Shown here piece after piece: positions 1-64,000 of a stretch of 64,000 nucleotides of DNA. The stretch covers positions 6,830 through 70,829 of the forward strand of contig CAWJDX010000005.1 of the NCBI GenBank assembly GCA_963841755.1, given 5' to 3'. The notes beneath the pieces are model-generated. The model was not told where the DNA came from. It did no database searches and was given only the letters and a program-made list of their open reading frames with translations. The stretch's first letter is position 1. Every line of letters begins with the position of its first letter. The position numbers were made by a program, and so were the translations under genes. This DNA is from an uncultured Candidatus Rokubacteria bacterium (GTDB taxonomy: Bacteria > Methylomirabilota > Methylomirabilia > Rokubacteriales > CSP1-6).

Positions 1-2
1 AG

Positions 3-875
3 TTCGTCCTGGAAGCGCTCGACCTGCCCAAGGACGCGGCGCGGCCCTTCCGGGCCCAGGCCATCGAGCAGCTCCGGCGCCTGGCCCCGCCCCCGGAGGC
101 GGTCGGCCTCGCCCTCGCCCCGATCGCGGACGACGAGCCGCTCGCGATCAGCCACCGGCAGGTGGACGACTACGAGACGTGCCCGCTCAAGTACCAGTAC
201 ATCCACATCCTGCGCATCCCGCTCCGGCAGCACCACTCGGTGGTCTACGGCAGCGCGCTCCACAACGCGGTCGAGTTCTACCTGCGCCGTCGCGCGGCCG
301 GCAACTACACCTCGCTCGAGGACTTCCTGCGCGCGTTCGACGACGCGTGGCGGAACGAGGGCTTTCTCACCCGCGAGCACGAGGAGCAGCGCAAGCGGGC
401 GGGGGTGGCCGCGCTGACCCGCTTCTACCACGAGGAGGAGGCCTCCGGGCAGAAGCCCACCGACGTGGAGCGCGAGTTCGGGTTCAACCTCGGCCTCAAC
501 CGGGTCCGCGGGCGCTTCGACCGGGTCGACGAGACGCCCGAGGGTCTCGTGATCGTCGACTACAAGTCGAGCGACGTGACCGACCAGAAGAAGGCGGACC
601 AGCGCGCGAGGGAGAGCCTCCAGCTCAAGATCTACGCGCTGGCCCAGCACGAGATGACCGGGCGGCTGCCCGCGCGGGTGGAGCTGCGCTTCCTCGAGTC
701 CGGCCTCACCGGGCGGCACACGCCCACGCTGGACGACCTGGTGACCGCGCGGGACGCCATCGAGGCGGCGGCGCGCGGCATCCGGCAGCGGGAGTTCGAG
801 GCGACGCCCGACTATCAGGCCTGCCGCTACTGCCCGTACAATCAGATCTGCCCCAGCACCGCGACCCAGGAGTGA
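3..875 (+). CDS. C-terminal part of a helicase/nuclease: PD-(D/E)XK (Cas4/AddB-type) nuclease domain with 4-Cys cluster; 5' end lies outside the window
   Basis: The frame is open from base 3 to TGA 873-875. Motifs seen are YETCPLKY...IVDYKS...QLKIYA...CRYCPYNQIC (C...CxxCx5C), typical of RecB-family Fe-S nuclease domains at helicase C-termini. Confidence 0.7.
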   Translation, partial: FVLEALDLPKDAARPFRAQAIEQLRRLAPPPEAVGLALAPIADDEPLAISHRQVDDYETCPLKYQYIHILRIPLRQHHSVVYGSALHNAVEFYLRRRAAGNYTSLEDFLRAFDDAWRNEGFLTREHEEQRKRAGVAALTRFYHEEEASGQKPTDVEREFGFNLGLNRVRGRFDRVDETPEGLVIVDYKSSDVTDQKKADQRARESLQLKIYALAQHEMTGRLPARVELRFLESGLTGRHTPTLDDLVTARDAIEAAARGIRQREFEATPDYQACRYCPYNQICPSTATQE

Positions 876-883
876 ACTCCAGA

Positions 884-919
884 CACCCTCTTCCCGCCGG
901 GGAGAGGGCAGGGTGAGGG
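884..919. repeat. REP-like palindromic intergenic element, copy A (hairpin CCCTCTTCCC-gcc-GGGGAGAGGG plus CAGGGTGAGGG tail); probable terminator
   Basis: A 10-bp stem (886-895 pairing with 899-908) lies between stop 875 and start 924. Its reverse complement matches 33 of 37 nt of the element at 20787-20836. Confidence 0.6.
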
Positions 920-923
920 CAAC

Positions 924-1724
924 ATGAAGCTCAACGCCAACGGCATCGACATCAACTACGAGATCGAGGGCGACGGCCCGGTGGTGACCTTCAGCCACTC
1001 GCTGGCCTGCAACCTCTCCATGTGGGACGAGCAGGTGCGCGCCCTCCGGAGCCGCTACCGCGTGCTGCGCTACGACACGCGCGGCCACGGACAGACCGGC
1101 GCGCCCGCGGGCGCCTACACCCTCGACCAGCTCGCGGACGACCTGAAAGGCCTGCTCGACGGGCTCGGCATCGCGGCCACCCACTTCGTCGGGCTCTCGA
1201 TGGGCGGCATGATCGGGCAGGTCTTCGCGCTGAAGCACCCGGCCATGGTCCAGAGCCTCGTGCTCTGCGACACCACGAGCCGCTACCCTCAGGGCGCGGC
1301 CGCGGTGTGGGAGGAGCGCATCAAGACGGTGGGGGCCAAGGGCATGGAGCCGATGGTCGCGCCCACCCTCGAGCGGTGGTTCACCGCCCCGTTCCGGGCG
1401 CGCCGGAAGGACCTGATGGACAAGGTCGGCGCCATGATCCGCAGCACGCCCGCGGCGGGCTACGTCGGCTGCTGCCACGCGCTGCCCAAGATCAACGTCA
1501 CCGAGCGCCTCCGCGACGTCCGCTGCCCCGCCCTCGTGATCGTCGGCGAGGAGGACCCCGGCACGCCGGTCGACATGGCGCGCGACATCCACGCGGCCCT
1601 GCCGGTGGCCGAGCTCGCGGTGCTGTGCCGCGCGTCGCACCTGTCGAACGTCGAGCAGCCCGGCGAGTTCAACCGCGCGCTCGGCGGCTTCCTCGACAAG
1701 GTGAGCGGGCGGACGAAGCTGTAG
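924..1724 (+). CDS. alpha/beta-fold hydrolase, 3-oxoadipate enol-lactonase-like
   Basis: 266-aa ORF with the nucleophile elbow GLSMGG and an HSLACN...YDTRGHG N-terminal pattern. Confidence 0.75.
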   Translation: MKLNANGIDINYEIEGDGPVVTFSHSLACNLSMWDEQVRALRSRYRVLRYDTRGHGQTGAPAGAYTLDQLADDLKGLLDGLGIAATHFVGLSMGGMIGQVFALKHPAMVQSLVLCDTTSRYPQGAAAVWEERIKTVGAKGMEPMVAPTLERWFTAPFRARRKDLMDKVGAMIRSTPAAGYVGCCHALPKINVTERLRDVRCPALVIVGEEDPGTPVDMARDIHAALPVAELAVLCRASHLSNVEQPGEFNRALGGFLDKVSGRTKL

Positions 1725-1741
1725 CGACGCCGCCCCGCTCC

Positions 1742-3454
1742 ATGCCCGCGGCCCGATCAGCGGCGGCCGTCGTCCGACAGACCCGCCTCTGGTTGGGCCT
1801 CGTGCTGTTCACGTACCTCACCACTCACTTCCTGAATCACGCGCTCGGCCTGATCTCGATCGACGCGATGCTGGCCGGGCGCGAGTGGTTCGTCCTGCTC
1901 TGGCGCAGCTACCTGGGGACGCTCGCGCTCTACACCGCGCTCGTCGGCCATCTCTCGCTCGCCTACTGGTCGCTCTACCGCCGGCGCACCCTGCGCATGC
2001 CGGGGTGGGAGGCGCTGCAGCTCTCGCTCGGCCTGACCATCCCGCTGCTGATCGTCTGGCACATCGTCGGCACGCGGCTGGCCCACGAGGTGGCGGGGAC
2101 GCGGGACACCTACACCCTCGTGGTGCTCTCCCTCTGGAAGCTCGATCCGGTGGCGGGGCTGCGGCAGGCCATCGCGCTCGTCGTCGCGTGGCTGCACGGC
2201 TGCGTGGGCCTGCACTTCTGGCTGCGGCTGCGGCCGTGGTACGCGCGCTACTCGCGCACGATCTACAGCGGGTTCCTGCTCCTTCCGGTGCTGGCCCTGC
2301 TGGGCTTCGCGGAGGCGGGCCGCGAGATCACCCGGCTCGCCGAGGACCCCGCGTTCGTTCCGCGCGTGCTCGCGGCCGCGCACCTGCCCAGCCCGGATCA
2401 GCGCGTGGTGCTCGGGCGGGTCTCGCGCGGGATCTTCTGGGGTCACCTCGGGATGATCGCGCTGGTCCTCGCGGTGCGCGCCGGGCGCGAGCACGTCCGC
2501 CGCCGGCAGGGCGTGCGGGTGACCTATCCGGGCGGGCGCGAGGTGCTGGTTCCCGCCGGCTTCACCATTCTCGAGGCGAGCCGCTTCGCCGGGATCCCCC
2601 ACGCCTCCGTCTGCGGCGGGCGGGGCCGCTGCTCGACGTGCCGGGTCCGGGTGATCCGCGGCGGGGAGCACCTGCCCCCCGCGACCGCGGAGGAGCTGCG
2701 CGTGCTGGGGCGGGTGGGCGCCCCCGCCCACGTGCGCCTGGCCTGCCAGGTGCGGCCGCGACGCGACCTCACGGTGGTGCCGCTCGTGCCGGCGAGCGCC
2801 GGGCCCGGCGACGCGGTCGGAATGGGGGACCATCGCGAGGGCCGCGAGGTCACGATCGCGGTGCTCTTCGCGGACCTGCGGGGCTTCACGCGGCTGGCCG
2901 AGCGCAAGCTCCCCTACGACGTGGTGTTCATCCTCAACCGTTACTTCGAGGCGGTCGGCGGCGCCATCACCGACGTGGGCGGCATCGTGAACCAGTTCAC
3001 CGGCGATGGGGTCATGGCGCTCTTCGGGGTGGACAGCGGACCCGAGGAAGGCTGCCGCCAGGCGGTGCGCGCGGCCGCGGGCATGGTGGCGCGCGTGCAC
3101 GAGCTGAGCCGGACGCTGACCGACGATCTGGCGGCCCCGCTCCGCCTCGGCATCGGCATCCACACCGGCGCCGCCGTGGTCGGGCGGATGGGCTACGCCA
3201 CCACCACGTATCTCACCGCGGTGGGGGACACCGTGCACGTGGCGGCGCGTCTCGAGGCCCTCACCAAGGACTACGGCTGCGACCTGGTGCTCTCCGAGGA
3301 GGTCGCGGTGCGCGCCGGCCTCGACGTCTCGGATCACGCCCGTCACGAGCTCACGGTGCGCAACCGCGAGGCTCCCCTGGCGATCTTCGTGGTCCCGAGC
3401 GCGGGGCGCCTCGCCGAGCGACTGGCGGTCGGCGGTGATAGAGTCGGCGCATGA
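1742..3454 (+). CDS. membrane-anchored class III adenylate/guanylate cyclase with an internal plant-type 2Fe-2S ferredoxin domain
   Basis: ATG 1742 lies within the long ORF 1022..3454. The N-terminus has His-rich TM helices. The ferredoxin motif is CGGRGRCSTCRV...LACQ. The cyclase core is AVLFADLRGFT...FTGDGVMALFG...GIHTG. Confidence 0.8.
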   Translation: MPAARSAAAVVRQTRLWLGLVLFTYLTTHFLNHALGLISIDAMLAGREWFVLLWRSYLGTLALYTALVGHLSLAYWSLYRRRTLRMPGWEALQLSLGLTIPLLIVWHIVGTRLAHEVAGTRDTYTLVVLSLWKLDPVAGLRQAIALVVAWLHGCVGLHFWLRLRPWYARYSRTIYSGFLLLPVLALLGFAEAGREITRLAEDPAFVPRVLAAAHLPSPDQRVVLGRVSRGIFWGHLGMIALVLAVRAGREHVRRRQGVRVTYPGGREVLVPAGFTILEASRFAGIPHASVCGGRGRCSTCRVRVIRGGEHLPPATAEELRVLGRVGAPAHVRLACQVRPRRDLTVVPLVPASAGPGDAVGMGDHREGREVTIAVLFADLRGFTRLAERKLPYDVVFILNRYFEAVGGAITDVGGIVNQFTGDGVMALFGVDSGPEEGCRQAVRAAAGMVARVHELSRTLTDDLAAPLRLGIGIHTGAAVVGRMGYATTTYLTAVGDTVHVAARLEALTKDYGCDLVLSEEVAVRAGLDVSDHARHELTVRNREAPLAIFVVPSAGRLAERLAVGGDRVGA

Positions 3455-4239
3455 GCTCCCATGGCCAGGGGGGACGGCCGGCCGGGCCGAGCGCGCCCGA
3501 GCCCAGCTTCGGCGAGCAGGCGCGCACGCTGGTGCACCTCGCGCCCTCCGGCACCCTGGGCACGCTCTCGCGCCGCCATCCCGGCCACCCCTTCGTGTCG
3601 GTGATGCCGTACGCGCCCGACGATCGCGGCCGGCCGCTGGTCCTGATCAGCGGGCTCGCGATGCACACCCAGAACCTCGACGCCGATCCGCGCGCGAGCC
3701 TGCTCGTGGTGCAGGCGGGCCACGAGGATCCGCTCGCGATGGCCCGCGTCACGCTCATGGGTCGGGCCCAGCGCCTGCCCGCGGCCGACCGCGCGGCGGC
3801 CCGCGAGGCGTACCTGGCGCGCCACCCGAACGCGGTGCACTGGGTCGACTACGGGGACTTCGCGTTCTGGCGTCTCGACCTGACCGACATCTACTTCGTC
3901 GGCGGCTTCGGGGCCATGGACTGGCTCACCGTCGAGGGCTACGAGGCGGCCCGGCCGGATCCGCTCGCCGACGCCGCGCCGGGCATCATCGAGCACATGA
4001 ACCGGGACCACGCCGACGCGCTGATCCTCTATGCTCGGGTGCTGGGCCCGGTCGCCGCCGACGCGGCCGAGATGGTCGCGGTGGACCGCCTCGGCTTCAA
4101 GCTCCGCGTCCGGGCGGGGGACGGGCTCGAGGGCTGCCGGATCGGCTTCCCGCGCGAGGTGACCGACACCGGGCAGTGCCGCCGGGTGCTGATCGAGATG
4201 GTCGAGGAGTGCCGGAAGCGAGTGGGCTCCGGCGTATGA
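3451..4239 (+). CDS. HugZ/HutZ-like heme-utilisation protein (pyridoxamine-5'-phosphate-oxidase fold plus DUF2470-like C-terminus)
   Basis: 262-aa ORF whose ATGA overlaps the cyclase stop. Patterns seen are GTLGTL...HPFVSVMPYA...ASLLV and C-terminal HMNRDHADAL. Confidence 0.6.
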   Translation: MSSHGQGGRPAGPSAPEPSFGEQARTLVHLAPSGTLGTLSRRHPGHPFVSVMPYAPDDRGRPLVLISGLAMHTQNLDADPRASLLVVQAGHEDPLAMARVTLMGRAQRLPAADRAAAREAYLARHPNAVHWVDYGDFAFWRLDLTDIYFVGGFGAMDWLTVEGYEAARPDPLADAAPGIIEHMNRDHADALILYARVLGPVAADAAEMVAVDRLGFKLRVRAGDGLEGCRIGFPREVTDTGQCRRVLIEMVEECRKRVGSGV

Positions 4240-4266
4240 AGGCCCAATAGCCAAGGAGAGACGCGC

Positions 4267-5142
4267 ATGCCACGCCACATCAAAGTCGCCGCCGCGCAGA
4301 TGGGCCCCAACAACGAGGGGACGAGCCGCGAGGAGATCGTCGAGCGCATGCTGGCCCTGCTCGAGCGGGCCGTCGCGGAGGACGTCGAGATCCTGGCCTA
4401 TCCCGAGATGGCGCTGACGACCTATTTCCCCAAGCGGGTCCGGGACGACTTCGATCAGTTCTTCGAGACCGAGATGCCGCCCAAGGCGCTGGCCCCGCTG
4501 CTCCAGCGGGCGCGCGAGGCGCGCATCGCTTGCCACGTGGGGTTCTGCGAGAAGGACCAGGGGCGCTACTTCAACACCGCGCTGCTCACCGACGAGACGG
4601 GCCACCTGGCCGGGACGTTCAGGAAGATCCATCTTCCGGGCGCGAAGCAGCCCGACGGGCACGCGCAGGTCTACGAGCCCCACTTCTTCGAGTCGGGCAA
4701 CAGCGGCTACCGCGTGTTCGACGCCGCGAAGGCCAAGGTCGGCATCGCGATCTGCCAGGACCGGCGCTTCCCCGAGTCCTACCGCAGCCTGGGCCTGCTG
4801 GGCGCCGAGATCGTGCTGATCGGCTACAACACCCCGCTCTCGCCGCTGGCGCTGGATCTGAACGAGCTGTGCCTGCGCGCGGGCGCCTACCAGAACAACC
4901 TCTTCGTGGTCGGCATCGCCAAGGCCGGAATCGAGGACGGCATGGAGCTGATCGGCGGGTCCTGCATCGTGAGCCCGATGGGGCAGGTGCTGGCCAAGGC
5001 GGCCACCACCGGCGACGAGCTGATCGCGGCCCGGATCGACCTCGACACGATGACCCCCGCGCGCAAGCGCTGGGACTTCCTCGGCCGCCGGCATCCCGAG
5101 CACTACGGTTTGCTCACCCAGCCCACGAAGCGAGGCGCGTGA
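4267..5142 (+). CDS. carbon-nitrogen hydrolase, N-carbamoyl-D-amino-acid hydrolase-like
   Basis: 291-aa ORF with nitrilase-superfamily catalytic context (YPEMALTTYF, FRKIHLPG, AICQDRRFPE). Confidence 0.8.
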   Translation: MPRHIKVAAAQMGPNNEGTSREEIVERMLALLERAVAEDVEILAYPEMALTTYFPKRVRDDFDQFFETEMPPKALAPLLQRAREARIACHVGFCEKDQGRYFNTALLTDETGHLAGTFRKIHLPGAKQPDGHAQVYEPHFFESGNSGYRVFDAAKAKVGIAICQDRRFPESYRSLGLLGAEIVLIGYNTPLSPLALDLNELCLRAGAYQNNLFVVGIAKAGIEDGMELIGGSCIVSPMGQVLAKAATTGDELIAARIDLDTMTPARKRWDFLGRRHPEHYGLLTQPTKRGA

Positions 5143-6564
5143 TGCCCGCGGAGAGTGTCGACCTGCTGGTCCGCGGGGGGCGCGTCGTCACGTCCACCGA
5201 GGTGCTCGAGACCGCGGTGGCGGTGAAGGGCGGCAAGATCGTGGCCGCTGGGCGCGGAGGCGATGCTGCCGTCCGCGGAGCGGACGATCGACGCCACCGG
5301 CAAGTACGTGCTGCCCGGCCTCATGGACTGCCACGTCCACCTGGGCGCGGTCTACGACGACTGGCACACCGGCCCGGTGGCGGCGGCCCACGCCGGCCTC
5401 ACCTCGCTGCTGTCCTTCGTGGAGTACGACGACCAGGCGAAGGAGACCCTGCCCCAGGCGCTCAAGCGGCTGCGCGACGAGGCGGGCTCGCAGTCGGTGG
5501 TCGACTTCGGCTTCCACTTCATCCTGAACAATCAGCCCTACATCCTCGACGGGCTGGCCGAGGCCTTCGAGCAGGGCGTCAGCTCGTACAAGATCTTCAT
5601 GACCTACAAGAAGCGGCCGAACCGCATGTGCTCGGACGAGTTCATCGCCCAGGTCATGGAGAAGATCGCGGCGCTGGGCGGCGTCTGCCAGCTCCACTGC
5701 GAGAACGGCGACATCCTCTACCACCTCGAGAACAAGTCGATCGCGGCGGGCAAGGTGAAGCCCACCGACTTTCCCGCGACGTGCCCGCCGTGGACCGAGG
5801 AGGAGGCGATCAACCGCGCGATCCTCATCGGTGAGATGACCAAGTGCCCGGTCTACGTGGTCCACCTCTCGACGAAGGTCGGGCTGGAGCGGATCAAGGC
5901 CGCGCAGGCGCGCGGGCAGCGGGTCTGGACCGAGACCTGCCCGCAGTACCTGCTGCTGACCGAGAAGGAGATGGAGGCGTGGGGCCCGCTCGCCAAGATC
6001 GGGCCGCCGCTCCGGCCGGTGGGGGGCGGCGACGGCGACGCGCTCTGGGGCGGCAGCCGCGAGGGCTACATCGCCACCGTGGCCAGCGACCACTCGCCGC
6101 GGCGCAAGGAGCTGAAGGAGCCGGGCTGGAAGAACATCTTCGTGGACGGCAAGGGCAACCCGGTCCCGTTCGGCAGCCCGTCGATCGAGACGCTGGTGCC
6201 GCTCATGTGGAGCGAGGGCGTGGTGAAGCGCGGCCTGCCGGTGACGTGGCTGGCCCGCGTGATGGCGGAGAACCCGGCGCGCATCTTCGGGCTCTATCCG
6301 CGAAAAGGCGCCATCCGGGTGGGCGCCGATGCCGATCTCACCATCATCGATCCCGACGCGGACGGGACGATCCAGGTGGCCGACCATCACGGCGTCGCGG
6401 GCTGGACGCTCTACGAGGGCTGGAAGTCGAAGGGGCGCCCCTGGATGACGGTGCTGCGCGGCCAGGTGCTGCTGAACCAGGGCCGCCTCGAGCAGAAGCC
6501 GGGCTACGGGCAGTTCCTCGCGCGGACCGGACCGGTGGCGCCGCTCGGCGGGACGGCCGGGTAG
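5142..6564 (+). pseudogene. dihydropyrimidinase/D-hydantoinase, frameshifted as sequenced (extra base near 5253)
   Basis: The N-terminus MPAESVDLLVRGGRVV...GGKIVAAG is in frame 0 from ATG 5142 (overlapping stop 5140-5142). The rest, AEAMLPSAERTIDATGKYVLPGLMDCHVHL..., is in frame +1 (ORF 5263..6564). Confidence 0.85.
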
Positions 6565-6580
6565 GGGAGCCGCCGGCCGC

Positions 6581-7927
6581 ATGGACTATCTGGACCGGCT
6601 CGCCGCGTTCGTCGAGGCGGTGAGCCTGGATCGCCTGCCGGAGGAGGCGGTCCAGGCGGCGCGCCTGGTGCTGCTCGACACGATCGGCGCGATGGTGGCC
6701 GGCAGCGCCCAGCCGGAGAACCGACGGCTCGCCGCCGCCATGCACGAGCGCCGGTCGCGCGCCGGCGCGACTCTCGTGGGCCACGGCGGCCGGGTGGACC
6801 CGCTGCTGGCCACGTTCGCCAACGCCACCGCCGGCGTCGCGCTCGAGGTGGACGAGGGCAGCCGGCTCGGTGGCGGTCATCCCGCGATCCACGTGGTCCC
6901 GGCCGCCCTCGCGGTGGCCGAGGACACCGGGGCCGACGGGCGCCGGCTGCTCGAGAGCGTCATCGCCGGCTACGAGGTCTGCTCCCGGCTCGGCAGCGCG
7001 ACCACGCTGAAGCCGAACGTCCACTCCCACGGGACGTGGGGCACCATCGGCACCGCGGTGGCGGTGGCCCGGCTGGCCGGGCTCGACGCGGCCGCCGTCC
7101 GCTCGGTGATCAATCTCGCCGCGAGCATGAGCCCGGCCAACACCTGGACCACCGCGCTCGAGGGCGTGACGATCCGCAACGCGTATCCGGGGCGCTCGGG
7201 GCTCGAGGGCATCCTCGCGGTCGATCTCCACCGCGCCGGCTTCACCGGCCTGACCGACGCGCCGAGCGACGTGTACGGCACGATCCTCGCCGACCGCTTC
7301 GAGCCCGAGCGCGCGCTCGACGGCCTGGGCGGGCCGCTGCGCATCCAGCAGAATTACTTCAAGCTCTACGCCTGCTGTCGCTACAACCATTTCGCGCTGG
7401 ACGCGCTGCTCGCGATGACGCGGGCCGGGGAGGTGCGGGCCGACGAGGTCGAGCGTGTGATCGTGACCACGATCCCGTTCGGCCCGCGGATGGCCGGCGC
7501 CGCGCCGGCCTCGATGCTGGGCGCCAAGTTCTCCATCCCGTACGCGGTGGCCGCCGCGCTCGTCCTCGGCCGCGCCGACGTCTCGGCCTTCGTGGAGCCC
7601 GCCCTCGGCGACCCGCGCATCCGGACCCTCGCCGCCCGCGTCGAGGTGCGGGTGGATCCGGAGATGTCGCCCCGGCGCGCCGACGCCCCGACCGCGCGGG
7701 TCGAGGTCGCGCTCAAGGACGGGCGCGCGCTCACCGGGGTGACCAGCGTGGTGCGCGGCGACTTCGAGGATCCGGTGCCGGCCGAGGAAGTCGTGGAGAA
7801 GTTCGTCGCGCTGGCCTCGGCGCCGCTCGGTCCAGGGCGCGCGCGGGAGGTGGTCGGCCTCGTCGGGCAGGCCGAGAAGCTCAAGGACGTGCGCGACCTG
7901 ACCGCGTTGCTCGCCCCGCGGGCCTGA
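6581..7927 (+). CDS. MmgE/PrpD family protein (2-methylcitrate dehydratase-like)
   Basis: 448-aa ORF. The N-terminus LAAFV...LPEEAVQAARLVLLDTIGAMVAGS is typical of PrpD-family proteins. Confidence 0.75.
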   Translation: MDYLDRLAAFVEAVSLDRLPEEAVQAARLVLLDTIGAMVAGSAQPENRRLAAAMHERRSRAGATLVGHGGRVDPLLATFANATAGVALEVDEGSRLGGGHPAIHVVPAALAVAEDTGADGRRLLESVIAGYEVCSRLGSATTLKPNVHSHGTWGTIGTAVAVARLAGLDAAAVRSVINLAASMSPANTWTTALEGVTIRNAYPGRSGLEGILAVDLHRAGFTGLTDAPSDVYGTILADRFEPERALDGLGGPLRIQQNYFKLYACCRYNHFALDALLAMTRAGEVRADEVERVIVTTIPFGPRMAGAAPASMLGAKFSIPYAVAAALVLGRADVSAFVEPALGDPRIRTLAARVEVRVDPEMSPRRADAPTARVEVALKDGRALTGVTSVVRGDFEDPVPAEEVVEKFVALASAPLGPGRAREVVGLVGQAEKLKDVRDLTALLAPRA

Positions 7928-7967
7928 GCTCTCAGGGCCGCCGTCTCCGCCTCCGCCTCTCCAGCGG

Positions 7968-8813
7968 CTAGTAGTCCTTGGGGTCGAGCAGGTCGCGGAC
8001 GCCGTCGCCGGCCAGGTTGAACGACAGCGTCAGCGAGAAGATCGCGAGGCCGGGCCACCAGGCCATCCACGGCGCGGTCTCGAGGAACTGCTGGGCGGTG
8101 TTGAGCATGGTGCCCCAGCTCGGCGTCGGCGGCTGCACGCCCAGACCCAGGAACGAGAGGATGGCCTCCGCGATGATGGCGGCCGGGATCGACACGGTGG
8201 CCTGCACGAGCAGGGCGCTCACGATGTTGGGCAGGATGTGGCGGAGGATCGTCCGCGGCCCGCCCGCGCCGAGCGCGCGCGCCGCCTGCACGTACTCCTC
8301 CTCGCGCGTCCCGAGCACGAGCCCCCGGGTGAGCCGGATGAAGGTGGGCGTGGCCGCGAGGCCGATGGCCACCGTCGCGTTGGTGAGCGAGGCCCCCATG
8401 ATCGTCACGAGGCCGATCGCCAGGATCAGGAACGGGAAGGCGAGCCAGGCGTCGGTCAGCCGCATGATGAGCTGGTCGATGACGCCGCCGCTCCAGTACC
8501 CGGCCACGAGGCCGGCCGGCACCCCGATCGCGATCGCGAGCACGATCGAGAACACGCCCGCCTGCATCGAGATGCGGGTGCCCCAGACCACGCGGGAGAA
8601 GTTGTCGCGGCCGAGGTCGTCGGTGCCGAACGGGTTCGCGGCGGTCGGCGCCTTGCGGATCTTGCCGTAGTCGGAGCGCTGCGGATCCGACGTCGCGATC
8701 CACGGGGCCCCGACCGCGAGGGCCACGAAGAAGAGCACGACCAGCCCGCCCACCACCGCGGGCGGGCGCCGCCACAGCCGCCGCCAGAGCCGCCCGCCCC
8801 GCTCAGCCGCCAC
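7968..8813 (-). CDS. ABC transporter permease (peptide/nickel, DppC-like)
   Basis: 281-aa multi-TM ORF with the EAA-loop-like region YVQAARALGAGGPRTILRHILPN. Confidence 0.85.
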   Translation of the reverse strand: MAAERGGRLWRRLWRRPPAVVGGLVVLFFVALAVGAPWIATSDPQRSDYGKIRKAPTAANPFGTDDLGRDNFSRVVWGTRISMQAGVFSIVLAIAIGVPAGLVAGYWSGGVIDQLIMRLTDAWLAFPFLILAIGLVTIMGASLTNATVAIGLAATPTFIRLTRGLVLGTREEEYVQAARALGAGGPRTILRHILPNIVSALLVQATVSIPAAIIAEAILSFLGLGVQPPTPSWGTMLNTAQQFLETAPWMAWWPGLAIFSLTLSFNLAGDGVRDLLDPKDY

Positions 8814-9765
8814 TCGCGGCCCCTCCGATGCGGATGCGCGGGTTCAGCAGGGAGTAGGAGAGGTCCACCAGCAGGTTGACCAGGACGTAGGTGCTGGCGG
8901 TGATCAGCACCACGCCCTGCACGAGGGGGTAGTCGCGGGTGAACACCGACTCCACGATCAGCCGCCCGAAGCCGGGTACCACGAAGATCGATTCGGTGAC
9001 CACCGCGCCGCCCATGAGCGCGCCGGTCTGGAGGCCGAGGATCGTGACCACCGGGATCAGCCCGTTGCGGAAGGCGTGGCGGAGGATGACCGCGCGGCCG
9101 GCCAGCCCCTTGCTCCACGCGGTGCGGATGTAGTCCGCGCTCAGGATCTCGATCATGCTGTTGCGCGTCTGCCGCATCAGCACCGCCGCGAGGCCGTTCC
9201 CCAGCACGAACGCGGGCATCAGCATGCGCCGGAGGTTGGCCCCCAGGTCCTCCCACGGCGGCACGAAGCCGGAGGCGGGGAGCCAGTGCAGCCGCACCGA
9301 CAGGAGCAGGATCAGCATGAGCCCGAGCCAGAAGCTCGGCACCGAGAGGCCGCAGAGCGAGACCGCGTTGACGAGGAAATCCCACACCGTGTTGCGGCGG
9401 ACCGCGGAGAAGATGCCGGAGGGGATCGCGATGCCGAGGGCGATCAGGAGCGACAGGCCGGCCAGCTCCATCGTGATCGGCAGCTTGCGGGCCACCGTCC
9501 ACACCACCGACTCGCGGGTGCGGATCGACTCGCCGAGATCGCCCCGCAGCGCGAGCCCGACCCAGCGCAGGTACTGCACCGCGATCGGCGCGTCGAGCCC
9601 GTACTTCTGGCGGATCTCGGCGAGCCCGGCCGCGTCGGCGTCGGTGCCGCCCATGACGCGGGCCGGGTCGCCGGGGATCATGCGGACGCCGGTGAAGACG
9701 ATCAGGCTGATCACGAACAGGGTCACGATCGAGATCGCGACCCGCCGGATCAGGAAGTCGAGCAC
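8803..9765 (-). CDS. ABC transporter permease (peptide/nickel, DppB-like)
   Basis: 320-aa ORF. It starts MLDFLIRRV...TLFVISLIVF and contains YIRTAWSKGL. Confidence 0.85.
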   Translation of the reverse strand: MLDFLIRRVAISIVTLFVISLIVFTGVRMIPGDPARVMGGTDADAAGLAEIRQKYGLDAPIAVQYLRWVGLALRGDLGESIRTRESVVWTVARKLPITMELAGLSLLIALGIAIPSGIFSAVRRNTVWDFLVNAVSLCGLSVPSFWLGLMLILLLSVRLHWLPASGFVPPWEDLGANLRRMLMPAFVLGNGLAAVLMRQTRNSMIEILSADYIRTAWSKGLAGRAVILRHAFRNGLIPVVTILGLQTGALMGGAVVTESIFVVPGFGRLIVESVFTRDYPLVQGVVLITASTYVLVNLLVDLSYSLLNPRIRIGGAASGG

Positions 9766-9775
9766 CGGGGCCCGC

Positions 9776-11329
9776 TTAGTTCCAGGACACCCCCTTGATG
9801 CGGATCAGCCCGTCGGGCACCGCCCGGTAGCCCTTCAGGTTCTTGGGGAACGCGACGATGTAGTTGAGGTGGTAGAGATAGATGACGTTGCGCCGCGCGG
9901 TGATCTTGTCGATGGCCTCGCGGTAGAGCTTCGCGCGCTGCCCCTGGTCGCTGACCTCGCGCGCCTTGTTCAGGAGCGCGTCGACGGCCTCGTCGCAGAC
10001 CAGGGTGGTGTTCAGGCTGCCGCCGCAGGTGTGGAACTGGTGGATGTTGCCGTCGGGATCGACGCGCCCGCTCCAGCCGATGGCGAAGGCCTGGAGCTTG
10101 CCGTTGTCGTCGTCGGTCAGCGCGGAGGCGAACTCGCTCGGCTTGAGGGTGATGTTGAAGCCGGCCTCGCGGGCCATCCCCTGGATCACCTCGCCGAAGC
10201 GGCGCTGCTGCGGGTCGTTCACGATGGTGAGCTCGAAGGCGTAGCCGTTGGGCAGCCCGGCCGCGGCGAGGAGCTGCTTGGCCTTGGCCACGTCGCGGCC
10301 GGGACACTTGCGGCTCTTGTCGTAGAACGGGCTCACCGGGGCGATCGGCGTGCAGGCGGGCGTGTACTGGCCGTCCCACGCCACCTGGTTGATGGCCTCG
10401 CGGTCGAGGCTCAGGTCGAGGGCCTCGCGCACCCGCGGGTCGTTGGCGAGCGGGGTGCCCAGGTCGCCGGGCGGCTGGGTCTTGCCGGTCTTGTTCCGCT
10501 GGTTGATGGTCATGCCGGTGTAGCCGAGACCGGTCACGCTCGCCACCTCGAAGCGCCCCTCCTTCTTGAGGTTCAGCGAGTCGGTGGGGGCCACCAGGTG
10601 CATGACGTCGATGTCGCCCGAGCGCAGGTTGGCGAGGCGCACGTTGTCGTCGGGGATGATGCGGAACACGATCCGGTCGAAGTGGGCCTGGCCGGGATCG
10701 AAGTAGTGGGTCGACTTCTCGAGCACGATGCGGTCCTGCGGCACGCGCTCCACGAAGGACCACGGTCCCACGCACACCGGGGCGGTGGCGAACTTGTCGC
10801 CGAGCTTGTTGGCCGCGGTGGGCGAGATCGGCATGCCGGAGCGATCGGCGAGGGTGGCCACCAGCGGGGAGAACGCGCTCTTCAGCCGGAGCCGGATCGT
10901 GAGCGGATCCACCACCTCCACCGCGGTGACCGGGTCCAGCTCGCTGCGCCGGTTCGAGCCCTTCATCTCGCGGTGCCGATCGAGGGAGAACTTCACCGCC
11001 TCCGCGTTCATCGGGGTCCCGTCGTTGAACTTCACCCCGCTGCGCAGCTTGATGGTCACCGTCTTGCCGCCGTCGGAGATCGCGGGCAGCGCGGCGGCGA
11101 GCTGGGGAGAGAGGCGCAGGTTCTCGTCGATCTCGAAGAGCTTCTCGCACATGTGGGCGAAGATGATCCGGCCCACGTAGGTGCGCGACAGGGTCGGGTC
11201 CAGCAGGTCGGGATCCTGGTTGAGCGCCACCACGAGGGTCTTCTTCTGGGCCTCGGCCGGCGCCACCGCCATCAGGGCCAGGGCCGTGAACCCGAGCACG
11301 ACCCACGATCCAAGGTGCGTCCTGCGCAT
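9776..11329 (-). CDS. ABC transporter substrate-binding protein, family 5 (peptide/nickel)
   Basis: 517-aa ORF with a signal peptide (LGFTALALMAVAPAEA). It heads the permease operon on the minus strand. Confidence 0.8.
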   Translation of the reverse strand: MRRTHLGSWVVLGFTALALMAVAPAEAQKKTLVVALNQDPDLLDPTLSRTYVGRIIFAHMCEKLFEIDENLRLSPQLAAALPAISDGGKTVTIKLRSGVKFNDGTPMNAEAVKFSLDRHREMKGSNRRSELDPVTAVEVVDPLTIRLRLKSAFSPLVATLADRSGMPISPTAANKLGDKFATAPVCVGPWSFVERVPQDRIVLEKSTHYFDPGQAHFDRIVFRIIPDDNVRLANLRSGDIDVMHLVAPTDSLNLKKEGRFEVASVTGLGYTGMTINQRNKTGKTQPPGDLGTPLANDPRVREALDLSLDREAINQVAWDGQYTPACTPIAPVSPFYDKSRKCPGRDVAKAKQLLAAAGLPNGYAFELTIVNDPQQRRFGEVIQGMAREAGFNITLKPSEFASALTDDDNGKLQAFAIGWSGRVDPDGNIHQFHTCGGSLNTTLVCDEAVDALLNKAREVSDQGQRAKLYREAIDKITARRNVIYLYHLNYIVAFPKNLKGYRAVPDGLIRIKGVSWN

Positions 11330-11476
11330 GGTCTTCTCCTTTCTGAAAACGGGTAACCAGCCGGCTGGGCTCGCGGTTCCCCTGCGGTTTCCAAAGTCGA
11401 CCGCCTGAGCGTGAGTACCCTCGCGGGCCTCGTATTGTCAAGGATTGTACTCGGGTCCGCGTAGTATGCTCCCGCC

Positions 11477-11647
11477 ATGAGCGAGAACAAGCTCCAGCAG
11501 GCGGAGCTGGCCGACCTCCTGGGGGTGATCGAGCGGCTGGCCGGCGAGCTGTCGCTGGCCGAGGAGCCCGCGCGCTTCGCGGCGGCGCTGGAGGACGGCG
11601 CGCCGGCCGCCGGCGGCGGCACGCCCGGCTCCGGGTCTCCCGGCTAG
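11477..11647 (+). CDS. small (56 aa) GatC/AtzG-like protein preceding an amidase; below the ORF-track length cutoff
   Basis: It runs from ATG 11477 to TAG 11645-11647. Nearly every codon ends in G/C, matching coding bias. The stop lies 12 nt upstream of the amidase start. The helical ...LADLLGVIERLAGELSLAEEP... segment resembles GatC-type small subunits. Confidence 0.45.
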   Translation: MSENKLQQAELADLLGVIERLAGELSLAEEPARFAAALEDGAPAAGGGTPGSGSPG

Positions 11648-11659
11648 ACCGGCGCGGCG

Positions 11660-13066
11660 GTGCCCGACTTCCCGAGCCTGGCCGCGGTCGCCGCGTCGAT
11701 CCGGCAGGGCAAGGTCTCCCCGGTCGAGGTCGCGCGCCACCACCTCGATCGGATCGCGCGGCTCGACGATCGCCTGCGCGCCTTCATCACGGTGGACGCC
11801 GATCGCGCGCTGGCCGCGGCCCGCCGCCTCGAGGACGACGCGGGGCGGGGCCGGTGGCGGGGCCCGCTCCACGGCGTGCCGCTCGCGTTCAAGGATCTCT
11901 GCTTCGTCCGCGGCCTGCCCACCTCCTGCGGCACCCGGACCGCGGAGTACTTCACCGCGGAGCAGGACTGCACCGCGGTGACCCGGCTCCTCGCCGCCGG
12001 CGCGGTGTGCCTCGGCAAGCTCAACATGACCGAGCTGGCCATGGGCGCGCTGGGCGACAACCCGCATCACGGGCACGCGCGCAATCCGTGGGCGGTCGAG
12101 CACTGCACCGGGGGCTCGTCGAGCGGCTCGGGAGTGGCGGTGGCGGCGGGGCTCGCGCCGGGCGCCATCGGCACCGACACCGGCGGCTCCATCCGCCTGC
12201 CCGCCGCCTCCTGCGGCATCACCGGGCTCAAGCCGACCTACGGCCGGGTGAGCCGCGCGGGCGCGATGCCGCTCTCGTGGTCGAACGACCACCTGGGGCC
12301 GATGGCCCGCACCGCGCTCGACTGCGCGCTCATGCTCCAGGCCATGGCGGGCGCGGATCCGCTCGACGCGACCACGAGCTCACTCCCGGTGGACGACTAC
12401 GTCGCGTCCCTCGAGATCCCGGTGCGCGGGCTCCGCGTCGGCGTGCCGCTCGATTTCTTCTTCCAGGGCCTCGACGCCGAGATGGAGGCGGGGGTGCGCG
12501 GCGCGGTCGCGACCCTGGCCACCCTGGGGGCGCGCGTCGCGGAGATCCGGCTGCCCGATCCCCGGGTGCTCAACGACATCACCGGGCTCATCTCCCGCAG
12601 CGAGTCGAGCGCGCTGCACGCCCGCCTGCTCCGGGAGCGGCCGCAGGAGCTCGACGCCTTCACGCGCGCCCGCCTCGAGCTGGGCCTGGGCGTGCCGGCC
12701 TACGACTACCTGCAGGCCCTCCGGCTGCGCGCGCGCCTGGCCCGCGCGTTCACCCGCGAGGTGTGGAGCGAGGTGGACGTGCTGGCGGTGCCGGTGATCC
12801 CGGAGCCGGCGCCGCCGCTCCGCGCGGCGCTCGAGGGCCCGCTGGAGGAGCGCATCGCGCGGCAGGGCCGGTTCTCGCGCCTCACGCGCCCGTTCAACGG
12901 GCTCGGCCTGCCCGCGCTGAGCCTGCCCTGCGGCTTCTCCGCCGCCGGCCTGCCGCTCGCGTTCCAGCTGGTGGGCCGCCCGTTCGACGAGGCCACCGTG
13001 CTGCGCGTCGGCCACGCCTATCAGCGCGCGACCGACTGGCACACGCGCGAGCCCGACCTCGGCTGA
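11660..13066 (+). CDS. amidase-signature enzyme (GatA/AtzE-like amidase)
   Basis: 468-aa ORF with the signature GGSSSGSGVAVAAG...GTDTGGSIRLPAA and catalytic-Lys context PLAFKD. Confidence 0.85.
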   Translation: MPDFPSLAAVAASIRQGKVSPVEVARHHLDRIARLDDRLRAFITVDADRALAAARRLEDDAGRGRWRGPLHGVPLAFKDLCFVRGLPTSCGTRTAEYFTAEQDCTAVTRLLAAGAVCLGKLNMTELAMGALGDNPHHGHARNPWAVEHCTGGSSSGSGVAVAAGLAPGAIGTDTGGSIRLPAASCGITGLKPTYGRVSRAGAMPLSWSNDHLGPMARTALDCALMLQAMAGADPLDATTSSLPVDDYVASLEIPVRGLRVGVPLDFFFQGLDAEMEAGVRGAVATLATLGARVAEIRLPDPRVLNDITGLISRSESSALHARLLRERPQELDAFTRARLELGLGVPAYDYLQALRLRARLARAFTREVWSEVDVLAVPVIPEPAPPLRAALEGPLEERIARQGRFSRLTRPFNGLGLPALSLPCGFSAAGLPLAFQLVGRPFDEATVLRVGHAYQRATDWHTREPDLG

Positions 13067-13068
13067 GC

Positions 13069-13710
13069 TCAGGTGCGGCTGGTCAGCAGCTTGATGCCCG
13101 CCACCGCGAACACCGCGCCGAGCGCCCCCTGGATCCACCGCCGCGCCTGGGAGTACGCGCGCACCATGACCCGGGTGGAAAACGCGACCGCGTAGAGCCA
13201 GTGGATGATGACCGACAGGATCGACGTGCCGACCACGATGGCGAACGCGACCCACAGCGGCGCGTGCTCCCGGAGCCCGAGCGAGATGATCGCGATCCAG
13301 GCGAGCGCCGCCTTGGGATTGGTCATCTGGATGGTGAACCCGCGCAGCGCGTAGCCGAAGGGGGTGCGCGTCGACCCGAAGAGCGTGGTGGCCTCGATGT
13401 CGTGGGGCGAGGCGGCGGAGCGGAACGACTTGTAGGACAGCCAGAGCAGGTAGAGCCCGCCCGCGACCTTGATGGCGGTGAGGGCCGCCGCGTACGACGC
13501 CAGCAGCGCGGTCAGGCCGACCGCCGCGAGCATGGCCCAGACGAAGGAGCCCGCCGCCACTCCGAGCGCGAGCGCGATGCCCGATCGCCGCCCCACGCTC
13601 ATCGACGTGCCGATGATCGCCAGCACGTTCGGGCCGGGGCTGGCGATCGCGAGGAAGAACGTCGCGTACGCCAGGAGGATGCCGGGAAGGTAGAGCGAGA
13701 TCTGGTCCAT
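13069..13710 (-). CDS. LysE/RhtB family amino-acid exporter
   Basis: 213-aa six-TM ORF with the N-terminal ASPGPN motif and NPKA motif. Confidence 0.8.
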   Translation of the reverse strand: MDQISLYLPGILLAYATFFLAIASPGPNVLAIIGTSMSVGRRSGIALALGVAAGSFVWAMLAAVGLTALLASYAAALTAIKVAGGLYLLWLSYKSFRSAASPHDIEATTLFGSTRTPFGYALRGFTIQMTNPKAALAWIAIISLGLREHAPLWVAFAIVVGTSILSVIIHWLYAVAFSTRVMVRAYSQARRWIQGALGAVFAVAGIKLLTSRT

Positions 13711-13717
13711 GTGGGCG

Positions 13718-14437
13718 TCACCTTTCTCCCAGTACGAGCTGCAGGCGGTACAGCCCGAGGGTCGCGCCGTCCGCGCCCCCGTGTCGGGCCAGGGTCTCCG
13801 GGCTGAGCAGGTCGCGGCACGTCGCCTCCGCGGCGGCCGCGTCGATGCCCTCGACGAGCACCACCCAGCGCACGAGCGCGTCGGGCGTCGCGAGGAGCTT
13901 CTTCTCGTCGCTCTTGGCCGCGGTGCTGACGCCCGCGTCGCCCTCGAGGAGGTGGCTCGCCACGATCCCGGGGTGCTCCGCCGCCCCGGGCAGCGCGGTG
14001 GTGGAGAGCCAGGAACGCAGCTCGTCCTCGTGGCCCGCGCGGGGGCCGAGCTGGAGCGTGGCGATCACCCCGCCCACCGCCGCGCCCCACGTGGCCACCA
14101 CGCGGCACGCGGTGCGGATGTTGTTGCGCACCAGCGGCATGGTCCGCCGCGTCCACGGGGTCGGATCGGCGAGGCGGGCCAGGTAGGCCGGGCTCTGCAG
14201 CGTGTCGAGCGACTCGGTCTCGTAGAAGTAGAAGTACCGGGGCGGGGCGCCCAGCGTGGCGTAGCGCCGCGCGCGGAGGAAGCCGGGCACCGCGAGGCGC
14301 TCCGGGATGTGCTCGCGCAGGTGCCACTGATCGAACTCGCCGTCCCCGCCGGGCGCCACGTCGTGCCAGAACGCGAGCACGCCCTCGCCGGCCATCGTCA
14401 TGCCGCCGACGGTAACGGCGGCGCGGGCCGACGTCAA
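13718..14437 (-). CDS. conserved hypothetical protein (possible dimeric alpha/beta-barrel-like tandem); alternative start 14401
   Basis: 239-aa ORF with coding-like composition, in an operon with the LysE gene. No motif was recognised. Confidence 0.5.
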   Translation of the reverse strand: MTSARAAVTVGGMTMAGEGVLAFWHDVAPGGDGEFDQWHLREHIPERLAVPGFLRARRYATLGAPPRYFYFYETESLDTLQSPAYLARLADPTPWTRRTMPLVRNNIRTACRVVATWGAAVGGVIATLQLGPRAGHEDELRSWLSTTALPGAAEHPGIVASHLLEGDAGVSTAAKSDEKKLLATPDALVRWVVLVEGIDAAAAEATCRDLLSPETLARHGGADGATLGLYRLQLVLGER

Positions 14438-14474
14438 GCGTGAGACGGCGGCCGGGTACGCTACACTGCGCCTG

Positions 14475-15950
14475 ATGGCCGAACCGACCGAGACGGCTCC
14501 CGCCGCGCCGCCCGCGCCCCGCCGTCTCGTGCGCGGCCTGCTGGGCGGGGTGCGGCTGGCCTATCTCCCGGTGCTGGTGACCTACTTCTGCTACGGGGCC
14601 AGCGGGGTCACCGCGATCGCGCTGCTCTATTTCCAGAAGGACGTGCTCGGCATCACCCCCGCCGAGGCGGCCGGCATCGCCTTCTGGGTGGCGCTGCCGT
14701 GGAGCACCAAGATGGTGGCGGGGGTCGCGTCCGACGTGCATCCGATCCTCGGGAGCCGCCGCTTCGCGTATCTGCTGCTGGGCGCGCTGCTCACGCTGGT
14801 GGGCTACGCGTGGCTCGCCACCACCGCTTCCACCAAGGGCAGCTACCTGGCCGCGCTCGTCATCAGCGCGGTGGGCTTCATGGTCCAGGACGTGGTGGCC
14901 GACGCGCTGAGCGTGGAGGTGGCCCGCTCCGAGGAGGAGATCAAGCAGATCCAGGCCCTGGGCCGCATGTCGCTGCTGGCCGGCACCATCAGCGTGGGAT
15001 ACCTGAGCGGCTGGCTCGCGGGCGCGGTCGGGGCGCGGACGGTGTTCGCGATCGCGCTGATCCTGCCGCTCCTGGTGGTGGTGGCGGCCTGGCTGATCCC
15101 GCGGGAGCCGGCGCGGCCCGCCGCCTCCGCCGATGCGCCCAATCCCCTCGGGGCGGGCAACTCGCGCCTCGTGGTGGCGGGCGGGCTCGCCTACGCCGCG
15201 CTCGGGATCCTGCTGGAGGCGCTGTCGGTGCCGTTCGGCCAGGAGATCATCCTGGTCGTCTCCGGCACCATCATCACGCTGCTCCTCCGGCGGGTCGGGA
15301 TCTCCCGCGCCGTCGCGGTCGCCGCCTTCGCGATCTTCTGCTTCCGGGCGGTTCCCGGGGCGGGGCAGGGGTTCAACTACTGGGCGATCGACCACCTCGG
15401 GTTCGATCAGGAGTTCCTCGGGCTCCTCGCCCAGGTGAGCTCGATGCTGAGCCTGGTCGGCCTGATCGTGTTCCGCAAGCCGATCACCCATCGACCGGTG
15501 AGCTACACCCTCTTCTGGGTCACGATCGCGGGTGCGGTCCTCTACCTGCCGACGATCGGCCTCTTCTACGAGGCCTACCGGTGGTTCGGGCTGAGCCCGC
15601 GCACCTTCGCGTTCATCGACACCACGATCTCGGCGCCGCTCGGCCAGCTCAGCATGGTGCCGATGCTCGCCCTCATCGCGCGCACCGCGCCGCGCGGCGC
15701 GGAGGCCACCATGTTCGCGATCATGGCCTCGCTCATGAACCTGGCCCTGTCGGCCAGCGAGCTCGGCACGCGCTACCTCAACGTGGCCTTCGGGGTCACC
15801 CAGCAGGACTACTCGGGGCTGGGACAGCTGCTCATCGCGGTGGGCCTGATCGGGCTCCTCCCGCTGCTGGCCCTGCCGCTCCTCCGGCGCGAGGAAGCGA
15901 CGACGCTCGCCGCCGCCCCGCCCGCCGCGGCGCCGGCCCGACCGGCTTGA
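14475..15950 (+). CDS. folate-biopterin transporter (BT1) family MFS protein
   Basis: ATG 14475 lies within ORF 14400..15950. It has about 12 TM segments and the BT1-like N-terminal pattern YFCYGASG...LYFQKDVLG...WSTKMVAG. Confidence 0.65.
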   Translation: MAEPTETAPAAPPAPRRLVRGLLGGVRLAYLPVLVTYFCYGASGVTAIALLYFQKDVLGITPAEAAGIAFWVALPWSTKMVAGVASDVHPILGSRRFAYLLLGALLTLVGYAWLATTASTKGSYLAALVISAVGFMVQDVVADALSVEVARSEEEIKQIQALGRMSLLAGTISVGYLSGWLAGAVGARTVFAIALILPLLVVVAAWLIPREPARPAASADAPNPLGAGNSRLVVAGGLAYAALGILLEALSVPFGQEIILVVSGTIITLLLRRVGISRAVAVAAFAIFCFRAVPGAGQGFNYWAIDHLGFDQEFLGLLAQVSSMLSLVGLIVFRKPITHRPVSYTLFWVTIAGAVLYLPTIGLFYEAYRWFGLSPRTFAFIDTTISAPLGQLSMVPMLALIARTAPRGAEATMFAIMASLMNLALSASELGTRYLNVAFGVTQQDYSGLGQLLIAVGLIGLLPLLALPLLRREEATTLAAAPPAAAPARPA

Positions 15951-15972
15951 CCCTCCAAGGCCGCGTGATAGT

Positions 15973-17282
15973 GTGTCCCCCGTCATGGCGCTGACCGCCC
16001 CCACCCGCACGCGCTGGGCCGCGCCCCTCCGGGTGTTCGAGCGCGACGAGCGCCTGTTCGCGGTGCTCCTCGCCATCGTGATGGTGGGCGGCCTGACCGC
16101 CCTCGGGCTGGTGCCGCTCCGTCCCCGCCACCGGGTCGACGTCTACGCGCTGGTCATCTGGTTCGGGCTCTACAAGGCCGGCATCCTCGCGCTGGTGACG
16201 GTGAACCCCGGCGCCACGCGCCGGATCTTCACCGCCGCGCTGTGCGTCGACCTCGCGCTGGTGTTCCTGCTCCTCTACCTCACCGGCGGCGGCGACAGCC
16301 CGTTCGTGAACCTGTTCTTCCCGCTGGTCGCGGTCAACGCCTACTACTTCGGGCGCTGGGTCGGGCTGCTGCTGACCCTCGTGGCCGGGATGCTCTACTG
16401 GACCGCGGCGTGGATGGCCCCGCCGGACGTGGCGTGGACCGCGGTCGCCATCGTCATGGGGCAGCTCGGGCTGCCCGCCTTCGCGCTCGGCCACGTCGCG
16501 GATCGCGAGCGGCGCGCCCGCGTCGAGGTGGAGCGATTGAACGCGGAGGTGACCGGGACGCTCACGCGCCTGCAGGCGGCCCAGGAGAACCTGGTGGAGG
16601 CGGAGCGGATGGCGACGGTGGGCCGGCTCTCGCTCAAGGTCGCCCACGAGGTGCGCAACCCCATCGCGGCCATCGAGCTGAACGCGGAGCTGCTGGGCGA
16701 CATGGTGCAGGGGCGGGTGAGCGAGGACGGGACGGAGGCCACCGCGCTGGTCGGGGCCATCCGCGACCAGGTCGCGGCCCTCGACGCGCTCACCGAGGAG
16801 TACCTCGCCTTCGCGCGCTTCCCGCGGCCGCAGTTCGAGGAGGACTCGGTCAACGACATGGTCAGCGCGGTGGCGGAGTTCGTGCGCCCGCTCGCGGCCC
16901 GCCAGGGCATCGCGGTGAAGGTGGCCACCGACGCCGCGGTGCCTCCGATGGAGTTCGATCGCACGCTGCTGCGACAGGCCGTCCTGAACCTATTGAAGAA
17001 CGGGATCGAGGCGGTACCGCAGGGCGGCACGCTCACCCTCACCACCGCCTGCCTGGACGAGACGGTGGAGATCGCGGTGTCCGACAGCGGGGCCGGGATC
17101 CCGCCCGGAGGTCGGTCGCCGCCTCTTCGAGCAGTTCTTCACCACCAAGCCGCAGGGGACCGGGCTCGGCCTCTCCATCTCGCGCCAGATCGTCGAGGAG
17201 CACGGCGGCAAGATCCGCTGGAGCAGCGCGCCCGGCGTGGGGGCCACCTTCACGATGGCCCTGCCGATCCGGAAGCTCGAGC

Positions 17283-17290
<8 letters not shown>
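15973..17290 (+). pseudogene. membrane sensor histidine kinase, frameshifted as sequenced (extra base near 17108)
   Basis: H-box VAHEVRNPIAAI and N-box LLKNGIEA. After SDSGAGIPP the correct continuation [34 protein letters not shown]... is in frame +1 and ends at TGA 17288-17290. Confidence 0.85.
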
Positions 17291-18731
<1,441 letters not shown>

Positions 18732-18736
18732 CCGCG

Positions 18737-19600
18737 GTGGCCTTCGAGACCATCCGCTTCGAGGTCGCCGACGGCGTCGGCACCGTCACGCTCGCGCGCC
18801 CCGACAAGCTCAACGCGCTCAGCTCCCGCATGCTCGACGAGCTGCTCGCGGTCCTGGACCAGGCCGACGCCGACGACGCGGTCCGCGTGCTGATCGTGAC
18901 CGGGGCCGGCCGCGCGTTCTGCGCGGGCGCCGATCTCTCGGGCGGGCCCCGGACCTTCGACCGGGTGGCGCGCGGACGCGGCGAGGCGCCCGGCGAGCAC
19001 GAGGACGGGGGCGGCCGCGTCACCCTGCGGATCTTCGACATGAAGAAGCCGCTGATCGCGGCCATCAACGGCCCCGCGGTGGGGTTCGGCATCACGATGA
19101 CGCTGCCGATGGACATCCGCATCGCGTCGACCGCCGCGCGCATCGGCTTCGTGTTCGCGCGGCGCGGGGTGGTCCCGGAGGCGTGCAGCACCTGGTTCCT
19201 GCCGCGCCTCGTGGGGCCGAGCCAGGCCGCGGAGTGGGTCTACACCGGGCGCGTGTTCCCGGCCGAGGAGGCGCTCGCGGGCCGGCTCGTGAGCCGGGTG
19301 GTCCCGCCCGAGCGGCTCCTCCCGGTGGCGCGCGAGCTGGCGCGGGAGATCGCGGAGAACACCTCGGCGATCTCGGTGGCCCTGTCGCGCCAGCTCATGT
19401 GGCGGCTGCTCGGCGCGGACCACCCGATGGAGGCGCATCGGCTGGACTCCCGGTGCATGGACTGGACGGGACGCTCCGCCGACGCCCGCGAGGGCGTGAG
19501 CGCGTTCCTCGAGAAGCGCCCCGCCCGCTTCACCCTGCGCCCCAGCACCGACATGCCGCCCTTCTATCCGTGGTGGCGCGAGCGCTCCTTTCCGCCCTGA
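18737..19600 (+). CDS. enoyl-CoA hydratase/isomerase (crotonase) family protein
   Basis: GTG 18737 lies within ORF 18365..19600. Motifs are VIVTGAGRAFCAGADL and INGPAVGFG. Confidence 0.8.
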   Translation: MAFETIRFEVADGVGTVTLARPDKLNALSSRMLDELLAVLDQADADDAVRVLIVTGAGRAFCAGADLSGGPRTFDRVARGRGEAPGEHEDGGGRVTLRIFDMKKPLIAAINGPAVGFGITMTLPMDIRIASTAARIGFVFARRGVVPEACSTWFLPRLVGPSQAAEWVYTGRVFPAEEALAGRLVSRVVPPERLLPVARELAREIAENTSAISVALSRQLMWRLLGADHPMEAHRLDSRCMDWTGRSADAREGVSAFLEKRPARFTLRPSTDMPPFYPWWRERSFPP

Positions 19601-19613
19601 GCCGCCCCGGGCG

Positions 19614-20782
19614 GTGAGCGGAGACCGGTTCGCGGGCACGGCCCTGCTGTGCCTCGTCGTCTTCTCCAGCACGGTCTGCATCGGCGCCTTCGGCCCGCTC
19701 CTGCCCGAGATCGCCCGCGCGCAGGGGCTGCCCGACTGGGAGCTGGGCGTCCTCGCCGGATCGTTCGGCCTCGCGCGCATGGCCGCCGACCTGCCCGCGG
19801 GCGCGCTCGCCACGCGCCGGCTCGCGACCGCGCTGACGCTCGCGCCGGTGACCCTGCTCGCCGGGATGCTGCTGCTCGCCACCGCGGGCCCGCTGTCCGG
19901 TGCTGGTGCTGGGCCGGATCCTCACCGGCCTCGCCCACACCCTGGTCATGGTCGGCAGCCTCACCGCGGTGCTCCAGGATCAAGCCCGGCCCGCGGGCCT
20001 CGATGCGGCTCAACACGCTCGAGTTCGCCGGGATGCTGGGCGTGCTCGGCGGCCTGGTCGTGGTCGGGCTGCTGCCCCAGCGCTGGGCCTGGAACGTCAC
20101 GCTGCTCGCGGCCGCCACGCCGGTGCTGGTGGCGCTCGCGGCCACGCTCGCGCTGGCCCGCTACTTCCCGGCCCGGCTCGGCGCGGAGGCGCCCGCGCCG
20201 GGCTCGGCGGGCGCCGCGTCCGCGATCGCCCCCGGGCGCCCGCCGCTGCCGCCGATCGTGCGCCTGATGTTCGCGCTCGGCGTGATCATGGCGCTCGCCT
20301 GGTCGGCGGTGAGCCAGTTCGTCATCCCGCTGCGCGGCACGCGCGAGTTCGGGCTCGATCGCGCCGGCATCTCCGGCCTGCTGTCGCTGGCGCAGCTGGT
20401 GGACCTGGCGGTGCTGCTGCCGGTGGGCTGGCTCGCCGATCGCGTGGGCCGGCCCCCGGTGCTGGTCGGGGTGGCGGCGGTTCTCGGGGTCGGCCTCTTC
20501 GCGGTGGGGCTGGGGTCGCTGCCGCTGCTCGGGCTGGGCTGCGCGCTCTTCGGCCTCGGGATGGCGGGCTGGATGCTGCCGCTCGGCGTGATCCGCGACC
20601 ACACCGACGGGGCGCGGCTCGGCTGGCGGACCGGCGTCTATCGGGTGGGGGTGGACGGCGCGATCTTCCTCGGCCCGGTGGTGTGCGGTCTGCTGGGTGA
20701 GGGGCGCGCGCCGATCTTCATCGGGCTGATCGGGGTGGCCGCCTTCGCGATCGCGGGACGGCTGTGGTGGATGCGGCGGTAG
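19614..20782 (+). pseudogene. MFS transporter, two frameshifts as sequenced (near 19894 and 19980-20000)
   Basis: TM-rich sequence runs through three successive frames: ORF 19614 gives ...LLLATAGPL, ORF 19900 gives VLVLGRILTGLAHTLVMVGSLTAVLQD, and ORF 19649 gives ...MRLNTLEFAGMLGVLGG... to stop 20782. Confidence 0.75.
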
Positions 20783-20786
20783 GCCA

Positions 20787-20836
20787 CCCATCCCTCACCC
20801 CGCCCTCTCCCCGGAGGGGAGAGGGGAGAGGATGGG
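20787..20836. repeat. REP-like palindromic element, copy B; probable bidirectional terminator between convergent genes
   Basis: The core is CCCTCTCCCC-gga-GGGGAGAGGG (20803-20825), flanked by an outer CCCATCC/GGATGGG pairing. It is the inverted-orientation homologue of the element at 884-919. Confidence 0.65.
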
Positions 20837-20837
20837 G

Positions 20838-21026
20838 TCAGCCCTTGAAGCTGATCTTCTTGTGGGCGCCGTCGCAGTAGGGCTTGTTCGCCGAGCTGCC
20901 GCAGCGGCAGAGGAAGATGGTGTCCCCGCCCTTGGGTGGCATGGCGTTGCCCTGGCCGTCCTGCATCTCGCACTCGCCCTTCACCATCAGGGGCCCGTCC
21001 GTGATCACCTTGACGCTCACCGCCAT
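20838..21026 (-). CDS. CDGSH-type iron-sulfur domain protein (62 aa)
   Basis: MAVSVKVITDGPLMVKG...FLCRCGSSANKPYCDGAHKK contains the C-x-C-x2-(S/T)-x3-P-x-C-D-G-(S/A)-H signature. A GGGAGAG RBS precedes ATG 21026. Confidence 0.85.
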   Translation of the reverse strand: MAVSVKVITDGPLMVKGECEMQDGQGNAMPPKGGDTIFLCRCGSSANKPYCDGAHKKISFKG

Positions 21027-21110
21027 CGTGGCTCTCCCTTTCGCATCACCGCTGGCTCGCATCGCCGTGGTGGTAGTGGCTGCCGCTCGACGAGTATACT
21101 CCAGATCGAC

Positions 21111-21677
21111 ATGCGCCCGAGCGCCCCCATGACCGGCCGTCTCCTCGAAGCCATGGCGCACGCGGGAGCCCGCGTCTACGGCGGCGAGCGCGTGTCCGAG
21201 CTGGACCACGCGCTCCAGTGCGCCGAGCTGGCCGAGGCCGGCGGCGCCGACGAGCAGCTGACGCTCGCGTGCCTGCTCCACGACGTGGGCCGCTTCGTGG
21301 TGGACCAGTCCCTGATCTTCGACCGCGTGGGTGGGGCCCGATCCGGGGCGCGCGGCCACCACGAGATCGGCGCCGAGCTGATCGCTCCCTACGTGCCGGA
21401 GCGCGTGGCGTGGCTCGTGCGCATGCACGCCGACGCCAAGCGCTACCTCTGCTCCACCGATCCCGGCTACCACGCGACCCTCTCGCCCGGCTCGCAGCAC
21501 ACGCTGACGCTGCAGGGCGGGCTCATGGAGCCGGAGGAGATCGCGCGCCTCGACGGGCACCCGTGGCTCGCCGACGCCCTGCGCCTGCGGCGGTGGGACG
21601 ACGGGGCCAAGGTGGTGGGGCAGGCGACCCGGCCGCTCGAGTCGTGGACGCCGCTGGTGCGGAGCTACTTCGGATGA
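21111..21677 (+). CDS. HD-domain protein, PhnZ-like (phosphonate-degradation HD oxygenase family); alternative start 21129
   Basis: YGGERVSELDHALQCAELAEAGGADEQLTLACLLHDVGR matches the N-terminal His/HD ligand pattern of PhnZ-type HD proteins. Confidence 0.6.
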   Translation: MRPSAPMTGRLLEAMAHAGARVYGGERVSELDHALQCAELAEAGGADEQLTLACLLHDVGRFVVDQSLIFDRVGGARSGARGHHEIGAELIAPYVPERVAWLVRMHADAKRYLCSTDPGYHATLSPGSQHTLTLQGGLMEPEEIARLDGHPWLADALRLRRWDDGAKVVGQATRPLESWTPLVRSYFG

Positions 21678-22153
21678 CCCACGATCCGCCGCTGCCCACG
21701 CCGTTCGTCGAGCGGTTCGCGCCGCTCGCGGAGGTGAAGTTCAGCGGCCCCCGCTCGAGCTTCCATCGCTGCTTCGGGTGCGGCCCGGACCACGACATCG
21801 GGCTCCGGGTCCGGACCTTCAAGGCGGAAGGCGAGGTCCTCTCGCCGATCGTGATCCCGGGCCGCTTCGAGGGCCCGCCCGGCGCCGCCCACGGCGGCAT
21901 CGTGGCCGCCTATCTCGACGAGATCCTGGCCGGCGCGGCGGTCAGCCACACCGGCCGGCTCTACGTGACCGGCGAGCTCACCGTGCGCTACGTCAAGGGC
22001 ACCCCGATCGAGCGGCCGCTGCTCGGGCGCGGACGCGCGGTGCGCGACTGGGGCAAGTACATCGATCTGGAGGCCACCATCGAGGACTGGCAGACGCAGG
22101 AGGTGGTCGCGAAGGCGACCGCTCGCTTCCTGCCGATCCGCGACGCGAGCTAG
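21674..22153 (+). CDS. hotdog-fold (PaaI-like) thioesterase with N-terminal Cys pair
   Basis: ATG 21674 overlaps the preceding stop (ATGA). Motifs are CFGCGPDH and GPPGAAHGGIVAAYLDE. Confidence 0.65.
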   Translation: MTHDPPLPTPFVERFAPLAEVKFSGPRSSFHRCFGCGPDHDIGLRVRTFKAEGEVLSPIVIPGRFEGPPGAAHGGIVAAYLDEILAGAAVSHTGRLYVTGELTVRYVKGTPIERPLLGRGRAVRDWGKYIDLEATIEDWQTQEVVAKATARFLPIRDAS

Positions 22154-23073
22154 TCCGCGCGCTTGAACTTCTGGAAGGACCGCATCACCCGCGGCGGGGT
22201 GAGGAACTGCCCGTAGCCGGTCCAGGAGACCTCGCCGACGTAGACGTCCCCGCGCGAGTCGACCACCAGGCCGTGGGGAGCGATGAACTCCCCCGGCTTC
22301 TCGCTCGCGAACTGCCCCCCGAAGCGCGCGACCCGCTGGCCCTTGGCGTCGAGCACGCTCACGCGCGGCCCCAGGTTCGGGGTCTTCTCGGTCACCGGCA
22401 TCCCGGAGCCGAGCTCGCCCACGAAGAAGAGGCCGTGGCCGCGGTCGGCGAAGAGGCCGCACGGGCGGTGGAGGTTGTTCCACTGGCCCTGGTAGCCGCC
22501 CTTGCCGTCGAAGATCTGCACCCGGTGGTTCTCGCGGTCGGCCACGTAGACGAGCCCGTCGCGGTCGGTCACCAGGTTGTGGGGCAGGTTGAACTGACCG
22601 GGATCGGTCCCCGGCTCGCCCCACGACATCACGTGCTTGCCGTCCGGCGAGTACTTGTGCACGCGCGAGTTGCCGTAGCCGTCGGAGACGAACAGGAAGC
22701 CGCTCTTGGGGCAGATCGCCACGTGAGTTGGCCGATTGAACGGCCGACCACCGTGCAGCTCGGCCGCCTTGTCCGGATCGCCGATGGTCAGCAGGTGCTT
22801 GCCCTCGGGCGTGAACTTGCGCACGGTGTGGTGGAGATCGTCGGTGAGCCACACCATGTCGTCGGCGTCGATGGTGATGCCGTGGGCCCGGCGGATCACG
22901 CCCTCGCCCCACGAGCGCAGGAAGTTGCCGTCGCGGTCGAAGACGATGACCGGGTGCTCGCCCCGGTTGAACACGAACGCTCGATCCTGCTTGTCCACCG
23001 CCACGCCCGCGACCTCGTGATAGGTGAAGCCCTCCGGCAGCTTTCCCCAGCCCTCGATGACCGAGAACTTCAT
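22150..23073 (-). CDS. NHL-repeat beta-propeller protein (peptidyl-alpha-hydroxyglycine amidating-lyase-like)
   Basis: MKFSVIEGWGKLPEG... carries repeated NRPTHV/FNLPHNLV/GEFIAPHGLVVD...VYV(A/G)D units. The start CAT is at 23071-23073. The upstream part of ORF 22150..24048 is non-coding read-through. Confidence 0.7.
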   Translation of the reverse strand: MKFSVIEGWGKLPEGFTYHEVAGVAVDKQDRAFVFNRGEHPVIVFDRDGNFLRSWGEGVIRRAHGITIDADDMVWLTDDLHHTVRKFTPEGKHLLTIGDPDKAAELHGGRPFNRPTHVAICPKSGFLFVSDGYGNSRVHKYSPDGKHVMSWGEPGTDPGQFNLPHNLVTDRDGLVYVADRENHRVQIFDGKGGYQGQWNNLHRPCGLFADRGHGLFFVGELGSGMPVTEKTPNLGPRVSVLDAKGQRVARFGGQFASEKPGEFIAPHGLVVDSRGDVYVGEVSWTGYGQFLTPPRVMRSFQKFKRAD

Positions 23074-23906
23074 TTGTTCTCCTCGATGGCCTGGGCCATG
23101 CGCTCGAAGCGGCGCTTGAGCGGGGTCAGACCCTCCTCGTGGGTGATGACGTAGAGGCGGTTGGCGTAGATCGCGCGCAGGACGCGCTCGGCCACGTGCT
23201 CGGGCGGCAGGTAGCGGCCGATCAGCTCGACCGCGCGCCCCTCGCCCTCCGCGGCCTCGTTGCGGAGCGCGGCCGGACGGTTGCGGTCGCTCTTCCGGAT
23301 CTGGGTGTTCACGCCCATCGGGCAGAGCACCGAGACGCCGATGTCGTAGCCGCGCAGGTCCTTCTGCAGCGTCTCGGAGAGGCCGACCACCGCGTACTTG
23401 GTGGTGTTGTAGATCCCGAGGCCCTGCGAGGCGATGAGGCCGGCCATCGAGGCGGTGTTCACGACGTGCCCGGGCTGCTTGCCCGCCACCATGCGCGGCA
23501 CGAAGGCCTCGACCCCGTGGATGACGCCCCAGAGGTTGACGCCCATCGCCCACTCCCAGTCCTTGTGGGTGACCGACTCGAGCCCGCCCCACAGCGCGAC
23601 GCCCGCGTTGTTGCACACCACGTGGACCGCGCCGAACTCGCCGAATGCGCGATCGGCCAGGGCGTGGACGTCGGCGAGCCGGCTCACGTCGGTCTTCACC
23701 GCGAGGGCGCGCCGGCCGGCCTGGCTCACCCCGGCCACCGTCTCGGCCATGCCGGCCTCGTCGAGATCGGCGACCACCACGTTGGCGCCCTCGCGGGCGA
23801 AGAGCAGCGCGAGCGCGCGTCCGATGCCGCTGGCGCCGCCGGTGACCACCGCGGTCCGGTCCTTGAGGCTGGTGAGAGGCACGGCGCCGAGTGTCGCGCC
23901 TGGCAT
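23070..23906 (-). CDS. short-chain dehydrogenase/reductase (SDR)
   Basis: TGGASGIGRA cofactor motif, NNAG, and YNTTK catalytic motif. Confidence 0.85.
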   Translation of the reverse strand: MPGATLGAVPLTSLKDRTAVVTGGASGIGRALALLFAREGANVVVADLDEAGMAETVAGVSQAGRRALAVKTDVSRLADVHALADRAFGEFGAVHVVCNNAGVALWGGLESVTHKDWEWAMGVNLWGVIHGVEAFVPRMVAGKQPGHVVNTASMAGLIASQGLGIYNTTKYAVVGLSETLQKDLRGYDIGVSVLCPMGVNTQIRKSDRNRPAALRNEAAEGEGRAVELIGRYLPPEHVAERVLRAIYANRLYVITHEEGLTPLKRRFERMAQAIEENK

Positions 23907-23927
23907 CGAGGGCTGTCAAGTGAGAGG

Positions 23928-24708
23928 ATGGCCGCCATGCCCGACCGCACGATCGTCGTCGCGCGCCGCTTCCGCGGCCCCGAGACCGACGACGGGGCGA
24001 CCGCCAACGGCGGCTACTTCTGCGGGCTCGTCGCGGGCGCGGCCCCACGGGCCACGACCATCGAGATCCGGGCCCGCGCGGGAGTCCCGCTCGACCGGCC
24101 CCTCACGGTGAGAGGCGACGGCCACACGGTGGAGGTGCTCGACGACGGCGCGCTCGTCGCGCGCTCGGCGGCGGAGCGGCTGCCCGTCCGGGCGCCCGCG
24201 CCGCCTGCGCTCGAGATCGCCCTCGAGGCGTCGCGCCGGTTCGAGGCGCATCTCGACGACGGCTCGGTCCGTCACACCTTTCCGGAGTGCTTCGTGTGCG
24301 GCCATCGCCGCGCGCCCGGCGACGGGCTCCGCATCTTCGCGGGGCCGGTGTCCGGCGCCGGCCTCGAGGGCGGCGAGGTCCGGGTGGCGGGCTGGACGCC
24401 GGATCCCACGTTCCTCGACGACGGACGGCCGCCTCCGCCCCGAGTTCGTCTGGTCCGCGCTCGACTGTCCGGGCGGCTGGGCGCTGGCCGGCCCCGGCAA
24501 CACCGGCACCCTGCAGGTGGAGATCCGGGAGCCGGTGGACGGGCGCCGGCCCCTGATCGTGATGGGCTGGCGCGCGGACCCGCCCACTCCACGCGCCGGC
24601 AGCCGGCGGCGCTACGCGGGCACCGCGATGTTCGACGCGAGCGGGCGGCTCCTCGCCCTGGGCGCGGCGATCTGGGTGGCGCCGGACCCGCTCGCGACGG
24701 CGCGCTGA
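23928..24708 (+). pseudogene. hotdog-fold/thioesterase-like hypothetical protein, frameshifted as sequenced (extra base near 24423)
   Basis: MAAMPDRTIVVARRF...ECFVCGHRRAPGDGLRIFAG...TFLDD is in frame 0. The continuation DGRLRPEFVWSALDCPGGWA...MFDASGRLLALGAAIWV is in frame +1 and ends at 24708. Confidence 0.6.
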
Positions 24709-24782
24709 CCGCGGATTCGCCGCGCTCCGGGCCACAAGTCGGGGTGTCCGGGTGAGGGGCTGGTGGTATCCTTTCCCCCGGC

Positions 24783-27349
24783 ATGGACTACCGACTGCCG
24801 ACGACCGTGGTGCCCTCGCGCTACGACATCCGCCTCGAGCCGGATCTCGAGGCCGCCACCTTCGCGGGCCACGAGACCGTCGCGATCACGGTCTCCGAGC
24901 CGGTGAGCGAGATCCTGCTCAACGCGGCGGAGCTGGTGATCCGCTCGGTGAGCGTGCAGACCGCCGACGGCCAGGTGGTGGAGGGGAGCGCCAGCCTCGA
25001 CGAGGCGGCGGAGCGGGCCCGGCTCACGTTCCCGCAGCCGATCCCGCCCGGTGAGCACCGGCTCACGCTCGACTTCACCGGGATCCTCAACGATCGCCTC
25101 CACGGCTTCTACCGCAGCACCTACAAGGACGCGGCGGGCGCCTCGCACACGATCGCGGCCACCCAGTTCGAGGCCACCGACGCGCGGCGCGGCTTCCCGT
25201 GCTGGGACGAGCCGGCGTGCAAGGCGGTCTTCGGCGTCACCCTGGTGATCCCGGAGGCGCTGGCCGCGGTGTCCAACACCCGGGTGACCGGCGAGTCGCC
25301 GGCCGGGCCGGGCAAGAAGGCGGTGGCCTTCGCGGACACCATCCGGATGTCGACCTACCTGGTGGCCTTCGTGGTCGGCGAGCTCGAGGCCACCCCACCG
25401 GTGATGGTGGGTCCCACCCCGCTCCGCGTGTGGTGCGTGCCGGGCAAGCTCCACCTGGCCCGCTTCGCCCTCGAGATCGGCGCCTTCGCCCTCGACTACT
25501 TCGAGCGCTACTACGGCCTGCCGTATCCGGGCGACAAGCTCGACATGCTCGCGATCCCCGACTTCGCGGCGGGCGCGATGGAGAACCTGGGCGCGATCAC
25601 CTATCGCGAGACCGCGCTCCTGGTGGACGAGGCGGCCGCCTCCCACACCGAGCGCGAGCGGGTCGCCGACGTGGTGGCCCACGAGATCGCCCACATGTGG
25701 TTCGGCGACCTCGTGACCATGCTGTGGTGGAACGGCATCTGGCTCAACGAGGCCTTCGCCACCTTCATGGAGCTGCTGGCGGTCGACGCGTGGAAGCCGG
25801 AGTGGAAGCGGTGGACCACCTTCGGGGTCTCGCGCGCCGCCGCGATGGCGGTGGACGGGCTGCACAACACGCGGCCGATCGAGTTCGAGGTGCGGGCCCC
25901 GCGCGACTGCGAGGCGATGTTCGACCTGCTCACCTACGAGAAGGGCGCCTCGGTCCTGCGCATGCTCGAGCAGCACCTGAGCGGCGAGCTGTTCCGGGAC
26001 GGGGTGCGGCTCTATCTCGAGCGTCACCGCTTCGGCAACGCGGAGACCACCGATCTCTGGAAGGCGCTCGGCGACGCCGCGCGGCCTGCCGATCCCGGAG
26101 GTGATGGACGGCTGGATCTTCCGGCCGGGATACCCGCTCGTGATCGTGGAGCCCGACGGCACCGGCATCAAGCTCAGCCAGCGCCGCTTCACCTATCTCC
26201 CGGCCGAGGGCGCGGCCTCCGAGCACTGGCAGATCCCGGTGCGGGTGCGCGCCTCGGTCAAGCGCGGCTTCGTGGACAAGCCGGTGCTCCTGGGCGCCGA
26301 GCGCCCTCACCGTCTCGCTCCCCGCCGCGCCCGACTGGGTGGTGGTCAACGCGGGCGGGCACGGCTTCTACCGGGTGCAGTACGCGGCGCCGCTCCTGCG
26401 CAAGATGACCAGCTCGCTCAAGAAGCTCGCGCCCATCGAGCGCTTCAACCTGGTGAGCGACGCCTTCGCGCTGGCCCAGGCGGGCCTGATGCCGTCGCCG
26501 GACTACCTCGATCTGACCGCGCGCTTCGGCGAGGAGACCGACCGCAACGTGTGGGCCGCGGTCATCGGCTCGTGGGGCTACGTCAACCGCGTCATCGCGG
26601 ACGACCGGCGGGCCGATCTCGAGGCCCTGGTGCGCCAGCGGGTGCAGGCGGCGGTGGAGCGGCTCGGCTGGGAGGCCCAGCCCGGCGAGACCGAGCTGGA
26701 GCGACAGCTGCGCGCCGATCTCCTGCGCACCGTGGGCACCCTCGGCAACGACCCCGCCACCCAGGAGCGCGCCCGCGCCCTCTACGCCCGCTACCGGGAG
26801 GACGAGTCGGCGGTGGACCCGGACGTGCTGCCCGCGCTCATCGCCATCGTGGCCGCGGCGGGCGGGGAGACCGAGTACGACGAGTTCCTCCAGCGCTTCA
26901 AGGCCGCGCGCAGCCCGCAGGAGGAGCAGCGCTACCTCTACGCGCTCGCCGCGTTCCGCGCGCCCGAGCTGATCCGCCGCACCCTCGAGAAGACCACCAG
27001 CGGGGAGGTGCGCAGCCAGGACGCGCCGTTCCTGATGCGGGCGCTCCTGGCGGGCGTGCACAGCCGGGGCCTCGCGTGGGACTACGTCAAGGCGAACTGG
27101 GAGACGATGGCCCGGCAGTACCCGGGCAGCGCCTACCGGCGGATGTACGAGGGGGTGACCGCGCTGGTGAGCCCGGAGTGGGAGCGCGAGGTGGGGGAGT
27201 TCTTCACCAGCCGCAAGATCGTGCTCGGCGGCAAGACCCTCGAGCAGTACCTGGAGCAGCTCCGGATCGCGGTGAGCTTCCAGGAGCGCGAGGGCGCGGC
27301 GCTCGCCGCCTATCTCGCCAAGCCGCCCCGCCCCCCGCGGGCCCGCTAG
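24783..27349 (+). pseudogene. pepN: M1-family aminopeptidase N, two frameshifts as sequenced (near 26082 and 26305)
   Basis: GAMEN exopeptidase motif and HEIAHMWFGD...WLNEAF zinc site. The sequence continues GLPIPEVMDGWIFRPGYP (frame +1), then LTVSLPAAPDWVVVNAGGHGFYRV... (frame +2) to stop 27349. Confidence 0.9.
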
Positions 27350-27373
27350 GGCCCGGCCGCTCCCGCGCCGCGG

Positions 27374-27721
27374 TCAGCGGAAGAGGGAGCCGAAGAAGTC
27401 CCGGACGCTCGAGCCGAAGGCGACCGCGCCTTCCTTGGTCCGCTCCCACGCGGTCTTGGCGTCGGGCGCCGCCGCCTGCCCGGCCTCTCCGAGCTTCTGG
27501 CCGGTGTACTTGGCGCCTTCCACCACCGTGTTGCCGATGCCCTTCGCCGTCTCGCCGGCGCCCTCGAGCACCTTGCCCTGGCCGATCTGACCGGCCCCAC
27601 GCTGCACCTGCTGGGTGGCCGCGTCCACTTCCGAGCGGTCGGCCGCCGGCGCGGGGGCGTGACCCAGCCCGACCATCGCCGAGATCGCCAGCGTGACCAC
27701 CATCGAGCGAGCTCTCACCAT
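27374..27721 (-). CDS. small secreted hypothetical protein (115 aa)
   Basis: MVRARSMVVTLAISAMVGLGHAPAPAA is a signal peptide. A GGGAGG RBS lies upstream of the start at 27721. Confidence 0.55.
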   Translation of the reverse strand: MVRARSMVVTLAISAMVGLGHAPAPAADRSEVDAATQQVQRGAGQIGQGKVLEGAGETAKGIGNTVVEGAKYTGQKLGEAGQAAAPDAKTAWERTKEGAVAFGSSVRDFFGSLFR

Positions 27722-27758
27722 CGTGCGCACCTCCCTCGGTTGGCTTGATCGCGAATTC

Positions 27759-28895
27759 ATGGTAACACCGTGCCCGGGGCCGGACCGCATGAACGCGACC
27801 ATTCTTCACCGCAGCGACGCCATCCGGGTGAGCGACGCCTCCGTCGAGGACGAGGCGCTCTGGCTCACCCCGGAGGAGCTGGCCCGCGCGACCGAATGGG
27901 AGTGGACGCCGGACGGCCTCTGCCGGGGCGCGCTGTGCGTCCCGGTGCCGCCGGGCGCTCCGTGGGTGCGGGAGGCCGGCCCCGCGACGCGCCTCGACCT
28001 CGCCGGCCTCGCGCGGCATCTCGGCCAGCCGGTGGCGGCGAGCCCGGCGCACGGGGTGTGGGCCATCGGCGAGTCGCACGCCGCGCTCGGCGAGCGGCTC
28101 GACTCGCTCGACGCGCCCGACTTCACGCTGCCGGACCTGGACGGCCGGGCCTGGTCGCTGCGGGACTTCCGCGGCCGCAAGGTGTTCCTGCTCGCGTGGG
28201 CGTCGTGGTGAGGGTGCCGCTTCGACCTGCCCGGGTGGCAGGCGCTCCACGCCGAGCTCGAGCCGAAGGGGCTGACCGTGATCACGGTGGCGCTCGACAG
28301 CGCGGGCGCGGCCGCGGCGGGGGAGTGGATCCGCGCGGCGCAGCCGACCCATCCCGCCCTGATCGACGCGCACTATGACCTGGCCACGCGCTATCACCTC
28401 GTCAACGTGCCGAGCGCGGTGTGGATCGACGAGCGCGGGCGCATCGCGCGCCCGGCCGAGGTCGCCTTCGCGGACAACCGCTTCATCGCGTACACCAAGT
28501 TCGACATGACGCGCTACCTGGACGCCATCCGCGACTGGGTGGCCAAGGGGTCCGCGAGCGGCCACGTGAGGCCGCCGGCCGGACGCCGGGAGCGGCTCTC
28601 GCTGCCCACCGCCGCGCACGCGCAGGCGGCCGCCTGCTTCCGCCTCGCCGAGCACCTGCACGCGGCAGGGGCACGCGGAGGCCGCGGTGCCGTTCTTCAA
28701 GGAGGCGCAGCGCCTCGAGCCCGAGTCGTGGTGCTACAAGCGGCAGGCCTGGGCGCTGACCGACGCGGAGCGGTTCTATTCCACCACCTTCCAGGACGAG
28801 GTGAAGGCCCTGGGCGGGCGACCGTACTATCCCCGTCCCGACTTTCCCCCCGAGCGTTTCCCCCGACGCTCCCGAAGAAGAGGGCCGAGCCATGA
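27759..28895 (+). CDS. thioredoxin-fold (TlpA/ResA-like) redoxin with in-frame TGA at the active-site position (candidate selenocysteine; W-A-S-W-U-G-C) and a TPR-like C-terminus; C-terminal part frameshifted as sequenced (near 28670, probably also in C-runs near 28855 and 28868)
   Basis: ORFs 27693..28211 and 28278..28895 share one frame and are separated only by TGA 28209-28211. Read-through gives FLLAWASW-U-GCRFDLPGWQALHAELEPKGLTVITVALD...NVPSAVWIDERGRI. The alternative start is 27789. An end at 28895 would give an ATGA overlap with the next gene. Confidence 0.6.
28226..28242 (+). promoter_or_regulatory. SECIS-like hairpin downstream of UGA 28209
   Basis: CCUGCC-CGGGU-GGCAGG is a 6-bp stem with a G-rich 5-nt apical loop. 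It begins 14 nt after the UGA. Confidence 0.4.
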
Positions 28896-29743
28896 AATAC
28901 GGCGTGTTCCAGTTCTCCACCGACTACGCGATCCGCATCGACGACCTGGCGCGCGAGACCGAGGGCCGCGGCTTCGAGTCCCTGTTCGTGCCGGAGCACA
29001 CCCACATCCCGGCCAGCCGCAAGAGCCCGTGGCCGGGCGGGGCCGACCTGCCGCGCGAGTACTGGCACACCGTCGACCCGTTCGTCGGCCTGGCCGCCGC
29101 GGCGGCGGTGACCACCCGGCTCAAGCTCGGCACCGGCATCTGCCTCGTGATCGAGCGCGACCCGATCCTCCTCGCCAAGGAGGTCGCGAGCCTCGACTAC
29201 CTCTCGCGCGGCCGCGTGCTCTTCGGCATCGGGGGCGGATGGAACGCGGAGGAGATGGCGCATCACGGGACCGACTTCGACGCGCGCTGGAAGGTCCTGC
29301 GCGAGCGGATCGCCGCGATGCAGGAGATCTGGACCAAGGACGAGGCCGAGTACCACGGCAAGTTCGTGAACTTCGACAAGCTGTGGTCGTACCCGAAGCC
29401 GGTGCAGAAGCCGCACCCGCCGATCCTGATGGGCGGGGCCGGCCCGCACGCGCGCCAGCGCGCGGCGGAGTTCGGCGGCCACTGGCTGCCGATCGGCGGG
29501 CGCTCCTACAGCGAGCCGATCGCCGAGACCATCGCGGATCTGCGGTCGCGGGCCGAGAAGGCGGGCCAGGATCCGGGCGCGGTCACCGTCTCCATCTTCG
29601 GCGCGCCCACCGACGAGACGCGCCTGGCCGGCCTGCGGGACGCGGGGGTCACCCGCGCGATCTTCGGGCTACCGCCCGCGGGTCGCGACCAGGTCCTGCC
29701 GCTCCTCGACAAGTACGCGGCGCTGGCCGCGCGGATCGGCTAG
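28892..29743 (+). CDS. luciferase-like monooxygenase family, F420-dependent oxidoreductase type
   Basis: 283-aa ORF with MKYGVFQFSTDY...GFESLFVPEHTHIP...GIGGGWNAEE, typical of LLM-class F420 enzymes. Confidence 0.8.
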   Translation: MKYGVFQFSTDYAIRIDDLARETEGRGFESLFVPEHTHIPASRKSPWPGGADLPREYWHTVDPFVGLAAAAAVTTRLKLGTGICLVIERDPILLAKEVASLDYLSRGRVLFGIGGGWNAEEMAHHGTDFDARWKVLRERIAAMQEIWTKDEAEYHGKFVNFDKLWSYPKPVQKPHPPILMGGAGPHARQRAAEFGGHWLPIGGRSYSEPIAETIADLRSRAEKAGQDPGAVTVSIFGAPTDETRLAGLRDAGVTRAIFGLPPAGRDQVLPLLDKYAALAARIG

Positions 29744-30967
29744 GCCGGCCGCGCGATCGGCGACGACCGGGTGACGAGGCAGAAGACGCTGAGCGCGCCG
29801 AGCCCGGTGAGCGCGATGCCGAGCGCGCAGAGGTAGATCACCAGGTAGGAGCCGGTCCGGTCGAAGAGGATGCCGGAGAGCCACGGGCCGAGCGCGGCCC
29901 CCAGGTTGTTGCCGATGCCGAGCAGGCCGAAGATGACGCCGTACTGCGCGGGCGGGGCGATGCGCCCGAGCAGCACGGTGACGATGCTGGCCCGCGAGCC
30001 GAGCGGCAGGAACAGGAAGAAGACGTAGCCGCGCCGCCAGCACCCACGCCGGACGGAACTCCATCCCGATCAGGCACGCCATCCCCACGCAGCGAGCAGG
30101 AGAACGAGAGAAAGCCCGCGATGGGGCCGCCGAGGCGGTCGGCGGTCAGGCCCGCGAGCGCGCGGCCGGCGCCGGCCAGGAGGCCGCCGATGGCGAGGAG
30201 CACCGAGGCCTGGCCCGCGGAGAAGCCGCGCTCGACGAAGTAGAGCGCGTGCTGCGTGGTGGCCAGGTAGCCGAAGAGCGGCGGCGTGGTGAACATCACG
30301 AAGCAGGCTCCAGAAGCCGGCCGAGCGCACGATGCTGGCGATGGTCACCGCGGCGCTCTCCGACGCACCGGTGCCGCCGCTGCGGACCGACGCGAGGTGC
30401 GTCGGGATGCGCGCGCCACGCCCACGGGATCAGCGCCAGGATCGCCGCCGCGTAGCACCAGAAGGCCGGCCGCCAGCCCCAGTGGGTGATGATCCACTGG
30501 GCCGGGGGCGCCAGGGCGTACGCGGCCATCGACCCGCCGAAGGCGATGCCGGTGGCCAGGCCCCGGCGGCGCACGTAGGCGTCCGCGATCAGGGCGGCGT
30601 GGGTCGTCATGCCGGTCAGGCCCAGGCCGATGCCGCCCCCGATCCCCATCGCGACCAGGAACAGGCGGCAGGGTCGGGGCCAGGCTGCCCGAGGAGCATG
30701 CCCGCCGGCCACGATGGCCAGGCCGAGGCAGACCAGCCGTCGCGGGTTCCAGCGCGCGACCAGGTAGCCGGCTACCGGGCTCAGCAGGGCCCCGCCGATC
30801 CAGAGCAGGGAGGCGGTCGAGGCGGTGGCGGCGCGCGAGCCGCCGAACTCGGCCAGGAGGGCGGGCAGGAACACCGGGAAGGTATTGGTGATTCCGGCCA
30901 CCAGCAGCATGGTCGCGAAGGCGAGCCAGAGCCGCTGGCTGGCAAGGGACTCCCGCGGTGGAGTCAC
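29740..30967 (-). pseudogene. MFS transporter (oxalate/formate-antiporter-like), at least 4 frameshifts as sequenced
   Basis: A hydrophobic TM-like reading passes through the minus-strand ORFs 30296..30967, 30070..30348, 29838..30299, 29669..30088 and 29740..29976 in turn. Each step equals one extra base. Confidence 0.7.
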
Positions 30968-31007
30968 CCGAGGGTAGGGGGAACCGGGCCGGGAGGCCCG
31001 GGAGAGC

Positions 31008-31214
31008 TCAGTCGTCCGCCTCGGCCCGCTTCATGGCCTTGCGGCGCTTCTTGCGCGCCTCGGCCTGCTTCCGCTTGCGCTTGACCGACGGCTTCTCGTA
31101 GTACGCGCGCTTCTTCATCTCCTTGAAGAGCCCATCCTTGAGCATGAGCTTCTTCATGGTCTTGAGCGCGGACTCGACCTGATTGTCGTGCACCTCGATA
31201 CGCATGACAGGCAC
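31008..31214 (-). CDS. rpsU: 30S ribosomal protein S21
   Basis: (M)PVMRIEVHDNQVESALKTMKKLMLKDGLFKEMKKRAYYEKPSVKRKRKQAEARKK. GTG start at 31214, with an alternative ATG at 31205. Confidence 0.9.
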   Translation of the reverse strand: MPVMRIEVHDNQVESALKTMKKLMLKDGLFKEMKKRAYYEKPSVKRKRKQAEARKKRRKAMKRAEADD

Positions 31215-31421
31215 GGTAACCGGAGGGCGGGCTGCTGTCAATGCCTGAAGTTGGGCCCTGGGCCGCAACCCCCGGAGATTACAGGGTGAGCGCCGCGCCT
31301 AACGCGGCGCGGTCGAGCCGCGGAGTCTGCTGGTGCTCCGCACCGGCCTGCGGGACGAGTCCCGAATGGCGGACGGAAGCGTCGAGTCGAGTAGGCGCGG
31401 AAATAGGGTACCCTGCGGGCC

Positions 31422-31733
31422 ATGGCGACCAACGATCGCGTGCTCCTGACCGTGCTGCTCCACCACGACCAGTCCAAGCCCCTCGACGAGATCATGGCGC
31501 ACCTCAAGAAGACCGGGTTCTACCGCGACTTTCCGCCCGAGGGGAGCGAGCTGGTCTCCTGGGTGGTGGCGATGTCGTTCGGCTTCATCATCCAGCTCCG
31601 CGTCGAGCCGGACAAGGTGCGCGCGCTGAATCGCTACATGGAGCAGAAGGCGTGGGGCGCCTTCCGCTACCAGGTGTTCCCCGCGTACGATTTCGCGCCG
31701 ATCGCGGCCAATCTGAAGACGGAGCACGCGTAG
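31422..31733 (+). CDS. small hypothetical protein (103 aa)
   Basis: Intact ORF with coding-like GC3. No motif was recognised. Confidence 0.5.
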
Positions 31734-31740
31734 CCGGTTC

Positions 31741-32744
31741 ATGGCCGCACCGCCCGCCCGGCTCGAGCTGGCCCTCGCGCCCGACTCCGATTCTCAAGCT
31801 CGATCGACTCTCCCGCCGCCTCGGGGTGGAGCTTCACGTCAAGCGCGACGACCTGACCGGCCTCCTCGAGTCCGGCAACAAGGTCCGCAAGCTCGAGTTC
31901 CTGGTGGGGGAGGCGCTGCAGCAGGGCGCCGACACCCTGGTCACGTGCGGCGCGCTCCAGTCCAACGGCTGCCGCGCGGTCGCCGCGGTGGCGGCGCGGC
32001 TCGGGCTGCGCGCGGTGCTCCTGGTGCGGGGCGAGCCGCCCGTCGGCCTACGACGGCAACCTCCTGCTCGGCCGTCTCCTCGGCGCGGAGGTGCGCTACT
32101 GCGCCGAGGCCGACTTCGCGCGGGCGGGGGAGATCATGGAGACGATGGCGACCGAGATCCGGGCGCGCGGCGGACGACCGTACCTCATCCCGGAGAGCGG
32201 CGCCAACGAGGTGGGCGCGCTCGGCTACCTCGAGTGCGCGGTCGAGCTGAGCGAGCAGATCAACCACGGGGCGCCGCGCTTCGACGCGGTGGTCATCAGC
32301 GCGTTCACCGGCGGCAGCCAGGCGGGCCTCCTGCTCGGCAAGCGGCTGGCCGGGCTGCCCGGGGAGATCGTGGGCGTGCCGATCGCGCGCCCGGCCGAGC
32401 GGGTGCGGGAGCACGTCGTGCACACGATGGCGCGCGGCGATCCGGCGGTACGGGTTCTCCATCGACGTGCCCGAAGACGATTCACCTGCTGGACGGCGAT
32501 CCGCGGCGGCGACGGCCAGGACGCGACCGACGCGGATCTGGCCGTGCTCGTGGAGCTGGCGCGGGAGGAGGGCGTGCTGCTCGATCCGGTCTACACCGCG
32601 CGCGGATTCCGGGGGCTGGTGGAGACGCTCTCGCGCGACCCGAAGGCGCTGGGCCAGCGCGTCTGCTTCATTCACACCGGAGGGCTCTTCAGCCTGTTTC
32701 CGTACCGCGAGCGGCTGAGCCGGCTGATCGACGGCGGGGACTAG
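31741..32744 (+). pseudogene. PLP-dependent D-cysteine desulfhydrase/ACC deaminase family protein, about 5 frameshifts as sequenced (near 31783, 32047, 32430, 32479, 32501)
   Basis: The reconstructed reading is [14 protein letters not shown]|[26 protein letters not shown]...[10 protein letters not shown]...|[17 protein letters not shown]...|[16 protein letters not shown]|IHLLDGD|[13 protein letters not shown]...LDPVYTARG. Each junction is a +1 shift. Confidence 0.75.
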
Positions 32745-33505
32745 AGCGTGTAGGTCTTCCCCTGCTCGAGGATGTGGATGCGGCTGGGGTCGATCTTGGC
32801 CAGCTCCTCCGCGGTCTCCTGATAGAGCTGCGGCTTGATGTGGTAGACCCAGATCGGCAGGTCGGCCGGCATCTTCGCGATCTCCTGGCCCAGCATCTCG
32901 GGCGTCAGGTGACCGGAGGCCTTGGCGAGGGCGGCGAGCCGGTTGGGGAAGGCGGTCTCGACGATCAGGGCCTTGAGCCCGCGCATCTCGCGGGCGATCT
33001 GCCAGATCCGCTTGGTCGGACCGGTGTCGCCGCTGAACACGAAGCCGGTCTCGCCGTCGTGGATCACGAAGCCGGTGGTGGGAACCGTGTGCTCGACCAG
33101 CACCGGGGTCACCCACAGCTCGCCCACCCGCGACTCCGCCTCCTCCGGGAGGGTCCGGAAGCCCAGCACCGACTGGGCCGCGGAGGGGATGTTCGTGAAG
33201 TTCGGCCAGAGCGCGTCGTTGAAGGCGTGGGTCCGGAGCGCCTCGATGACCGGCGCGATGCTGCAGGCGGTCACCCGGCGGTCCGCCGCCACCATCGCGA
33301 GGGTGTCGGTGAGAAAGGCCAGGCCCGCGGTGTGGTCGAGGTGGGCGTGGCTGATCAGGGCGAACTGGATCTCGATCTGCTCGGCCACCGAGAGGGCGCC
33401 GCCCACGGTGCCGGCGTCCACCAGGACCCGGTCGTCGACGAGGAACGCCGAGGGCCTCTGCCCCACGCCTTCGCTCCCGAACGACCCGAGGACCTTAATC
33501 TTCAC
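32741..33505 (-). CDS. metallo-beta-lactamase-fold hydrolase, class-II 3',5'-cyclic-nucleotide phosphodiesterase-like
   Basis: 254-aa ORF with [13 protein letters not shown]...FLVDD...[11 protein letters not shown] and C-terminal IWVYHIKP, as in the CpdP-type family. Confidence 0.65.
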
Positions 33506-33663
33506 CGAAGCCCCTCATGAGACCACAGTTCCCCTTGTGCGGCCATTGGGCGATTTCGCGGATTCTAGTCTAGCAGCGAGAGGGGGGTCAAGCCGAGGGA
33601 ATTGGATGCCTCCGGCGACCCAACTGCGCGTCCCAGTGGAAAGATTCCGATACACGGCCGGCC

Positions 33664-34252
33664 TCATTCGCAGGAAGCCTGAGCCTTGAACCGCGTCGCG
33701 AACTCCTGGAGCTCCCGGCAGGGGTCGCTCTTGCCCGGCGTGGCCGGGACCTCCCCCCGCTGGGCGGCCAGGACGCACGCTCTTCAGATAGGCGTACTGC
33801 AGGCGGATCGCGTCCGAGTACTCGAGGCCCCAGCCGGTCATGAGCAGCTCGACGCTCGCGATGCGGGCCTCGATCTCGCACTCGAGGCGCCGCTCCCGGC
33901 AGGCGTTGTCCGCGTGGCCCAGGACGTAGTGGGCCAGCTCCTGGCTCAGCACCGCCTGGGCGATGTAGTCGTCGGCCACCGCCGCGCGGTTGACCACGAT
34001 GCGCCGCCCCTGGTCGGTGTAGTACCCGGCCGGGCGGCCCGCGCCGGCGAGCGACGGGTCGGTCCCGACGCGCACGGCCGGGGCGGGCCCCTTCATCCCA
34101 CGGGACTGAAGCATCTGCTCGGCCGCCCGCTCGTACGCGTCGATCCGGGCCTGCTCGGGCTCGGTGTAGGCCCCGGACCCCGTCGCGCACCCCGCGAGCC
34201 CGAGCGCGGCGGCCAGGCCGGCCCCCAGACGTCTCCGTCCCTTGCGCCCCAT
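33664..34252 (-). pseudogene. lipoprotein with degenerate metalloprotease-like motif (QELAHYVLGH), frameshifted as sequenced (near 33776)
   Basis: Lipobox LGLAGC. After ...RLQYAYLKSV the reading VLAAQRGEVPATPGKSDPCRELQEFATRFKAQASCE-stop (TGA complement at 33664-33666) is one base out of frame. Confidence 0.55.
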
Positions 34253-34347
34253 GGTCCCTCAAGCATGGCATGCCTCCGAGGGTTAAATGATCGGTCCGAT
34301 CTCGGGGCGACTTGACGCGGCCCGGTTGTGGCGTGAGCGTTAGGGCA

Positions 34348-34979
34348 ATGGCTTTCTCGCGGGGTTTCCGGACGGTGACGCTGGCGCTGCTCGTCGGAGG
34401 ACTCGCCGGCTGCGCCGCCGAGCCCCGCCAGCCCGCCTCCCCCGCGCAGCGATTCACGCTGCTCGAGCACGTGCAGGTCGCCGGGGCCTGCGTCCTGGAG
34501 AACGGAGGCGTGTCGGCTCGCTATGCCGGATTCGTCGAGCGGTGGCGCGACGTGAAGAAGGGCCGCGACCTCCTGCACGGCTCGGTGTCCACCGTCGATC
34601 GCTTCGTCGACCCGGGCCGGAGCGGGACACCGGCCGCCCCTGTCCATCCAGTTCGGCGAGATCGACGTGGCACCCTTGAGCGCCGGGCAGCTCGTGCTCA
34701 CGGGCACCTCGGAAGGCTCGCAGCCGAGCCGGGCGACCTGCACGCTGGACGTCACCAACCGCGAGCAGCCCGCGCGCCAGGAGGGCCGATTGCTGGCGAG
34801 CCTGCTCGGGCGCGAGCCGCTCTCGTTACCCCCGCGCAGCGTGCTGAGCGCGCGCCGCGCTCCTCATCGGACTGGTGGCGGGCGTCCGGCTGATCCGTCA
34901 CCAGGTGCGCCGGACGAGCGCCTCCTGGCTCCTGGGGCTGGCTCTCCTGCTCCAGCTCGTCTCGCTGCTGCTCGGGTAG
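34348..34979 (+). pseudogene. hypothetical lipoprotein with C-terminal TM segment, two frameshifts as sequenced (near 34639 and 34853)
   Basis: MAFSRGFRTVTLALLVGGLAGCAAEP has a lipobox. The reading then continues LSIQFGEIDVAPLSAGQLVLTG... (frame +1) and AALLIGLVAGVRLIRHQ...LLLQLVSLLLG-stop at 34977-34979 (frame +2). Confidence 0.45.
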
Positions 34980-34991
34980 CGCCCCGGAGCG

Positions 34992-35843
34992 CTATCGAAC
35001 CCCGGCCAGGAGCTCGCCCTCGAAGGCCAGGACCTGGTCCACCACCTCGTCCGGCGTCTGCAGGACTCCGTAGAGCCCCGCGTAGACGATGGACGGATCG
35101 TGGCCACGCCCCGCCACCGCGCGCAGCTCGTCGTCGAGGCGCCGACAGGCCTCGCGGTAGCGCCCCGAGGGCTCGTCGTCGAGCAGGGCCTCGTCGAGGG
35201 CGGCCGCGTAGAGCCGCTCCGAGCGGGCCAGGTGGTGGAGCACGCGGCGGAGCGGCCAGCCGCCGTCGGGAGGGAGCCAGTCGAGCTCGGCCTCACTGAG
35301 CCCGGCCGCCCGCTGCGCGACGAGCCGGACCGCCTGGTCGACCCGCCAGAGCCACGCGTCGAGATCGGCCGCGGTCAGCGGCAGCCGATCGTCCGCCAGG
35401 GTCACCGTCGACGGCACCCAGCCATCGGTCGGGGTCGGGACGGTGCCGTGCCGCTGCCACGCGATCCACTGGTCGATCTGGTTGAGGTGATCCAGCGCGT
35501 GGTCGAGCACCCGCCGGAGGGCCTTGCGCGGGGTGTAGGTATAGCGGCCGACCCCGGCCGGGGCGGTGAGCGGAGCCGGATGGGCGTCGGTGAGCCGCGA
35601 GAACAGCTCGTCGGTCATGACCGCCGGGATCTCGCGGCCCGGATCGTGGACGGTGAGCCGGGCGAGGTGACGGCGCGCCTGCGCGTGGGCCGCCTCGACG
35701 TGGCGGGCCGGGTCGCGCGGCGCGGGCGCCAGGGTCCAGGCCGCGACCGCCCGCACCGCGGTGGCGTGCGCGAGGACGATGCCGCCGTCGGCGCCCGTCT
35801 TCAGCACGCGGTCTCTCGATGCGTCGAGGGCGGGCGCGCTCAT
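34992..35843 (-). CDS. DinB-like (four-helix-bundle metal-binding) family protein
   Basis: It starts at MSAPALDAS (CAT 35841-35843) within ORF 34992..36278. His-containing helices LDHALDHLNQI and VLHHLARSE resemble DinB_2-type proteins. Confidence 0.5.
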   Translation of the reverse strand: MSAPALDASRDRVLKTGADGGIVLAHATAVRAVAAWTLAPAPRDPARHVEAAHAQARRHLARLTVHDPGREIPAVMTDELFSRLTDAHPAPLTAPAGVGRYTYTPRKALRRVLDHALDHLNQIDQWIAWQRHGTVPTPTDGWVPSTVTLADDRLPLTAADLDAWLWRVDQAVRLVAQRAAGLSEAELDWLPPDGGWPLRRVLHHLARSERLYAAALDEALLDDEPSGRYREACRRLDDELRAVAGRGHDPSIVYAGLYGVLQTPDEVVDQVLAFEGELLAGVR

Positions 35844-36202
35844 CGGGCAGCCGTCACCATGATCTCGACGAGCAGGCCCGGGCTGGTCAGCTCGGCCTGG
35901 ACGCAGGCGCGCACCGGCGGGTGCTCGCGATCCACCCACTCGTTCCAGGCGAGGTTGTGGGTCCGGAAGAGCGCCATGTCGGAGAGCCACACCTGCGCGG
36001 TCAGCAGGCGCGACTTGTCGGTCCCGGCCCGGGCCAGGAGGTCGTCGATCCGCTCCAGGGCCTGGCGGGTCTGGGCGGTGACGTCGCCGACCGGATCGCC
36101 GGTGATCCCGCAGACGTACACCCGGTCGCCCTGCGCGACGACGCGGCTGATGATCGGCTTGAAGTTCTCGCTGTCCATGATGAGGTGGCGCTCGATGTCC
36201 AT
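35840..36202 (-). CDS. RidA/YjgF family reactive-intermediate deaminase
   Basis: MDIERHLIMDSENFKPI...VYVCGITG...TAQVWLSDM...PVRACVQAEL. An AAGGAG RBS precedes the start at 36202, and the stop overlaps the next gene (ATGA). Confidence 0.75.
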   Translation of the reverse strand: MDIERHLIMDSENFKPIISRVVAQGDRVYVCGITGDPVGDVTAQTRQALERIDDLLARAGTDKSRLLTAQVWLSDMALFRTHNLAWNEWVDREHPPVRACVQAELTSPGLLVEIMVTAAR

Positions 36203-36260
36203 GACGGTATCTCCTTTCGCACGACAGCATGCCGCGCCGGCTACCATCCGTCGAATGCAT

Positions 36261-36285
36261 ATAGCTGACTCCGGCCATCAGCTAT
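36261..36285. promoter_or_regulatory. LysR-type operator candidate: perfect inverted repeat ATAGCTGA-N9-TCAGCTAT
   Basis: Located in the 84-bp divergent region between the RidA operon (start 36202, minus strand) and the LysR gene (36287/36296, plus strand). It fits the T-N11-A-type dyad architecture. Confidence 0.5.
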
Positions 36286-36286
36286 A

Positions 36287-37225
36287 GTGATCGCGGTGAC
36301 CATCGACGAGATCGAGACCTTCGTCTCGATCGCCCGCCGCGGCGGCTTCGCCCGCGCCGCGGAGAGCCTGCACCGCTCCCAGCCCGCGATCAGCCGGCGC
36401 GTCGAGATGCTCGAGCAGCAGCTCGGCACCCCGCTCTTCGAGCGGGTGCGCGGCGGCGTGATCCTGACCGAGGCCGGCCGCACCCTGCTGCCCTACGCGG
36501 AGGCGGTGCTGGCCGGTCTGAAGGACGGTGCGGAGGCGGTGCGGGGCCTCGCGCGCGGCGAGCGGGGCGCGGTCTCGGTGGCGCTGGTGGGGACGCTCGC
36601 CAGCACCCGCTTCGCGGGCATGCTGCGCCAGTTCGGCCAGCGTCATCCGTCCGTGAAGCTCGAGCTGCGGACCGCGAACAGCGAGGAGGTCAGCGACCTG
36701 GTGCGGCGCGGCGAGGCCACCCTGGGGCTCCGGTACTTCACCGACACGGATCCGGGGCTCGTCTCGGAGCAGGTCACCGAGGAGGCCCTCGTGCTCGTCT
36801 GCTCGCCGGATCACCGCCTCGCCGGCCGCCGGGTGCGCGACCCCGGCGCCCTCGCGGGCGAGCGCTGGGTGGCCTTTCCTCCCCGGCGCCGGCGGCGCGA
36901 GCCCTTCGCCACCGCGCTCGAGCAGCGGCTCGCCGCGGCCGGCATCGAGGCGGCGGAGATCGTCCGCATCGACAGCCTCACCGCGCAGAAGCGACTGGTC
37001 GAGGCGGGGTTCGGGATCGCGCTCCTCATCGAGAGCAGCGTGCAGGAGGAGCTGCGCCTGGGCTCGCTCGAGATCATCGACGCGCCCGCGCTGCGGGGCG
37101 GCGTGCCGGTGACCCTGGTGCGACGCCGCAACGGGTACCTGAGCGGGGCCGCGCAGAGCCTCGTGGCGGTGATCAAGGCGGGCGCGACGACGCGCGCCCG
37201 CCGCCGACGGGCGGCCGGCCGGTGA
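36287..37225 (+). CDS. LysR family transcriptional regulator
   Basis: The N-terminal wHTH is IETFVSIARRGGFARAAESLHRSQPAISRRVEMLEQQLG. The alternative start is GTG 36296. Confidence 0.9.
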   Translation: MIAVTIDEIETFVSIARRGGFARAAESLHRSQPAISRRVEMLEQQLGTPLFERVRGGVILTEAGRTLLPYAEAVLAGLKDGAEAVRGLARGERGAVSVALVGTLASTRFAGMLRQFGQRHPSVKLELRTANSEEVSDLVRRGEATLGLRYFTDTDPGLVSEQVTEEALVLVCSPDHRLAGRRVRDPGALAGERWVAFPPRRRRREPFATALEQRLAAAGIEAAEIVRIDSLTAQKRLVEAGFGIALLIESSVQEELRLGSLEIIDAPALRGGVPVTLVRRRNGYLSGAAQSLVAVIKAGATTRARRRRAAGR

Positions 37226-37267
37226 CCGAGATGGCGAACGATCGCACCGGTATGGCATACTTCACGC

Positions 37268-38650
37268 GTGATCTTCCAGCAGCTGCTGAACGAGGAGGCT
37301 GGCTGTCTCTCCTACCTGATCGGCTGCTCGCAGGCCGGCCAGGGCATCATCGTCGATCCGGCGCGGGACCGGGTGGACGACTACGTGGCCCTGGCCCGAC
37401 GCAAGGGGCTCACCGTCACCGGCATCGTCGAGACGCACGTCCACGCCGACCACATCTCGGGTAACCAGGCCCTGGCCGCCAAGACCGGCGCGCGCATCCA
37501 CATCCACCCGGCCGCCAACGCGGCCTTCGCCCACGAGCCGGTCGAGCACGGCCGGCAGCTGCGGGTGGGAAGCGTGGCCCTCGATGTCGTCCACACGCCC
37601 GGCCACACCCCGGAGAGCATCTCGCTGCTGATCACCGATCTGAGCCGGGGCAACGAGCCGTGGTTCGTGCTGACCGGGGACACGCTCTTCGTGGGCGACG
37701 TCGGCCGGCCGGACTTCGGCGGCGAGCAGGCCGCGGCCCGGCTCTACGCGAGCCTCACCGAGCGTCTGCTCCGCCTGCCCGACAGCGTGGAGGTCTATCC
37801 CGCGCACGGAGCCGGCTCGAGCTGCGGCCGGGCCATGTCGAGCAAGACCGCGACCACGATCGGCTTCGAGCGGCGCTTCAACACCGCTCTGCAGGCGAGC
37901 GGGGTCGACGAGTTCGTGCGCCACCTGATGACCGGCCTGCCGCCCAAGCCGCCGAACTTCGACCGCATCATCGCCCGCAACCGGGCCCAGGCCCTCGCCG
38001 CCGGCGGGCCGCCGCGCCCGCTGTCGGCCGCGCAGACCCGCGAGGCCATCGACAAGGGCGCCTTCGTGCTCGACGTGCGCACCCCCGAGGAGTACGGGCA
38101 GGGCCACATCCCCGGGGCGATCCACGTGTGGATCGAGAGCCCGCAGTTCGCGAACCGCGCCGGGCTGTTCATCCCCGCGGAGGCGCCGGTGGTCCTCGTG
38201 GTGTCGAGCCCCACCGACCTCGAGCGCGCGGTGCAGGGGCTCGGGCGGATCGGGCTCGACGCGATCGCGGGACAGCTGCAGTGGGGCATGACCGAGTGGA
38301 AGAGCCAGGGCTTGCCGATGGAGCAGGTGCCCCAGATCTCGGTGCACGACCTCGCCACCATGAAGGACGAGCGGCCCGACCTGGTGGTGATCGACGTGCG
38401 CGAGCCCTTCGAGTGGGACGAGGGCCACATCGAGGGCGCGCTCCACGTGCCGATGAGCGAGGCCCTCGCCCGGAAGGACCTGGTGCCGGCCGGTCGCCCG
38501 AAGGCGGTGCTCTGCGCGGGCGGGCTGCGCTCCAGCACGGTGATCAGCGCGCTCAGCCGCGCCGGCCTCACGAACTGGTACAACGTCATCGGCGGGATGA
38601 CCGCCTGGCAGAAGGGGGGCTACAGCACGGTGAAGCGGGCCGCTCCATGA
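37268..38650 (+). CDS. metallo-beta-lactamase (ETHE1/persulfide-dioxygenase-like) fused to two rhodanese domains
   Basis: THVHADHISG, TPGHTPESI and DTLFVGDVGRPDF. Two rhodanese modules follow, the second with active-site loop CAGGLRS. Confidence 0.8.
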   Translation: MIFQQLLNEEAGCLSYLIGCSQAGQGIIVDPARDRVDDYVALARRKGLTVTGIVETHVHADHISGNQALAAKTGARIHIHPAANAAFAHEPVEHGRQLRVGSVALDVVHTPGHTPESISLLITDLSRGNEPWFVLTGDTLFVGDVGRPDFGGEQAAARLYASLTERLLRLPDSVEVYPAHGAGSSCGRAMSSKTATTIGFERRFNTALQASGVDEFVRHLMTGLPPKPPNFDRIIARNRAQALAAGGPPRPLSAAQTREAIDKGAFVLDVRTPEEYGQGHIPGAIHVWIESPQFANRAGLFIPAEAPVVLVVSSPTDLERAVQGLGRIGLDAIAGQLQWGMTEWKSQGLPMEQVPQISVHDLATMKDERPDLVVIDVREPFEWDEGHIEGALHVPMSEALARKDLVPAGRPKAVLCAGGLRSSTVISALSRAGLTNWYNVIGGMTAWQKGGYSTVKRAAP

Positions 38651-39315
38651 GTGACGCGAACGGCTTCGACTATCCCGTGATGGCCCGGGCCCTGATCCTG
38701 GGCGACAAGGACACGGTGGCCCGCAAGACCCAGGAAGGCCTGGCCCTGGCGATGGATCCGAAGGATCTCATCTTCCGCGGGCTCATCCCGGGCATGGACG
38801 TGGTGGGCGAGAAGTTCCGCCGCAACGAGTACTACGTGCCGCAGGTCCTCCTGTCCGCGCGGGCCATGTACGCGGGCCTCGACCTGCTCAAGCCGCTCAT
38901 CACCCAGGCGGGAGGGGCCGGGCAGAACCTGGGGGTGATGGTCATCGGCACCGCCCAGGGTGACCTGCACGACATCGGCAAGAACCTGGTCGCGATGATG
39001 CTGGAGGGCGCGGGCTTCAAGGTGATCAACCTCGGACGGGACGTGGCGCCGGAGAAGTTCGTGGCCGCGGTGAAGGAGCACGACGCCCAGATCGTGGGGA
39101 TCTCGGCGCTCATGACCACCACCATGCCGGCCATGAAGCGCACCATCGACGCGCTCGAGAAGGCGGGGCTGCGGGCCCAGGTCAAGGTCATGATCGGGGG
39201 CGCGCCGGTGAACCAGGCCTACGCGGACGAGATCGGCGCGGACGGCTACGCCAAGGATTCGACGATCGCGGTGGTGCGCGCCAAGGAGCTGCTGGGCGTG
39301 CCGGTGAACGCGTGA
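38647..39315 (+). CDS. cobalamin-binding corrinoid protein (B12 cap plus Rossmann domain)
   Basis: ATG 38647 overlaps the preceding stop. The DxHxxG motif is GDLHDIGKNLV, with ...SALMTTTM... and GGAPV. Confidence 0.85.
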   Translation: MSDANGFDYPVMARALILGDKDTVARKTQEGLALAMDPKDLIFRGLIPGMDVVGEKFRRNEYYVPQVLLSARAMYAGLDLLKPLITQAGGAGQNLGVMVIGTAQGDLHDIGKNLVAMMLEGAGFKVINLGRDVAPEKFVAAVKEHDAQIVGISALMTTTMPAMKRTIDALEKAGLRAQVKVMIGGAPVNQAYADEIGADGYAKDSTIAVVRAKELLGVPVNA

Positions 39316-40260
39316 TGGCGACGCGCGCGCGCGGCTGGGAGATCGTGGAGCGCGTCCGCGCGGGCGAGCGCCTGATCTTCGACGGCGGCTACGGCACCGC
39401 GCTGTTCGACGCGGGCCTCGAGAACGGCGACTGCCCGGAGCTGTGGAACGACACCCACCCCGACGTGGTGCGGGGCATCCACCGCGGCTACTTCGACGCG
39501 GGCTCCCAGCTGGTCGAGACCAACACCTTCGGGGGCACCGCGCTCAAGCTGCACGAGTACGACGAGCGGTACGGCCACGACATGGGGGCGCGCACCCGCG
39601 AGCTGAACGACAAGGGCGCGCGCCTGGCCCGGGCCGCCTGCCCGCCCGGCGGCTACGTGGCCGGCTCGATCGGGCCCACCAGCTACCTGCCGCTCGACTA
39701 CGGGGTCGGCAAGAACGTGGCCACCGACGAGGAGTACTTCGAGACATTCCGGGAACAAGCCCAGGCCCTTGCCGCGGGTGGGGTGGACTGCTTCGCGGTC
39801 GAGACCATGATGTTCCCGCTGGAGGCGGCCGCCGCGATCCGCGCCTGCAAGGCGGTGGCGGATCTGCCGGTGATGGCGACCATGTTCTTCCAGTACGAGG
39901 AGCTGCACGACCGCGACCGCACGATGTGGGGCGACAGCCCGGCCGACGTCGCGCGCCAGCTCCTCGACGCGGGGGCGGACATCGTGGGGATGAACTGCGG
40001 GCGCGGTCCCGACCGCGCCATCGTGATCATCCGCGAGATGCGCGCAGGTCACCGACGCGCCGCTCATCGCGTACCCGAACGCGGGCCTGCCGATCACCAC
40101 CGGCGGCCGGACCACCTACGAGCTCGGCCCGGAGGCGATGGCCAAGGACTACCCGGCGCTGCTCGACGCGGGGTGCAACATCGTGGGCGGCTGCTGCGGC
40201 TCGAATCCGGAGCACATCCGCCTCATCGCCGACGTGGTGCGCTCCCGCCGCGCGCGGTGA
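39315..40260 (+). pseudogene. stand-alone homocysteine/thiol S-methyltransferase domain protein (MetH Hcy-module-like), frameshifted as sequenced (near 40046)
   Basis: LIFDGGYGT...VETNTFG...GMNCG. After IIREMRA the reading VTDAPLIAYPNAGLP...VGGCCGSNPEHI is in frame +1, ending at TGA 40258-40260. The zinc Cys ligands (C, CC) are present. Confidence 0.8.
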
Positions 40261-41013
40261 CCGCGCCCGCGTTCTCCCTCCTCTCCCGCACCCCGGTCGT
40301 CCTCGAGGGACTGCCGCTCTCCATCGATCGCGACGAGGTCCTGCGCTTCCAGGGCTACCAGAAGGGCGTCGACCTGCCGAGCCCGGTGGTGGTGGCCATC
40401 TTCGAGGAGGCGCTCGCGCTCGGGGAGCGCCTGATGGCGCCGCGCCTGGTCTACCGCGCGGCCCCGGTGGACGAGCGCGGCGCGGACCTGATCGCGGCGG
40501 GCGGCGAGCGGCTCGCCATCCCCCAGATCGGCCGCCTGTGGGGGCCGATCGAGGCGGTCGGGGCCGGCATCTGCACGGTCGGCGAGGCCATCGAGACCCG
40601 CGTGCGCGCCCTCTTCGACGCGCGCGAGTTCCCCCTCGCGGTGATGCTCGACAGCGTGGGCTCGGCCGCGGCCGAGAGCCTCGCCGAGTACGCCAACGAC
40701 CTCCTCTGCCAGGCGGCCCTGCCGCAGGGGCTCAAGGTCACCAACCGGGTCAGCCCGGGCTACGCGGGCTGGGACACCGCCGAGCAGGCGCGGCTCTTCC
40801 GGATCTGCCCGGGCGATCCGATCGGGGTGCGAGCTCAACGAGGCGTGCTTCATGACCCCGGCCAAGTCCATCAGCTGGCTGGTCGGGCTCGGGCCGGAGG
40901 CGCGGGTGGACCACTACTTCACCCAGTGCCGGCGCTGCTGGATGCGCGACTGCGCCTACCGCCGGGCCCCCGCCGCCGTCACGGTGCAGCGGCCCGGCGC
41001 GGGGGTGTGGTGA
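40257..41013 (+). pseudogene. MetH activation (AdoMet-binding/reactivation) domain-like protein with C-terminal Cys cluster, frameshifted as sequenced (near 40830)
   Basis: GTG 40257 overlaps the preceding stop (GTGA). It reads ...NRVSPGYAGWDTAEQARLFRICPGDPIGV|ELNEACFMTPAKSISWLVGLG...CRRCWMRDCAY, ending at TGA 41011-41013. Confidence 0.65.
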
Positions 41014-41028
41014 TAGGCTGGAGGTCTC

Positions 41029-41560
41029 ATGGGCGACAACGTGGTGCTGGTGGGGTTCATGGGCGCGGGCAAATCCTCGGTGGGGCGGCTCCTCGCCCGC
41101 CGGATGGGCCGCTGCTTCGTCGAGACCGACGACATGATCACCGCGCGCGAGGGCCGCTCGATCCCCGAGATCTTCGCCGAGCGCGGCGAGGCGCACTTCC
41201 GCGCCCTCGAGGAGGAGACGGTGCGGCTGCTCGCGCTCAAGTCGGGTGACGTGATCGCCACCGGCGGCGGCCTCTACTGCCGCGACGGGCCGGCCCGAGG
41301 CCCTCCGCGCGATCGGCACCGTGGTGTGGCTCACCGGCAGCTTCGACGTGCTCTACGAGCGGGCGCGCCGCATGGGCGAGCGCCCGATGCTGGCGGGCCG
41401 GACCCGGGACGAGGTCGCCGACATCTATCACGCGCGCGAGGCCTACTACCGCCAGGCCGATCTCACCGTCGATACCACCGGCCGCAACACCGACCAGGTG
41501 GTCACCCAGGTCCTCCTCGCGCTCCGGCCGCATCTCTCCCGTGCCGGGGGGAGCCGGTAG
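41029..41560 (+). pseudogene. aroK: shikimate kinase, frameshifted as sequenced (near 41292)
   Basis: VVLVGFMGAGKSSVGRLLA...FVETDD...FRALEE...VIATGGG. It then continues PEALRAIGTVVWLTGSFDVLYERA... in frame +1 (ORF 41321..41560). Confidence 0.85.
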
Positions 41561-41563
41561 GCC

Positions 41564-43411
41564 GTGCCCTCTCCGCTCCTGACCCGCCTCGGCGAGCGCC
41601 CGCTCCTCTGCGACGGCGCCATGGGCACCATGCTCTACGCCCGCGGGGTGCCGCTCGACGCCTGCTTCGACGTGCTGAACCTCAACGAGCCCAAGATCGT
41701 GCAGTCGATCCACGCCGAGTACATCCAGGCCGGCTCGGACCTGATCGAGACCAACACCTTCGGGGCCAACCGCTTCAAGCTGGCCGCGCACGGCCTGCAG
41801 GGCCGGGTGCGCGAGATCAACCTGCGCGGGGCCAAGCTCGCGCGGGACGTGCGCGAGAGCATGGGCCGCGACGTGCTCGTGGTGGGCTCGATCGGGCCGC
41901 TCGGCAAGTACCTGGCGCCGCTCGGCAGCATCGAGCCCGAGGAGGCGCGGCTCGCGTTCCACGAGCAGGCGGAGGGGCTGCTCGAGGGCGGGGTCGACGC
42001 GTTCGTGATCGAGACGTTCTCCGATCTCACCGAGATGGGGCTCGCGGTGGAGGCGGTGCGGGCGCTCACCGATCTGCCGATCGTGGCCGAGGTCGCCTTC
42101 ACCGACGACGGGGTGACGTTCACCGGGCGGTCCGCCGCCGAGGTGGTCCGCGCGCTCCGCGAGCTGCCGATCCAGGTGGTGGGGGCCAACTGCTCGGTCG
42201 GGTCGAGCGTGCTCTACGACATCCTCGAGCAGATGCTGCCCGAGGTCGGCGGCCTCCACCTGGTCATCCAGCCCAACGCGGGCCTGCCGAGCCGGGTCGG
42301 CGAGCGCCTCATGTATCTCTCGTCGCCCGGCTACATGGCCGACTACGCGGCGCGCATGATCGTGGCCGGCGCGCGGATGGTCGGCGGCTGCTGCGGCACG
42401 ACGCCCCAGCACGTCCGGGCCATGCGGGAGGCCCTCGATCGCCTCGCCCCCCAGCGGAGCGCGGCCCGGGTCGAGCCGGTGCGCCGGGCCCGCGTGGAGG
42501 CGGCGGAGCCCACCGGGCTCGTCACCACCGCGCCGCCCACCCTGCTCGAGCGGCGGCTCGAGGCGCGCGAGTTCGCGGTCACCGTCGAGCTGGATCCGCC
42601 GCGGGGCCACAACATCGAGAAGCTGGTGCAGGGGGCGAAGCTGCTCAAGGAGCGCGGGGTCGAGATCGTCGACATCAACGACGGCTCGCTCGGCCGCGTC
42701 CGGATGTCGGTGCTGCCGACCGCGATGTTGATCCGCGACGCGAGCGGGCTCGACATCAACATGCACTTCACGTGTCGCGACCGGAACCTGATGGGCATCC
42801 AGGCCGATCTCCTCGGCGCGCACGCGGTCGACATCCGCAACATCCTCGCGATGACCGGCGACCCGCCGCGCGCGGGCGACTACGTCAACTCCACCGCGGT
42901 CTTCGACGTGGACGCGATCGGGCTGATCCGCGTCCTCGCGGGCATGAACCGCGGCCTCGACGCCACCGGCACCTCGATCGGGGAGCCCACGTCCTTCTGC
43001 GTGGGAGTGGCCCTGAACCCCGCCGCCGCCGAGCCGGAGCGCGAGATGGAGCGCTTCCTCGCCAAGGTCGAGGCGGGCGCGCGGTGGGTGCAGACCCAGC
43101 CGGTCTACGACCTCGAGGTGCTCGAGCGGTTCTTCGCCCGCACCCGATCGCCGATCCCGCTGCTGGTGGGGATCATGCCGCTCCATTCGTCCCGGCACGC
43201 CGAGTTCCTGCACAACGAGGTGCCCGGCATCACGGTGCCGGACGGCGTGCGCGCGCGGATGAAGGAGGCGGGCGAGCGCGGGCTGCGCGCCGGGATCGAG
43301 ATGGCCCAGGGGCTGCTCCGCGACGTCCGCGCGCGGCACGCGGGCGCCTACCTGATGCCCTCCTTCGGGCGCTTCGAGGTCGTGGCCGAGGTGCTGGACG
43401 CCCTGCACTGA
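41564..43411 (+). CDS. bifunctional homocysteine S-methyltransferase / 5,10-methylenetetrahydrofolate reductase (YitJ-type architecture)
   Basis: 615-aa intact ORF. The N-terminus has LLCDGAMGT...IETNTFG...GANCS...GGCCGTTPQH. The C-terminal MTHFR fold has VELDPPRG...HFTCRDRN. Confidence 0.85.
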   Translation: MPSPLLTRLGERPLLCDGAMGTMLYARGVPLDACFDVLNLNEPKIVQSIHAEYIQAGSDLIETNTFGANRFKLAAHGLQGRVREINLRGAKLARDVRESMGRDVLVVGSIGPLGKYLAPLGSIEPEEARLAFHEQAEGLLEGGVDAFVIETFSDLTEMGLAVEAVRALTDLPIVAEVAFTDDGVTFTGRSAAEVVRALRELPIQVVGANCSVGSSVLYDILEQMLPEVGGLHLVIQPNAGLPSRVGERLMYLSSPGYMADYAARMIVAGARMVGGCCGTTPQHVRAMREALDRLAPQRSAARVEPVRRARVEAAEPTGLVTTAPPTLLERRLEAREFAVTVELDPPRGHNIEKLVQGAKLLKERGVEIVDINDGSLGRVRMSVLPTAMLIRDASGLDINMHFTCRDRNLMGIQADLLGAHAVDIRNILAMTGDPPRAGDYVNSTAVFDVDAIGLIRVLAGMNRGLDATGTSIGEPTSFCVGVALNPAAAEPEREMERFLAKVEAGARWVQTQPVYDLEVLERFFARTRSPIPLLVGIMPLHSSRHAEFLHNEVPGITVPDGVRARMKEAGERGLRAGIEMAQGLLRDVRARHAGAYLMPSFGRFEVVAEVLDALH

Positions 43412-43413
43412 CC

Positions 43414-44763
43414 ATGGCGGCCATGTACGAGCTGGGCGCCTCCGAAGCCGCCCGGCGCATCCGCGCCGGCGCGCTCTCGCCGTCCAACCTGGTCGCGGCC
43501 TGTCTCAAGCGCGATCGACGCCACCGAGCCCGCGGTCGGGGCCTGGGTGCGGCTCGACCGCGACGCGGCCGCGCGGGTGGCGGTGCAGCGCGACATCGAG
43601 GCCCGCGAGGGCCGCTACATGGGCCCGCTCCACGGCGTGCCGATCGCGCTCAAGGACATCTTCGACGCGGCGGGGGTGCCGACCACCTCCGGCGCGCCCG
43701 CGTGGGCCACGCGCACCCCCGCGCTCGACGCGACCGCGGTGGCCCGGCTGCGCGGGGCGGGGGCGGTGCCGATGGGCAAGCTCGTCACCACGCCCTTCGC
43801 GTTCCTCGACCCGAGCGCGACGCGCAACCCGTGGAATCCCGAGCACACGCCGGGCGGCTCCTCGAGCGGCCCGGCGGCGGCGGTGGCCGCGCGCATGGTG
43901 CCGCTGGCGCTCGGCTCGCAGACGGTGGGCTCGGTGCTGCGGCCCGCCGCCTACTGCGGGGTGGTCGGCTTCAAGCCGACCCACGGCCGCATCAGCGTGG
44001 CGGGCGTGCTGGCCCTCGCCGAGAGCCTCGACCACGTCGGGGTCTTCGCCCGCTGCGTCGAGGACTGCGCGCTCGCGCTGTCGCTGCTGGCCGGGCTCGA
44101 TCCGGCCGATCCGCACTCGAGCCCGCGGGCCGCCCGAGCCCTATCTGGCCGCGATCGCCGCGCCCGCGGCCGCCGCGCATCGGCGTGCTGGCCGGGCTGG
44201 TGGCGCAGGCGACGCCCGAGATGGCGAAGCACCTGGACGCCATCATGCGCGGGCTCGAGGGAGCGGGCGCGCGGCTCGTCGACGTGGACCTGCCCGACTC
44301 GTTCCCGGCGCTGCGCCGGGCGGGCGAGACGGTGCTGGCGGTCGAGGCCGCGCACGCGCACGCCGCGCTCTACGCCGCGCACGCGGCCGACTATCCACCT
44401 CGCATCAAGGAGCTGATCGAGCGGGGCCACGCGGTCTCCGCGCTGCAGTACCTGGCGGCCCAGGACGCCCGCCGCCACGCGCGCGACGACCTGGACGCGG
44501 TGGCCACGCGCCACGACGTGCTGCTCGCCCCCACCATCGGCGCCCCCGCGCCGCGGGGCCTCGCCTCCACCGGCGACCCGGGCTTCTGCGCGCCGTTCAC
44601 CTTCGCGGGACTGCCCGCGATCTCGCTGCCGACCGGCGTGGATCCGTCGGGTCTGCCGCTGGCGCTGCAGCTCATCGGCCCGGCGTGGGGCGAGGCGCGG
44701 CTGCTCGCGGCCTCCGCCTGGTGCGAGCGCGTGATCCGCTTCGACGCGGAGCCGTCGCTCTGA
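43414..44763 (+). pseudogene. amidase-signature enzyme, three frameshifts as sequenced (near 43513, 44123, 44171)
   Basis: MAAMYELGASEAARRIRAGALSP...|IDATEPAVGAWVRLD...GGSSSGPAAAVAA...GSQTVGSVLRPAA...|...PEPYLAAIAAPAA|PRIGVLAGL... to stop 44763. Each junction is a +1 shift. Confidence 0.8.
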
Positions 44764-44770
44764 GCCGCGC

Positions 44771-47700
44771 GTGAAGATCGGGCGGCTCTTTCCCGACCTG
44801 CTGGCCACCCTGGGGGGCGTGGCCTCCTCGGAGGCGGGCTTCGCGCGGACGCTGAAGCGGCTGGTGGCGCTCTCGGGGGCCCGCGCGGGCGCGCTGCGCT
44901 TCCGGCCGGGCGAGGCGCGCTCCGGTGGATCTCGTGGTGGGCGCGCGGCCCGGCTCGGCGCTCGACGGCTGGCTCCGCGCCCGTCTGGATCCGCCGCGGC
45001 GGGGGGTGCGGCTCGAGAAGCCGACCGCGATGCCGCCCGGATCGAAGGGGCGGGACCAGGTGGCGCTCGCCACCGCCCTCGGTGACCCGGCGCATCCGAT
45101 GGGCGCCCTCGTCCTTCTCGGGCCGGGCGGGGCGCGCGGCCTCACCCGGGAGACGCTGCCGCCGAGCTTTCCCCGCGAGTTCGGCCACGCCCTCGAGCAC
45201 GTCTGGCGCCTGCGGCAGCGCACCATCCGGCTCGAGGTCATCAACCAGATCACCGCGCTCACCGGGACCACGCTCTCGCTCGAGCGGGTCTACGAGAAGG
45301 TCGCGGAGGCGGTGGGGCGTCTCATCCGCTTCGACGCGCTCGGGGTGACGCTGCTCGACCGCGAGCGCGGCGAGTTCCGCGTGCTCGACGTGGCGGCCCG
45401 CACCACGCTGCCCGAGGCCTTCGACGTCGGGATCCCCATCGCGGGCACCCTGACCGCGTGGGTGGCGAGCCAGCAGGCGCCCCGCCGCATCGACGACGCC
45501 ACCATCGATCCGTCCATCCCCACCGTGAGCCGCGAGCTGCTCTCGCGGCGGGGCTTCCGATCGGTGATCCTGGCGCCGCTCCTGTCGCAGGGCCAGGCGA
45601 TCGGCACCCTCAACGTCACCCACCGGGAGCCGGGCGCCTTCACCGACGCCGACGTCGAGGTGCTCACCGACGTGGCGCGGCCGCTCGCCGCGGCCATCGA
45701 GCACTCGCGCCTGCACGCGGAGTCCACCCAGCGCGCGGAGGAGCTCGCCGCGCTCAATCGCACGAGCCAGCTCATCACCGCGCGCCTCGACCTGCCCTCG
45801 GTGCTCGAGACCATCAGCCGCTCCGTCACCGCGCTCATGGGCAGCACCGGCTGCGGCATCGGCCTGCTGAGCCCGGACCGGACCACGATCGAGCAGGCCG
45901 CCGCGCACGGCTTCCGCACGCTGGAGTGGCGGAATCTCTCGGTCCGGGTCGGCGAGGGGATCATCGGGGTCGCCGCCTCGTCCGGGCGCGCGGTGCGCTC
46001 CGACGATCTTCGCCAGGATCCGCGCTCGGCCCGCCGCGACGTCGACGAGAAGGAGGGGCTCCGCTCGCTCCTGAGCGTGCCGCTCCGGGTCGGCGGCCAG
46101 ATCATCGGGGTGATCTCGGCCTTCTCCACCGCGCCGAACGCCTTCGGCGAGCGCCACCAGACCTTGCTCGAGAGCTTCGCGGATCAGGCCGGCATCGCCA
46201 TCCAGAACGCGCGCCTCTTCGAGGAGGCCCAGCGGCGGACCCGGGAGACGCAGGCCCTGCTGCGGGCCGGGCACGCGGTGAACCAGAGCCTCGACGTGGG
46301 CGAGACGGTGCGCCTCATCCTGAACCAGGCGCGCGCGGTGCTCGAGGTGCAGTCGTGCGGGCTCTTCACGGTCGACGCGGCCAGCGGCGACCTGATCGCC
46401 ACCGCCAGCCTCGACCTGCCCGCCGAGGACCTGCCCGCGATCCGCCTGCAGGTGGGCGAGGGCATCACCGGGGCCGCGGTCAAGGAGCGGCGACCCACCC
46501 AGACCACCGATCTCTACCGCGATCCGCGGGTGCGCTACCCGCAGTCCGGCCTGCGCTCGATGCTGGCCGCCCCGCTCATCGTGGGCGACCAGGCCATCGG
46601 GGCCCTCACCGTCCTGCGCTCGGACGTGCACCACTTCACCGCCGAGGAGGAGTCGCTCGTGTCGGCCTTCGCCGACCAGGCCGCGATGGCCCTCGAGCAC
46701 GCCCGTCTCTTCAGCTCGGTCCGCACCTACTCCGAGCGGCTCGAGGCCATGGTGGAGGCGCGCACCCACGAGCTGGACGAGCAGAAGCGCTTCGTGGAGG
46801 TGGTGCTCGAGACCCTGCCGCTGGGCCTCTTCGTGCTCGACGCGGAGCTGCGCGTGATCAGCGCCAACCGCGAGGGCACCGCGCTGGTGCCGGTGGGGCC
46901 GACCGCGCGGCGCCCGTTCGCGGAGCTGATGCCGGCGGCCAAGGCGGAGGCGGTGCGCACCTTCCTGGAGGGCGTGGTGGCGGCCCGCGAGGTCCAGCAC
47001 GCGGAGCAGGAGCTGCCCGCGGGCGGCGAGACGCTCACGGTGCGCCTGACCGCGACCCCGCTGCGGGCCCCGCAGGCCACCCACGTGCTGGTGCTGGTGG
47101 AGGACATCACGCTCCAGAAGCGGCTCGAGCGGCAGATGCTGCTGACCGAGCGGCTCACCACCGCGGGGCGGCTGGCCGCCGGCGTGGCCCACGAGCTGAA
47201 CAACCCGCTCGCCACCATCGCGGGCTGCGCGGAGGCACTCCGGGAGCGGGCCCAGGACCCGCATCTTCGGGATCTGGACGCGTTCAAGGATTTCCCGGGC
47301 TATCTGACCCTGATCGAGGAGGAGGCCTACCGGTGCAAGGAGATCACCGGGAGCCTGCTCCACTTCGTGCGGGATCCGGGCAGCCGCCGGGCTCCCACCG
47401 ACCTGAACGTGCTGGTCGACAAGGTGCTGGAGCTGATCGGCCACCAGTCGCGGTACGCGCAGAGCCGGCTCGAGCGCCGGCCGGACGCGGAGCTGCCCGA
47501 CGTGGTGGCCAACGAGGGCCAGCTCCGCCAGGTCTTCCTCGGACTCGCGAGCAATGCGCTCGACGCGATGAACGGAAAGGGCACGCTGACCGTGACGACT
47601 CGACGGCGCAACGCGCGCGAGGTGGAGATCCGCTTCGAGGATGAGGGACCCGGCATTCCGGAGCACGTGCTGCCGCGGGTCTTCGACCCGTTCTTCACCA

Positions 47701-47860
47701 CCAAGCCGCCCGGGCAGGGCACCGGGCTCGGCCTCGCCATCGCCCAGGGCATCGTGGCCGACCACGAGGGACGGATCGAGGTGGACACCCGGGTGGGCGC
47801 GGGAACCACCTTCCGGGTCATCCTGCCGCTCCAACCCGCCGAGGCGGGGAAGGGAAAGCC

Positions 47861-47864
<4 letters not shown>
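44771..47864 (+). pseudogene. multi-GAF/PAS sensor histidine kinase, frameshifted near its 5' end as sequenced (near 44918)
   Basis: GTG 44771 gives VKIGRLFPDLLATLGG...RFRPGEA. It continues APVDLVVGARPG... in ORF 44925..47864. There are several GAF-like blocks, the H-box VAHELNNPLATI, and GTGLGLAIAQGIV. Confidence 0.8.
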
Positions 47865-49197
<1,333 letters not shown>

Positions 49198-49207
<10 letters not shown>

Positions 49208-49605
49208 GGGCGGGCTAACCGGGTGGTGCGCGGGGCGAAGTCCTGCGGCCGCGGCGGCCGGAACCCGAGATCGAAGGCGAGCCAGCAGAGCTTCGAGTAG
49301 GGGTAGAAGAAGATCGGGGCGACGATCATGCCCGCGATCCCCCCGTAGTAGAGCGCGTTCCACGGCGGGTTCGGATAGGTCCACAGCAGCACCGCGCCCA
49401 GGCCCAGCGCGAAGACGCCCTCCGCGAAGGCCATGTTGAAGACGATGGCGCCCAGGAAGTAGTCCTCCTCGCCGCGGTCGAGCCGCAGCGCGCACCGCGG
49501 GCACGCCGGACGGATCCCGAACCAGCCGACCGTGATCGGGCCGGCGCCGCAGTTGGGGCACCGCCGACGCAGGGCCCGCACGAACCGGAGGAGCATGCCT
49601 CCCAT
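49198..49605 (-). CDS. DUF983-like small membrane protein with N-terminal zinc-ribbon
   Basis: MGGMLLRFVRALRRRCPNCGAG...CPRCALRLDRGEEDYF followed by 2 TM helices. The rest of ORF 49198..50325 upstream is non-coding. Confidence 0.6.
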
Positions 49606-49674
49606 GTCAGACCGAAAGTATAGACCGCGCCGATAATTCGCCTTCGATAGGATTGAGGTCAGGAGGAGCTCCCT

Positions 49675-49974
49675 ATGCGCCGCCTGATCCTTTCGACGCT
49701 TGCCGTGCTCGCGCTCGCTTCCCCGGTGTCCGCCGACGGCGGGTGGGTGCTGTGGATCATGGGCGGGGACTCGCCCTGGGATTCGGTGAGCACCTTCGCG
49801 ACGCGCGAGGAGTGTGCCGTGGCCCTGCATCAGCAGGCGCAGGCACTCGAGAAGATGGGCCTGCGGGTCTCCGAAGAGCCCGGCGCGTCGTTCAACGGCG
49901 CCGACGCCGATCGAACCATGCGCGGCCAGTGCCTGGCCGAGAGCGTCGACCCGCGCACCGCCGCGGCCAAGTAA
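49675..49974 (+). CDS. small secreted hypothetical protein (99 aa)
   Basis: An AGGAGG RBS lies 7 nt upstream. The signal peptide is MRRLILSTLAVLALASPVSA. Confidence 0.6.
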   Translation: MRRLILSTLAVLALASPVSADGGWVLWIMGGDSPWDSVSTFATREECAVALHQQAQALEKMGLRVSEEPGASFNGADADRTMRGQCLAESVDPRTAAAK

Positions 49975-49976
49975 CG

Positions 49977-51017
49977 CTACTCGGTCGGCCCGTCCCGCCG
50001 GCTCGTCGCTCCTGCCCCCTTCAATAGCCAGTCGATCGCCGCGGATGGGTCCGGCGCATCGGGCGCCGCGGGCTCCCGCGCGAGCGGCGGAGCCTGACGG
50101 TGAGCGGGCGCCGCGCTCTCGGGCTGGGGCGTCGGCGCCGGCGGGCGCTGGGTCGTCCTCGCCGCTTCCTTCATCGGAGGCGCGGTCGGGAGGGCGACCG
50201 ACGGCGGGGCGGAGACGGCCTCGACCGTCTCCGGCTCTGCGGGCGGCTTCGTCGTGGAGACTATCGCGGCCGGCCCGGTGCTGGTCTTGTCGGGCCAATG
50301 GTTGTCGGGCCACTGTCGGGGCCAAGCAAAGATCAGGGCCATGGCAAGGATCCCCAGGCCTGCGATCCCGGCGCAGACTCTGAGAAGAAAGCCGGTTTCA
50401 GGGGTCAGAAAGCTCCGCCCGTGTGCCAGCACCCTGACGCCGCGTTCGCTCGTGTCCCGCACGGCGAGGATCACCGTCGTGGCTACCGTCCGGCACCGGT
50501 CCGCCAGCCCCGCGAGCAGGCCGCGCAGCAGGAGCATCGTCGATCGAGCGGTCGCCCGCATCCTCACGACCGACAACCCGTGGAGCTGTACCACTCGGTT
50601 GGCGAGCCGCGTCGTCGCGACGCCGGCGGTCTCGGGCACCTGCGCCAGGGGCCGTGCGGAGTGTCTGAGCCACGCGCTTCCGACGCGAAGGGCCGCGGTG
50701 GTCCTCGCGGACGCCAGGGCGGTCGAGGTCACGGCGGAGGTCACGGAGGTCGACAGCGCCACGCGACTCCGCGTGAGCCGGTCGGTGGCCCTCGTAGCTT
50801 CGGTGCGGGCCGCGACGATCGTCCTGGCGAGGGAGTGCGCCAGCGCACGAGACGGCGTGAGTGGCGGATGGGCGAGTAGCGACACCTGTGCCGACACCTG
50901 TTCCTGCCGGCAATTCGCGCATTCCCTCTCGTGGGCGATCAGCAGGGCCAACTCGGTCACGCCGATCCGACCGCGCGAAGCACGGGAGGACACCTCGGGA
51001 GCTCCACCGCAGTTCAT
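49977..51017 (-). CDS. zf-HC2-type anti-sigma-factor-like membrane protein with Pro-rich extracytoplasmic tail
   Basis: The start is MNCGG (CAT 51015-51017). The H-x3-C-x2-C motif is HERECANC. It has a single TM (GIAGLGILAMALIFAW) and a C-terminal P/A-rich region. Confidence 0.55.
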   Translation of the reverse strand: MNCGGAPEVSSRASRGRIGVTELALLIAHERECANCRQEQVSAQVSLLAHPPLTPSRALAHSLARTIVAARTEATRATDRLTRSRVALSTSVTSAVTSTALASARTTAALRVGSAWLRHSARPLAQVPETAGVATTRLANRVVQLHGLSVVRMRATARSTMLLLRGLLAGLADRCRTVATTVILAVRDTSERGVRVLAHGRSFLTPETGFLLRVCAGIAGLGILAMALIFAWPRQWPDNHWPDKTSTGPAAIVSTTKPPAEPETVEAVSAPPSVALPTAPPMKEAARTTQRPPAPTPQPESAAPAHRQAPPLAREPAAPDAPDPSAAIDWLLKGAGATSRRDGPTE

Positions 51018-51318
51018 CGGCGATGCTCGGGAGCGAACAGGGGAATGGCACGGACCAAGACACGCGAACCCAACCCAATCATGGTTACAGCCGAGGGCAT
51101 CGTCTGCCCTCCCTCTACCGCCGCTCAGCCCTCTCCGTCTGTCGGCGTGAGCGCGTACCTTACCACAAACCGGGCCCGTCGCTCGGCGCGCTTCGACCAA
51201 GGTCTCCGGCGCCGCCTGGTGTCACTCGATCGGGCAGAACGCCCGACCGTCGTCACGTCCGTGCGGAAGACCCGGCACAAGTGCGCGTGTATGCAGGGGT
51301 TTGACGGTCAGATTCTGC

Positions 51319-51334
51319 TGGCACGCCCGTTGAA
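51319..51334 (+). promoter_or_regulatory. weak sigma-54-like promoter candidate (TGGCAC-N5-TTGAA)
   Basis: The -24 element is perfect, but the -12 element reads GA instead of the conserved GC. It lies 48 nt upstream of ATG 51382 in a lower-GC intergenic stretch. Confidence 0.25.
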
Positions 51335-51381
51335 TCTAATCACTCGGTTCGACTCGTAGGGAACTAACAAAAGGGGGAGAC

Positions 51382-51789
51382 ATGATTCGGGTACTGACGA
51401 TCGATGGGAATCGCAGCCGCGCTCAGGAGCTCGCCATGGAGTGTCTCGAGCACGGTGTCGCCGTGCGCATGGCGGAGTCGCTGTGCGAGGGCGTGCGCTA
51501 CATGCTGGATTCGCCGGTCTCGCTGGTGCTGGCGGAGGCGGGCATGCTGCGGATGGCCGGCCCGGACCAGGCGCGTCTGTTCGACGCGGTGGCTCCCGGG
51601 GTGCCGGTGGTGCTCGCGGTGGACGCGGGCGCGCGGGTGGAGGATCGAGTGGAGCTCGAGCTGAAGGGCTTTCACGTGGTGAGTCGCCCCTTCGCGCTGC
51701 GGGATCTGCTCGCGAAGATCGAGCGGCCGGCCAAGGCCGCGCCGGCGCGCGGTGAGGCGCGGGCGCAGGTCGAGGCGCTGTGCCGATAG
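51382..51789 (+). CDS. stand-alone receiver-like (pseudo-receiver) domain protein
   Basis: GGGGGAG RBS. It has a REC-like beta-alpha pattern, but the phospho-acceptor position reads SLVLAEAGM (Glu for Asp) and the conserved Lys position reads SRPF. Confidence 0.55.
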   Translation: MIRVLTIDGNRSRAQELAMECLEHGVAVRMAESLCEGVRYMLDSPVSLVLAEAGMLRMAGPDQARLFDAVAPGVPVVLAVDAGARVEDRVELELKGFHVVSRPFALRDLLAKIERPAKAAPARGEARAQVEALCR

Positions 51790-51800
51790 GGCGCGCGATC

Positions 51801-52014
51801 ATGGGTAAGCGCTGGGTGTTCGGAGTCCTGAGCTTGGCGATCGTGGCCTGCCTCATCGGTCTGCTCGCCTTCACCGGCGAATCCGTTCACCGCGTCGGCT
51901 CCGCGGGCCGCGATCCATCGCGCCATCTCGAACACGGCACCGGAGGCGCGGCCCGCCACCGAGCCGGAGATGGGACCAACCTACCAGGGCAACGGTCTGA
52001 TGCTGACCTACTGA
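51801..52014 (+). CDS. possible small membrane-anchored protein (about 70 aa), needs one +1 correction near 51900
   Basis: MGKRWVFGVLSLAIVACLIGLLAFTG is a TM segment. The frame as sequenced runs on into the next gene without a stop, while a +1 shift gives ...EPEMGPTYQGNGLMLTY-stop at 52012-52014. Confidence 0.3.
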
Positions 52015-52157
52015 GGGCCCGCCGTGGCGGAGGCGGAGGTCCTGGTGTACACTCGGGACCGATGCGCCGCCGGCGGCGGCGCCCTCGCCTCCGATATTGG
52101 CTCTTCCGAGTATTGGGGCGCGTACGAAGCGGAAGAGTGACCGAAGGAGAAACCACG

Positions 52158-52541
52158 ATGGCTTCGAAACTGTACGTGGGGGGTCTGTCCTATTCCACGA
52201 CCAGCGAGACGCTAAGGGAATACTTCGCGCAGTGCGGTACCGTGGAGTCGGCTTCCGTGATCACGGACAAGTTCTCGGGCCAGTCCCGGGGGTTCGGGTT
52301 CGTCGAGATGGCCACCGCCGAGGAAGCGCAGCGCGCCATCTCCGAGCTGAACGGCAAGGATCTGGACGGCCGGAAGATCACCGTCAACGTCTCGAACCCG
52401 CGTACGCCGGGCTCGGGCGGCGGTCGCGGCCCCGGCGGGCCTCGCGGTGGCGGTGGGCGCGGGCCGGGTGGGCCTCGCGGGGGCGGCGGGGATCGCGGCG
52501 CCTACGGCGTGCCGCCCTCGAAGAAGCCGTTCCGCTGGTAG
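52158..52541 (+). CDS. RRM-type RNA-binding protein with Gly/Arg-rich tail
   Basis: GAAGGAGA RBS. RNP2 is KLYVGGL and RNP1 is RGFGFVEM. The C-terminus has GGGRGPGGPRGGGG repeats. Confidence 0.9.
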   Translation: MASKLYVGGLSYSTTSETLREYFAQCGTVESASVITDKFSGQSRGFGFVEMATAEEAQRAISELNGKDLDGRKITVNVSNPRTPGSGGGRGPGGPRGGGGRGPGGPRGGGGDRGAYGVPPSKKPFRW

Positions 52542-52569
52542 CGCGCCAGACTCACAGGCGAGAGATCAG

Positions 52570-52602
52570 AAAGGGCGCGGTGATCGTCACCGCGCCCTTT
52601 CT
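52570..52602. terminator. bidirectional rho-independent terminator hairpin
   Basis: GAAAGGGCGCGGTGA-tcg-TCACCGCGCCCTTTC is a perfect 15-bp stem followed by a T/C-rich tract. It lies between the convergent stops at 52541 (plus strand) and 52627 (minus strand). Confidence 0.75.
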
Positions 52603-52626
52603 CTTTCCCCGCGCTCGCCCGCGGTT

Positions 52627-54468
52627 CTACAAGATCCGCTCGTAGCGGCCCAGGTCGTGGGCCGCGTCCATGAACCACTTCACGATCTCGGGATTCGACC
52701 GCGGCGGGATCTCGCACGAGGTGGACAGGATGAAGCCCGACTGCCGCGCCGCGGTGTCGATGCAGCGGCCCACCTCCCCCTCGATCTGCTGACGGGTCGC
52801 CTTCTCGAACATCGTCGCGTCGACGTTGCCGATGGCCACCGCGCGGCCCTTGGCCACCTGCACGAACCGCTCGAGCTGGTCCACGTGCAGGGTCGGATCC
52901 GACTGCTGGTCGAGATCGAACGAGATGGTGGTGAAGCCACAGCCGATCAGGTCCTCGAAGATCGGGTAGGTGACGCCGCAGATGTGGGCGGTGACGCCGA
53001 CCTTCTTGGCCTTGAAGTGGTCCACCAGCTCCTTGTGGTAGGGCGCGATGAACTCCCGGTAGTTGTCCGGAGAGACCAGGCTGATCGACGCGGTGGGCTC
53101 GGAGAACGAGAGCCCGATCTTGGTCTTCGCGATCGCGTCGCCCCAGAGCTTGCAGAAGTCGGTGGTGAGCCGCATGAGGTCGTGGATGAACTGGGGATCC
53201 TCGAAGGTGTCGAGCAGCATCATCTCCGGGTTGCGCAGCAGCATCGCGATCGTCCACGGCCCCACCGCCACCGCGCCGGTGGCCGCGGGCGGTGCCGCCT
53301 TCACGAGGGCCTCGCACTGCTCGAGGAAGCCGGGCAGCCGCGCGGTCTTGTACGGATCGGGCATCGAGAGCTTGGCCAGATCCGCCTTGTCCTCGAGGAG
53401 GTGGGTCTCGATGGAGGGCACCACGTAGTCCGAGTACTTCACCCCGCAGCCGAAGGCTTCCGCTTCCTTGGCCAGATCGTTGTAGGCGAGGACCACGTCC
53501 GGCTGGTAGCGCTCGTAGTAGTTCATCATCGCGCTGATGGCCCGGGTCGGGTTCGTGCAGTACTCCTCGATGCTGAGCCCGTCGAGCGTTCCCGCGAAGG
53601 AGGCCACGATCGGGTAGACCGGCACCCGGTCCGAGAACGAGCGCTTGTAGGCCGCCACCACCCGGTCCCGGTTGGTCAGGGCGGTCTTGCCCTTCTCCGC
53701 GTCCCAGAGCTTGTTCACCTCCATGTAGCGCGGGGGCAGCTTGGCCTCGTACTCCATGAACTGGGTGATCGGGTAGCGGATGCCCCCGTTGTGGGTGCCG
53801 CGCAGGCCCTCCACCATCTCCTCCATCCGGCTCCACGGAATGGAGAACGCCATTTCATGATCCTGGGTCTGGCCGAAGATGCGATCGCCCGAGCACGGGA
53901 GGATGACCTGCGGCTCGCCGGTCTTCATGGTGGTCACGATGATGTCCGCGCACACCGCCCGGCCCTCGAACGAGGAGGTGAGCCGGCCGCCGCGCTTCCA
54001 GAGCGCGGCCTGGGTCAGGCGCATCACCTGGGCGGGGTTGGCGTAGACGCACACCACGTGCGGCTCGAAGGTGGCGCGGTCGAGGGGAGCCACCAGGAGG
54101 CAGTGGTACTCGCCGGGGGCGAACTTGTCGATGGCGGCCTCGGAGCGCTGGCCCGCCTCCTTGGTCTCGGTGTACATGCCCTCGCACAGGGTGCCCACGT
54201 TGTAGATGGGCAGCGGCTTGTCGAAGCCGATCGCGGTGATGCCGAGCGAGCAGATGTGGTCCTCGCGGGTGAGGGCGATGGTCCAGCCGTAGCGGCGGGA
54301 CATGTCGATGACCTGGCAGCTCATGGAGAGCTTCTTGAAATCGCGCGCGGGCCGGCGGGCACGCTCGGGAATCGGCTCGTCGGCCCGGAGCATGCGGATG
54401 GCGACCGGGAAGGTCTGCGGCCTCAGGTAGGTCTGCAGCTCGCGGTCCGCCGTCTTCACGTCGATCAT
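52627..54468 (-). CDS. fusion protein: N-terminal DUF169-like domain plus C-terminal uroporphyrinogen-decarboxylase-fold (MtaA/CmuA-type) methyltransferase-like domain
   Basis: 613-aa intact ORF with a GAGGAGA RBS. The first 250 aa or so resemble DUF169 (...LSMSCQVI...CSLG...VILPCSGDR...). The remainder resembles URO-D-family methylcobamide methyltransferases (...GPWTIAMLL...AHICG...ILSTSCEIP). Confidence 0.65.
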   Translation of the reverse strand: MIDVKTADRELQTYLRPQTFPVAIRMLRADEPIPERARRPARDFKKLSMSCQVIDMSRRYGWTIALTREDHICSLGITAIGFDKPLPIYNVGTLCEGMYTETKEAGQRSEAAIDKFAPGEYHCLLVAPLDRATFEPHVVCVYANPAQVMRLTQAALWKRGGRLTSSFEGRAVCADIIVTTMKTGEPQVILPCSGDRIFGQTQDHEMAFSIPWSRMEEMVEGLRGTHNGGIRYPITQFMEYEAKLPPRYMEVNKLWDAEKGKTALTNRDRVVAAYKRSFSDRVPVYPIVASFAGTLDGLSIEEYCTNPTRAISAMMNYYERYQPDVVLAYNDLAKEAEAFGCGVKYSDYVVPSIETHLLEDKADLAKLSMPDPYKTARLPGFLEQCEALVKAAPPAATGAVAVGPWTIAMLLRNPEMMLLDTFEDPQFIHDLMRLTTDFCKLWGDAIAKTKIGLSFSEPTASISLVSPDNYREFIAPYHKELVDHFKAKKVGVTAHICGVTYPIFEDLIGCGFTTISFDLDQQSDPTLHVDQLERFVQVAKGRAVAIGNVDATMFEKATRQQIEGEVGRCIDTAARQSGFILSTSCEIPPRSNPEIVKWFMDAAHDLGRYERIL

Positions 54469-54554
54469 GAATGGTCTCCTCAGTGACGGAGGCTACGGGG
54501 GGCCTTCGGGGTTGTCAAGGGAGCGGGCCGCCTTCCGCTACAATGTGCAGTGCC

Positions 54555-54845
54555 ATGGCGCGCGTGCGGATCATCCAGTGGCGTGACCTGCCGTCCCTCG
54601 TCGAGGCCGAGGAGGGCGGGGAGACGGCGCGCGTGCCGCTGTCCCAGCGGTTCCAGGATCTCATCGACGCGGTGGCGATGCGGGAAGGCGCCACCGAGAG
54701 CGAGGCCTACCTCGCGGGATGGGCCCCGGGCCCCGAGAGCGAGCGGCCGGGCGGGGCGCAGGCGGTGGCCGAGGCGGTCGCGGACGAGCTCGAGGCCGGG
54801 TTCCAGGATCTGGTGGCGCGGCGCTTCCTGGGCCCGCCGCGCTAG
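54555..54845 (+). CDS. small hypothetical protein (96 aa), divergent from the DUF169-UroD gene
   Basis: MARVRIIQWRDLPSLVEAEEGGETARVPLSQRFQDLIDAVAMREG.... A TACAAT box lies 11 nt upstream of the ATG. I vaguely recall this N-terminal pattern from a family labelled virulence-factor-like but cannot verify it. Confidence 0.5.
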   Translation: MARVRIIQWRDLPSLVEAEEGGETARVPLSQRFQDLIDAVAMREGATESEAYLAGWAPGPESERPGGAQAVAEAVADELEAGFQDLVARRFLGPPR

Positions 54846-54903
54846 GCGGGGGGCCTCGGAGGTCGCCGCGCCGCGGGCTCCGGCGCTATAATCCGCGCAG
54901 CCA

Positions 54904-55107
54904 ATGAAGGCCGCGGAGCTGGTGGTTGCCTGCTTCCTGCTGTTCGGGACCTGCCTCGTCTGGCCCCTGCTCGCCATCGCCAACCGGCCGGTGCTCGTGG
55001 CCGGGGTGCCCGCCCTGGTGCTCTACCTGTTCGTGGTGTGGACCGGGATGGTGGTGGTCCTGATCGCCCTGGCCCGACGGCTCCGTCCGCCCGAGGATGA
55101 GACGTGA
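54904..55107 (+). CDS. small 2-TM membrane protein (DUF3311/YjcH-like accessory of solute:sodium symporters)
   Basis: 67-aa ORF with two hydrophobic helices. Its stop overlaps the GTG start of the symporter-domain kinase (GTGA). Confidence 0.6.
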   Translation: MKAAELVVACFLLFGTCLVWPLLAIANRPVLVAGVPALVLYLFVVWTGMVVVLIALARRLRPPEDET

Positions 55108-58100
55108 GCGGCCTGTCGCCGACCGCGCTGCTCAGCATCGTCCTCGGCTACCTGGCCTTCCTCTTCCTGGTCGCCTCGGTCGCGGAGGCCCTCGCGCCGC
55201 GGCTCGGCCGCCCCCGGCTGCGAACCCTGACCTACGTGCTCGCCGCCTCCGTCTACTGCACCGCGTGGACGTTCTACGGCAGCGTGGGACTCGCCGCGAA
55301 TCGCGGGCTCGAGTTCCTCACCATCTACCTGGGCCCCGCCTGCGTGGCCCTGCTCTGGCCGCTCCTGCTCCGCAAGCTGGTCCGGGTCTCCAAGGAGCAG
55401 CGCATCACCTCGATCTCCGACTTCATCTCGAGCCGCTACGGCAAGTCGGCCGCGCTCGGCACCCTGGTGGCGGCGCTGGTGGTCTGCGGGATGATCCCCT
55501 ACATCGCGCTGCAGCTGAAGGCGGTCTCGGCCTCGTTCAAGATGATCCTGCGCGAGGAGGCGGTGCTCGAGGTCTTCGACCCCACGCTGGTGGTGGCGGT
55601 GACCCTCGCCCTCTTCGGCATCCTGTTCGGGGCGCGGAACCTCGACTTCACCAAGCGCCAGACCGGGCTCATGACCGCGGTGGCGGTGGAGTCGGTGGTG
55701 AAGCTGGTCGCGTTCCTGCTGGTCGGCGTCTACGTGACCTGGGGGCTCTTCGGCGGCTTCGCGGACCTGTTCGGGCAGGTGGCCCGGCATCCGGAGTGGT
55801 CCAAGCTCCTGACCCTCGACCAGGCGACCACCGCGTCCTACCCGCGCTGGACCGCGATGCTCCTGATCTCGATGCTGGCGGTGATGTTCCTGCCGCGGCA
55901 GTTCCACGTTCTCGTGGTCCAGAACCCGCGCGAGCGCGACGTGAACGCGGTCTCCTGGTCGTTCCCGCTCTACCTGCTGCTGATCAACGTGTTCGTGCTC
56001 CCCATCGCGTTCGCGGGCCTCATCGTGTTCCCGGACGCGTCGGCTCAGGCCGACGGCTTCATCCTGCGCCTGCCCCTCTTCTTCGACAACCAGCTCATCT
56101 CGGTGCTGGTGTTCCTGGGCGGCTTCTCGGCCGCCACCGCCATGATCGTGGTGGACTCCCTCGCCCTGTCGAAGATGATCACCAACGACATCATCCTGCC
56201 CATGCTGCTGCGCCAGCGGCGGATGGAGGACATCTACTGGATCACCCTCTTCTACACGCGCCTGGCCATGCTCGCGGTGGTGGGCCTGGGCTTCCTCTGG
56301 GCGCGGATGGAGCACGGCCAGCTGCTGCTGGTCGAGATGGGGCTGCTGTCGTTCATCGCGGTGGCCCAGTGCGGTCCCGCCATCCTGCTCGGCCTCTACT
56401 GGCGGCGTGGCAACCGCCGGGGCGCCTTCGCGGGCATCTCGGCCGGCTTCTTCGTGTGGTTCTACACCCTGATCATCCCCGCGCTCGGTCAGGAGGGCGT
56501 GTTCGGCCCGTCCTTCCTGGCCGACGGTCCGCTCGGCTTCGGCATCCTGCGGCCCACCGCGTTCCTCGGCCTGGAAGGCCTCGACACCATCAGCCACGGG
56601 GTCTTCTGGTCGCTCTTCTTCAACGTGGGGCTCTTCGTGATGGTGTCGCTGCTCACCGAGCAGGACGCGGACGACCGGGCCCAGGCCGCCGCCTTCGTGG
56701 GGGTGGCCGGCGAGGACAAGCCGGCCCCGGGCTCGCCCGCGATCCTCTCCGCGCCCGAGATCGAGCGGCTGGTGCACCACTACGTGGGCGACGAGGACGC
56801 GGAGGCGATCGTGCGCGAGCTGTTCGGGAGCAAGGCGCCCGCCGACCTGTCGGTGCCGGAGCTCCTGGAGATGCGCATCCGCTTCGAGCGGCTGCTCGCC
56901 GCCTCGCTGGGCGCGGCCGCCGCCCGCATGATCGTCGAGGACCACTTCACGATCTCGAAGGAGGAGGCCCAGCAGCTCGTCACCTCCTTCCAGCGGATGC
57001 AGGAGTCCCTCCGGGTCACCGAGGAGGAGGTCAAGCGCGGGGAGCGCCTGCTCGCCTCGGTGGTGGAGAGCGTCGACGACTGCATCTTCACCGCGGACAC
57101 CACCGGGCGGCTCGTCACCATGAACCCGGCCGGGCGGCGGCTGCTCGGCTACGAGGCGTGGGAGGTGAGCCGGCTGCGCTATCCGGACCTCCTGGCCGGC
57201 GAGGAGCGCGGGGGCGCCGCGCCCATCGTGGGCGCGCTCGAGGCGGGCCGGGGCTGGGGCGGGCAGGTGATGGGCCGCACCGCGCAGGGTCGCGCGTTCC
57301 CGGCCCACGTGGCGATGACGTCGCTGTTCGACGACCGCGGGCACCGGATGGGGACGGTCGGCGTGCTGCGCGACCTGACCGAGCAGGTGGAGACGCAGCG
57401 GCGGCTCATCCACCGCGAGAAGCTGGCCTCGCTCGGGGAGATGGCGGCGGGGGTGGCCCACGAGATCCGCAATCCGCTCGGCGGCATCAAGATGGCCACC
57501 AACCTCCTCTCCTCGCCGGAGGTGGACGGCAGCCCGCTGTCCCAGGAGATGACCCGCTCCATCCTCTCCGGCATCGTGGAGATCGAGACCATCATCAACA
57601 GCCTGCTCGACTGGACGCGCGACGCGCGACTCGAGCGCGGCGACTACGACCTGCACCGCATCCTCGACCCGGTGGTGGAGGCGGTCGCCGCCGAGGGGCG
57701 CGGCCGCGGCGTGCTGGTGGGCTACGGGCGCCTCGAGCGCGAGGTCACCGCGGCGGTGGACGGTCAGAAGCTCCGCCAGGTCTTCACCAACGTGATGAAG
57801 AACGCGCTGGAGGCGATCGAGCCGCGCCGGCAGACCGGGCGGGTGACCGTCGACCTCTTCGTCGAGGGCGAGCGGGCGGTGGTGGAGGTCGCCGACGACG
57901 GGGTGGGCATCTCCCCCGAGGACCGCGACCGGATCTTCCTGCCCTTCTTCACCACCAAGCCGTCGGGCACCGGCCTCGGCATGTCGATCGTCAAGAAGAT
58001 CGTGGACCTCCACGGGGGAGACATCGCGATCGAGAGCGCACCGGGCCGCGGCACGCGCGTCCGCATCTCACTGCCGGCGGTGCCCGCGCCCCAGCCGCTG

Positions 58101-58118
58101 GCCGGAGGCACATCATGA
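55104..58118 (+). CDS. hybrid sensor: N-terminal solute:sodium symporter (SSS/SLC5)-like domain plus PAS plus histidine kinase (CbrA/CrbS-like architecture)
   Basis: 1004-aa intact ORF. It has about 13 TM helices in the first 520 aa or so, then PAS, the H-box VAHEIRNPLGGI, the N-box VMKNALEA, and GTGLGMSIVKKIV. Confidence 0.85.
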   Translation: MSGLSPTALLSIVLGYLAFLFLVASVAEALAPRLGRPRLRTLTYVLAASVYCTAWTFYGSVGLAANRGLEFLTIYLGPACVALLWPLLLRKLVRVSKEQRITSISDFISSRYGKSAALGTLVAALVVCGMIPYIALQLKAVSASFKMILREEAVLEVFDPTLVVAVTLALFGILFGARNLDFTKRQTGLMTAVAVESVVKLVAFLLVGVYVTWGLFGGFADLFGQVARHPEWSKLLTLDQATTASYPRWTAMLLISMLAVMFLPRQFHVLVVQNPRERDVNAVSWSFPLYLLLINVFVLPIAFAGLIVFPDASAQADGFILRLPLFFDNQLISVLVFLGGFSAATAMIVVDSLALSKMITNDIILPMLLRQRRMEDIYWITLFYTRLAMLAVVGLGFLWARMEHGQLLLVEMGLLSFIAVAQCGPAILLGLYWRRGNRRGAFAGISAGFFVWFYTLIIPALGQEGVFGPSFLADGPLGFGILRPTAFLGLEGLDTISHGVFWSLFFNVGLFVMVSLLTEQDADDRAQAAAFVGVAGEDKPAPGSPAILSAPEIERLVHHYVGDEDAEAIVRELFGSKAPADLSVPELLEMRIRFERLLAASLGAAAARMIVEDHFTISKEEAQQLVTSFQRMQESLRVTEEEVKRGERLLASVVESVDDCIFTADTTGRLVTMNPAGRRLLGYEAWEVSRLRYPDLLAGEERGGAAPIVGALEAGRGWGGQVMGRTAQGRAFPAHVAMTSLFDDRGHRMGTVGVLRDLTEQVETQRRLIHREKLASLGEMAAGVAHEIRNPLGGIKMATNLLSSPEVDGSPLSQEMTRSILSGIVEIETIINSLLDWTRDARLERGDYDLHRILDPVVEAVAAEGRGRGVLVGYGRLEREVTAAVDGQKLRQVFTNVMKNALEAIEPRRQTGRVTVDLFVEGERAVVEVADDGVGISPEDRDRIFLPFFTTKPSGTGLGMSIVKKIVDLHGGDIAIESAPGRGTRVRISLPAVPAPQPLAGGTS

Positions 58119-59503
58119 AGCGACGGCTCCTGCTGGTCGAGGACGACGAGGTCTTCCTGCGTCCGCTGCTCCGCACCCTCGAGCTGAAGGGCTACGAGGT
58201 GCTGCCGGTCCAGAGCGGGGAGGAGGCGCTCGAGGCGGTCAAGGCGGAGGACGTGGACCTCGTGCTCACCGATCGCCGCCTGCCCGGCATGGACGGGGTC
58301 GAGCTGGTCCGGCAGATCAAGACCGAGCACCCCGATCTGGCGGTGGTGGTCATGACCGCCTACGGGACGATCGAATCCGCGGTGGAGGCGATGCGCCTCG
58401 GCGCGGAGGACTACCTGGTGAAGCCGTTCGAGGCCGCCGAGCTGCTCCTGGTCATCCGGCGCGCGATCGAGTTCCAGGAGCTGAAGTCGGCGAACCGGCG
58501 GACGATCCGGCGCAACCAGGAGCGGTTCACGTTCGGCAACATCGTGGCCGCCAGCGCCGGGATGCAGGCGGTGTTCGACCTGCTCCGCTCGGTGGTGGAC
58601 CTGGACACGACGGTGCTCATCTACGGGGAGACCGGCACCGGCAAGGAGCTGCTGGCCCGCTCGATCCACTTCTCGGGGGCCCGGCGCGAGCGGCCCTTCG
58701 TCGCGGTCAACTGCGCGGCCATCCCGCAGGAGCTCTTCGAGTCCGAGCTGTTCGGCTCGCGGCGCGGGGCCTTCACCGGGGCCACCGAGCACCGGCGGGG
58801 GCACTTCCAGATGGCCAACAGCGGCACCCTCCTGCTCGACGAGATCGGGGAGATGCCGCTCCACCTGCAGAGCAAGCTCCTGCGGGCCATCGAGGAGAGG
58901 AAGGTCACCTCGGTGGGCGCGGACCGGCCGGTCGACATCGACGTGCGCTTCATCGCCACCACCAACAAGGACCTCCAGGCCGAGGTCGAGCGCGGCACCT
59001 TCCGTCGCGACCTCTTCTACCGGCTCTCGGTGATGCCGGTCCGCGTGCCCGCCCTGCGCGAGCGGCCGGAGGACATCCCGCTGCTGGCCCGGCACTTCGT
59101 GGAGCAGGCCGGCCGCCGCCTGAAGAAGGCGGTGCGCGGGATCTCGCCGGAGAGCCTGGGCGCCCTGACGCGCTATCCGTGGCCGGGCAACGTGCGGGAG
59201 CTCGAGAACGTCATCGAGCGCGCGGCCATCGTGGCCGCGGGCGACACCCTCGCGGACGTGGAGCGGTTCCTGGCCCCCACCGGGGCCCACGCGCCGGTGG
59301 ACCTCTCGCTGCCCTTCCGGGACGCCAAGGCCCGGGTGGTGGAGGACTTCGAGCGGGCCTACATCGAGGGGCTGCTCAAGAGCCACGGCGGCAAGCTCAC
59401 CATCGCGGCCAAGCACGCCGACATGGACCCCAAGAACTTCTCGGACAAGATGCAGCGCTACGGCCTGCGCCGCGCCACGACGCCGGAGCCCCCGCCCGCC
59501 TAG
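58115..59503 (+). CDS. sigma-54-dependent response regulator (NtrC family)
   Basis: ATGA overlap with the kinase gene. It has a receiver (LVLTDRRLPG), GETGTGKE, GAFTGA, WPGNVRELEN and a C-terminal HTH. Confidence 0.9.
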   Translation: MKRRLLLVEDDEVFLRPLLRTLELKGYEVLPVQSGEEALEAVKAEDVDLVLTDRRLPGMDGVELVRQIKTEHPDLAVVVMTAYGTIESAVEAMRLGAEDYLVKPFEAAELLLVIRRAIEFQELKSANRRTIRRNQERFTFGNIVAASAGMQAVFDLLRSVVDLDTTVLIYGETGTGKELLARSIHFSGARRERPFVAVNCAAIPQELFESELFGSRRGAFTGATEHRRGHFQMANSGTLLLDEIGEMPLHLQSKLLRAIEERKVTSVGADRPVDIDVRFIATTNKDLQAEVERGTFRRDLFYRLSVMPVRVPALRERPEDIPLLARHFVEQAGRRLKKAVRGISPESLGALTRYPWPGNVRELENVIERAAIVAAGDTLADVERFLAPTGAHAPVDLSLPFRDAKARVVEDFERAYIEGLLKSHGGKLTIAAKHADMDPKNFSDKMQRYGLRRATTPEPPPA

Positions 59504-60736
59504 AAGAACAGCAGGGTGACCGCGACGAAGAGCGGGATCAGCACCGCGCCGCTGTAGACCGTGTAGCCGAGGAAGCTCGGCATGCGCACCCCCGCCGCCT
59601 CCGCGATGGCCTTCACCATGAAGTTGGGCGCGTTGCCGATGTAGGTGTTGGCGCCCATCGCGACCGCGCCCACGCTGATCGCGGCCAGGATCGCGTGAGG
59701 CACGCCGACCACCTCCCCGGGCAGGCCGAGTCCCTGGCCCAGGGCGAGGAACGCGACGTAGGTGGGCGCGTTGTCGAGGAACGACGAGAGCCCGCCGACC
59801 GCCCAGAAGAACTGCCACGGCTCGCGGACCCCCAGCTCGCCGCCGCGCACGTGGAGCAGCTCGAGCGCGGGGATCATGGTCAGGAAGATGCCGAGGAAGA
59901 GCACCGCCACTTCCACCATCGGCTGCGCGGTGAACTGGTTGGCCCGGCGGAGCGGCCGGGGCGTGCGCCAGAGCGAGATCCCGGCCAGCCCCAGGATGGC
60001 GAGCTCGCGCAGGGGCGCGTGCAGCACGGCCACCGCGGCGACCACGCCGACCAGCCAGAGGCCGTTGAGGCCGCCGTCGATGCGCAGGGGCTCGATCCGG
60101 GTGTGATCGCGCCGGAGCGCGGCGCGGGACTCGCGGCGGTGCTGGATCGTGTCCCAGACGAAGTAGACGACGAGGAGGACCAGGGTCATGGTCAGCCAGG
60201 GCCGCCACAGGCGCAGGGTCCAGGCGAACGGCACCCCGGCCAGATAGCCGAGGAAGAGCGGCGGGTCGCCGAGCGGGGTGAGCATGCCGCCGATGTTGGA
60301 GACCAGGAAGATGAAGAAGACCACGGTGTGGGTCACGCGCTCGCGCTCCTGGTTCGTCTGCAGGAGGGCGCGGATGATCAGCATGGAGGCCCCGGTGGTG
60401 CCGATGAGGGAGGCGAGGGCGGCGCCCGCGGCCAGGAAGGCGCTGTTGACCAGCGGGGTGGCCTCGAGGTCGCCCCGCAGCACGGATCCCGCCCGCGATC
60501 ACGTAGAGGCCGGCCAGCAGGACGATGAACGACGCGTAGTCGCCCGCGGTGTGCGCGAGCACGCGGGGCGCCCGCGCCAGGTAGAGGAGCAGCACCGGCA
60601 GGCCGAGGCCGGCCGACACGAGCAGCTTGTTCCGGTTCGACTCCCACCAGTGCGGGAGCGCGAGAGGCAGGAGCGCGATGGCGAGGAGCATCGCCACGAA
60701 GGGCAGCACGGAATAGAGCGGGAGCGGAGTCGGCAC
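59500..60736 (-). pseudogene. ion-transporter superfamily permease (NhaD/ArsB/citrate-transporter-like), frameshifted as sequenced (near 60484)
   Basis: The GTG 60736 N-terminus MPTPLPLYSVLPFVAMLLAIALLPL...GLYVIAGGI continues one base out of frame as VLRGDLEATPLVNSAFL... (ORF 59500..60483). Confidence 0.7.
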
Positions 60737-60747
60737 GGCGCGAGCTT
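60731..60747 (+). promoter_or_regulatory. sigma-54 promoter candidate upstream of acs (cGGCACG-N4-gaGCTt)
   Basis: The GG-N10-GC spacing is exact and the -24 half GGCACG is good. It lies 85 nt upstream of the acs ATG. In 70% GC DNA, chance matches are not rare. Confidence 0.3.
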
Positions 60748-60831
60748 ACTCTCTTGAAGTTCACCGACGGATGGTTTAGAAGTGAGGCGGCGCGCCGAGG
60801 CGCCGATCTCACCCCACGACGAGGTTCCCCA

Positions 60832-62782
<1,951 letters not shown>

Positions 62783-62909
62783 GAGTAGCCGCGACCTTGG
62801 CTTGGCGTAGGGTGTTGCTGCCAAGAACCTTGGCTTTAATACCAGATATCGCCCCGTCAATGCCGCGACGATATGTCGTGGAATCATCGAGTTACGTGCC
62901 AATTCCCCT

Positions 62910-62925
62910 TGGCACCGTTCGTGCT
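62910..62925 (+). promoter_or_regulatory. sigma-54 promoter candidate (TGGCAC-cgttc-gTGCT)
   Basis: This is the best -24/-12 match in the window, with exact GG-N10-GC spacing. It lies in the 317-bp lower-GC intergenic region upstream of the MHS transporter gene. Confidence 0.5.
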
Positions 62926-63099
62926 GTCCCACCTGCCGGAATGCACTATCGACGGGCATCTTTTGTTGAGGCCGCCTATCACCAGGCGTGACGGGAATCG
63001 TAGGCGAGGTCAGCGACAGGCTCCGGTCCGCTCGGGGCGGAGTTGTACGTGCGAGTACCGCAGGTCGAGATAGACCAACCTCAGCAAAGGGGGAACAAC

Positions 63100-64000
63100 A
63101 TGGCCGGCAAAGAATCAGGTTCCGAAGGACTTCCGCCGCGTGGTGGTGGCCGCCGCGGTGGGGAACATTATCGAATGGTACGATTTCTACATCTTCGGGA
63201 GCTTGGCCGCGATCTTGTCGGTGAAGTTCTTCGACAAGACCCACCCGGTGGCAGCGCTCCTGAGCACGATAGCCCTGTTCACCGCCGGCTTCCTGATTCG
63301 CCCCTTGGGCGCCTTCTTGTTCGGATGGCTGGGTGACAAGGTGGGCCGCAAATACACCTTCATCGTGACGCTGACCGGGATGGGCCTGGCGACCGCCGCC
63401 ATCGGTCTGATCCCGACCTTCGCGTCCATCGGCCTCGCCGCGGCCTTCATCCTGTTCGGCTTGAGAATCGATCCAGGGGCTGTGCTTGGGCGGGGAATAC
63501 GGTGGCGCGATCACCTATGTGGCCGAGCACGTTTCGGACGAGCGTCGGGGGTACTACACCGGCTGGCTGCAGACGTCACCGACGCTGGGCATCGTGGTGT
63601 CCCTCGCGGTGATCGTTGGCACCCGGACCTATCTGGGGAATGACGCCTTCAACGAATGGGGCTGGCGGATTCCGTTCCTCATCTCGTTCCTGCTGGTGAT
63701 GATGGCCATCTACATCCGGTTGCAGCTGGGCGAGACGCCGATCTTCCAGCAGATGAAGGCCAAGGGCGGGATGGTGACGAACCCGTGGAGAGAGGCATTC
63801 CTGAGCGCCAACATCAAGTACATCCTGGTCGCCATCGTGGTGTTGATCGGGCAGGGCGTCGTCTGGTACAGCGGCCAGTTCTGGGCCCTCTACTTCCTCC
63901 AGACGGTGAAGAAGCTCGACGTGCTCACCTCCAGTTACCTGGTCGGCGCGGGGTTGCTGCTCGCCACGCCGACGCTGATTCTCTTCGGGTGGCTCTCCGA
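63100..64000 (+). pseudogene. MFS transporter, metabolite:H+ symporter (MHS) family; 3' end outside the window; two frameshifts as sequenced (near 63127 and 63470)
   Basis: MAGKESGSE|DFRRVVVAAAVGNIIEWYDFYIFGSLAA...GDKVGRKYTF...FGLRI|IQGLCLGGEYGGAITYVAEHVSDERRGYYTGWLQTS.... A GGGGGA RBS lies upstream of ATG 63100. Confidence 0.8.

Follow-up and report, generated by a model that had tools for sequence, protein, structure and literature searches.

The gene at 27789-28895 on the forward strand of the 64-kb stretch of Candidatus Rokubacteria DNA analyzed here (the whole 64,000-nucleotide stretch is referred to as the window) very probably encodes a three-domain thiol/selenol-disulfide oxidoreductase of the UGC-containing, ResA/TlpA-like selenoprotein family, in which an internal UGA is read as selenocysteine (Sec). 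Judged by comparison of sequences, there is little doubt that the TGA at 28209-28211 is a genuine Sec codon with a predicted insertion hairpin. The selenoprotein family is already catalogued, and the first reading of this DNA (the preliminary description) was right and not new. The features are as follows.

27789..28895, + strand: gene, a member of NCBIfam family NF041054, with about 365 codons after removal of three spurious bases.
27789..28073, + strand: N-terminal beta-rich domain (residues 1 to ~95), with invariant G-x-C-x4-C-x-P (G43, C45, C50 and P52).
28101..28463, + strand: thioredoxin-fold (ResA/TlpA/DsbE-like) catalytic domain (residues ~105-225), containing the predicted Sec codon.
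28209..28211, + strand: UGA predicted to be read as Sec (residue 141), in an aligned Cys column; contig L201 and 77 of the 80 related loci also have TGA.
28209..28217, + strand: U-G-C redox motif, with the UGA in first position.
28226..28242, + strand: putative SECIS hairpin, with a 6-bp stem (28226-28231 with 28237-28242) and a loop at 28232-28236.
28464..28892, + strand: C-terminal all-helical (TPR-like) domain, garbled in the window by three inserted bases.
28664 (±2 nt), + strand: extra G causing a +1 frameshift, judged to be an error of the record; missing in L201, L001 and L002.
28854 (±2 nt), + strand: extra G causing a second +1 frameshift, from alignment to L201 and L002.
28877 (±2 nt), + strand: extra G causing a third +1 frameshift, which brings back the original frame before the stop, from alignment to L201 and L001.
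28892..28895, + strand: ATGA overlap of the gene's stop (TGA 28893-28895) with the ATG of the next gene (28892-28894).

ORFs 27693..28211 and 28278..28895 share one frame and are separated solely by TGA 28209-28211, as the preliminary description had stated, and reading through gives the peptide that it quoted, ...KVFLLAWASW(TGA)GCRFDLPGWQALHAELEPKGLTVITVALD.... The shared frame of its ORF layout stood. The start of its upstream ORF did not, the true start being ATG 27789, which leaves 140 codons 5' of the TGA and agrees with the starts of many homologues and with the gene call for L201; nor did its clean downstream ORF, due to the three inserted bases. Intact orthologues in L001, L002 and L201 have a start and stop identical to those of the window gene, and all three also carry the ATGA junction. 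The downstream gene (28892-29743) encodes an F420-dependent LLM oxidoreductase (TIGR03619, 265 bits), a homologue of which lies 3' of the gene in L001, L002 and L003. This LLM gene, an upstream small protein and an M1 peptidase are common to the nearest relatives only, and no family-wide operon partner was found in the conserved neighborhood of the family. In the public record, and by gene callers, the gene is split into “hypothetical” halves of 140 aa and ~200 aa, the second starting at GTG 28278. The closest database proteins are all ~193-204 aa in length and correspond to C-terminal halves, as would be expected if gene calling had broken off at the TGA. No database record was found for the window's frameshifted ORF (P0037).

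The residues W-A-S-W-(TGA)-G-C at 28197-28217 match the redox-site motif W-A-x-x-U/C-G-C. The preliminary description placed the TGA at the first active-site Cys of ResA/TlpA-type redoxins, and in alignments with solved proteins it does fall on the first Cys of W-C-x-x-C. The same column holds an invariant Cys in 22 of 22 aligned full-length homologues, and in 84 homologues as well; homologues neither end there nor carry a residue other than Cys. Among the 80 best-matching loci from GTDB species-representative genomes, the codon is TGA in 77 and TGC or TGT in three (L058, L059 and L070), and the TGA loci span Methylomirabilota, Acidobacteriota, Binatia, Chloroflexota, Gammaproteobacteria, Actinomycetota and Rhodothermota. 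A miscalled TGC or TGG, which had been raised at the outset, was not seen in the independent short-read assembly L201, which retains TGA. GC3 equals 1.0 over 40 codons both before and after the TGA, and protein-level conservation extends across the 22 codons that separate it from GTG 28278, including the invariant G-C and D-L..W.

Both strands of the window were scanned for TGA codons flanked in both directions by 40 stop-free, high-GC3 codons. Three sites were obtained (873, 4237 and 28209), and only 28209 lies inside one protein. UGA elsewhere in the window acts as a stop: the one at 28893-28895 terminates the present gene itself, and TGA is the last codon of about half of the window's high-GC3 segments. 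Several other candidates were rejected. TGA 873-875, 4237-4239 and 37223-37225 and TAG 41558-41560 separate adjacent genes, the halves matching unrelated families or none. The minus-strand pair at TGA 33515-33517 gave no NCBIfam match for either half and was judged from the translations to be two separate genes.

The putative SECIS hairpin, CCUGCC-CGGGU-GGCAGG, lies 14 nt 3' of the TGA, and its loop begins at the 21st nucleotide after the TGA (20 nt between); sequence, position, offset and approximate loop start (~21 nt) are all as first reported. Its MFE is -9.3 kcal/mol. The loop, CGGGU, has G at position 2 followed by G, and the family consensus is N-G-G/U-N-U. In stem, loop, spacing and MFE the hairpin agrees with the published bacterial SECIS model on all four counts (as quoted in PMC13188914), which bears out the earlier statement that its spacing is within the bacterial range; compensatory changes are found in Sec forms only. 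The consensus bacterial SECIS (bSECISearch; prototype E. coli fdhF) is likewise an in-ORF stem-loop just 3' of the UGA with G at loop position 2 and then G or U, and the spacing, stem length and MFE of the window hairpin fall inside published ranges. It differs from the consensus in being minimal, with a conserved stem of 6 bp and no conserved lower stem detectable across the family. Note also that the conserved part of the window hairpin lacks the bulged U of fdhF.

When 28205-28270 was folded alone, z was +1.4 and 186 of 200 shuffles were at least as stable. The significance of the hairpin therefore comes only from comparative data, the single-sequence fold being unremarkable at 72% G+C. No Rfam match was found in the whole 64-kb window. 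Pairing is intact in 98.7% of stem cells over 76 distinct Sec forms, compared with 27-65% for slid controls, and none of 500 shuffles was as good. RNAalifold recovers the same stem across the family; it gives no support to the extended lower stem of the window's MFE structure, which was rejected. Pair 31-45 in the Sec forms is CG in 60, UA in 13, UG in three and broken in none. Covariation occurs at synonymous sites, with CUG..CAG changing to UUG..CAA and GAC..GCN to GAU..AAR. From the codon usage of each gene, 13.2 C.A mismatches were expected in the Sec forms and 0 were observed. All 77 Sec copies have YUG as their Leu codon, whereas YUG accounts for 47% of Leu codons in those genes. For 76 metagenome Cys forms, 64% of stem cells pair and the full stem is kept in 9, although the two sets, Sec and Cys, represent mostly different clades, so that part of the pairing contrast could be due to phylogeny, not function. 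The Leu position of the Cys forms is CTG in 27 and CTC in 25, and the peptide after their CGC is variable. Thus, where the UGA is present, and only there, the hairpin restricts the peptide (D-L-P-x-W-Q) as well as the synonymous sites.

By analogy with established bacterial Sec decoding, UGA 28209-28211 would be bypassed as a stop during translation, the hairpin at 28226-28242 would act as a SECIS that recruits SelB-GTP-Sec-tRNA(Sec) to the ribosome, and Sec would be inserted as residue 141. This residue is located at the N-terminus of helix alpha-1, where CxxC proteins have their nucleophilic first Cys. Together with Cys143 it would make up the U-G-C pair, which presumably alternates between the selenol/thiol and selenenylsulfide states.

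No selA, selB or selD was found among the high-GC3 ORFs of the 64-kb window, and ARAGORN detected no tRNA in the window, hence no tRNA-Sec (selC). Likewise, none of selA, selB, selC and selD was found next to related loci L001-L060, near which ARAGORN detected only tRNA-Met and tRNA-Val. A review describes a Methylomirabilota MAG in which 63 selenoprotein genes are predicted, indicating that the phylum uses Sec. It is quite improbable that the UGA is instead recoded to Cys or another standard residue by a Cys-charged Sec-like tRNA and a SelB-type factor acting at the same hairpin. Systems of Sec-to-Cys recoding were reportedly described by Mukai and colleagues in 2016. SelB-dependent insertion of Cys is equally compatible with the hairpin, with conservation of the TGA and with the existence of Cys homologues, and no selA or selD was seen in the window to prove Sec synthesis. 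However, NCBIfam and selenoproteome surveys treat the family as a Sec family, and large predicted selenoproteomes are reported for Methylomirabilota MAGs. In addition, TGA is kept across many phyla though TGC and TGT are one base away, which is hard to explain unless Sec confers an advantage.

A second alternative, very improbable in our judgment, is near-cognate read-through of the UGA (by tRNA-Trp, for example) with no dedicated machinery, the hairpin being a by-product of the codons for D-L-P-x-W-Q. The hairpin does lie in the codons for D-L-P-G-W-Q, and the peptide L-P-x-W-Q alone encodes much of the stem, so that the peptide largely dictates it; all six pairs are kept in 5 of the 15 Cys forms with the same peptide. 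Same-peptide Cys forms, however, use CTC or CTT and tolerate mismatches, and read-through of this kind does not account for the synonymous covariation and the absence of C.A mismatches where 13 were expected. Furthermore, Trp at the position of the catalytic Cys would inactivate an otherwise invariant redox motif.

The 3' third of the gene contains three spurious single-base insertions. Frames were reconstructed against P0001, L001, L002 and L201. Past 28664 the conserved peptide ...HAEAAVPFFKEAQRLEPESWCYKRQAW... goes on in the +1 frame, the codons between the inserted bases lie in shifted frames, and the frame is regained ahead of the stop at 28893-28895. L201 is an independent short-read megahit contig, ~98% identical to the window. 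Over 26889-31748 of the window, 10 of 10 single-base length differences from L201 are an extra G or C in the window, and the sole other length difference is a 2-nt gap; no change that creates an in-frame stop is among them. The claim that the other disruptions are +1 shifts was therefore upheld, as was the argument that a frame-preserving TGA is beyond this error process, since indel-type errors of this pattern fail to explain it. That the TGA is a real stop (giving a 140-aa protein and a separate protein from GTG 28278), the mark of a pseudogene or a base-calling error is extremely improbable even though gene callers do split the gene in this way and the window record is demonstrably error-rich, because a stop would sever the thioredoxin fold at its active site, the 22 codons that follow are conserved as protein, 77 other loci and the short-read contig share this TGA, and neither the 10 insertions nor the 2-nt gap relative to L201 creates an in-frame stop.

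The window gene scores 337.2 bits (E = 1.3e-100; curated cut-off 300) against NF041054 in a version with C in place of U and with the first frameshift (near 28664) repaired. This family, “ResA-like WAxxUGC motif-containing protein” (WAxxUGC_long), is the one that the preliminary description had mentioned by its motif. The “long” architecture is evident in an end-to-end alignment with homologues of 340-410 aa, the NF041054 profile having a length of 354. Beyond the score, the window protein shares with the family the W-A-S-W-U-G-C motif, a length of ~350-370 aa, the three-part architecture and the Sec/Cys column. It differs in nothing of substance, being a Methylomirabilota orthologue that is split into two ORFs in the public record and has three frameshifting insertions. 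A family termed “Prx-like (UGC-containing)” has been catalogued as a predicted, not validated, selenoprotein since 2008; NF041054 and the two names in the literature were equated by the UGC motif and the Pfam/CDD assignment, not by comparing example sequences. Searches for papers under “WAxxUGC” or “ResA-like” selenoprotein names returned none, and searches on Rokubacteria and selenocysteine returned nothing relevant.

For the N-terminal domain, whose invariant columns were taken from alignments A1 and A3, an AF2 model built from the first 101 residues encoded in the window itself has a pLDDT of 92. Foldseek gave no significant match for it in the PDB (best E = 0.83), and no domain was found in it with Pfam and NCBIfam. 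The window protein begins MNATILHRSDAIRVSDASVEDE... and, as read from sequence, has no hydrophobic leader; homologues P0009, P0011 and P0027 have one at the N-terminus. For the catalytic domain, Foldseek matches in the PDB are ResA, DsbE and TlpA (target TM 0.75-0.87, E ~1e-11). Matches by phmmer against the PDB cover residues 104-223, Pfam matches (AhpC-TSA, Redoxin) cover 108-220, and WASWCG.C aligns with WASWCGPC of solved ResA/TlpA-type proteins. As in cd02966 proteins, the domain has a thioredoxin fold whose nucleophile lies where helix alpha-1 begins. In the AF2 model of homologue P0035, a Cys form (pLDDT 95.6), the Cys precedes helix 140-158 and the C-terminal helices are at 237-337. 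The C-terminal domain of the window protein has a weak match to Pfam TPR_2.

B. subtilis ResA, Bradyrhizobium TlpA and DsbE/CcmG have in common with the window protein the thioredoxin fold, the W-[AG]-[ST]-W-C sequence before helix alpha-1 and the position of the nucleophile. Their C-x-x-C is one residue longer than the window's U-G-C, which aligns with a gap against WASWCGPC and WATWCPPC and has Sec for Cys. Unlike these extracytoplasmic proteins, the window protein is devoid of a signal peptide or membrane anchor, and its N-terminal (~95 aa) and C-terminal helical (~130 aa) domains lie outside the ResA/TlpA-type structure matches. Scores are below the equivalog cut-offs for ResA (58.7 versus 170), TlpA (42.5 versus 230) and DsbE (18.2 versus 123). 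The score for the peroxiredoxin AhpC/TSA family PF00578 (61.5 bits) exceeds the gathering threshold of 26. The peroxidatic signature P-x3-T/S-x2-C, as quoted in a review, is absent: F-L-L-A-W-A-S-W precedes U, placing L at -7 and A at -3. The predicted UxxC Prx-like/Trx-like selenoproteins resemble it in the Trx-like fold and in having Sec at the head of the redox pair, but have UxxC rather than UGC and a different domain architecture.

For annotation, this split gene recurs in hundreds of soil and groundwater MAGs, and once the Sec codon is recognized, the redox enzyme is recovered in full. The comparison of Sec with Cys forms is a clean computational validation of the SECIS and leaves knowledge of selenoproteins unchanged. 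Predicted selenoproteins of this family occur commonly in uncultured soil lineages, among them Methylomirabilota, Acidobacteriota, Binatia and Chloroflexota. More speculatively, and on balance doubtfully, the U-G-C domain and the N-terminal domain may form an intramolecular redox relay or a substrate-capture module, with a function distinct from those of ResA and TlpA. If such a relay or module exists, it would represent a soluble selenoenzyme activity apart from cytochrome and copper-protein maturation that is widespread in soil and groundwater phyla.

The preliminary description proposed two open reading frames (27693..28211 and 28278..28895) sharing a frame in which TGA 28209-28211 is the only intervening stop, and this was confirmed from the sequence. 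The read-through peptide quoted there was reproduced exactly, and the hairpin CCUGCC-CGGGU-GGCAGG was located 14 nt 3' of the TGA. ATG 27789 was taken as the true start, giving 140 codons ahead of the TGA, because it is shared with many homologues and with a 140-aa gene call on L201, an independent short-read contig (megahit; ENA ERZ27257266) that is ~98% identical to window positions 26889-31748.

Features of the locus
27789-28895, plus strand: predicted selenoprotein gene
28209-28211, plus strand: in-frame TGA, residue 141
28226-28242, plus strand: candidate SECIS hairpin
28892-29743: F420-dependent LLM oxidoreductase gene (TIGR03619 family)
29740-31000: MFS transporter gene

Both strands of the window (71.6% G+C) were scanned for interrupted genes, defined as a TGA with 40 stop-free high-GC3 codons on either side. 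Three sites were returned (873, 4237 and 28209). The first two are gene ends with an unrelated gene next; 28209 is the only one internal to a single protein, with a GC3 of 1.0 on either side. Other same-frame pairs of ORFs split by one stop are listed below. These were rejected as interrupted genes. Wherever both neighbors matched families, they were unrelated: a Cas4-like protein (below cut-off) and 3-oxoadipate enol-lactonase, a LysR regulator and an MBL-fold plus rhodanese protein, and a shikimate kinase fragment and a bifunctional homocysteine S-methyltransferase/MTHFR. The ORF ahead of the stop at 4237 matched no family, and a nitrilase-family amidase comes next. UGA is an ordinary stop codon in the source genome. 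It terminates about half of the window's high-GC3 segments and ends the selenoprotein gene itself (28893-28895), where it shares bases with the ATG of the following gene, an arrangement also present in L201 and in the related loci L001 and L002.

Other same-frame ORF pairs split by one stop
TGA 873-875, 4237-4239 and 37223-37225; TAG 41558-41560: long ORFs
TGA 33515-33517, minus strand: no match for either half; taken as separate genes on their translations

With U read as Cys, the read-through protein matched NCBIfam NF041054 (“ResA-like WAxxUGC motif-containing protein”), an equivalog model with a cut-off of 300, at 337.2 bits (E = 1.3e-100); the ResA-like family named for a WAxxUGC motif that the preliminary description mentions does exist. 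Pfam placed AhpC/TSA and Redoxin domains at residues 108-220. Homologue searches returned two groups. The nearest relatives (60-96% identity) are nearly all C-terminal halves of 193-204 aa that start right after the TGA, with a few of 205-219 aa; the 193-204-aa halves are the product expected of gene callers that halt at an in-frame TGA. In full-length homologues (340-410 aa, 37-50% identity) the motif is always W-A-S-W-C-G-C. When 22 sequences were aligned, the TGA column was an invariant Cys; G142, C143, D146, L147 and W150 and an N-terminal motif, G43-x-C45-x4-C50-x-P52, were likewise invariant. No signal peptide was recognized on reading the window protein; some of its homologues begin with a hydrophobic leader.

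In phmmer searches of PDB sequences, WASWCG.C of the window protein aligned to WASWCGPC and WATWCPPC of solved thioredoxin-family proteins. The Sec codon therefore corresponds to the nucleophilic first Cys of CxxC, the position originally proposed by comparison with TlpA/ResA-type redoxins, and the U-G-C motif is one residue shorter than CxxC. An AF2 model of P0035, a full-length Cys-form homologue (46% identical; 84-sequence alignment), had a pLDDT of 95.6 and three domains.

Domains in the model of P0035
Residues 1 to ~95: N-terminal domain, beta-rich
Residues ~105-225: thioredoxin fold, with the Cys immediately ahead of helix 140-158
Residues ~230-340: C-terminal domain, helical

Foldseek against the PDB matched the central domain alone, to ResA, DsbE, TlpA, StoA and relatives (E ~1e-11, target TM 0.75-0.87). 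Modeling of the first 101 residues of the window protein itself gave a confident structure (pLDDT 92; model m9417a01f89e1). Foldseek returned nothing significant from the PDB for the N-terminal domain (27789-28073, ~95 aa; best E = 0.83), which also matched no Pfam or NCBIfam domain.

Related loci were collected from one genome per GTDB species, and the 80 best-matching were retained. TGA occupies exactly the same codon in 75 of these (76 gene copies), in the context W-A/G/S-S-W/Y-[TGA]-G-C. One locus, L016 (an Acidobacteriota MAG, Candidatus Angelobacter), contributes two tandem Sec-form paralogues ~1.3 kb apart (L016:2124 and L016:3418). Two Chloroflexi copies (L055:687 and L077:817) have the variant W-A-S-W-[TGA]-S-C, a U-S-C motif, with the same hairpin downstream. 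The lineages with Sec forms are Methylomirabilota/Rokuibacteriota (L001 and L002, with 88-89% identity; L003, L028), Acidobacteriota, Binatia and “delta proteobacteria”, Chloroflexota/Dehalococcoidia, Gammaproteobacteria/Burkholderiales, Solirubrobacterales and other Actinomycetes, and Rhodothermota. TGC or TGT was found at this codon in L059 (Binatia), L070 (Myxococcus eversor) and L058 (Frankia tisae), where two Cys-form paralogues lie ~2.4 kb apart (L058:3361 and L058:5798). L201 retains the TGA with uninterrupted coding on either side, so the stop cannot be put down to base-calling error, to a nonsense mutation specific to one strain or to a pseudogene.

The spacing between UGA and loop, originally described as within that of bacterial SECIS elements, falls within the published range, as do the other parameters; the CGGGU loop also has the model's G at its second position, with another G after it.

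Hairpin 28226-28242 compared with the bacterial SECIS model (PMC13188914)
Apical loop: model 3-9 nt; hairpin 5 nt
Upper stem: model 4-16 bp; hairpin 6 bp
UGA-to-loop spacing: model 16-37 nt; hairpin 20 nt
MFE: model -7.5 or lower; hairpin -9.3

Note that the hairpin by itself is unremarkable in G+C-rich sequence (folding z = +1.4); it is comparative evidence, not single-sequence folding, that carries the case for a SECIS. Across 77 aligned segments from Sec forms, 76 of them distinct, RNAalifold returned exactly the 28226-28242 stem and no other structure. Pairing was observed in 98.7% of stem cells, versus 27-65% with the 3' arm slid, and none of 500 shuffles did as well in pairing or covariation. 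At pair 31-45, 60 sequences have C-G, 13 U-A and three U-G, and none is broken; the change is synonymous (CUG..CAG to UUG..CAA). At pair 30-46, 56 have C-G, 12 U-A, one A-U and one U-G, and six are broken (GAC..GCN to GAU..AAR). Because synonymous choice tracks genome G+C, expectations were taken from each gene's own codon usage: CUG/CAA combinations, which give a C.A mismatch, were observed 0 times versus 13.2 expected, and UUG/CAA 13 times versus 5.2. The Leu codon in the hairpin is YUG in 77/77 copies; YUG makes up 47% of Leu codons in the same genes.

As a negative control, metagenome Cys forms were retrieved by the pattern TGGGCNTCNTGGTGYGGNTGYCG, and 76 family members were analyzed. Here, 64% of cells pair and all six pairs are kept in 9/76. 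At the Leu position, 27 have CTG and 25 CTC, with Val, Gly, Asn or Ile codons in others. The peptide after the motif is almost always DLP[GV]WQ or DLSVWQ in Sec forms, and is variable after C-G-C (ELGGWQ, DLSGWR, DVAAWQ and others). Among the 15 Cys forms keeping xL[PS]xWQ, seven have CTC or CTT, and C.A mismatches occur. This contrast in pairing and codons indicates that maintenance of the hairpin goes specifically with UGA, the behavior that a SECIS should show, with the caveat that the Sec and Cys samples come largely from different clades.

Relative to L201, window positions 26889-31748 contain 10 extra single G/C bases in 4.9 kb (~1 per 490 bp), all outside homopolymer runs, and no single-base deletions.

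Extra G/C bases relative to L201
Selenoprotein gene: ~28664, 28854, 28877
MFS transporter gene: 30031, 30090, 30304, 30403, 30666, 30687, 30704

These frameshift the MFS gene and the 3' part of the selenoprotein gene, and are errors in the record, since the 28664-28854 peptide is conserved in the +1 frame only. The ORF originally described ends at the true stop because the three frameshifts sum to +3. The frameshifted 205-aa downstream ORF (P0037) is present in a public protein collection, so the errors belong to the deposited assembly. The insertion-only, one-directional profile looks like a systematic fault of the entire record. At 24756-27349, outside L201 coverage, a gene for aminopeptidase N (M1 family) is broken, presumably by another inserted base, into two ORFs (24756-26408 and 26144-27349) that overlap and lie in different frames.

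The LLM gene start overlaps the selenoprotein stop as ATGA in the window, L001, L002 and L201, and translational coupling is possible. An LLM homologue also follows the selenoprotein gene in L003; the pairing is not conserved outside Methylomirabilota relatives. Elsewhere, a 621-aa high-GC3 ORF (52627-54492, minus strand) had no NCBIfam match at E of 1e-40 or lower; by eye it looks like a fusion, with an N-terminal part resembling DUF169 joined to one resembling uroporphyrinogen decarboxylase (MtaA/CmuA type). A 435-aa ORF at 34980-36287 (lower GC3, 0.84; odd Arg/Gly/Val-rich translation; no family match) is probably not a coding frame. The 64-kb window yielded no tRNA or Rfam matches, and no SelA, SelB or SelD among its scanned high-GC3 ORFs; no tRNA-Sec was found in the flanks of L001-L060. 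A 2026 review lends indirect support at the level of the phylum, reporting 63 predicted selenoprotein genes in a Methylomirabilota MAG.

The selenoprotein interpretation is supported: the gene is very probably the Sec form of NF041054, in which a SECIS would direct Sec into the nucleophile position of a thioredoxin-fold oxidoreductase with a U-G-C motif. The protein probably functions in the manner of a ResA/TlpA-type redoxin but falls outside those equivalogs. It scores far under the ResA, StoA, TlpA and DsbE cut-offs, its motif is of C-x-C type rather than CxxC, and it differs further in lacking an export signal and having two extra domains; unlike peroxiredoxins, it has no P-x3-T/S-x2-C signature. 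The family is not new. Zhang & Gladyshev 2008 (PMC2398784) list “Prx-like (UGC-containing)” (pfam00578, motif UGC), with 46 Sec sequences and 855 Cys homologues in GOS and commoner in non-marine samples, and the NCBIfam equivalog model is curated; the window gene is thus an orthologue belonging to a predicted selenoprotein family that was already known. A literature search found no experimental characterization of the UGC-containing family. The locus provides a clean comparative validation of a SECIS in a family that is systematically mis-annotated in MAGs.

Follow-up and report, generated by a model that had tools for sequence, protein, structure and literature searches.

The corrinoid protein, the PF02574 methyltransferase and the reactivation protein encoded by genes 2 to 4 of an operon in an uncultured Candidatus Rokubacteria bacterium probably make up the acceptor side of a corrinoid-based methyl relay that ends in methionine, with the methyl-loading enzyme encoded elsewhere. 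The conserved unit is this gene 2-3-4 trio only, which is kept in seven families of the phylum, and whose insertion point in the present lineage is a housekeeping operon that also contains aroK and the sole MTHFR gene. The trio is a variant of the known split methionine synthases. The window, that is, the whole stretch of DNA analyzed, comprises 64,000 nt (positions 6,830 to 70,829, forward strand, of contig CAWJDX010000005.1 in assembly GCA_963841755.1); the source genome is 84% complete, and two congeners are 100% complete.

Layout of the operon and its frame breaks

Six genes follow one another at 37268-43411 (+) in the order MBL-rhodanese, corrinoid protein, PF02574 methyltransferase, reactivation protein, aroK and HcyMT-MTHFR (Table 1). 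When the sequence was re-read, the gene order, the coordinates and the three start/stop overlaps described in an earlier, sequence-only reading of this DNA were recovered exactly, namely ATGA at 38647-38650 (genes 1 and 2), TGATG at 39313-39317 (genes 2 and 3) and GTGA at 40257-40260 (genes 3 and 4), and its domain calls hold in Pfam and NCBIfam profile searches and motif checks. By overlaps and domain calls, three MetH modules out of four are encoded as individual proteins with coupled translation. What had been overlooked is that gene 3, gene 4 and aroK, which do lie where they were placed, are not intact ORFs as assembled.

Table 1. Features of the operon and its surroundings (positions in the window).
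Feature	Position	Strand	Basis
LysR-family regulator	36287..37225	+	Pfam HTH_1 plus LysR_substrate
Gene 1, CstB-like persulfide dioxygenase + two rhodanese domains	37268..38650	+	Pfam Lactamase_B plus 2 Rhodanese
Gene 2, stand-alone corrinoid protein	38647..39315	+	Pfam PF02607 plus PF02310
Gene 3, PF02574 zinc thiol (homocysteine) S-methyltransferase	39315..40260	+	Pfam, read-through 231 bits
Gene 4, TM0269-type stand-alone MetH reactivation (AdoMet-binding) protein	40257..41013	+	PF02965, 1J6R profile and fold
aroK (shikimate kinase)	41029..41560	+	Pfam SKI in two frames, positions 1-72 and 80-158
YitJ-type homocysteine S-methyltransferase / MTHFR	41564..43411	+	NCBIfam NF006396
DUF169 plus MtaA/CmuA-type URO-D fusion, tentative partner	52627..54492	-	Pfam DUF169 plus URO-D

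Each of these three genes carries a one-base insertion (+1), near 40044-40047 in gene 3, near 40830 in gene 4 and near 41285-41290 in aroK. The extra base in gene 3 moves the last 70 codons to the next frame, and its PF02574 match is accordingly split in two (profile positions 1-219 are read in frame 0, positions 224-283 in frame 1). The insertion sites were compared against three relatives, and exactly three single-base insertions set this assembly apart from a 97%-identical relative. The breaks are judged to be assembly artefacts rather than biology. That they are real, reflecting a decaying operon or programmed +1 frameshifting, is hardly credible: three consecutive genes are indeed broken with the same sign, and the local density of breaks exceeds the genome-wide average of ~2.5 per 10 kb, but 1,257 stop-less frame breaks occur genome-wide, 89% of them +1, and also strike folP and an amidase, the three sites have no sequence in common, the orthologues are unbroken in all 20 of 20 congeners, and GC3 does not fall below 0.94 on either side of any break. 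Insertion errors occur in this assembly about once every 4 kb, and readings of ‘pseudogene’ or ‘frameshift’ drawn from it need caution.

The conserved trio and its neighbors

In 48 of 48 orthologous loci, drawn with about 8 kb flanks from families f1, f3, f4, f5, f7, f9, and f10, the three genes of the trio are adjacent and their order is unchanged. Gene 2 is built from a B12-binding_2 cap and a Rossmann B12-binding domain, with DxHxxG at 106 (DLHDIG) and SxL at 153; it scores about 210 bits against the NCBIfam MtgC/MtbC/pyl_corrinoid models versus 130 against metH, and a tblastn search of its own genome identified it as the sole MtaC/MtgC-type corrinoid protein in the assembly. The zinc cysteines of gene 3 lie in GMNCG and GGCCG, and both motifs, together with DGG and ET, are common to YitJ-N and MetH-N in a motif alignment.

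Gene 4 bears out the earlier suggestion of a separate, Thermotoga-type reactivation subunit by both profile and fold. The read-through PF02965 match reaches 28.4 bits (cut-off 25 bits), the family profile finds 1J6R in the PDB at E 5e-24, and Foldseek pairs the AF2 model (pLDDT 89.6) with 1J6R at a TM of 0.85 and also with the MetH reactivation domains of T. thermophilus, E. coli and human. Its AdoMet-type motif reads R164-V-S-P-G-Y169, with P167 and G168 invariant in the family alignment; we take R-x-x-x-G-Y to be an AdoMet-binding motif by carrying over its role from E. coli MetH. The protein ends in CRRCWMRDC, a CxxCx4C tail whose Cys224, Cys227, and Cys232 are invariant in an alignment of 21 diverse family members, and 106 of 118 representatives of the stand-alone reactivation family, which comprises roughly 4,300 sequence clusters, have the motif. 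An orthologue of gene 4 was identified in 164 of 251 genomes of the phylum, intact versions in relatives being 251 aa long. A literature search found no study of the three-cysteine tail, which may explain the source of the repair electron in these systems.

The LysR gene does lie upstream of the operon, as had been described; it directly precedes gene 1 in the same frame, with one stop codon and 42 nt between the two. The association is not conserved: no LysR homologue was found upstream of the cluster in the same-genus loci L026-L030, and the regulator is no conserved part of the system. Gene 1 consists of an MBL domain followed by two rhodanese domains, the first a non-catalytic homology domain and the second catalytic. 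Its HVHADH metal site is at residue 57 and its rhodanese active-site loop is C416-AGGLR; its full-length PDB matches are 3TP9 (2e-70) and 3R2U (6.5e-61), and its PDO domain matches 4YSB, 5VE3 and ETHE1 (4CHL). Synteny places gene 1 at the head of the trio in 9 of the 26 f1 genera sampled; it was not found ahead of the trio in the six other trio-keeping families, where the upstream position is taken by a CDF transporter together with a HAD hydrolase, or by other genes. It is a clade-limited, lineage-specific add-on to the trio. At the other end of the operon, aroK is the sole SKI-family (PF01202) match in the genome, and the YitJ-type protein, which contains the only MTHFR domain (PF02219) in the genome, matches NF006396 with 697 bits (cut-off 453) over residues 4-614 of 615.

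Origin of the methyl group

The cluster has no PF00809 pterin-binding domain, as had been noted earlier, and the flanks of about 8 kb show no MetH-type pterin domain at any of the 48 related loci. A search of the rest of the genome, proposed in the sequence-only reading, returned PF00809 only in folP and in a full-length canonical MetH on another contig (C11); the same two carriers were found in f1 relatives, and trio-bearing f4 genomes (91–97% complete) have folP only. Stand-alone MetH-type PF00809 proteins were found neither in the source genome (84% complete) nor in 41 relatives. PF02007 (MtrH) and PF06253 gave no match in the source genome, one 100%-complete congener or the trio-bearing f4 genomes, the MttB/MtgB family (PF06253) was likewise not found in five relatives nor, indirectly, at the 48 loci, and no stand-alone pterin, MtrH or MttB module turned up in trio-bearing relatives with MetE instead of MetH. 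The full-length metH, which the sequence-only reading had named as a sign of an ordinary split MetH, makes the trio an accessory in this genome, but is no proof that the trio itself is such a CH3-THF-using enzyme. All genomes examined encode MetH or MetE, hence the trio is dispensable for methionine synthesis from CH3-THF and methionine auxotrophy of mutants is not expected.

Seven URO-D-family matches (one also to PF01717) and a RACo-type activator are encoded in the source genome, and MtaA/CmuA-type URO-D proteins are the only candidate loader class present. The nearest member of this class, the only recognized corrinoid-methyltransferase class in the genome, is the DUF169-URO-D fusion (NCBIfam mtaA_cmuA 109.6 bits versus hemE 36.4), which in about 65 genomes is found 4–18 kb downstream of the trio; it lies 0.3–3.4 kb from the trio in f3 and f10 and is unlinked in f4 and f7. 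Both the fusion and RACo are also encoded in trio-less genomes of genus g10.

From domains, motifs, fold, synteny and the absence of known loader modules, we infer the substrate, the direction of transfer, a tail metal and a loader as follows. The corrinoid protein would carry methyl-Co(III), and the PF02574 enzyme would move the methyl group onto zinc-activated homocysteine, yielding methionine and Co(I). Upon oxidation of Co(I) to Co(II), gene 4 would bind AdoMet via R-x-x-P-G-Y and reductively re-methylate the cofactor, with its three-cysteine tail probably holding a metal or Fe-S centre for electron transfer. The loader would be encoded outside the operon and would be neither a pterin-binding nor an MtrH or MttB module; class presence and loose synteny point to an MtaA/CmuA-type URO-D protein as the most likely one. 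A more specific proposal is put forward tentatively, as a possible but doubtful whole: the trio would be a folate-independent B12 methionine synthase, loaded by a URO-D protein, for which the DUF169 fusion near the trio would be the best-placed candidate, with methyl groups from environmental compounds, such as methoxylated aromatics or methylated sulfur and nitrogen compounds in soil, and with a novel type of MetH reactivation subunit that has its own Fe-S or metal redox centre in the invariant CxxCx4C tail.

Alternatively, the trio could be an ordinary CH3-THF split MetH whose folate part acts in trans, be it an undetected pterin protein, the full-length MetH or a hand-over from the YitJ-type MTHFR, an enzyme for which we know of no catalysis of methyl transfer to cobalt. 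The genome's only MTHFR is found in the operon, as in most of f1, and an unlinked pterin gene is established for the three-part MetH of Phaeobacter (PMC5764234). This origin is nevertheless unlikely, given the results for PF00809 in the 41 relatives and the f4 trio genomes, the lack of an MtrH match in the searches above, and loci without a YitJ gene in several genera of f1 and in every other family. Distinctly unlikely is a self-contained system with no loader, in which AdoMet or a related sulfonium would be the donor for catalytic methylation of the corrinoid by gene 4, and homocysteine or another thiol would receive the methyl group by way of gene 3; it would fit the observation that a loader gene is conserved beside the trio at no locus, and that gene 4 retains its AdoMet motif plus an extra conserved metal-type motif, but it would be energetically wasteful with homocysteine as acceptor, PF02574 enzymes perform AdoMet-to-homocysteine transfer without cobalamin, and TM0269 and MetH activation domains have a repair role only.

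The sequence-only reading had raised the possibility of a corrinoid-dependent methyl-thiol (methylated-sulfur) system. Such a system would operate jointly with the persulfide dioxygenase-rhodanese, and the substrate of gene 3 would be a non-homocysteine thiol. Corrinoid-dependent methylthiol transfer exists in methanogens, the ATGA overlap joins gene 1 to gene 2, and the two are adjacent across nine genera. However, the proposed link to sulfur oxidation is lost with gene 1 in 17 of the 26 f1 genera and all six other families, gene 3 retains the DGG, Glu and three-Cys pattern common to MetH and YitJ homocysteine domains, and the cluster has no methylthiol-specific methyltransferase, which makes such a system very improbable.

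Comparison with known systems

The proposed relay to methionine shares a free MtbC/MtgC-like corrinoid protein with the three-part MetH of Phaeobacter inhibens, described in Ruegeria pomeroyi as MtgB/C/D/E, in which this protein is a shared hub (PMC5764234, PMC12478193). The free PF02574 homocysteine module is a further likeness, as is the service of the roseobacter corrinoid protein by more than one methyl-loading enzyme. In contrast to the Rokubacterial trio, the roseobacter system needs the stand-alone pterin protein MtgD, plus the MttB-family MtgB for glycine betaine, neither of which was found here. Its reactivation depends on RamA plus DUF1638 rather than on a PF02965-type protein, its genes are scattered and not a coupled trio, and its split enzyme is the sole methionine synthase, whereas the trio coexists with MetH or MetE.

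Thermotoga maritima TM0269 (1J6R) is, like gene 4, a separate polypeptide encoded beside the B12 module, and TM0268, in the account of Huang et al. (2007) as given in PMC10293825, combines Hcy, pterin and B12 domains in one chain, while here Hcy and B12 domains are separate and the pterin domain is missing. TM0269 stops short of the CxxCx4C tail seen in about 90% of the stand-alone family. A predicted cluster with a non-pyrrolysine MttB/MtgB homologue, a homocysteine S-methyltransferase, a corrinoid protein and an activation protein (Williams et al., 2022, PMC9324843) resembles the trio in the adjacency of the three acceptor-side proteins, the hypothesis of non-folate methionine synthesis and a classical MetH in the same genome; however, it has its MttB-homologue loader in the operon, while the trio has no loader there and no MttB-family gene was found in the searched genomes. 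Gene 1 shares its three-domain layout, HxHxDH metal site and C-terminal CxxxxR rhodanese loop with Staphylococcus aureus CstB and related PDO-rhodanese fusions (3R2U, 3TP9, and BpPRF 5VE3), but it lies outside any cst-type sulfide-stress operon and is translationally coupled to a corrinoid gene, a linkage confined to part of a single Rokubacterial family.

If a non-folate donor were confirmed, an abundant uncultured soil phylum would gain a direct route from scavenged methyl groups to methionine and AdoMet, and the sharing of one corrinoid protein by methionine synthesis and methyl-compound catabolism would extend beyond the roseobacters.

Gene content of the cluster and its frame breaks

The first gene of the cluster, gene 1, contains one Lactamase_B domain and two rhodanese domains (Pfam), and the whole protein can be aligned with PDB 3TP9 and 3R2U. 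Its dioxygenase part aligns with persulfide dioxygenases including ETHE1, and it carries an HVHADH motif and a C-terminal C416-AGGLR loop, a domain arrangement that corresponds to the CstB layout. Gene 2 encodes a corrinoid protein made up of a cap and a B12-binding domain, with a DLHDIG motif; the protein scores ~210 bits with the MtgC, MtbC and pyl_corrinoid models compared with 130 bits for MetH, and it is the sole MtaC-type corrinoid protein found in the genome. Gene 3 encodes a PF02574 enzyme whose DGG, Glu, GMNCG and GGCCG positions are shared with the homocysteine domains of MetH and YitJ from the same genome, and gene 4 a TM0269-type reactivation protein; genes 2, 3 and 4 are referred to as the trio. 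The aroK that follows is the only SKI gene of the genome, while the YitJ-type protein exceeds the NF006396 equivalog cut-off and harbors its only MTHFR domain. The start/stop overlaps described in the sequence-only reading are exact (ATGA at 38647, TGATG at 39313 and GTGA at 40257), and 42 nt separate gene 1 from a LysR gene that precedes it in the same orientation. Rfam returned no riboswitch or other family anywhere in the window, and a scan for consensus promoters and terminators gave no signal inside the cluster that helps to define the operon.

Coordinates of the features discussed (window positions unless a contig or locus is named)
Feature	Location	Strand	Remark
LysR gene	36287-37225	+	
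Gene 1, MBL-rhodanese	37268-38650	+	
Gene 2, corrinoid protein	38647-39315	+	
Gene 3, PF02574 methyltransferase	39315-40260	+	
Gene 4, reactivation protein	40257-41013	+	
aroK	41029-41560	+	
YitJ-type HcyMT-MTHFR	41564-43411	+	
Amidase gene	43420-44763		split, frames 2 and 1
DUF169 + URO-D fusion	52627-54492	-	scores MtaA/CmuA-like rather than HemE
folP	own genome, C5:100633-101357		broken into three frames
RACo/RamA-type corrinoid activator locus (L080)	own genome (G000), C11:110912-114693		Fer2, RACo linker, middle and ASKHA domains
CDF gene (with HAD gene in f3 and f4) upstream of trio	L031 3722-5681; L033 11108-13276; L037 10418-12230		
Distant Cys-tail protein and MeaB gene	L078 7052-8681		uncultured bacterium, CAZNSX010000001.1
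Second corrinoid-protein and TM0269-like pair, family f7	L074 7538-8923 (G043); L075 8698-10055 (G062)		

The window, with a G+C content of 72%, lies on contig C5 of a genome of 4.97 Mb in 32 contigs that is 84% complete; public records of proteins closely similar to those of the window bear the names Candidatus Rokuibacteriota or Methylomirabilota. In three consecutive genes of the cluster the reading frame shifts without a stop, as seen in the GC3 frame plot and in stop-to-stop ORFs: in gene 3 the PF02574 match moves to the next frame between positions 1-219 and 224-283, gene 4 is affected as well, and SKI positions 1-72 and 80-158 of aroK are split between two frames (Pfam). Genome-wide, a Viterbi scan based on codon usage counted 1,257 junctions of this stop-less kind (~2.5 per 10 kb), 89% of them +1 on either strand, which is the signature of inserted bases; folP and the amidase gene just downstream of the cluster are likewise broken. 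An alignment to the closest relative (2,553 nt, 97% DNA identity) shows exactly three extra single bases in the window, near 40044, 40831 and 41285, and a comparison with two more relatives gives the same picture. Orthologues of gene 4 are uninterrupted in 20/20 congeners, and a 98%-identical protein of 251 residues is on record for it. Given the genome-wide +1 bias, the relatives without the insertions and the intact orthologues, the breaks in gene 3, gene 4 and aroK are, as judged from these sequence comparisons, assembly errors, and the genes were read through. Programmed frameshifting and pseudogenes, the alternatives considered, are rejected on the genome-wide insertion bias together with the intact orthologues. 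Apart from these breaks, which had gone unnoticed, the original observation of the cluster is real.

Conservation of the locus

Synteny was compared by tblastn over 48 trio-carrying loci from ~45 genomes. Families f1, f3, f4, f5, f7, f9 and f10 all keep the order corrinoid protein, methyltransferase, reactivation protein without exception; aroK comes after the trio in f1, f3 and f5, and in most f1 genera, though not in every one, YitJ comes after aroK. The MBL-rhodanese gene precedes the trio in nine genera of f1 (g1, g4, g5, g21, g26, g29, g32, g42 and g44) and is missing in seventeen others, with two more undecidable at contig ends, and among the 48 loci it was not found before the trio in any other family. 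Such a narrow distribution does not bear out the link with sulfur oxidation or the metabolism of methylated sulfur compounds that had been proposed from the sequence. LysR was not found upstream of the cluster even in loci from the same genus. In f3, f4 and f5 the place of the MBL-rhodanese gene upstream of the trio is taken by a CDF cation-efflux gene, with a HAD hydrolase gene further upstream in f3 and f4, and a CDF transporter in this position could have a bearing on zinc or cobalt supply. An orthologue of gene 4 is present in 164/251 genomes of the phylum; this tally and that of the DUF169-URO-D fusion include four unpublished genomes (G084, G116, G232 and G233), none of which contributed to the compared loci and the dropping of which shifts the counts by at most 4.

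The reactivation protein and its cysteine tail

The PF02965 match of gene 4 is limited to the C-terminal third (28.4 bits), and a profile of 21 members of its family matches TM0269 (PDB 1J6R) at E 5e-24. The AF2 model of gene 4 (pLDDT 89.6) superposes on 1J6R (TM 0.85) and on MetH reactivation domains. While TM0269 of Thermotoga stops short of it, gene 4 ends in a CxxCx4C motif (Cys3 tail), which is invariant in the 21 family sequences at 26-69% identity and found in 106 of 118 full-length cluster representatives. The tail is modeled at low confidence (pLDDT ~60), as might be seen if it became ordered only around a bound metal.

A search of genome contigs with P0274, a distant member of the gene 4 family, gave two loci. 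At one of them, L078, the distant Cys-tail protein overlaps the end of the gene for MeaB, the chaperone GTPase of B12 mutases, and no MetH parts lie in the vicinity; the family may have a wider role in cobalamin repair. Weak paralogues of gene 4 in genus g10 (~33%) adjoin unrelated genes. Two f7 genomes carry, beside the orthologous trio, a second, divergent pair of corrinoid protein and TM0269-like protein that share ~35% identity with the products of genes 2 and 4. A weak pterin-binding domain with a gene 4 paralogue immediately behind it is present in G030 and G031, an arrangement that resembles the short MetH layout of Thermotoga.

The methyl loader and known systems

The own genome encodes a full-length MetH on contig C11, a 1,166-codon frame with PF00809 and PF02965. 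Among 41 relatives, PF00809 occurs in family f1 only in MetH and folP, and in f4 genomes that carry the trio (91-97% complete) only in folP, with MetE present instead of MetH. Searches of the own genome, of a congener that is 100% complete and of these f4 genomes found neither MtrH nor an MttB-family gene, and 48/48 loci lack a MetH-type pterin domain within ~8 kb of the trio. The description of the cluster as a split, MetH-like set without a pterin module holds, and the PF00809 survey within the phylum argues against an ordinary split MetH in these organisms. With MetH or MetE in the genomes searched, the trio is throughout an accessory to a classical methionine synthase, and three known classes of loader, the methyltransferase that puts the methyl group on the gene 2 corrinoid, are not available to it.

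Among seven URO-D-family matches in the own genome, one is hemE and one also scores as MetE-like PF01717. The DUF169-URO-D fusion is 65-100% identical across the phylum (window; also L048, L050, L060, L062, L068 and L071) and is placed downstream of the trio in three families, 4-18 kb away in ~65 f1 genomes, at a distance of 0.3 kb to aroK in f3 and of 3.4 kb to gene 4 in f10; it is unlinked to the trio in f4 and f7. At L080 the RACo/RamA-type activator gene is followed by two genes for MaoC-like dehydratases and a URO-D-family gene, with no corrinoid protein gene nearby; RACo is present in 36/41 related genomes. Genomes of genus g10 without the trio likewise contain the fusion as well as RACo, hence their co-occurrence with the trio lends no support; the fusion is a candidate for the loader, not a finding. 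The own genome also has ten matches to PF01717, the MetE C-terminal or 'core' methionine synthase fold. Most Rokubacteria genomes searched (G001-G040) have 7-17 such matches and a few incomplete ones 3-5, mostly stand-alone proteins of ~350 residues without an assigned role.

A separate PF02965-type repair subunit reportedly has a precedent in Thermotoga TM0268/TM0269. In the split MetH of roseobacters and its MtgBCDE extension, a free MtbC/MtgC-like corrinoid protein can serve the homocysteine module and alternative loaders, a pterin protein is included, and repair is by RamA and DUF1638 (PMC5764234; PMC12478193). In a range of bacteria that additionally possess MetH, the same three acceptor-side genes are clustered with an MttB homologue, and methionine synthesis from an undefined donor was proposed for them (Williams et al., 2022; PMC9324843). 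In contrast to all three systems, the Rokubacterial operon contains no loader and its genome none of those classes, the repair subunit bears the Cys3 tail, and the trio is embedded with a CstB-like gene in one subclade only.
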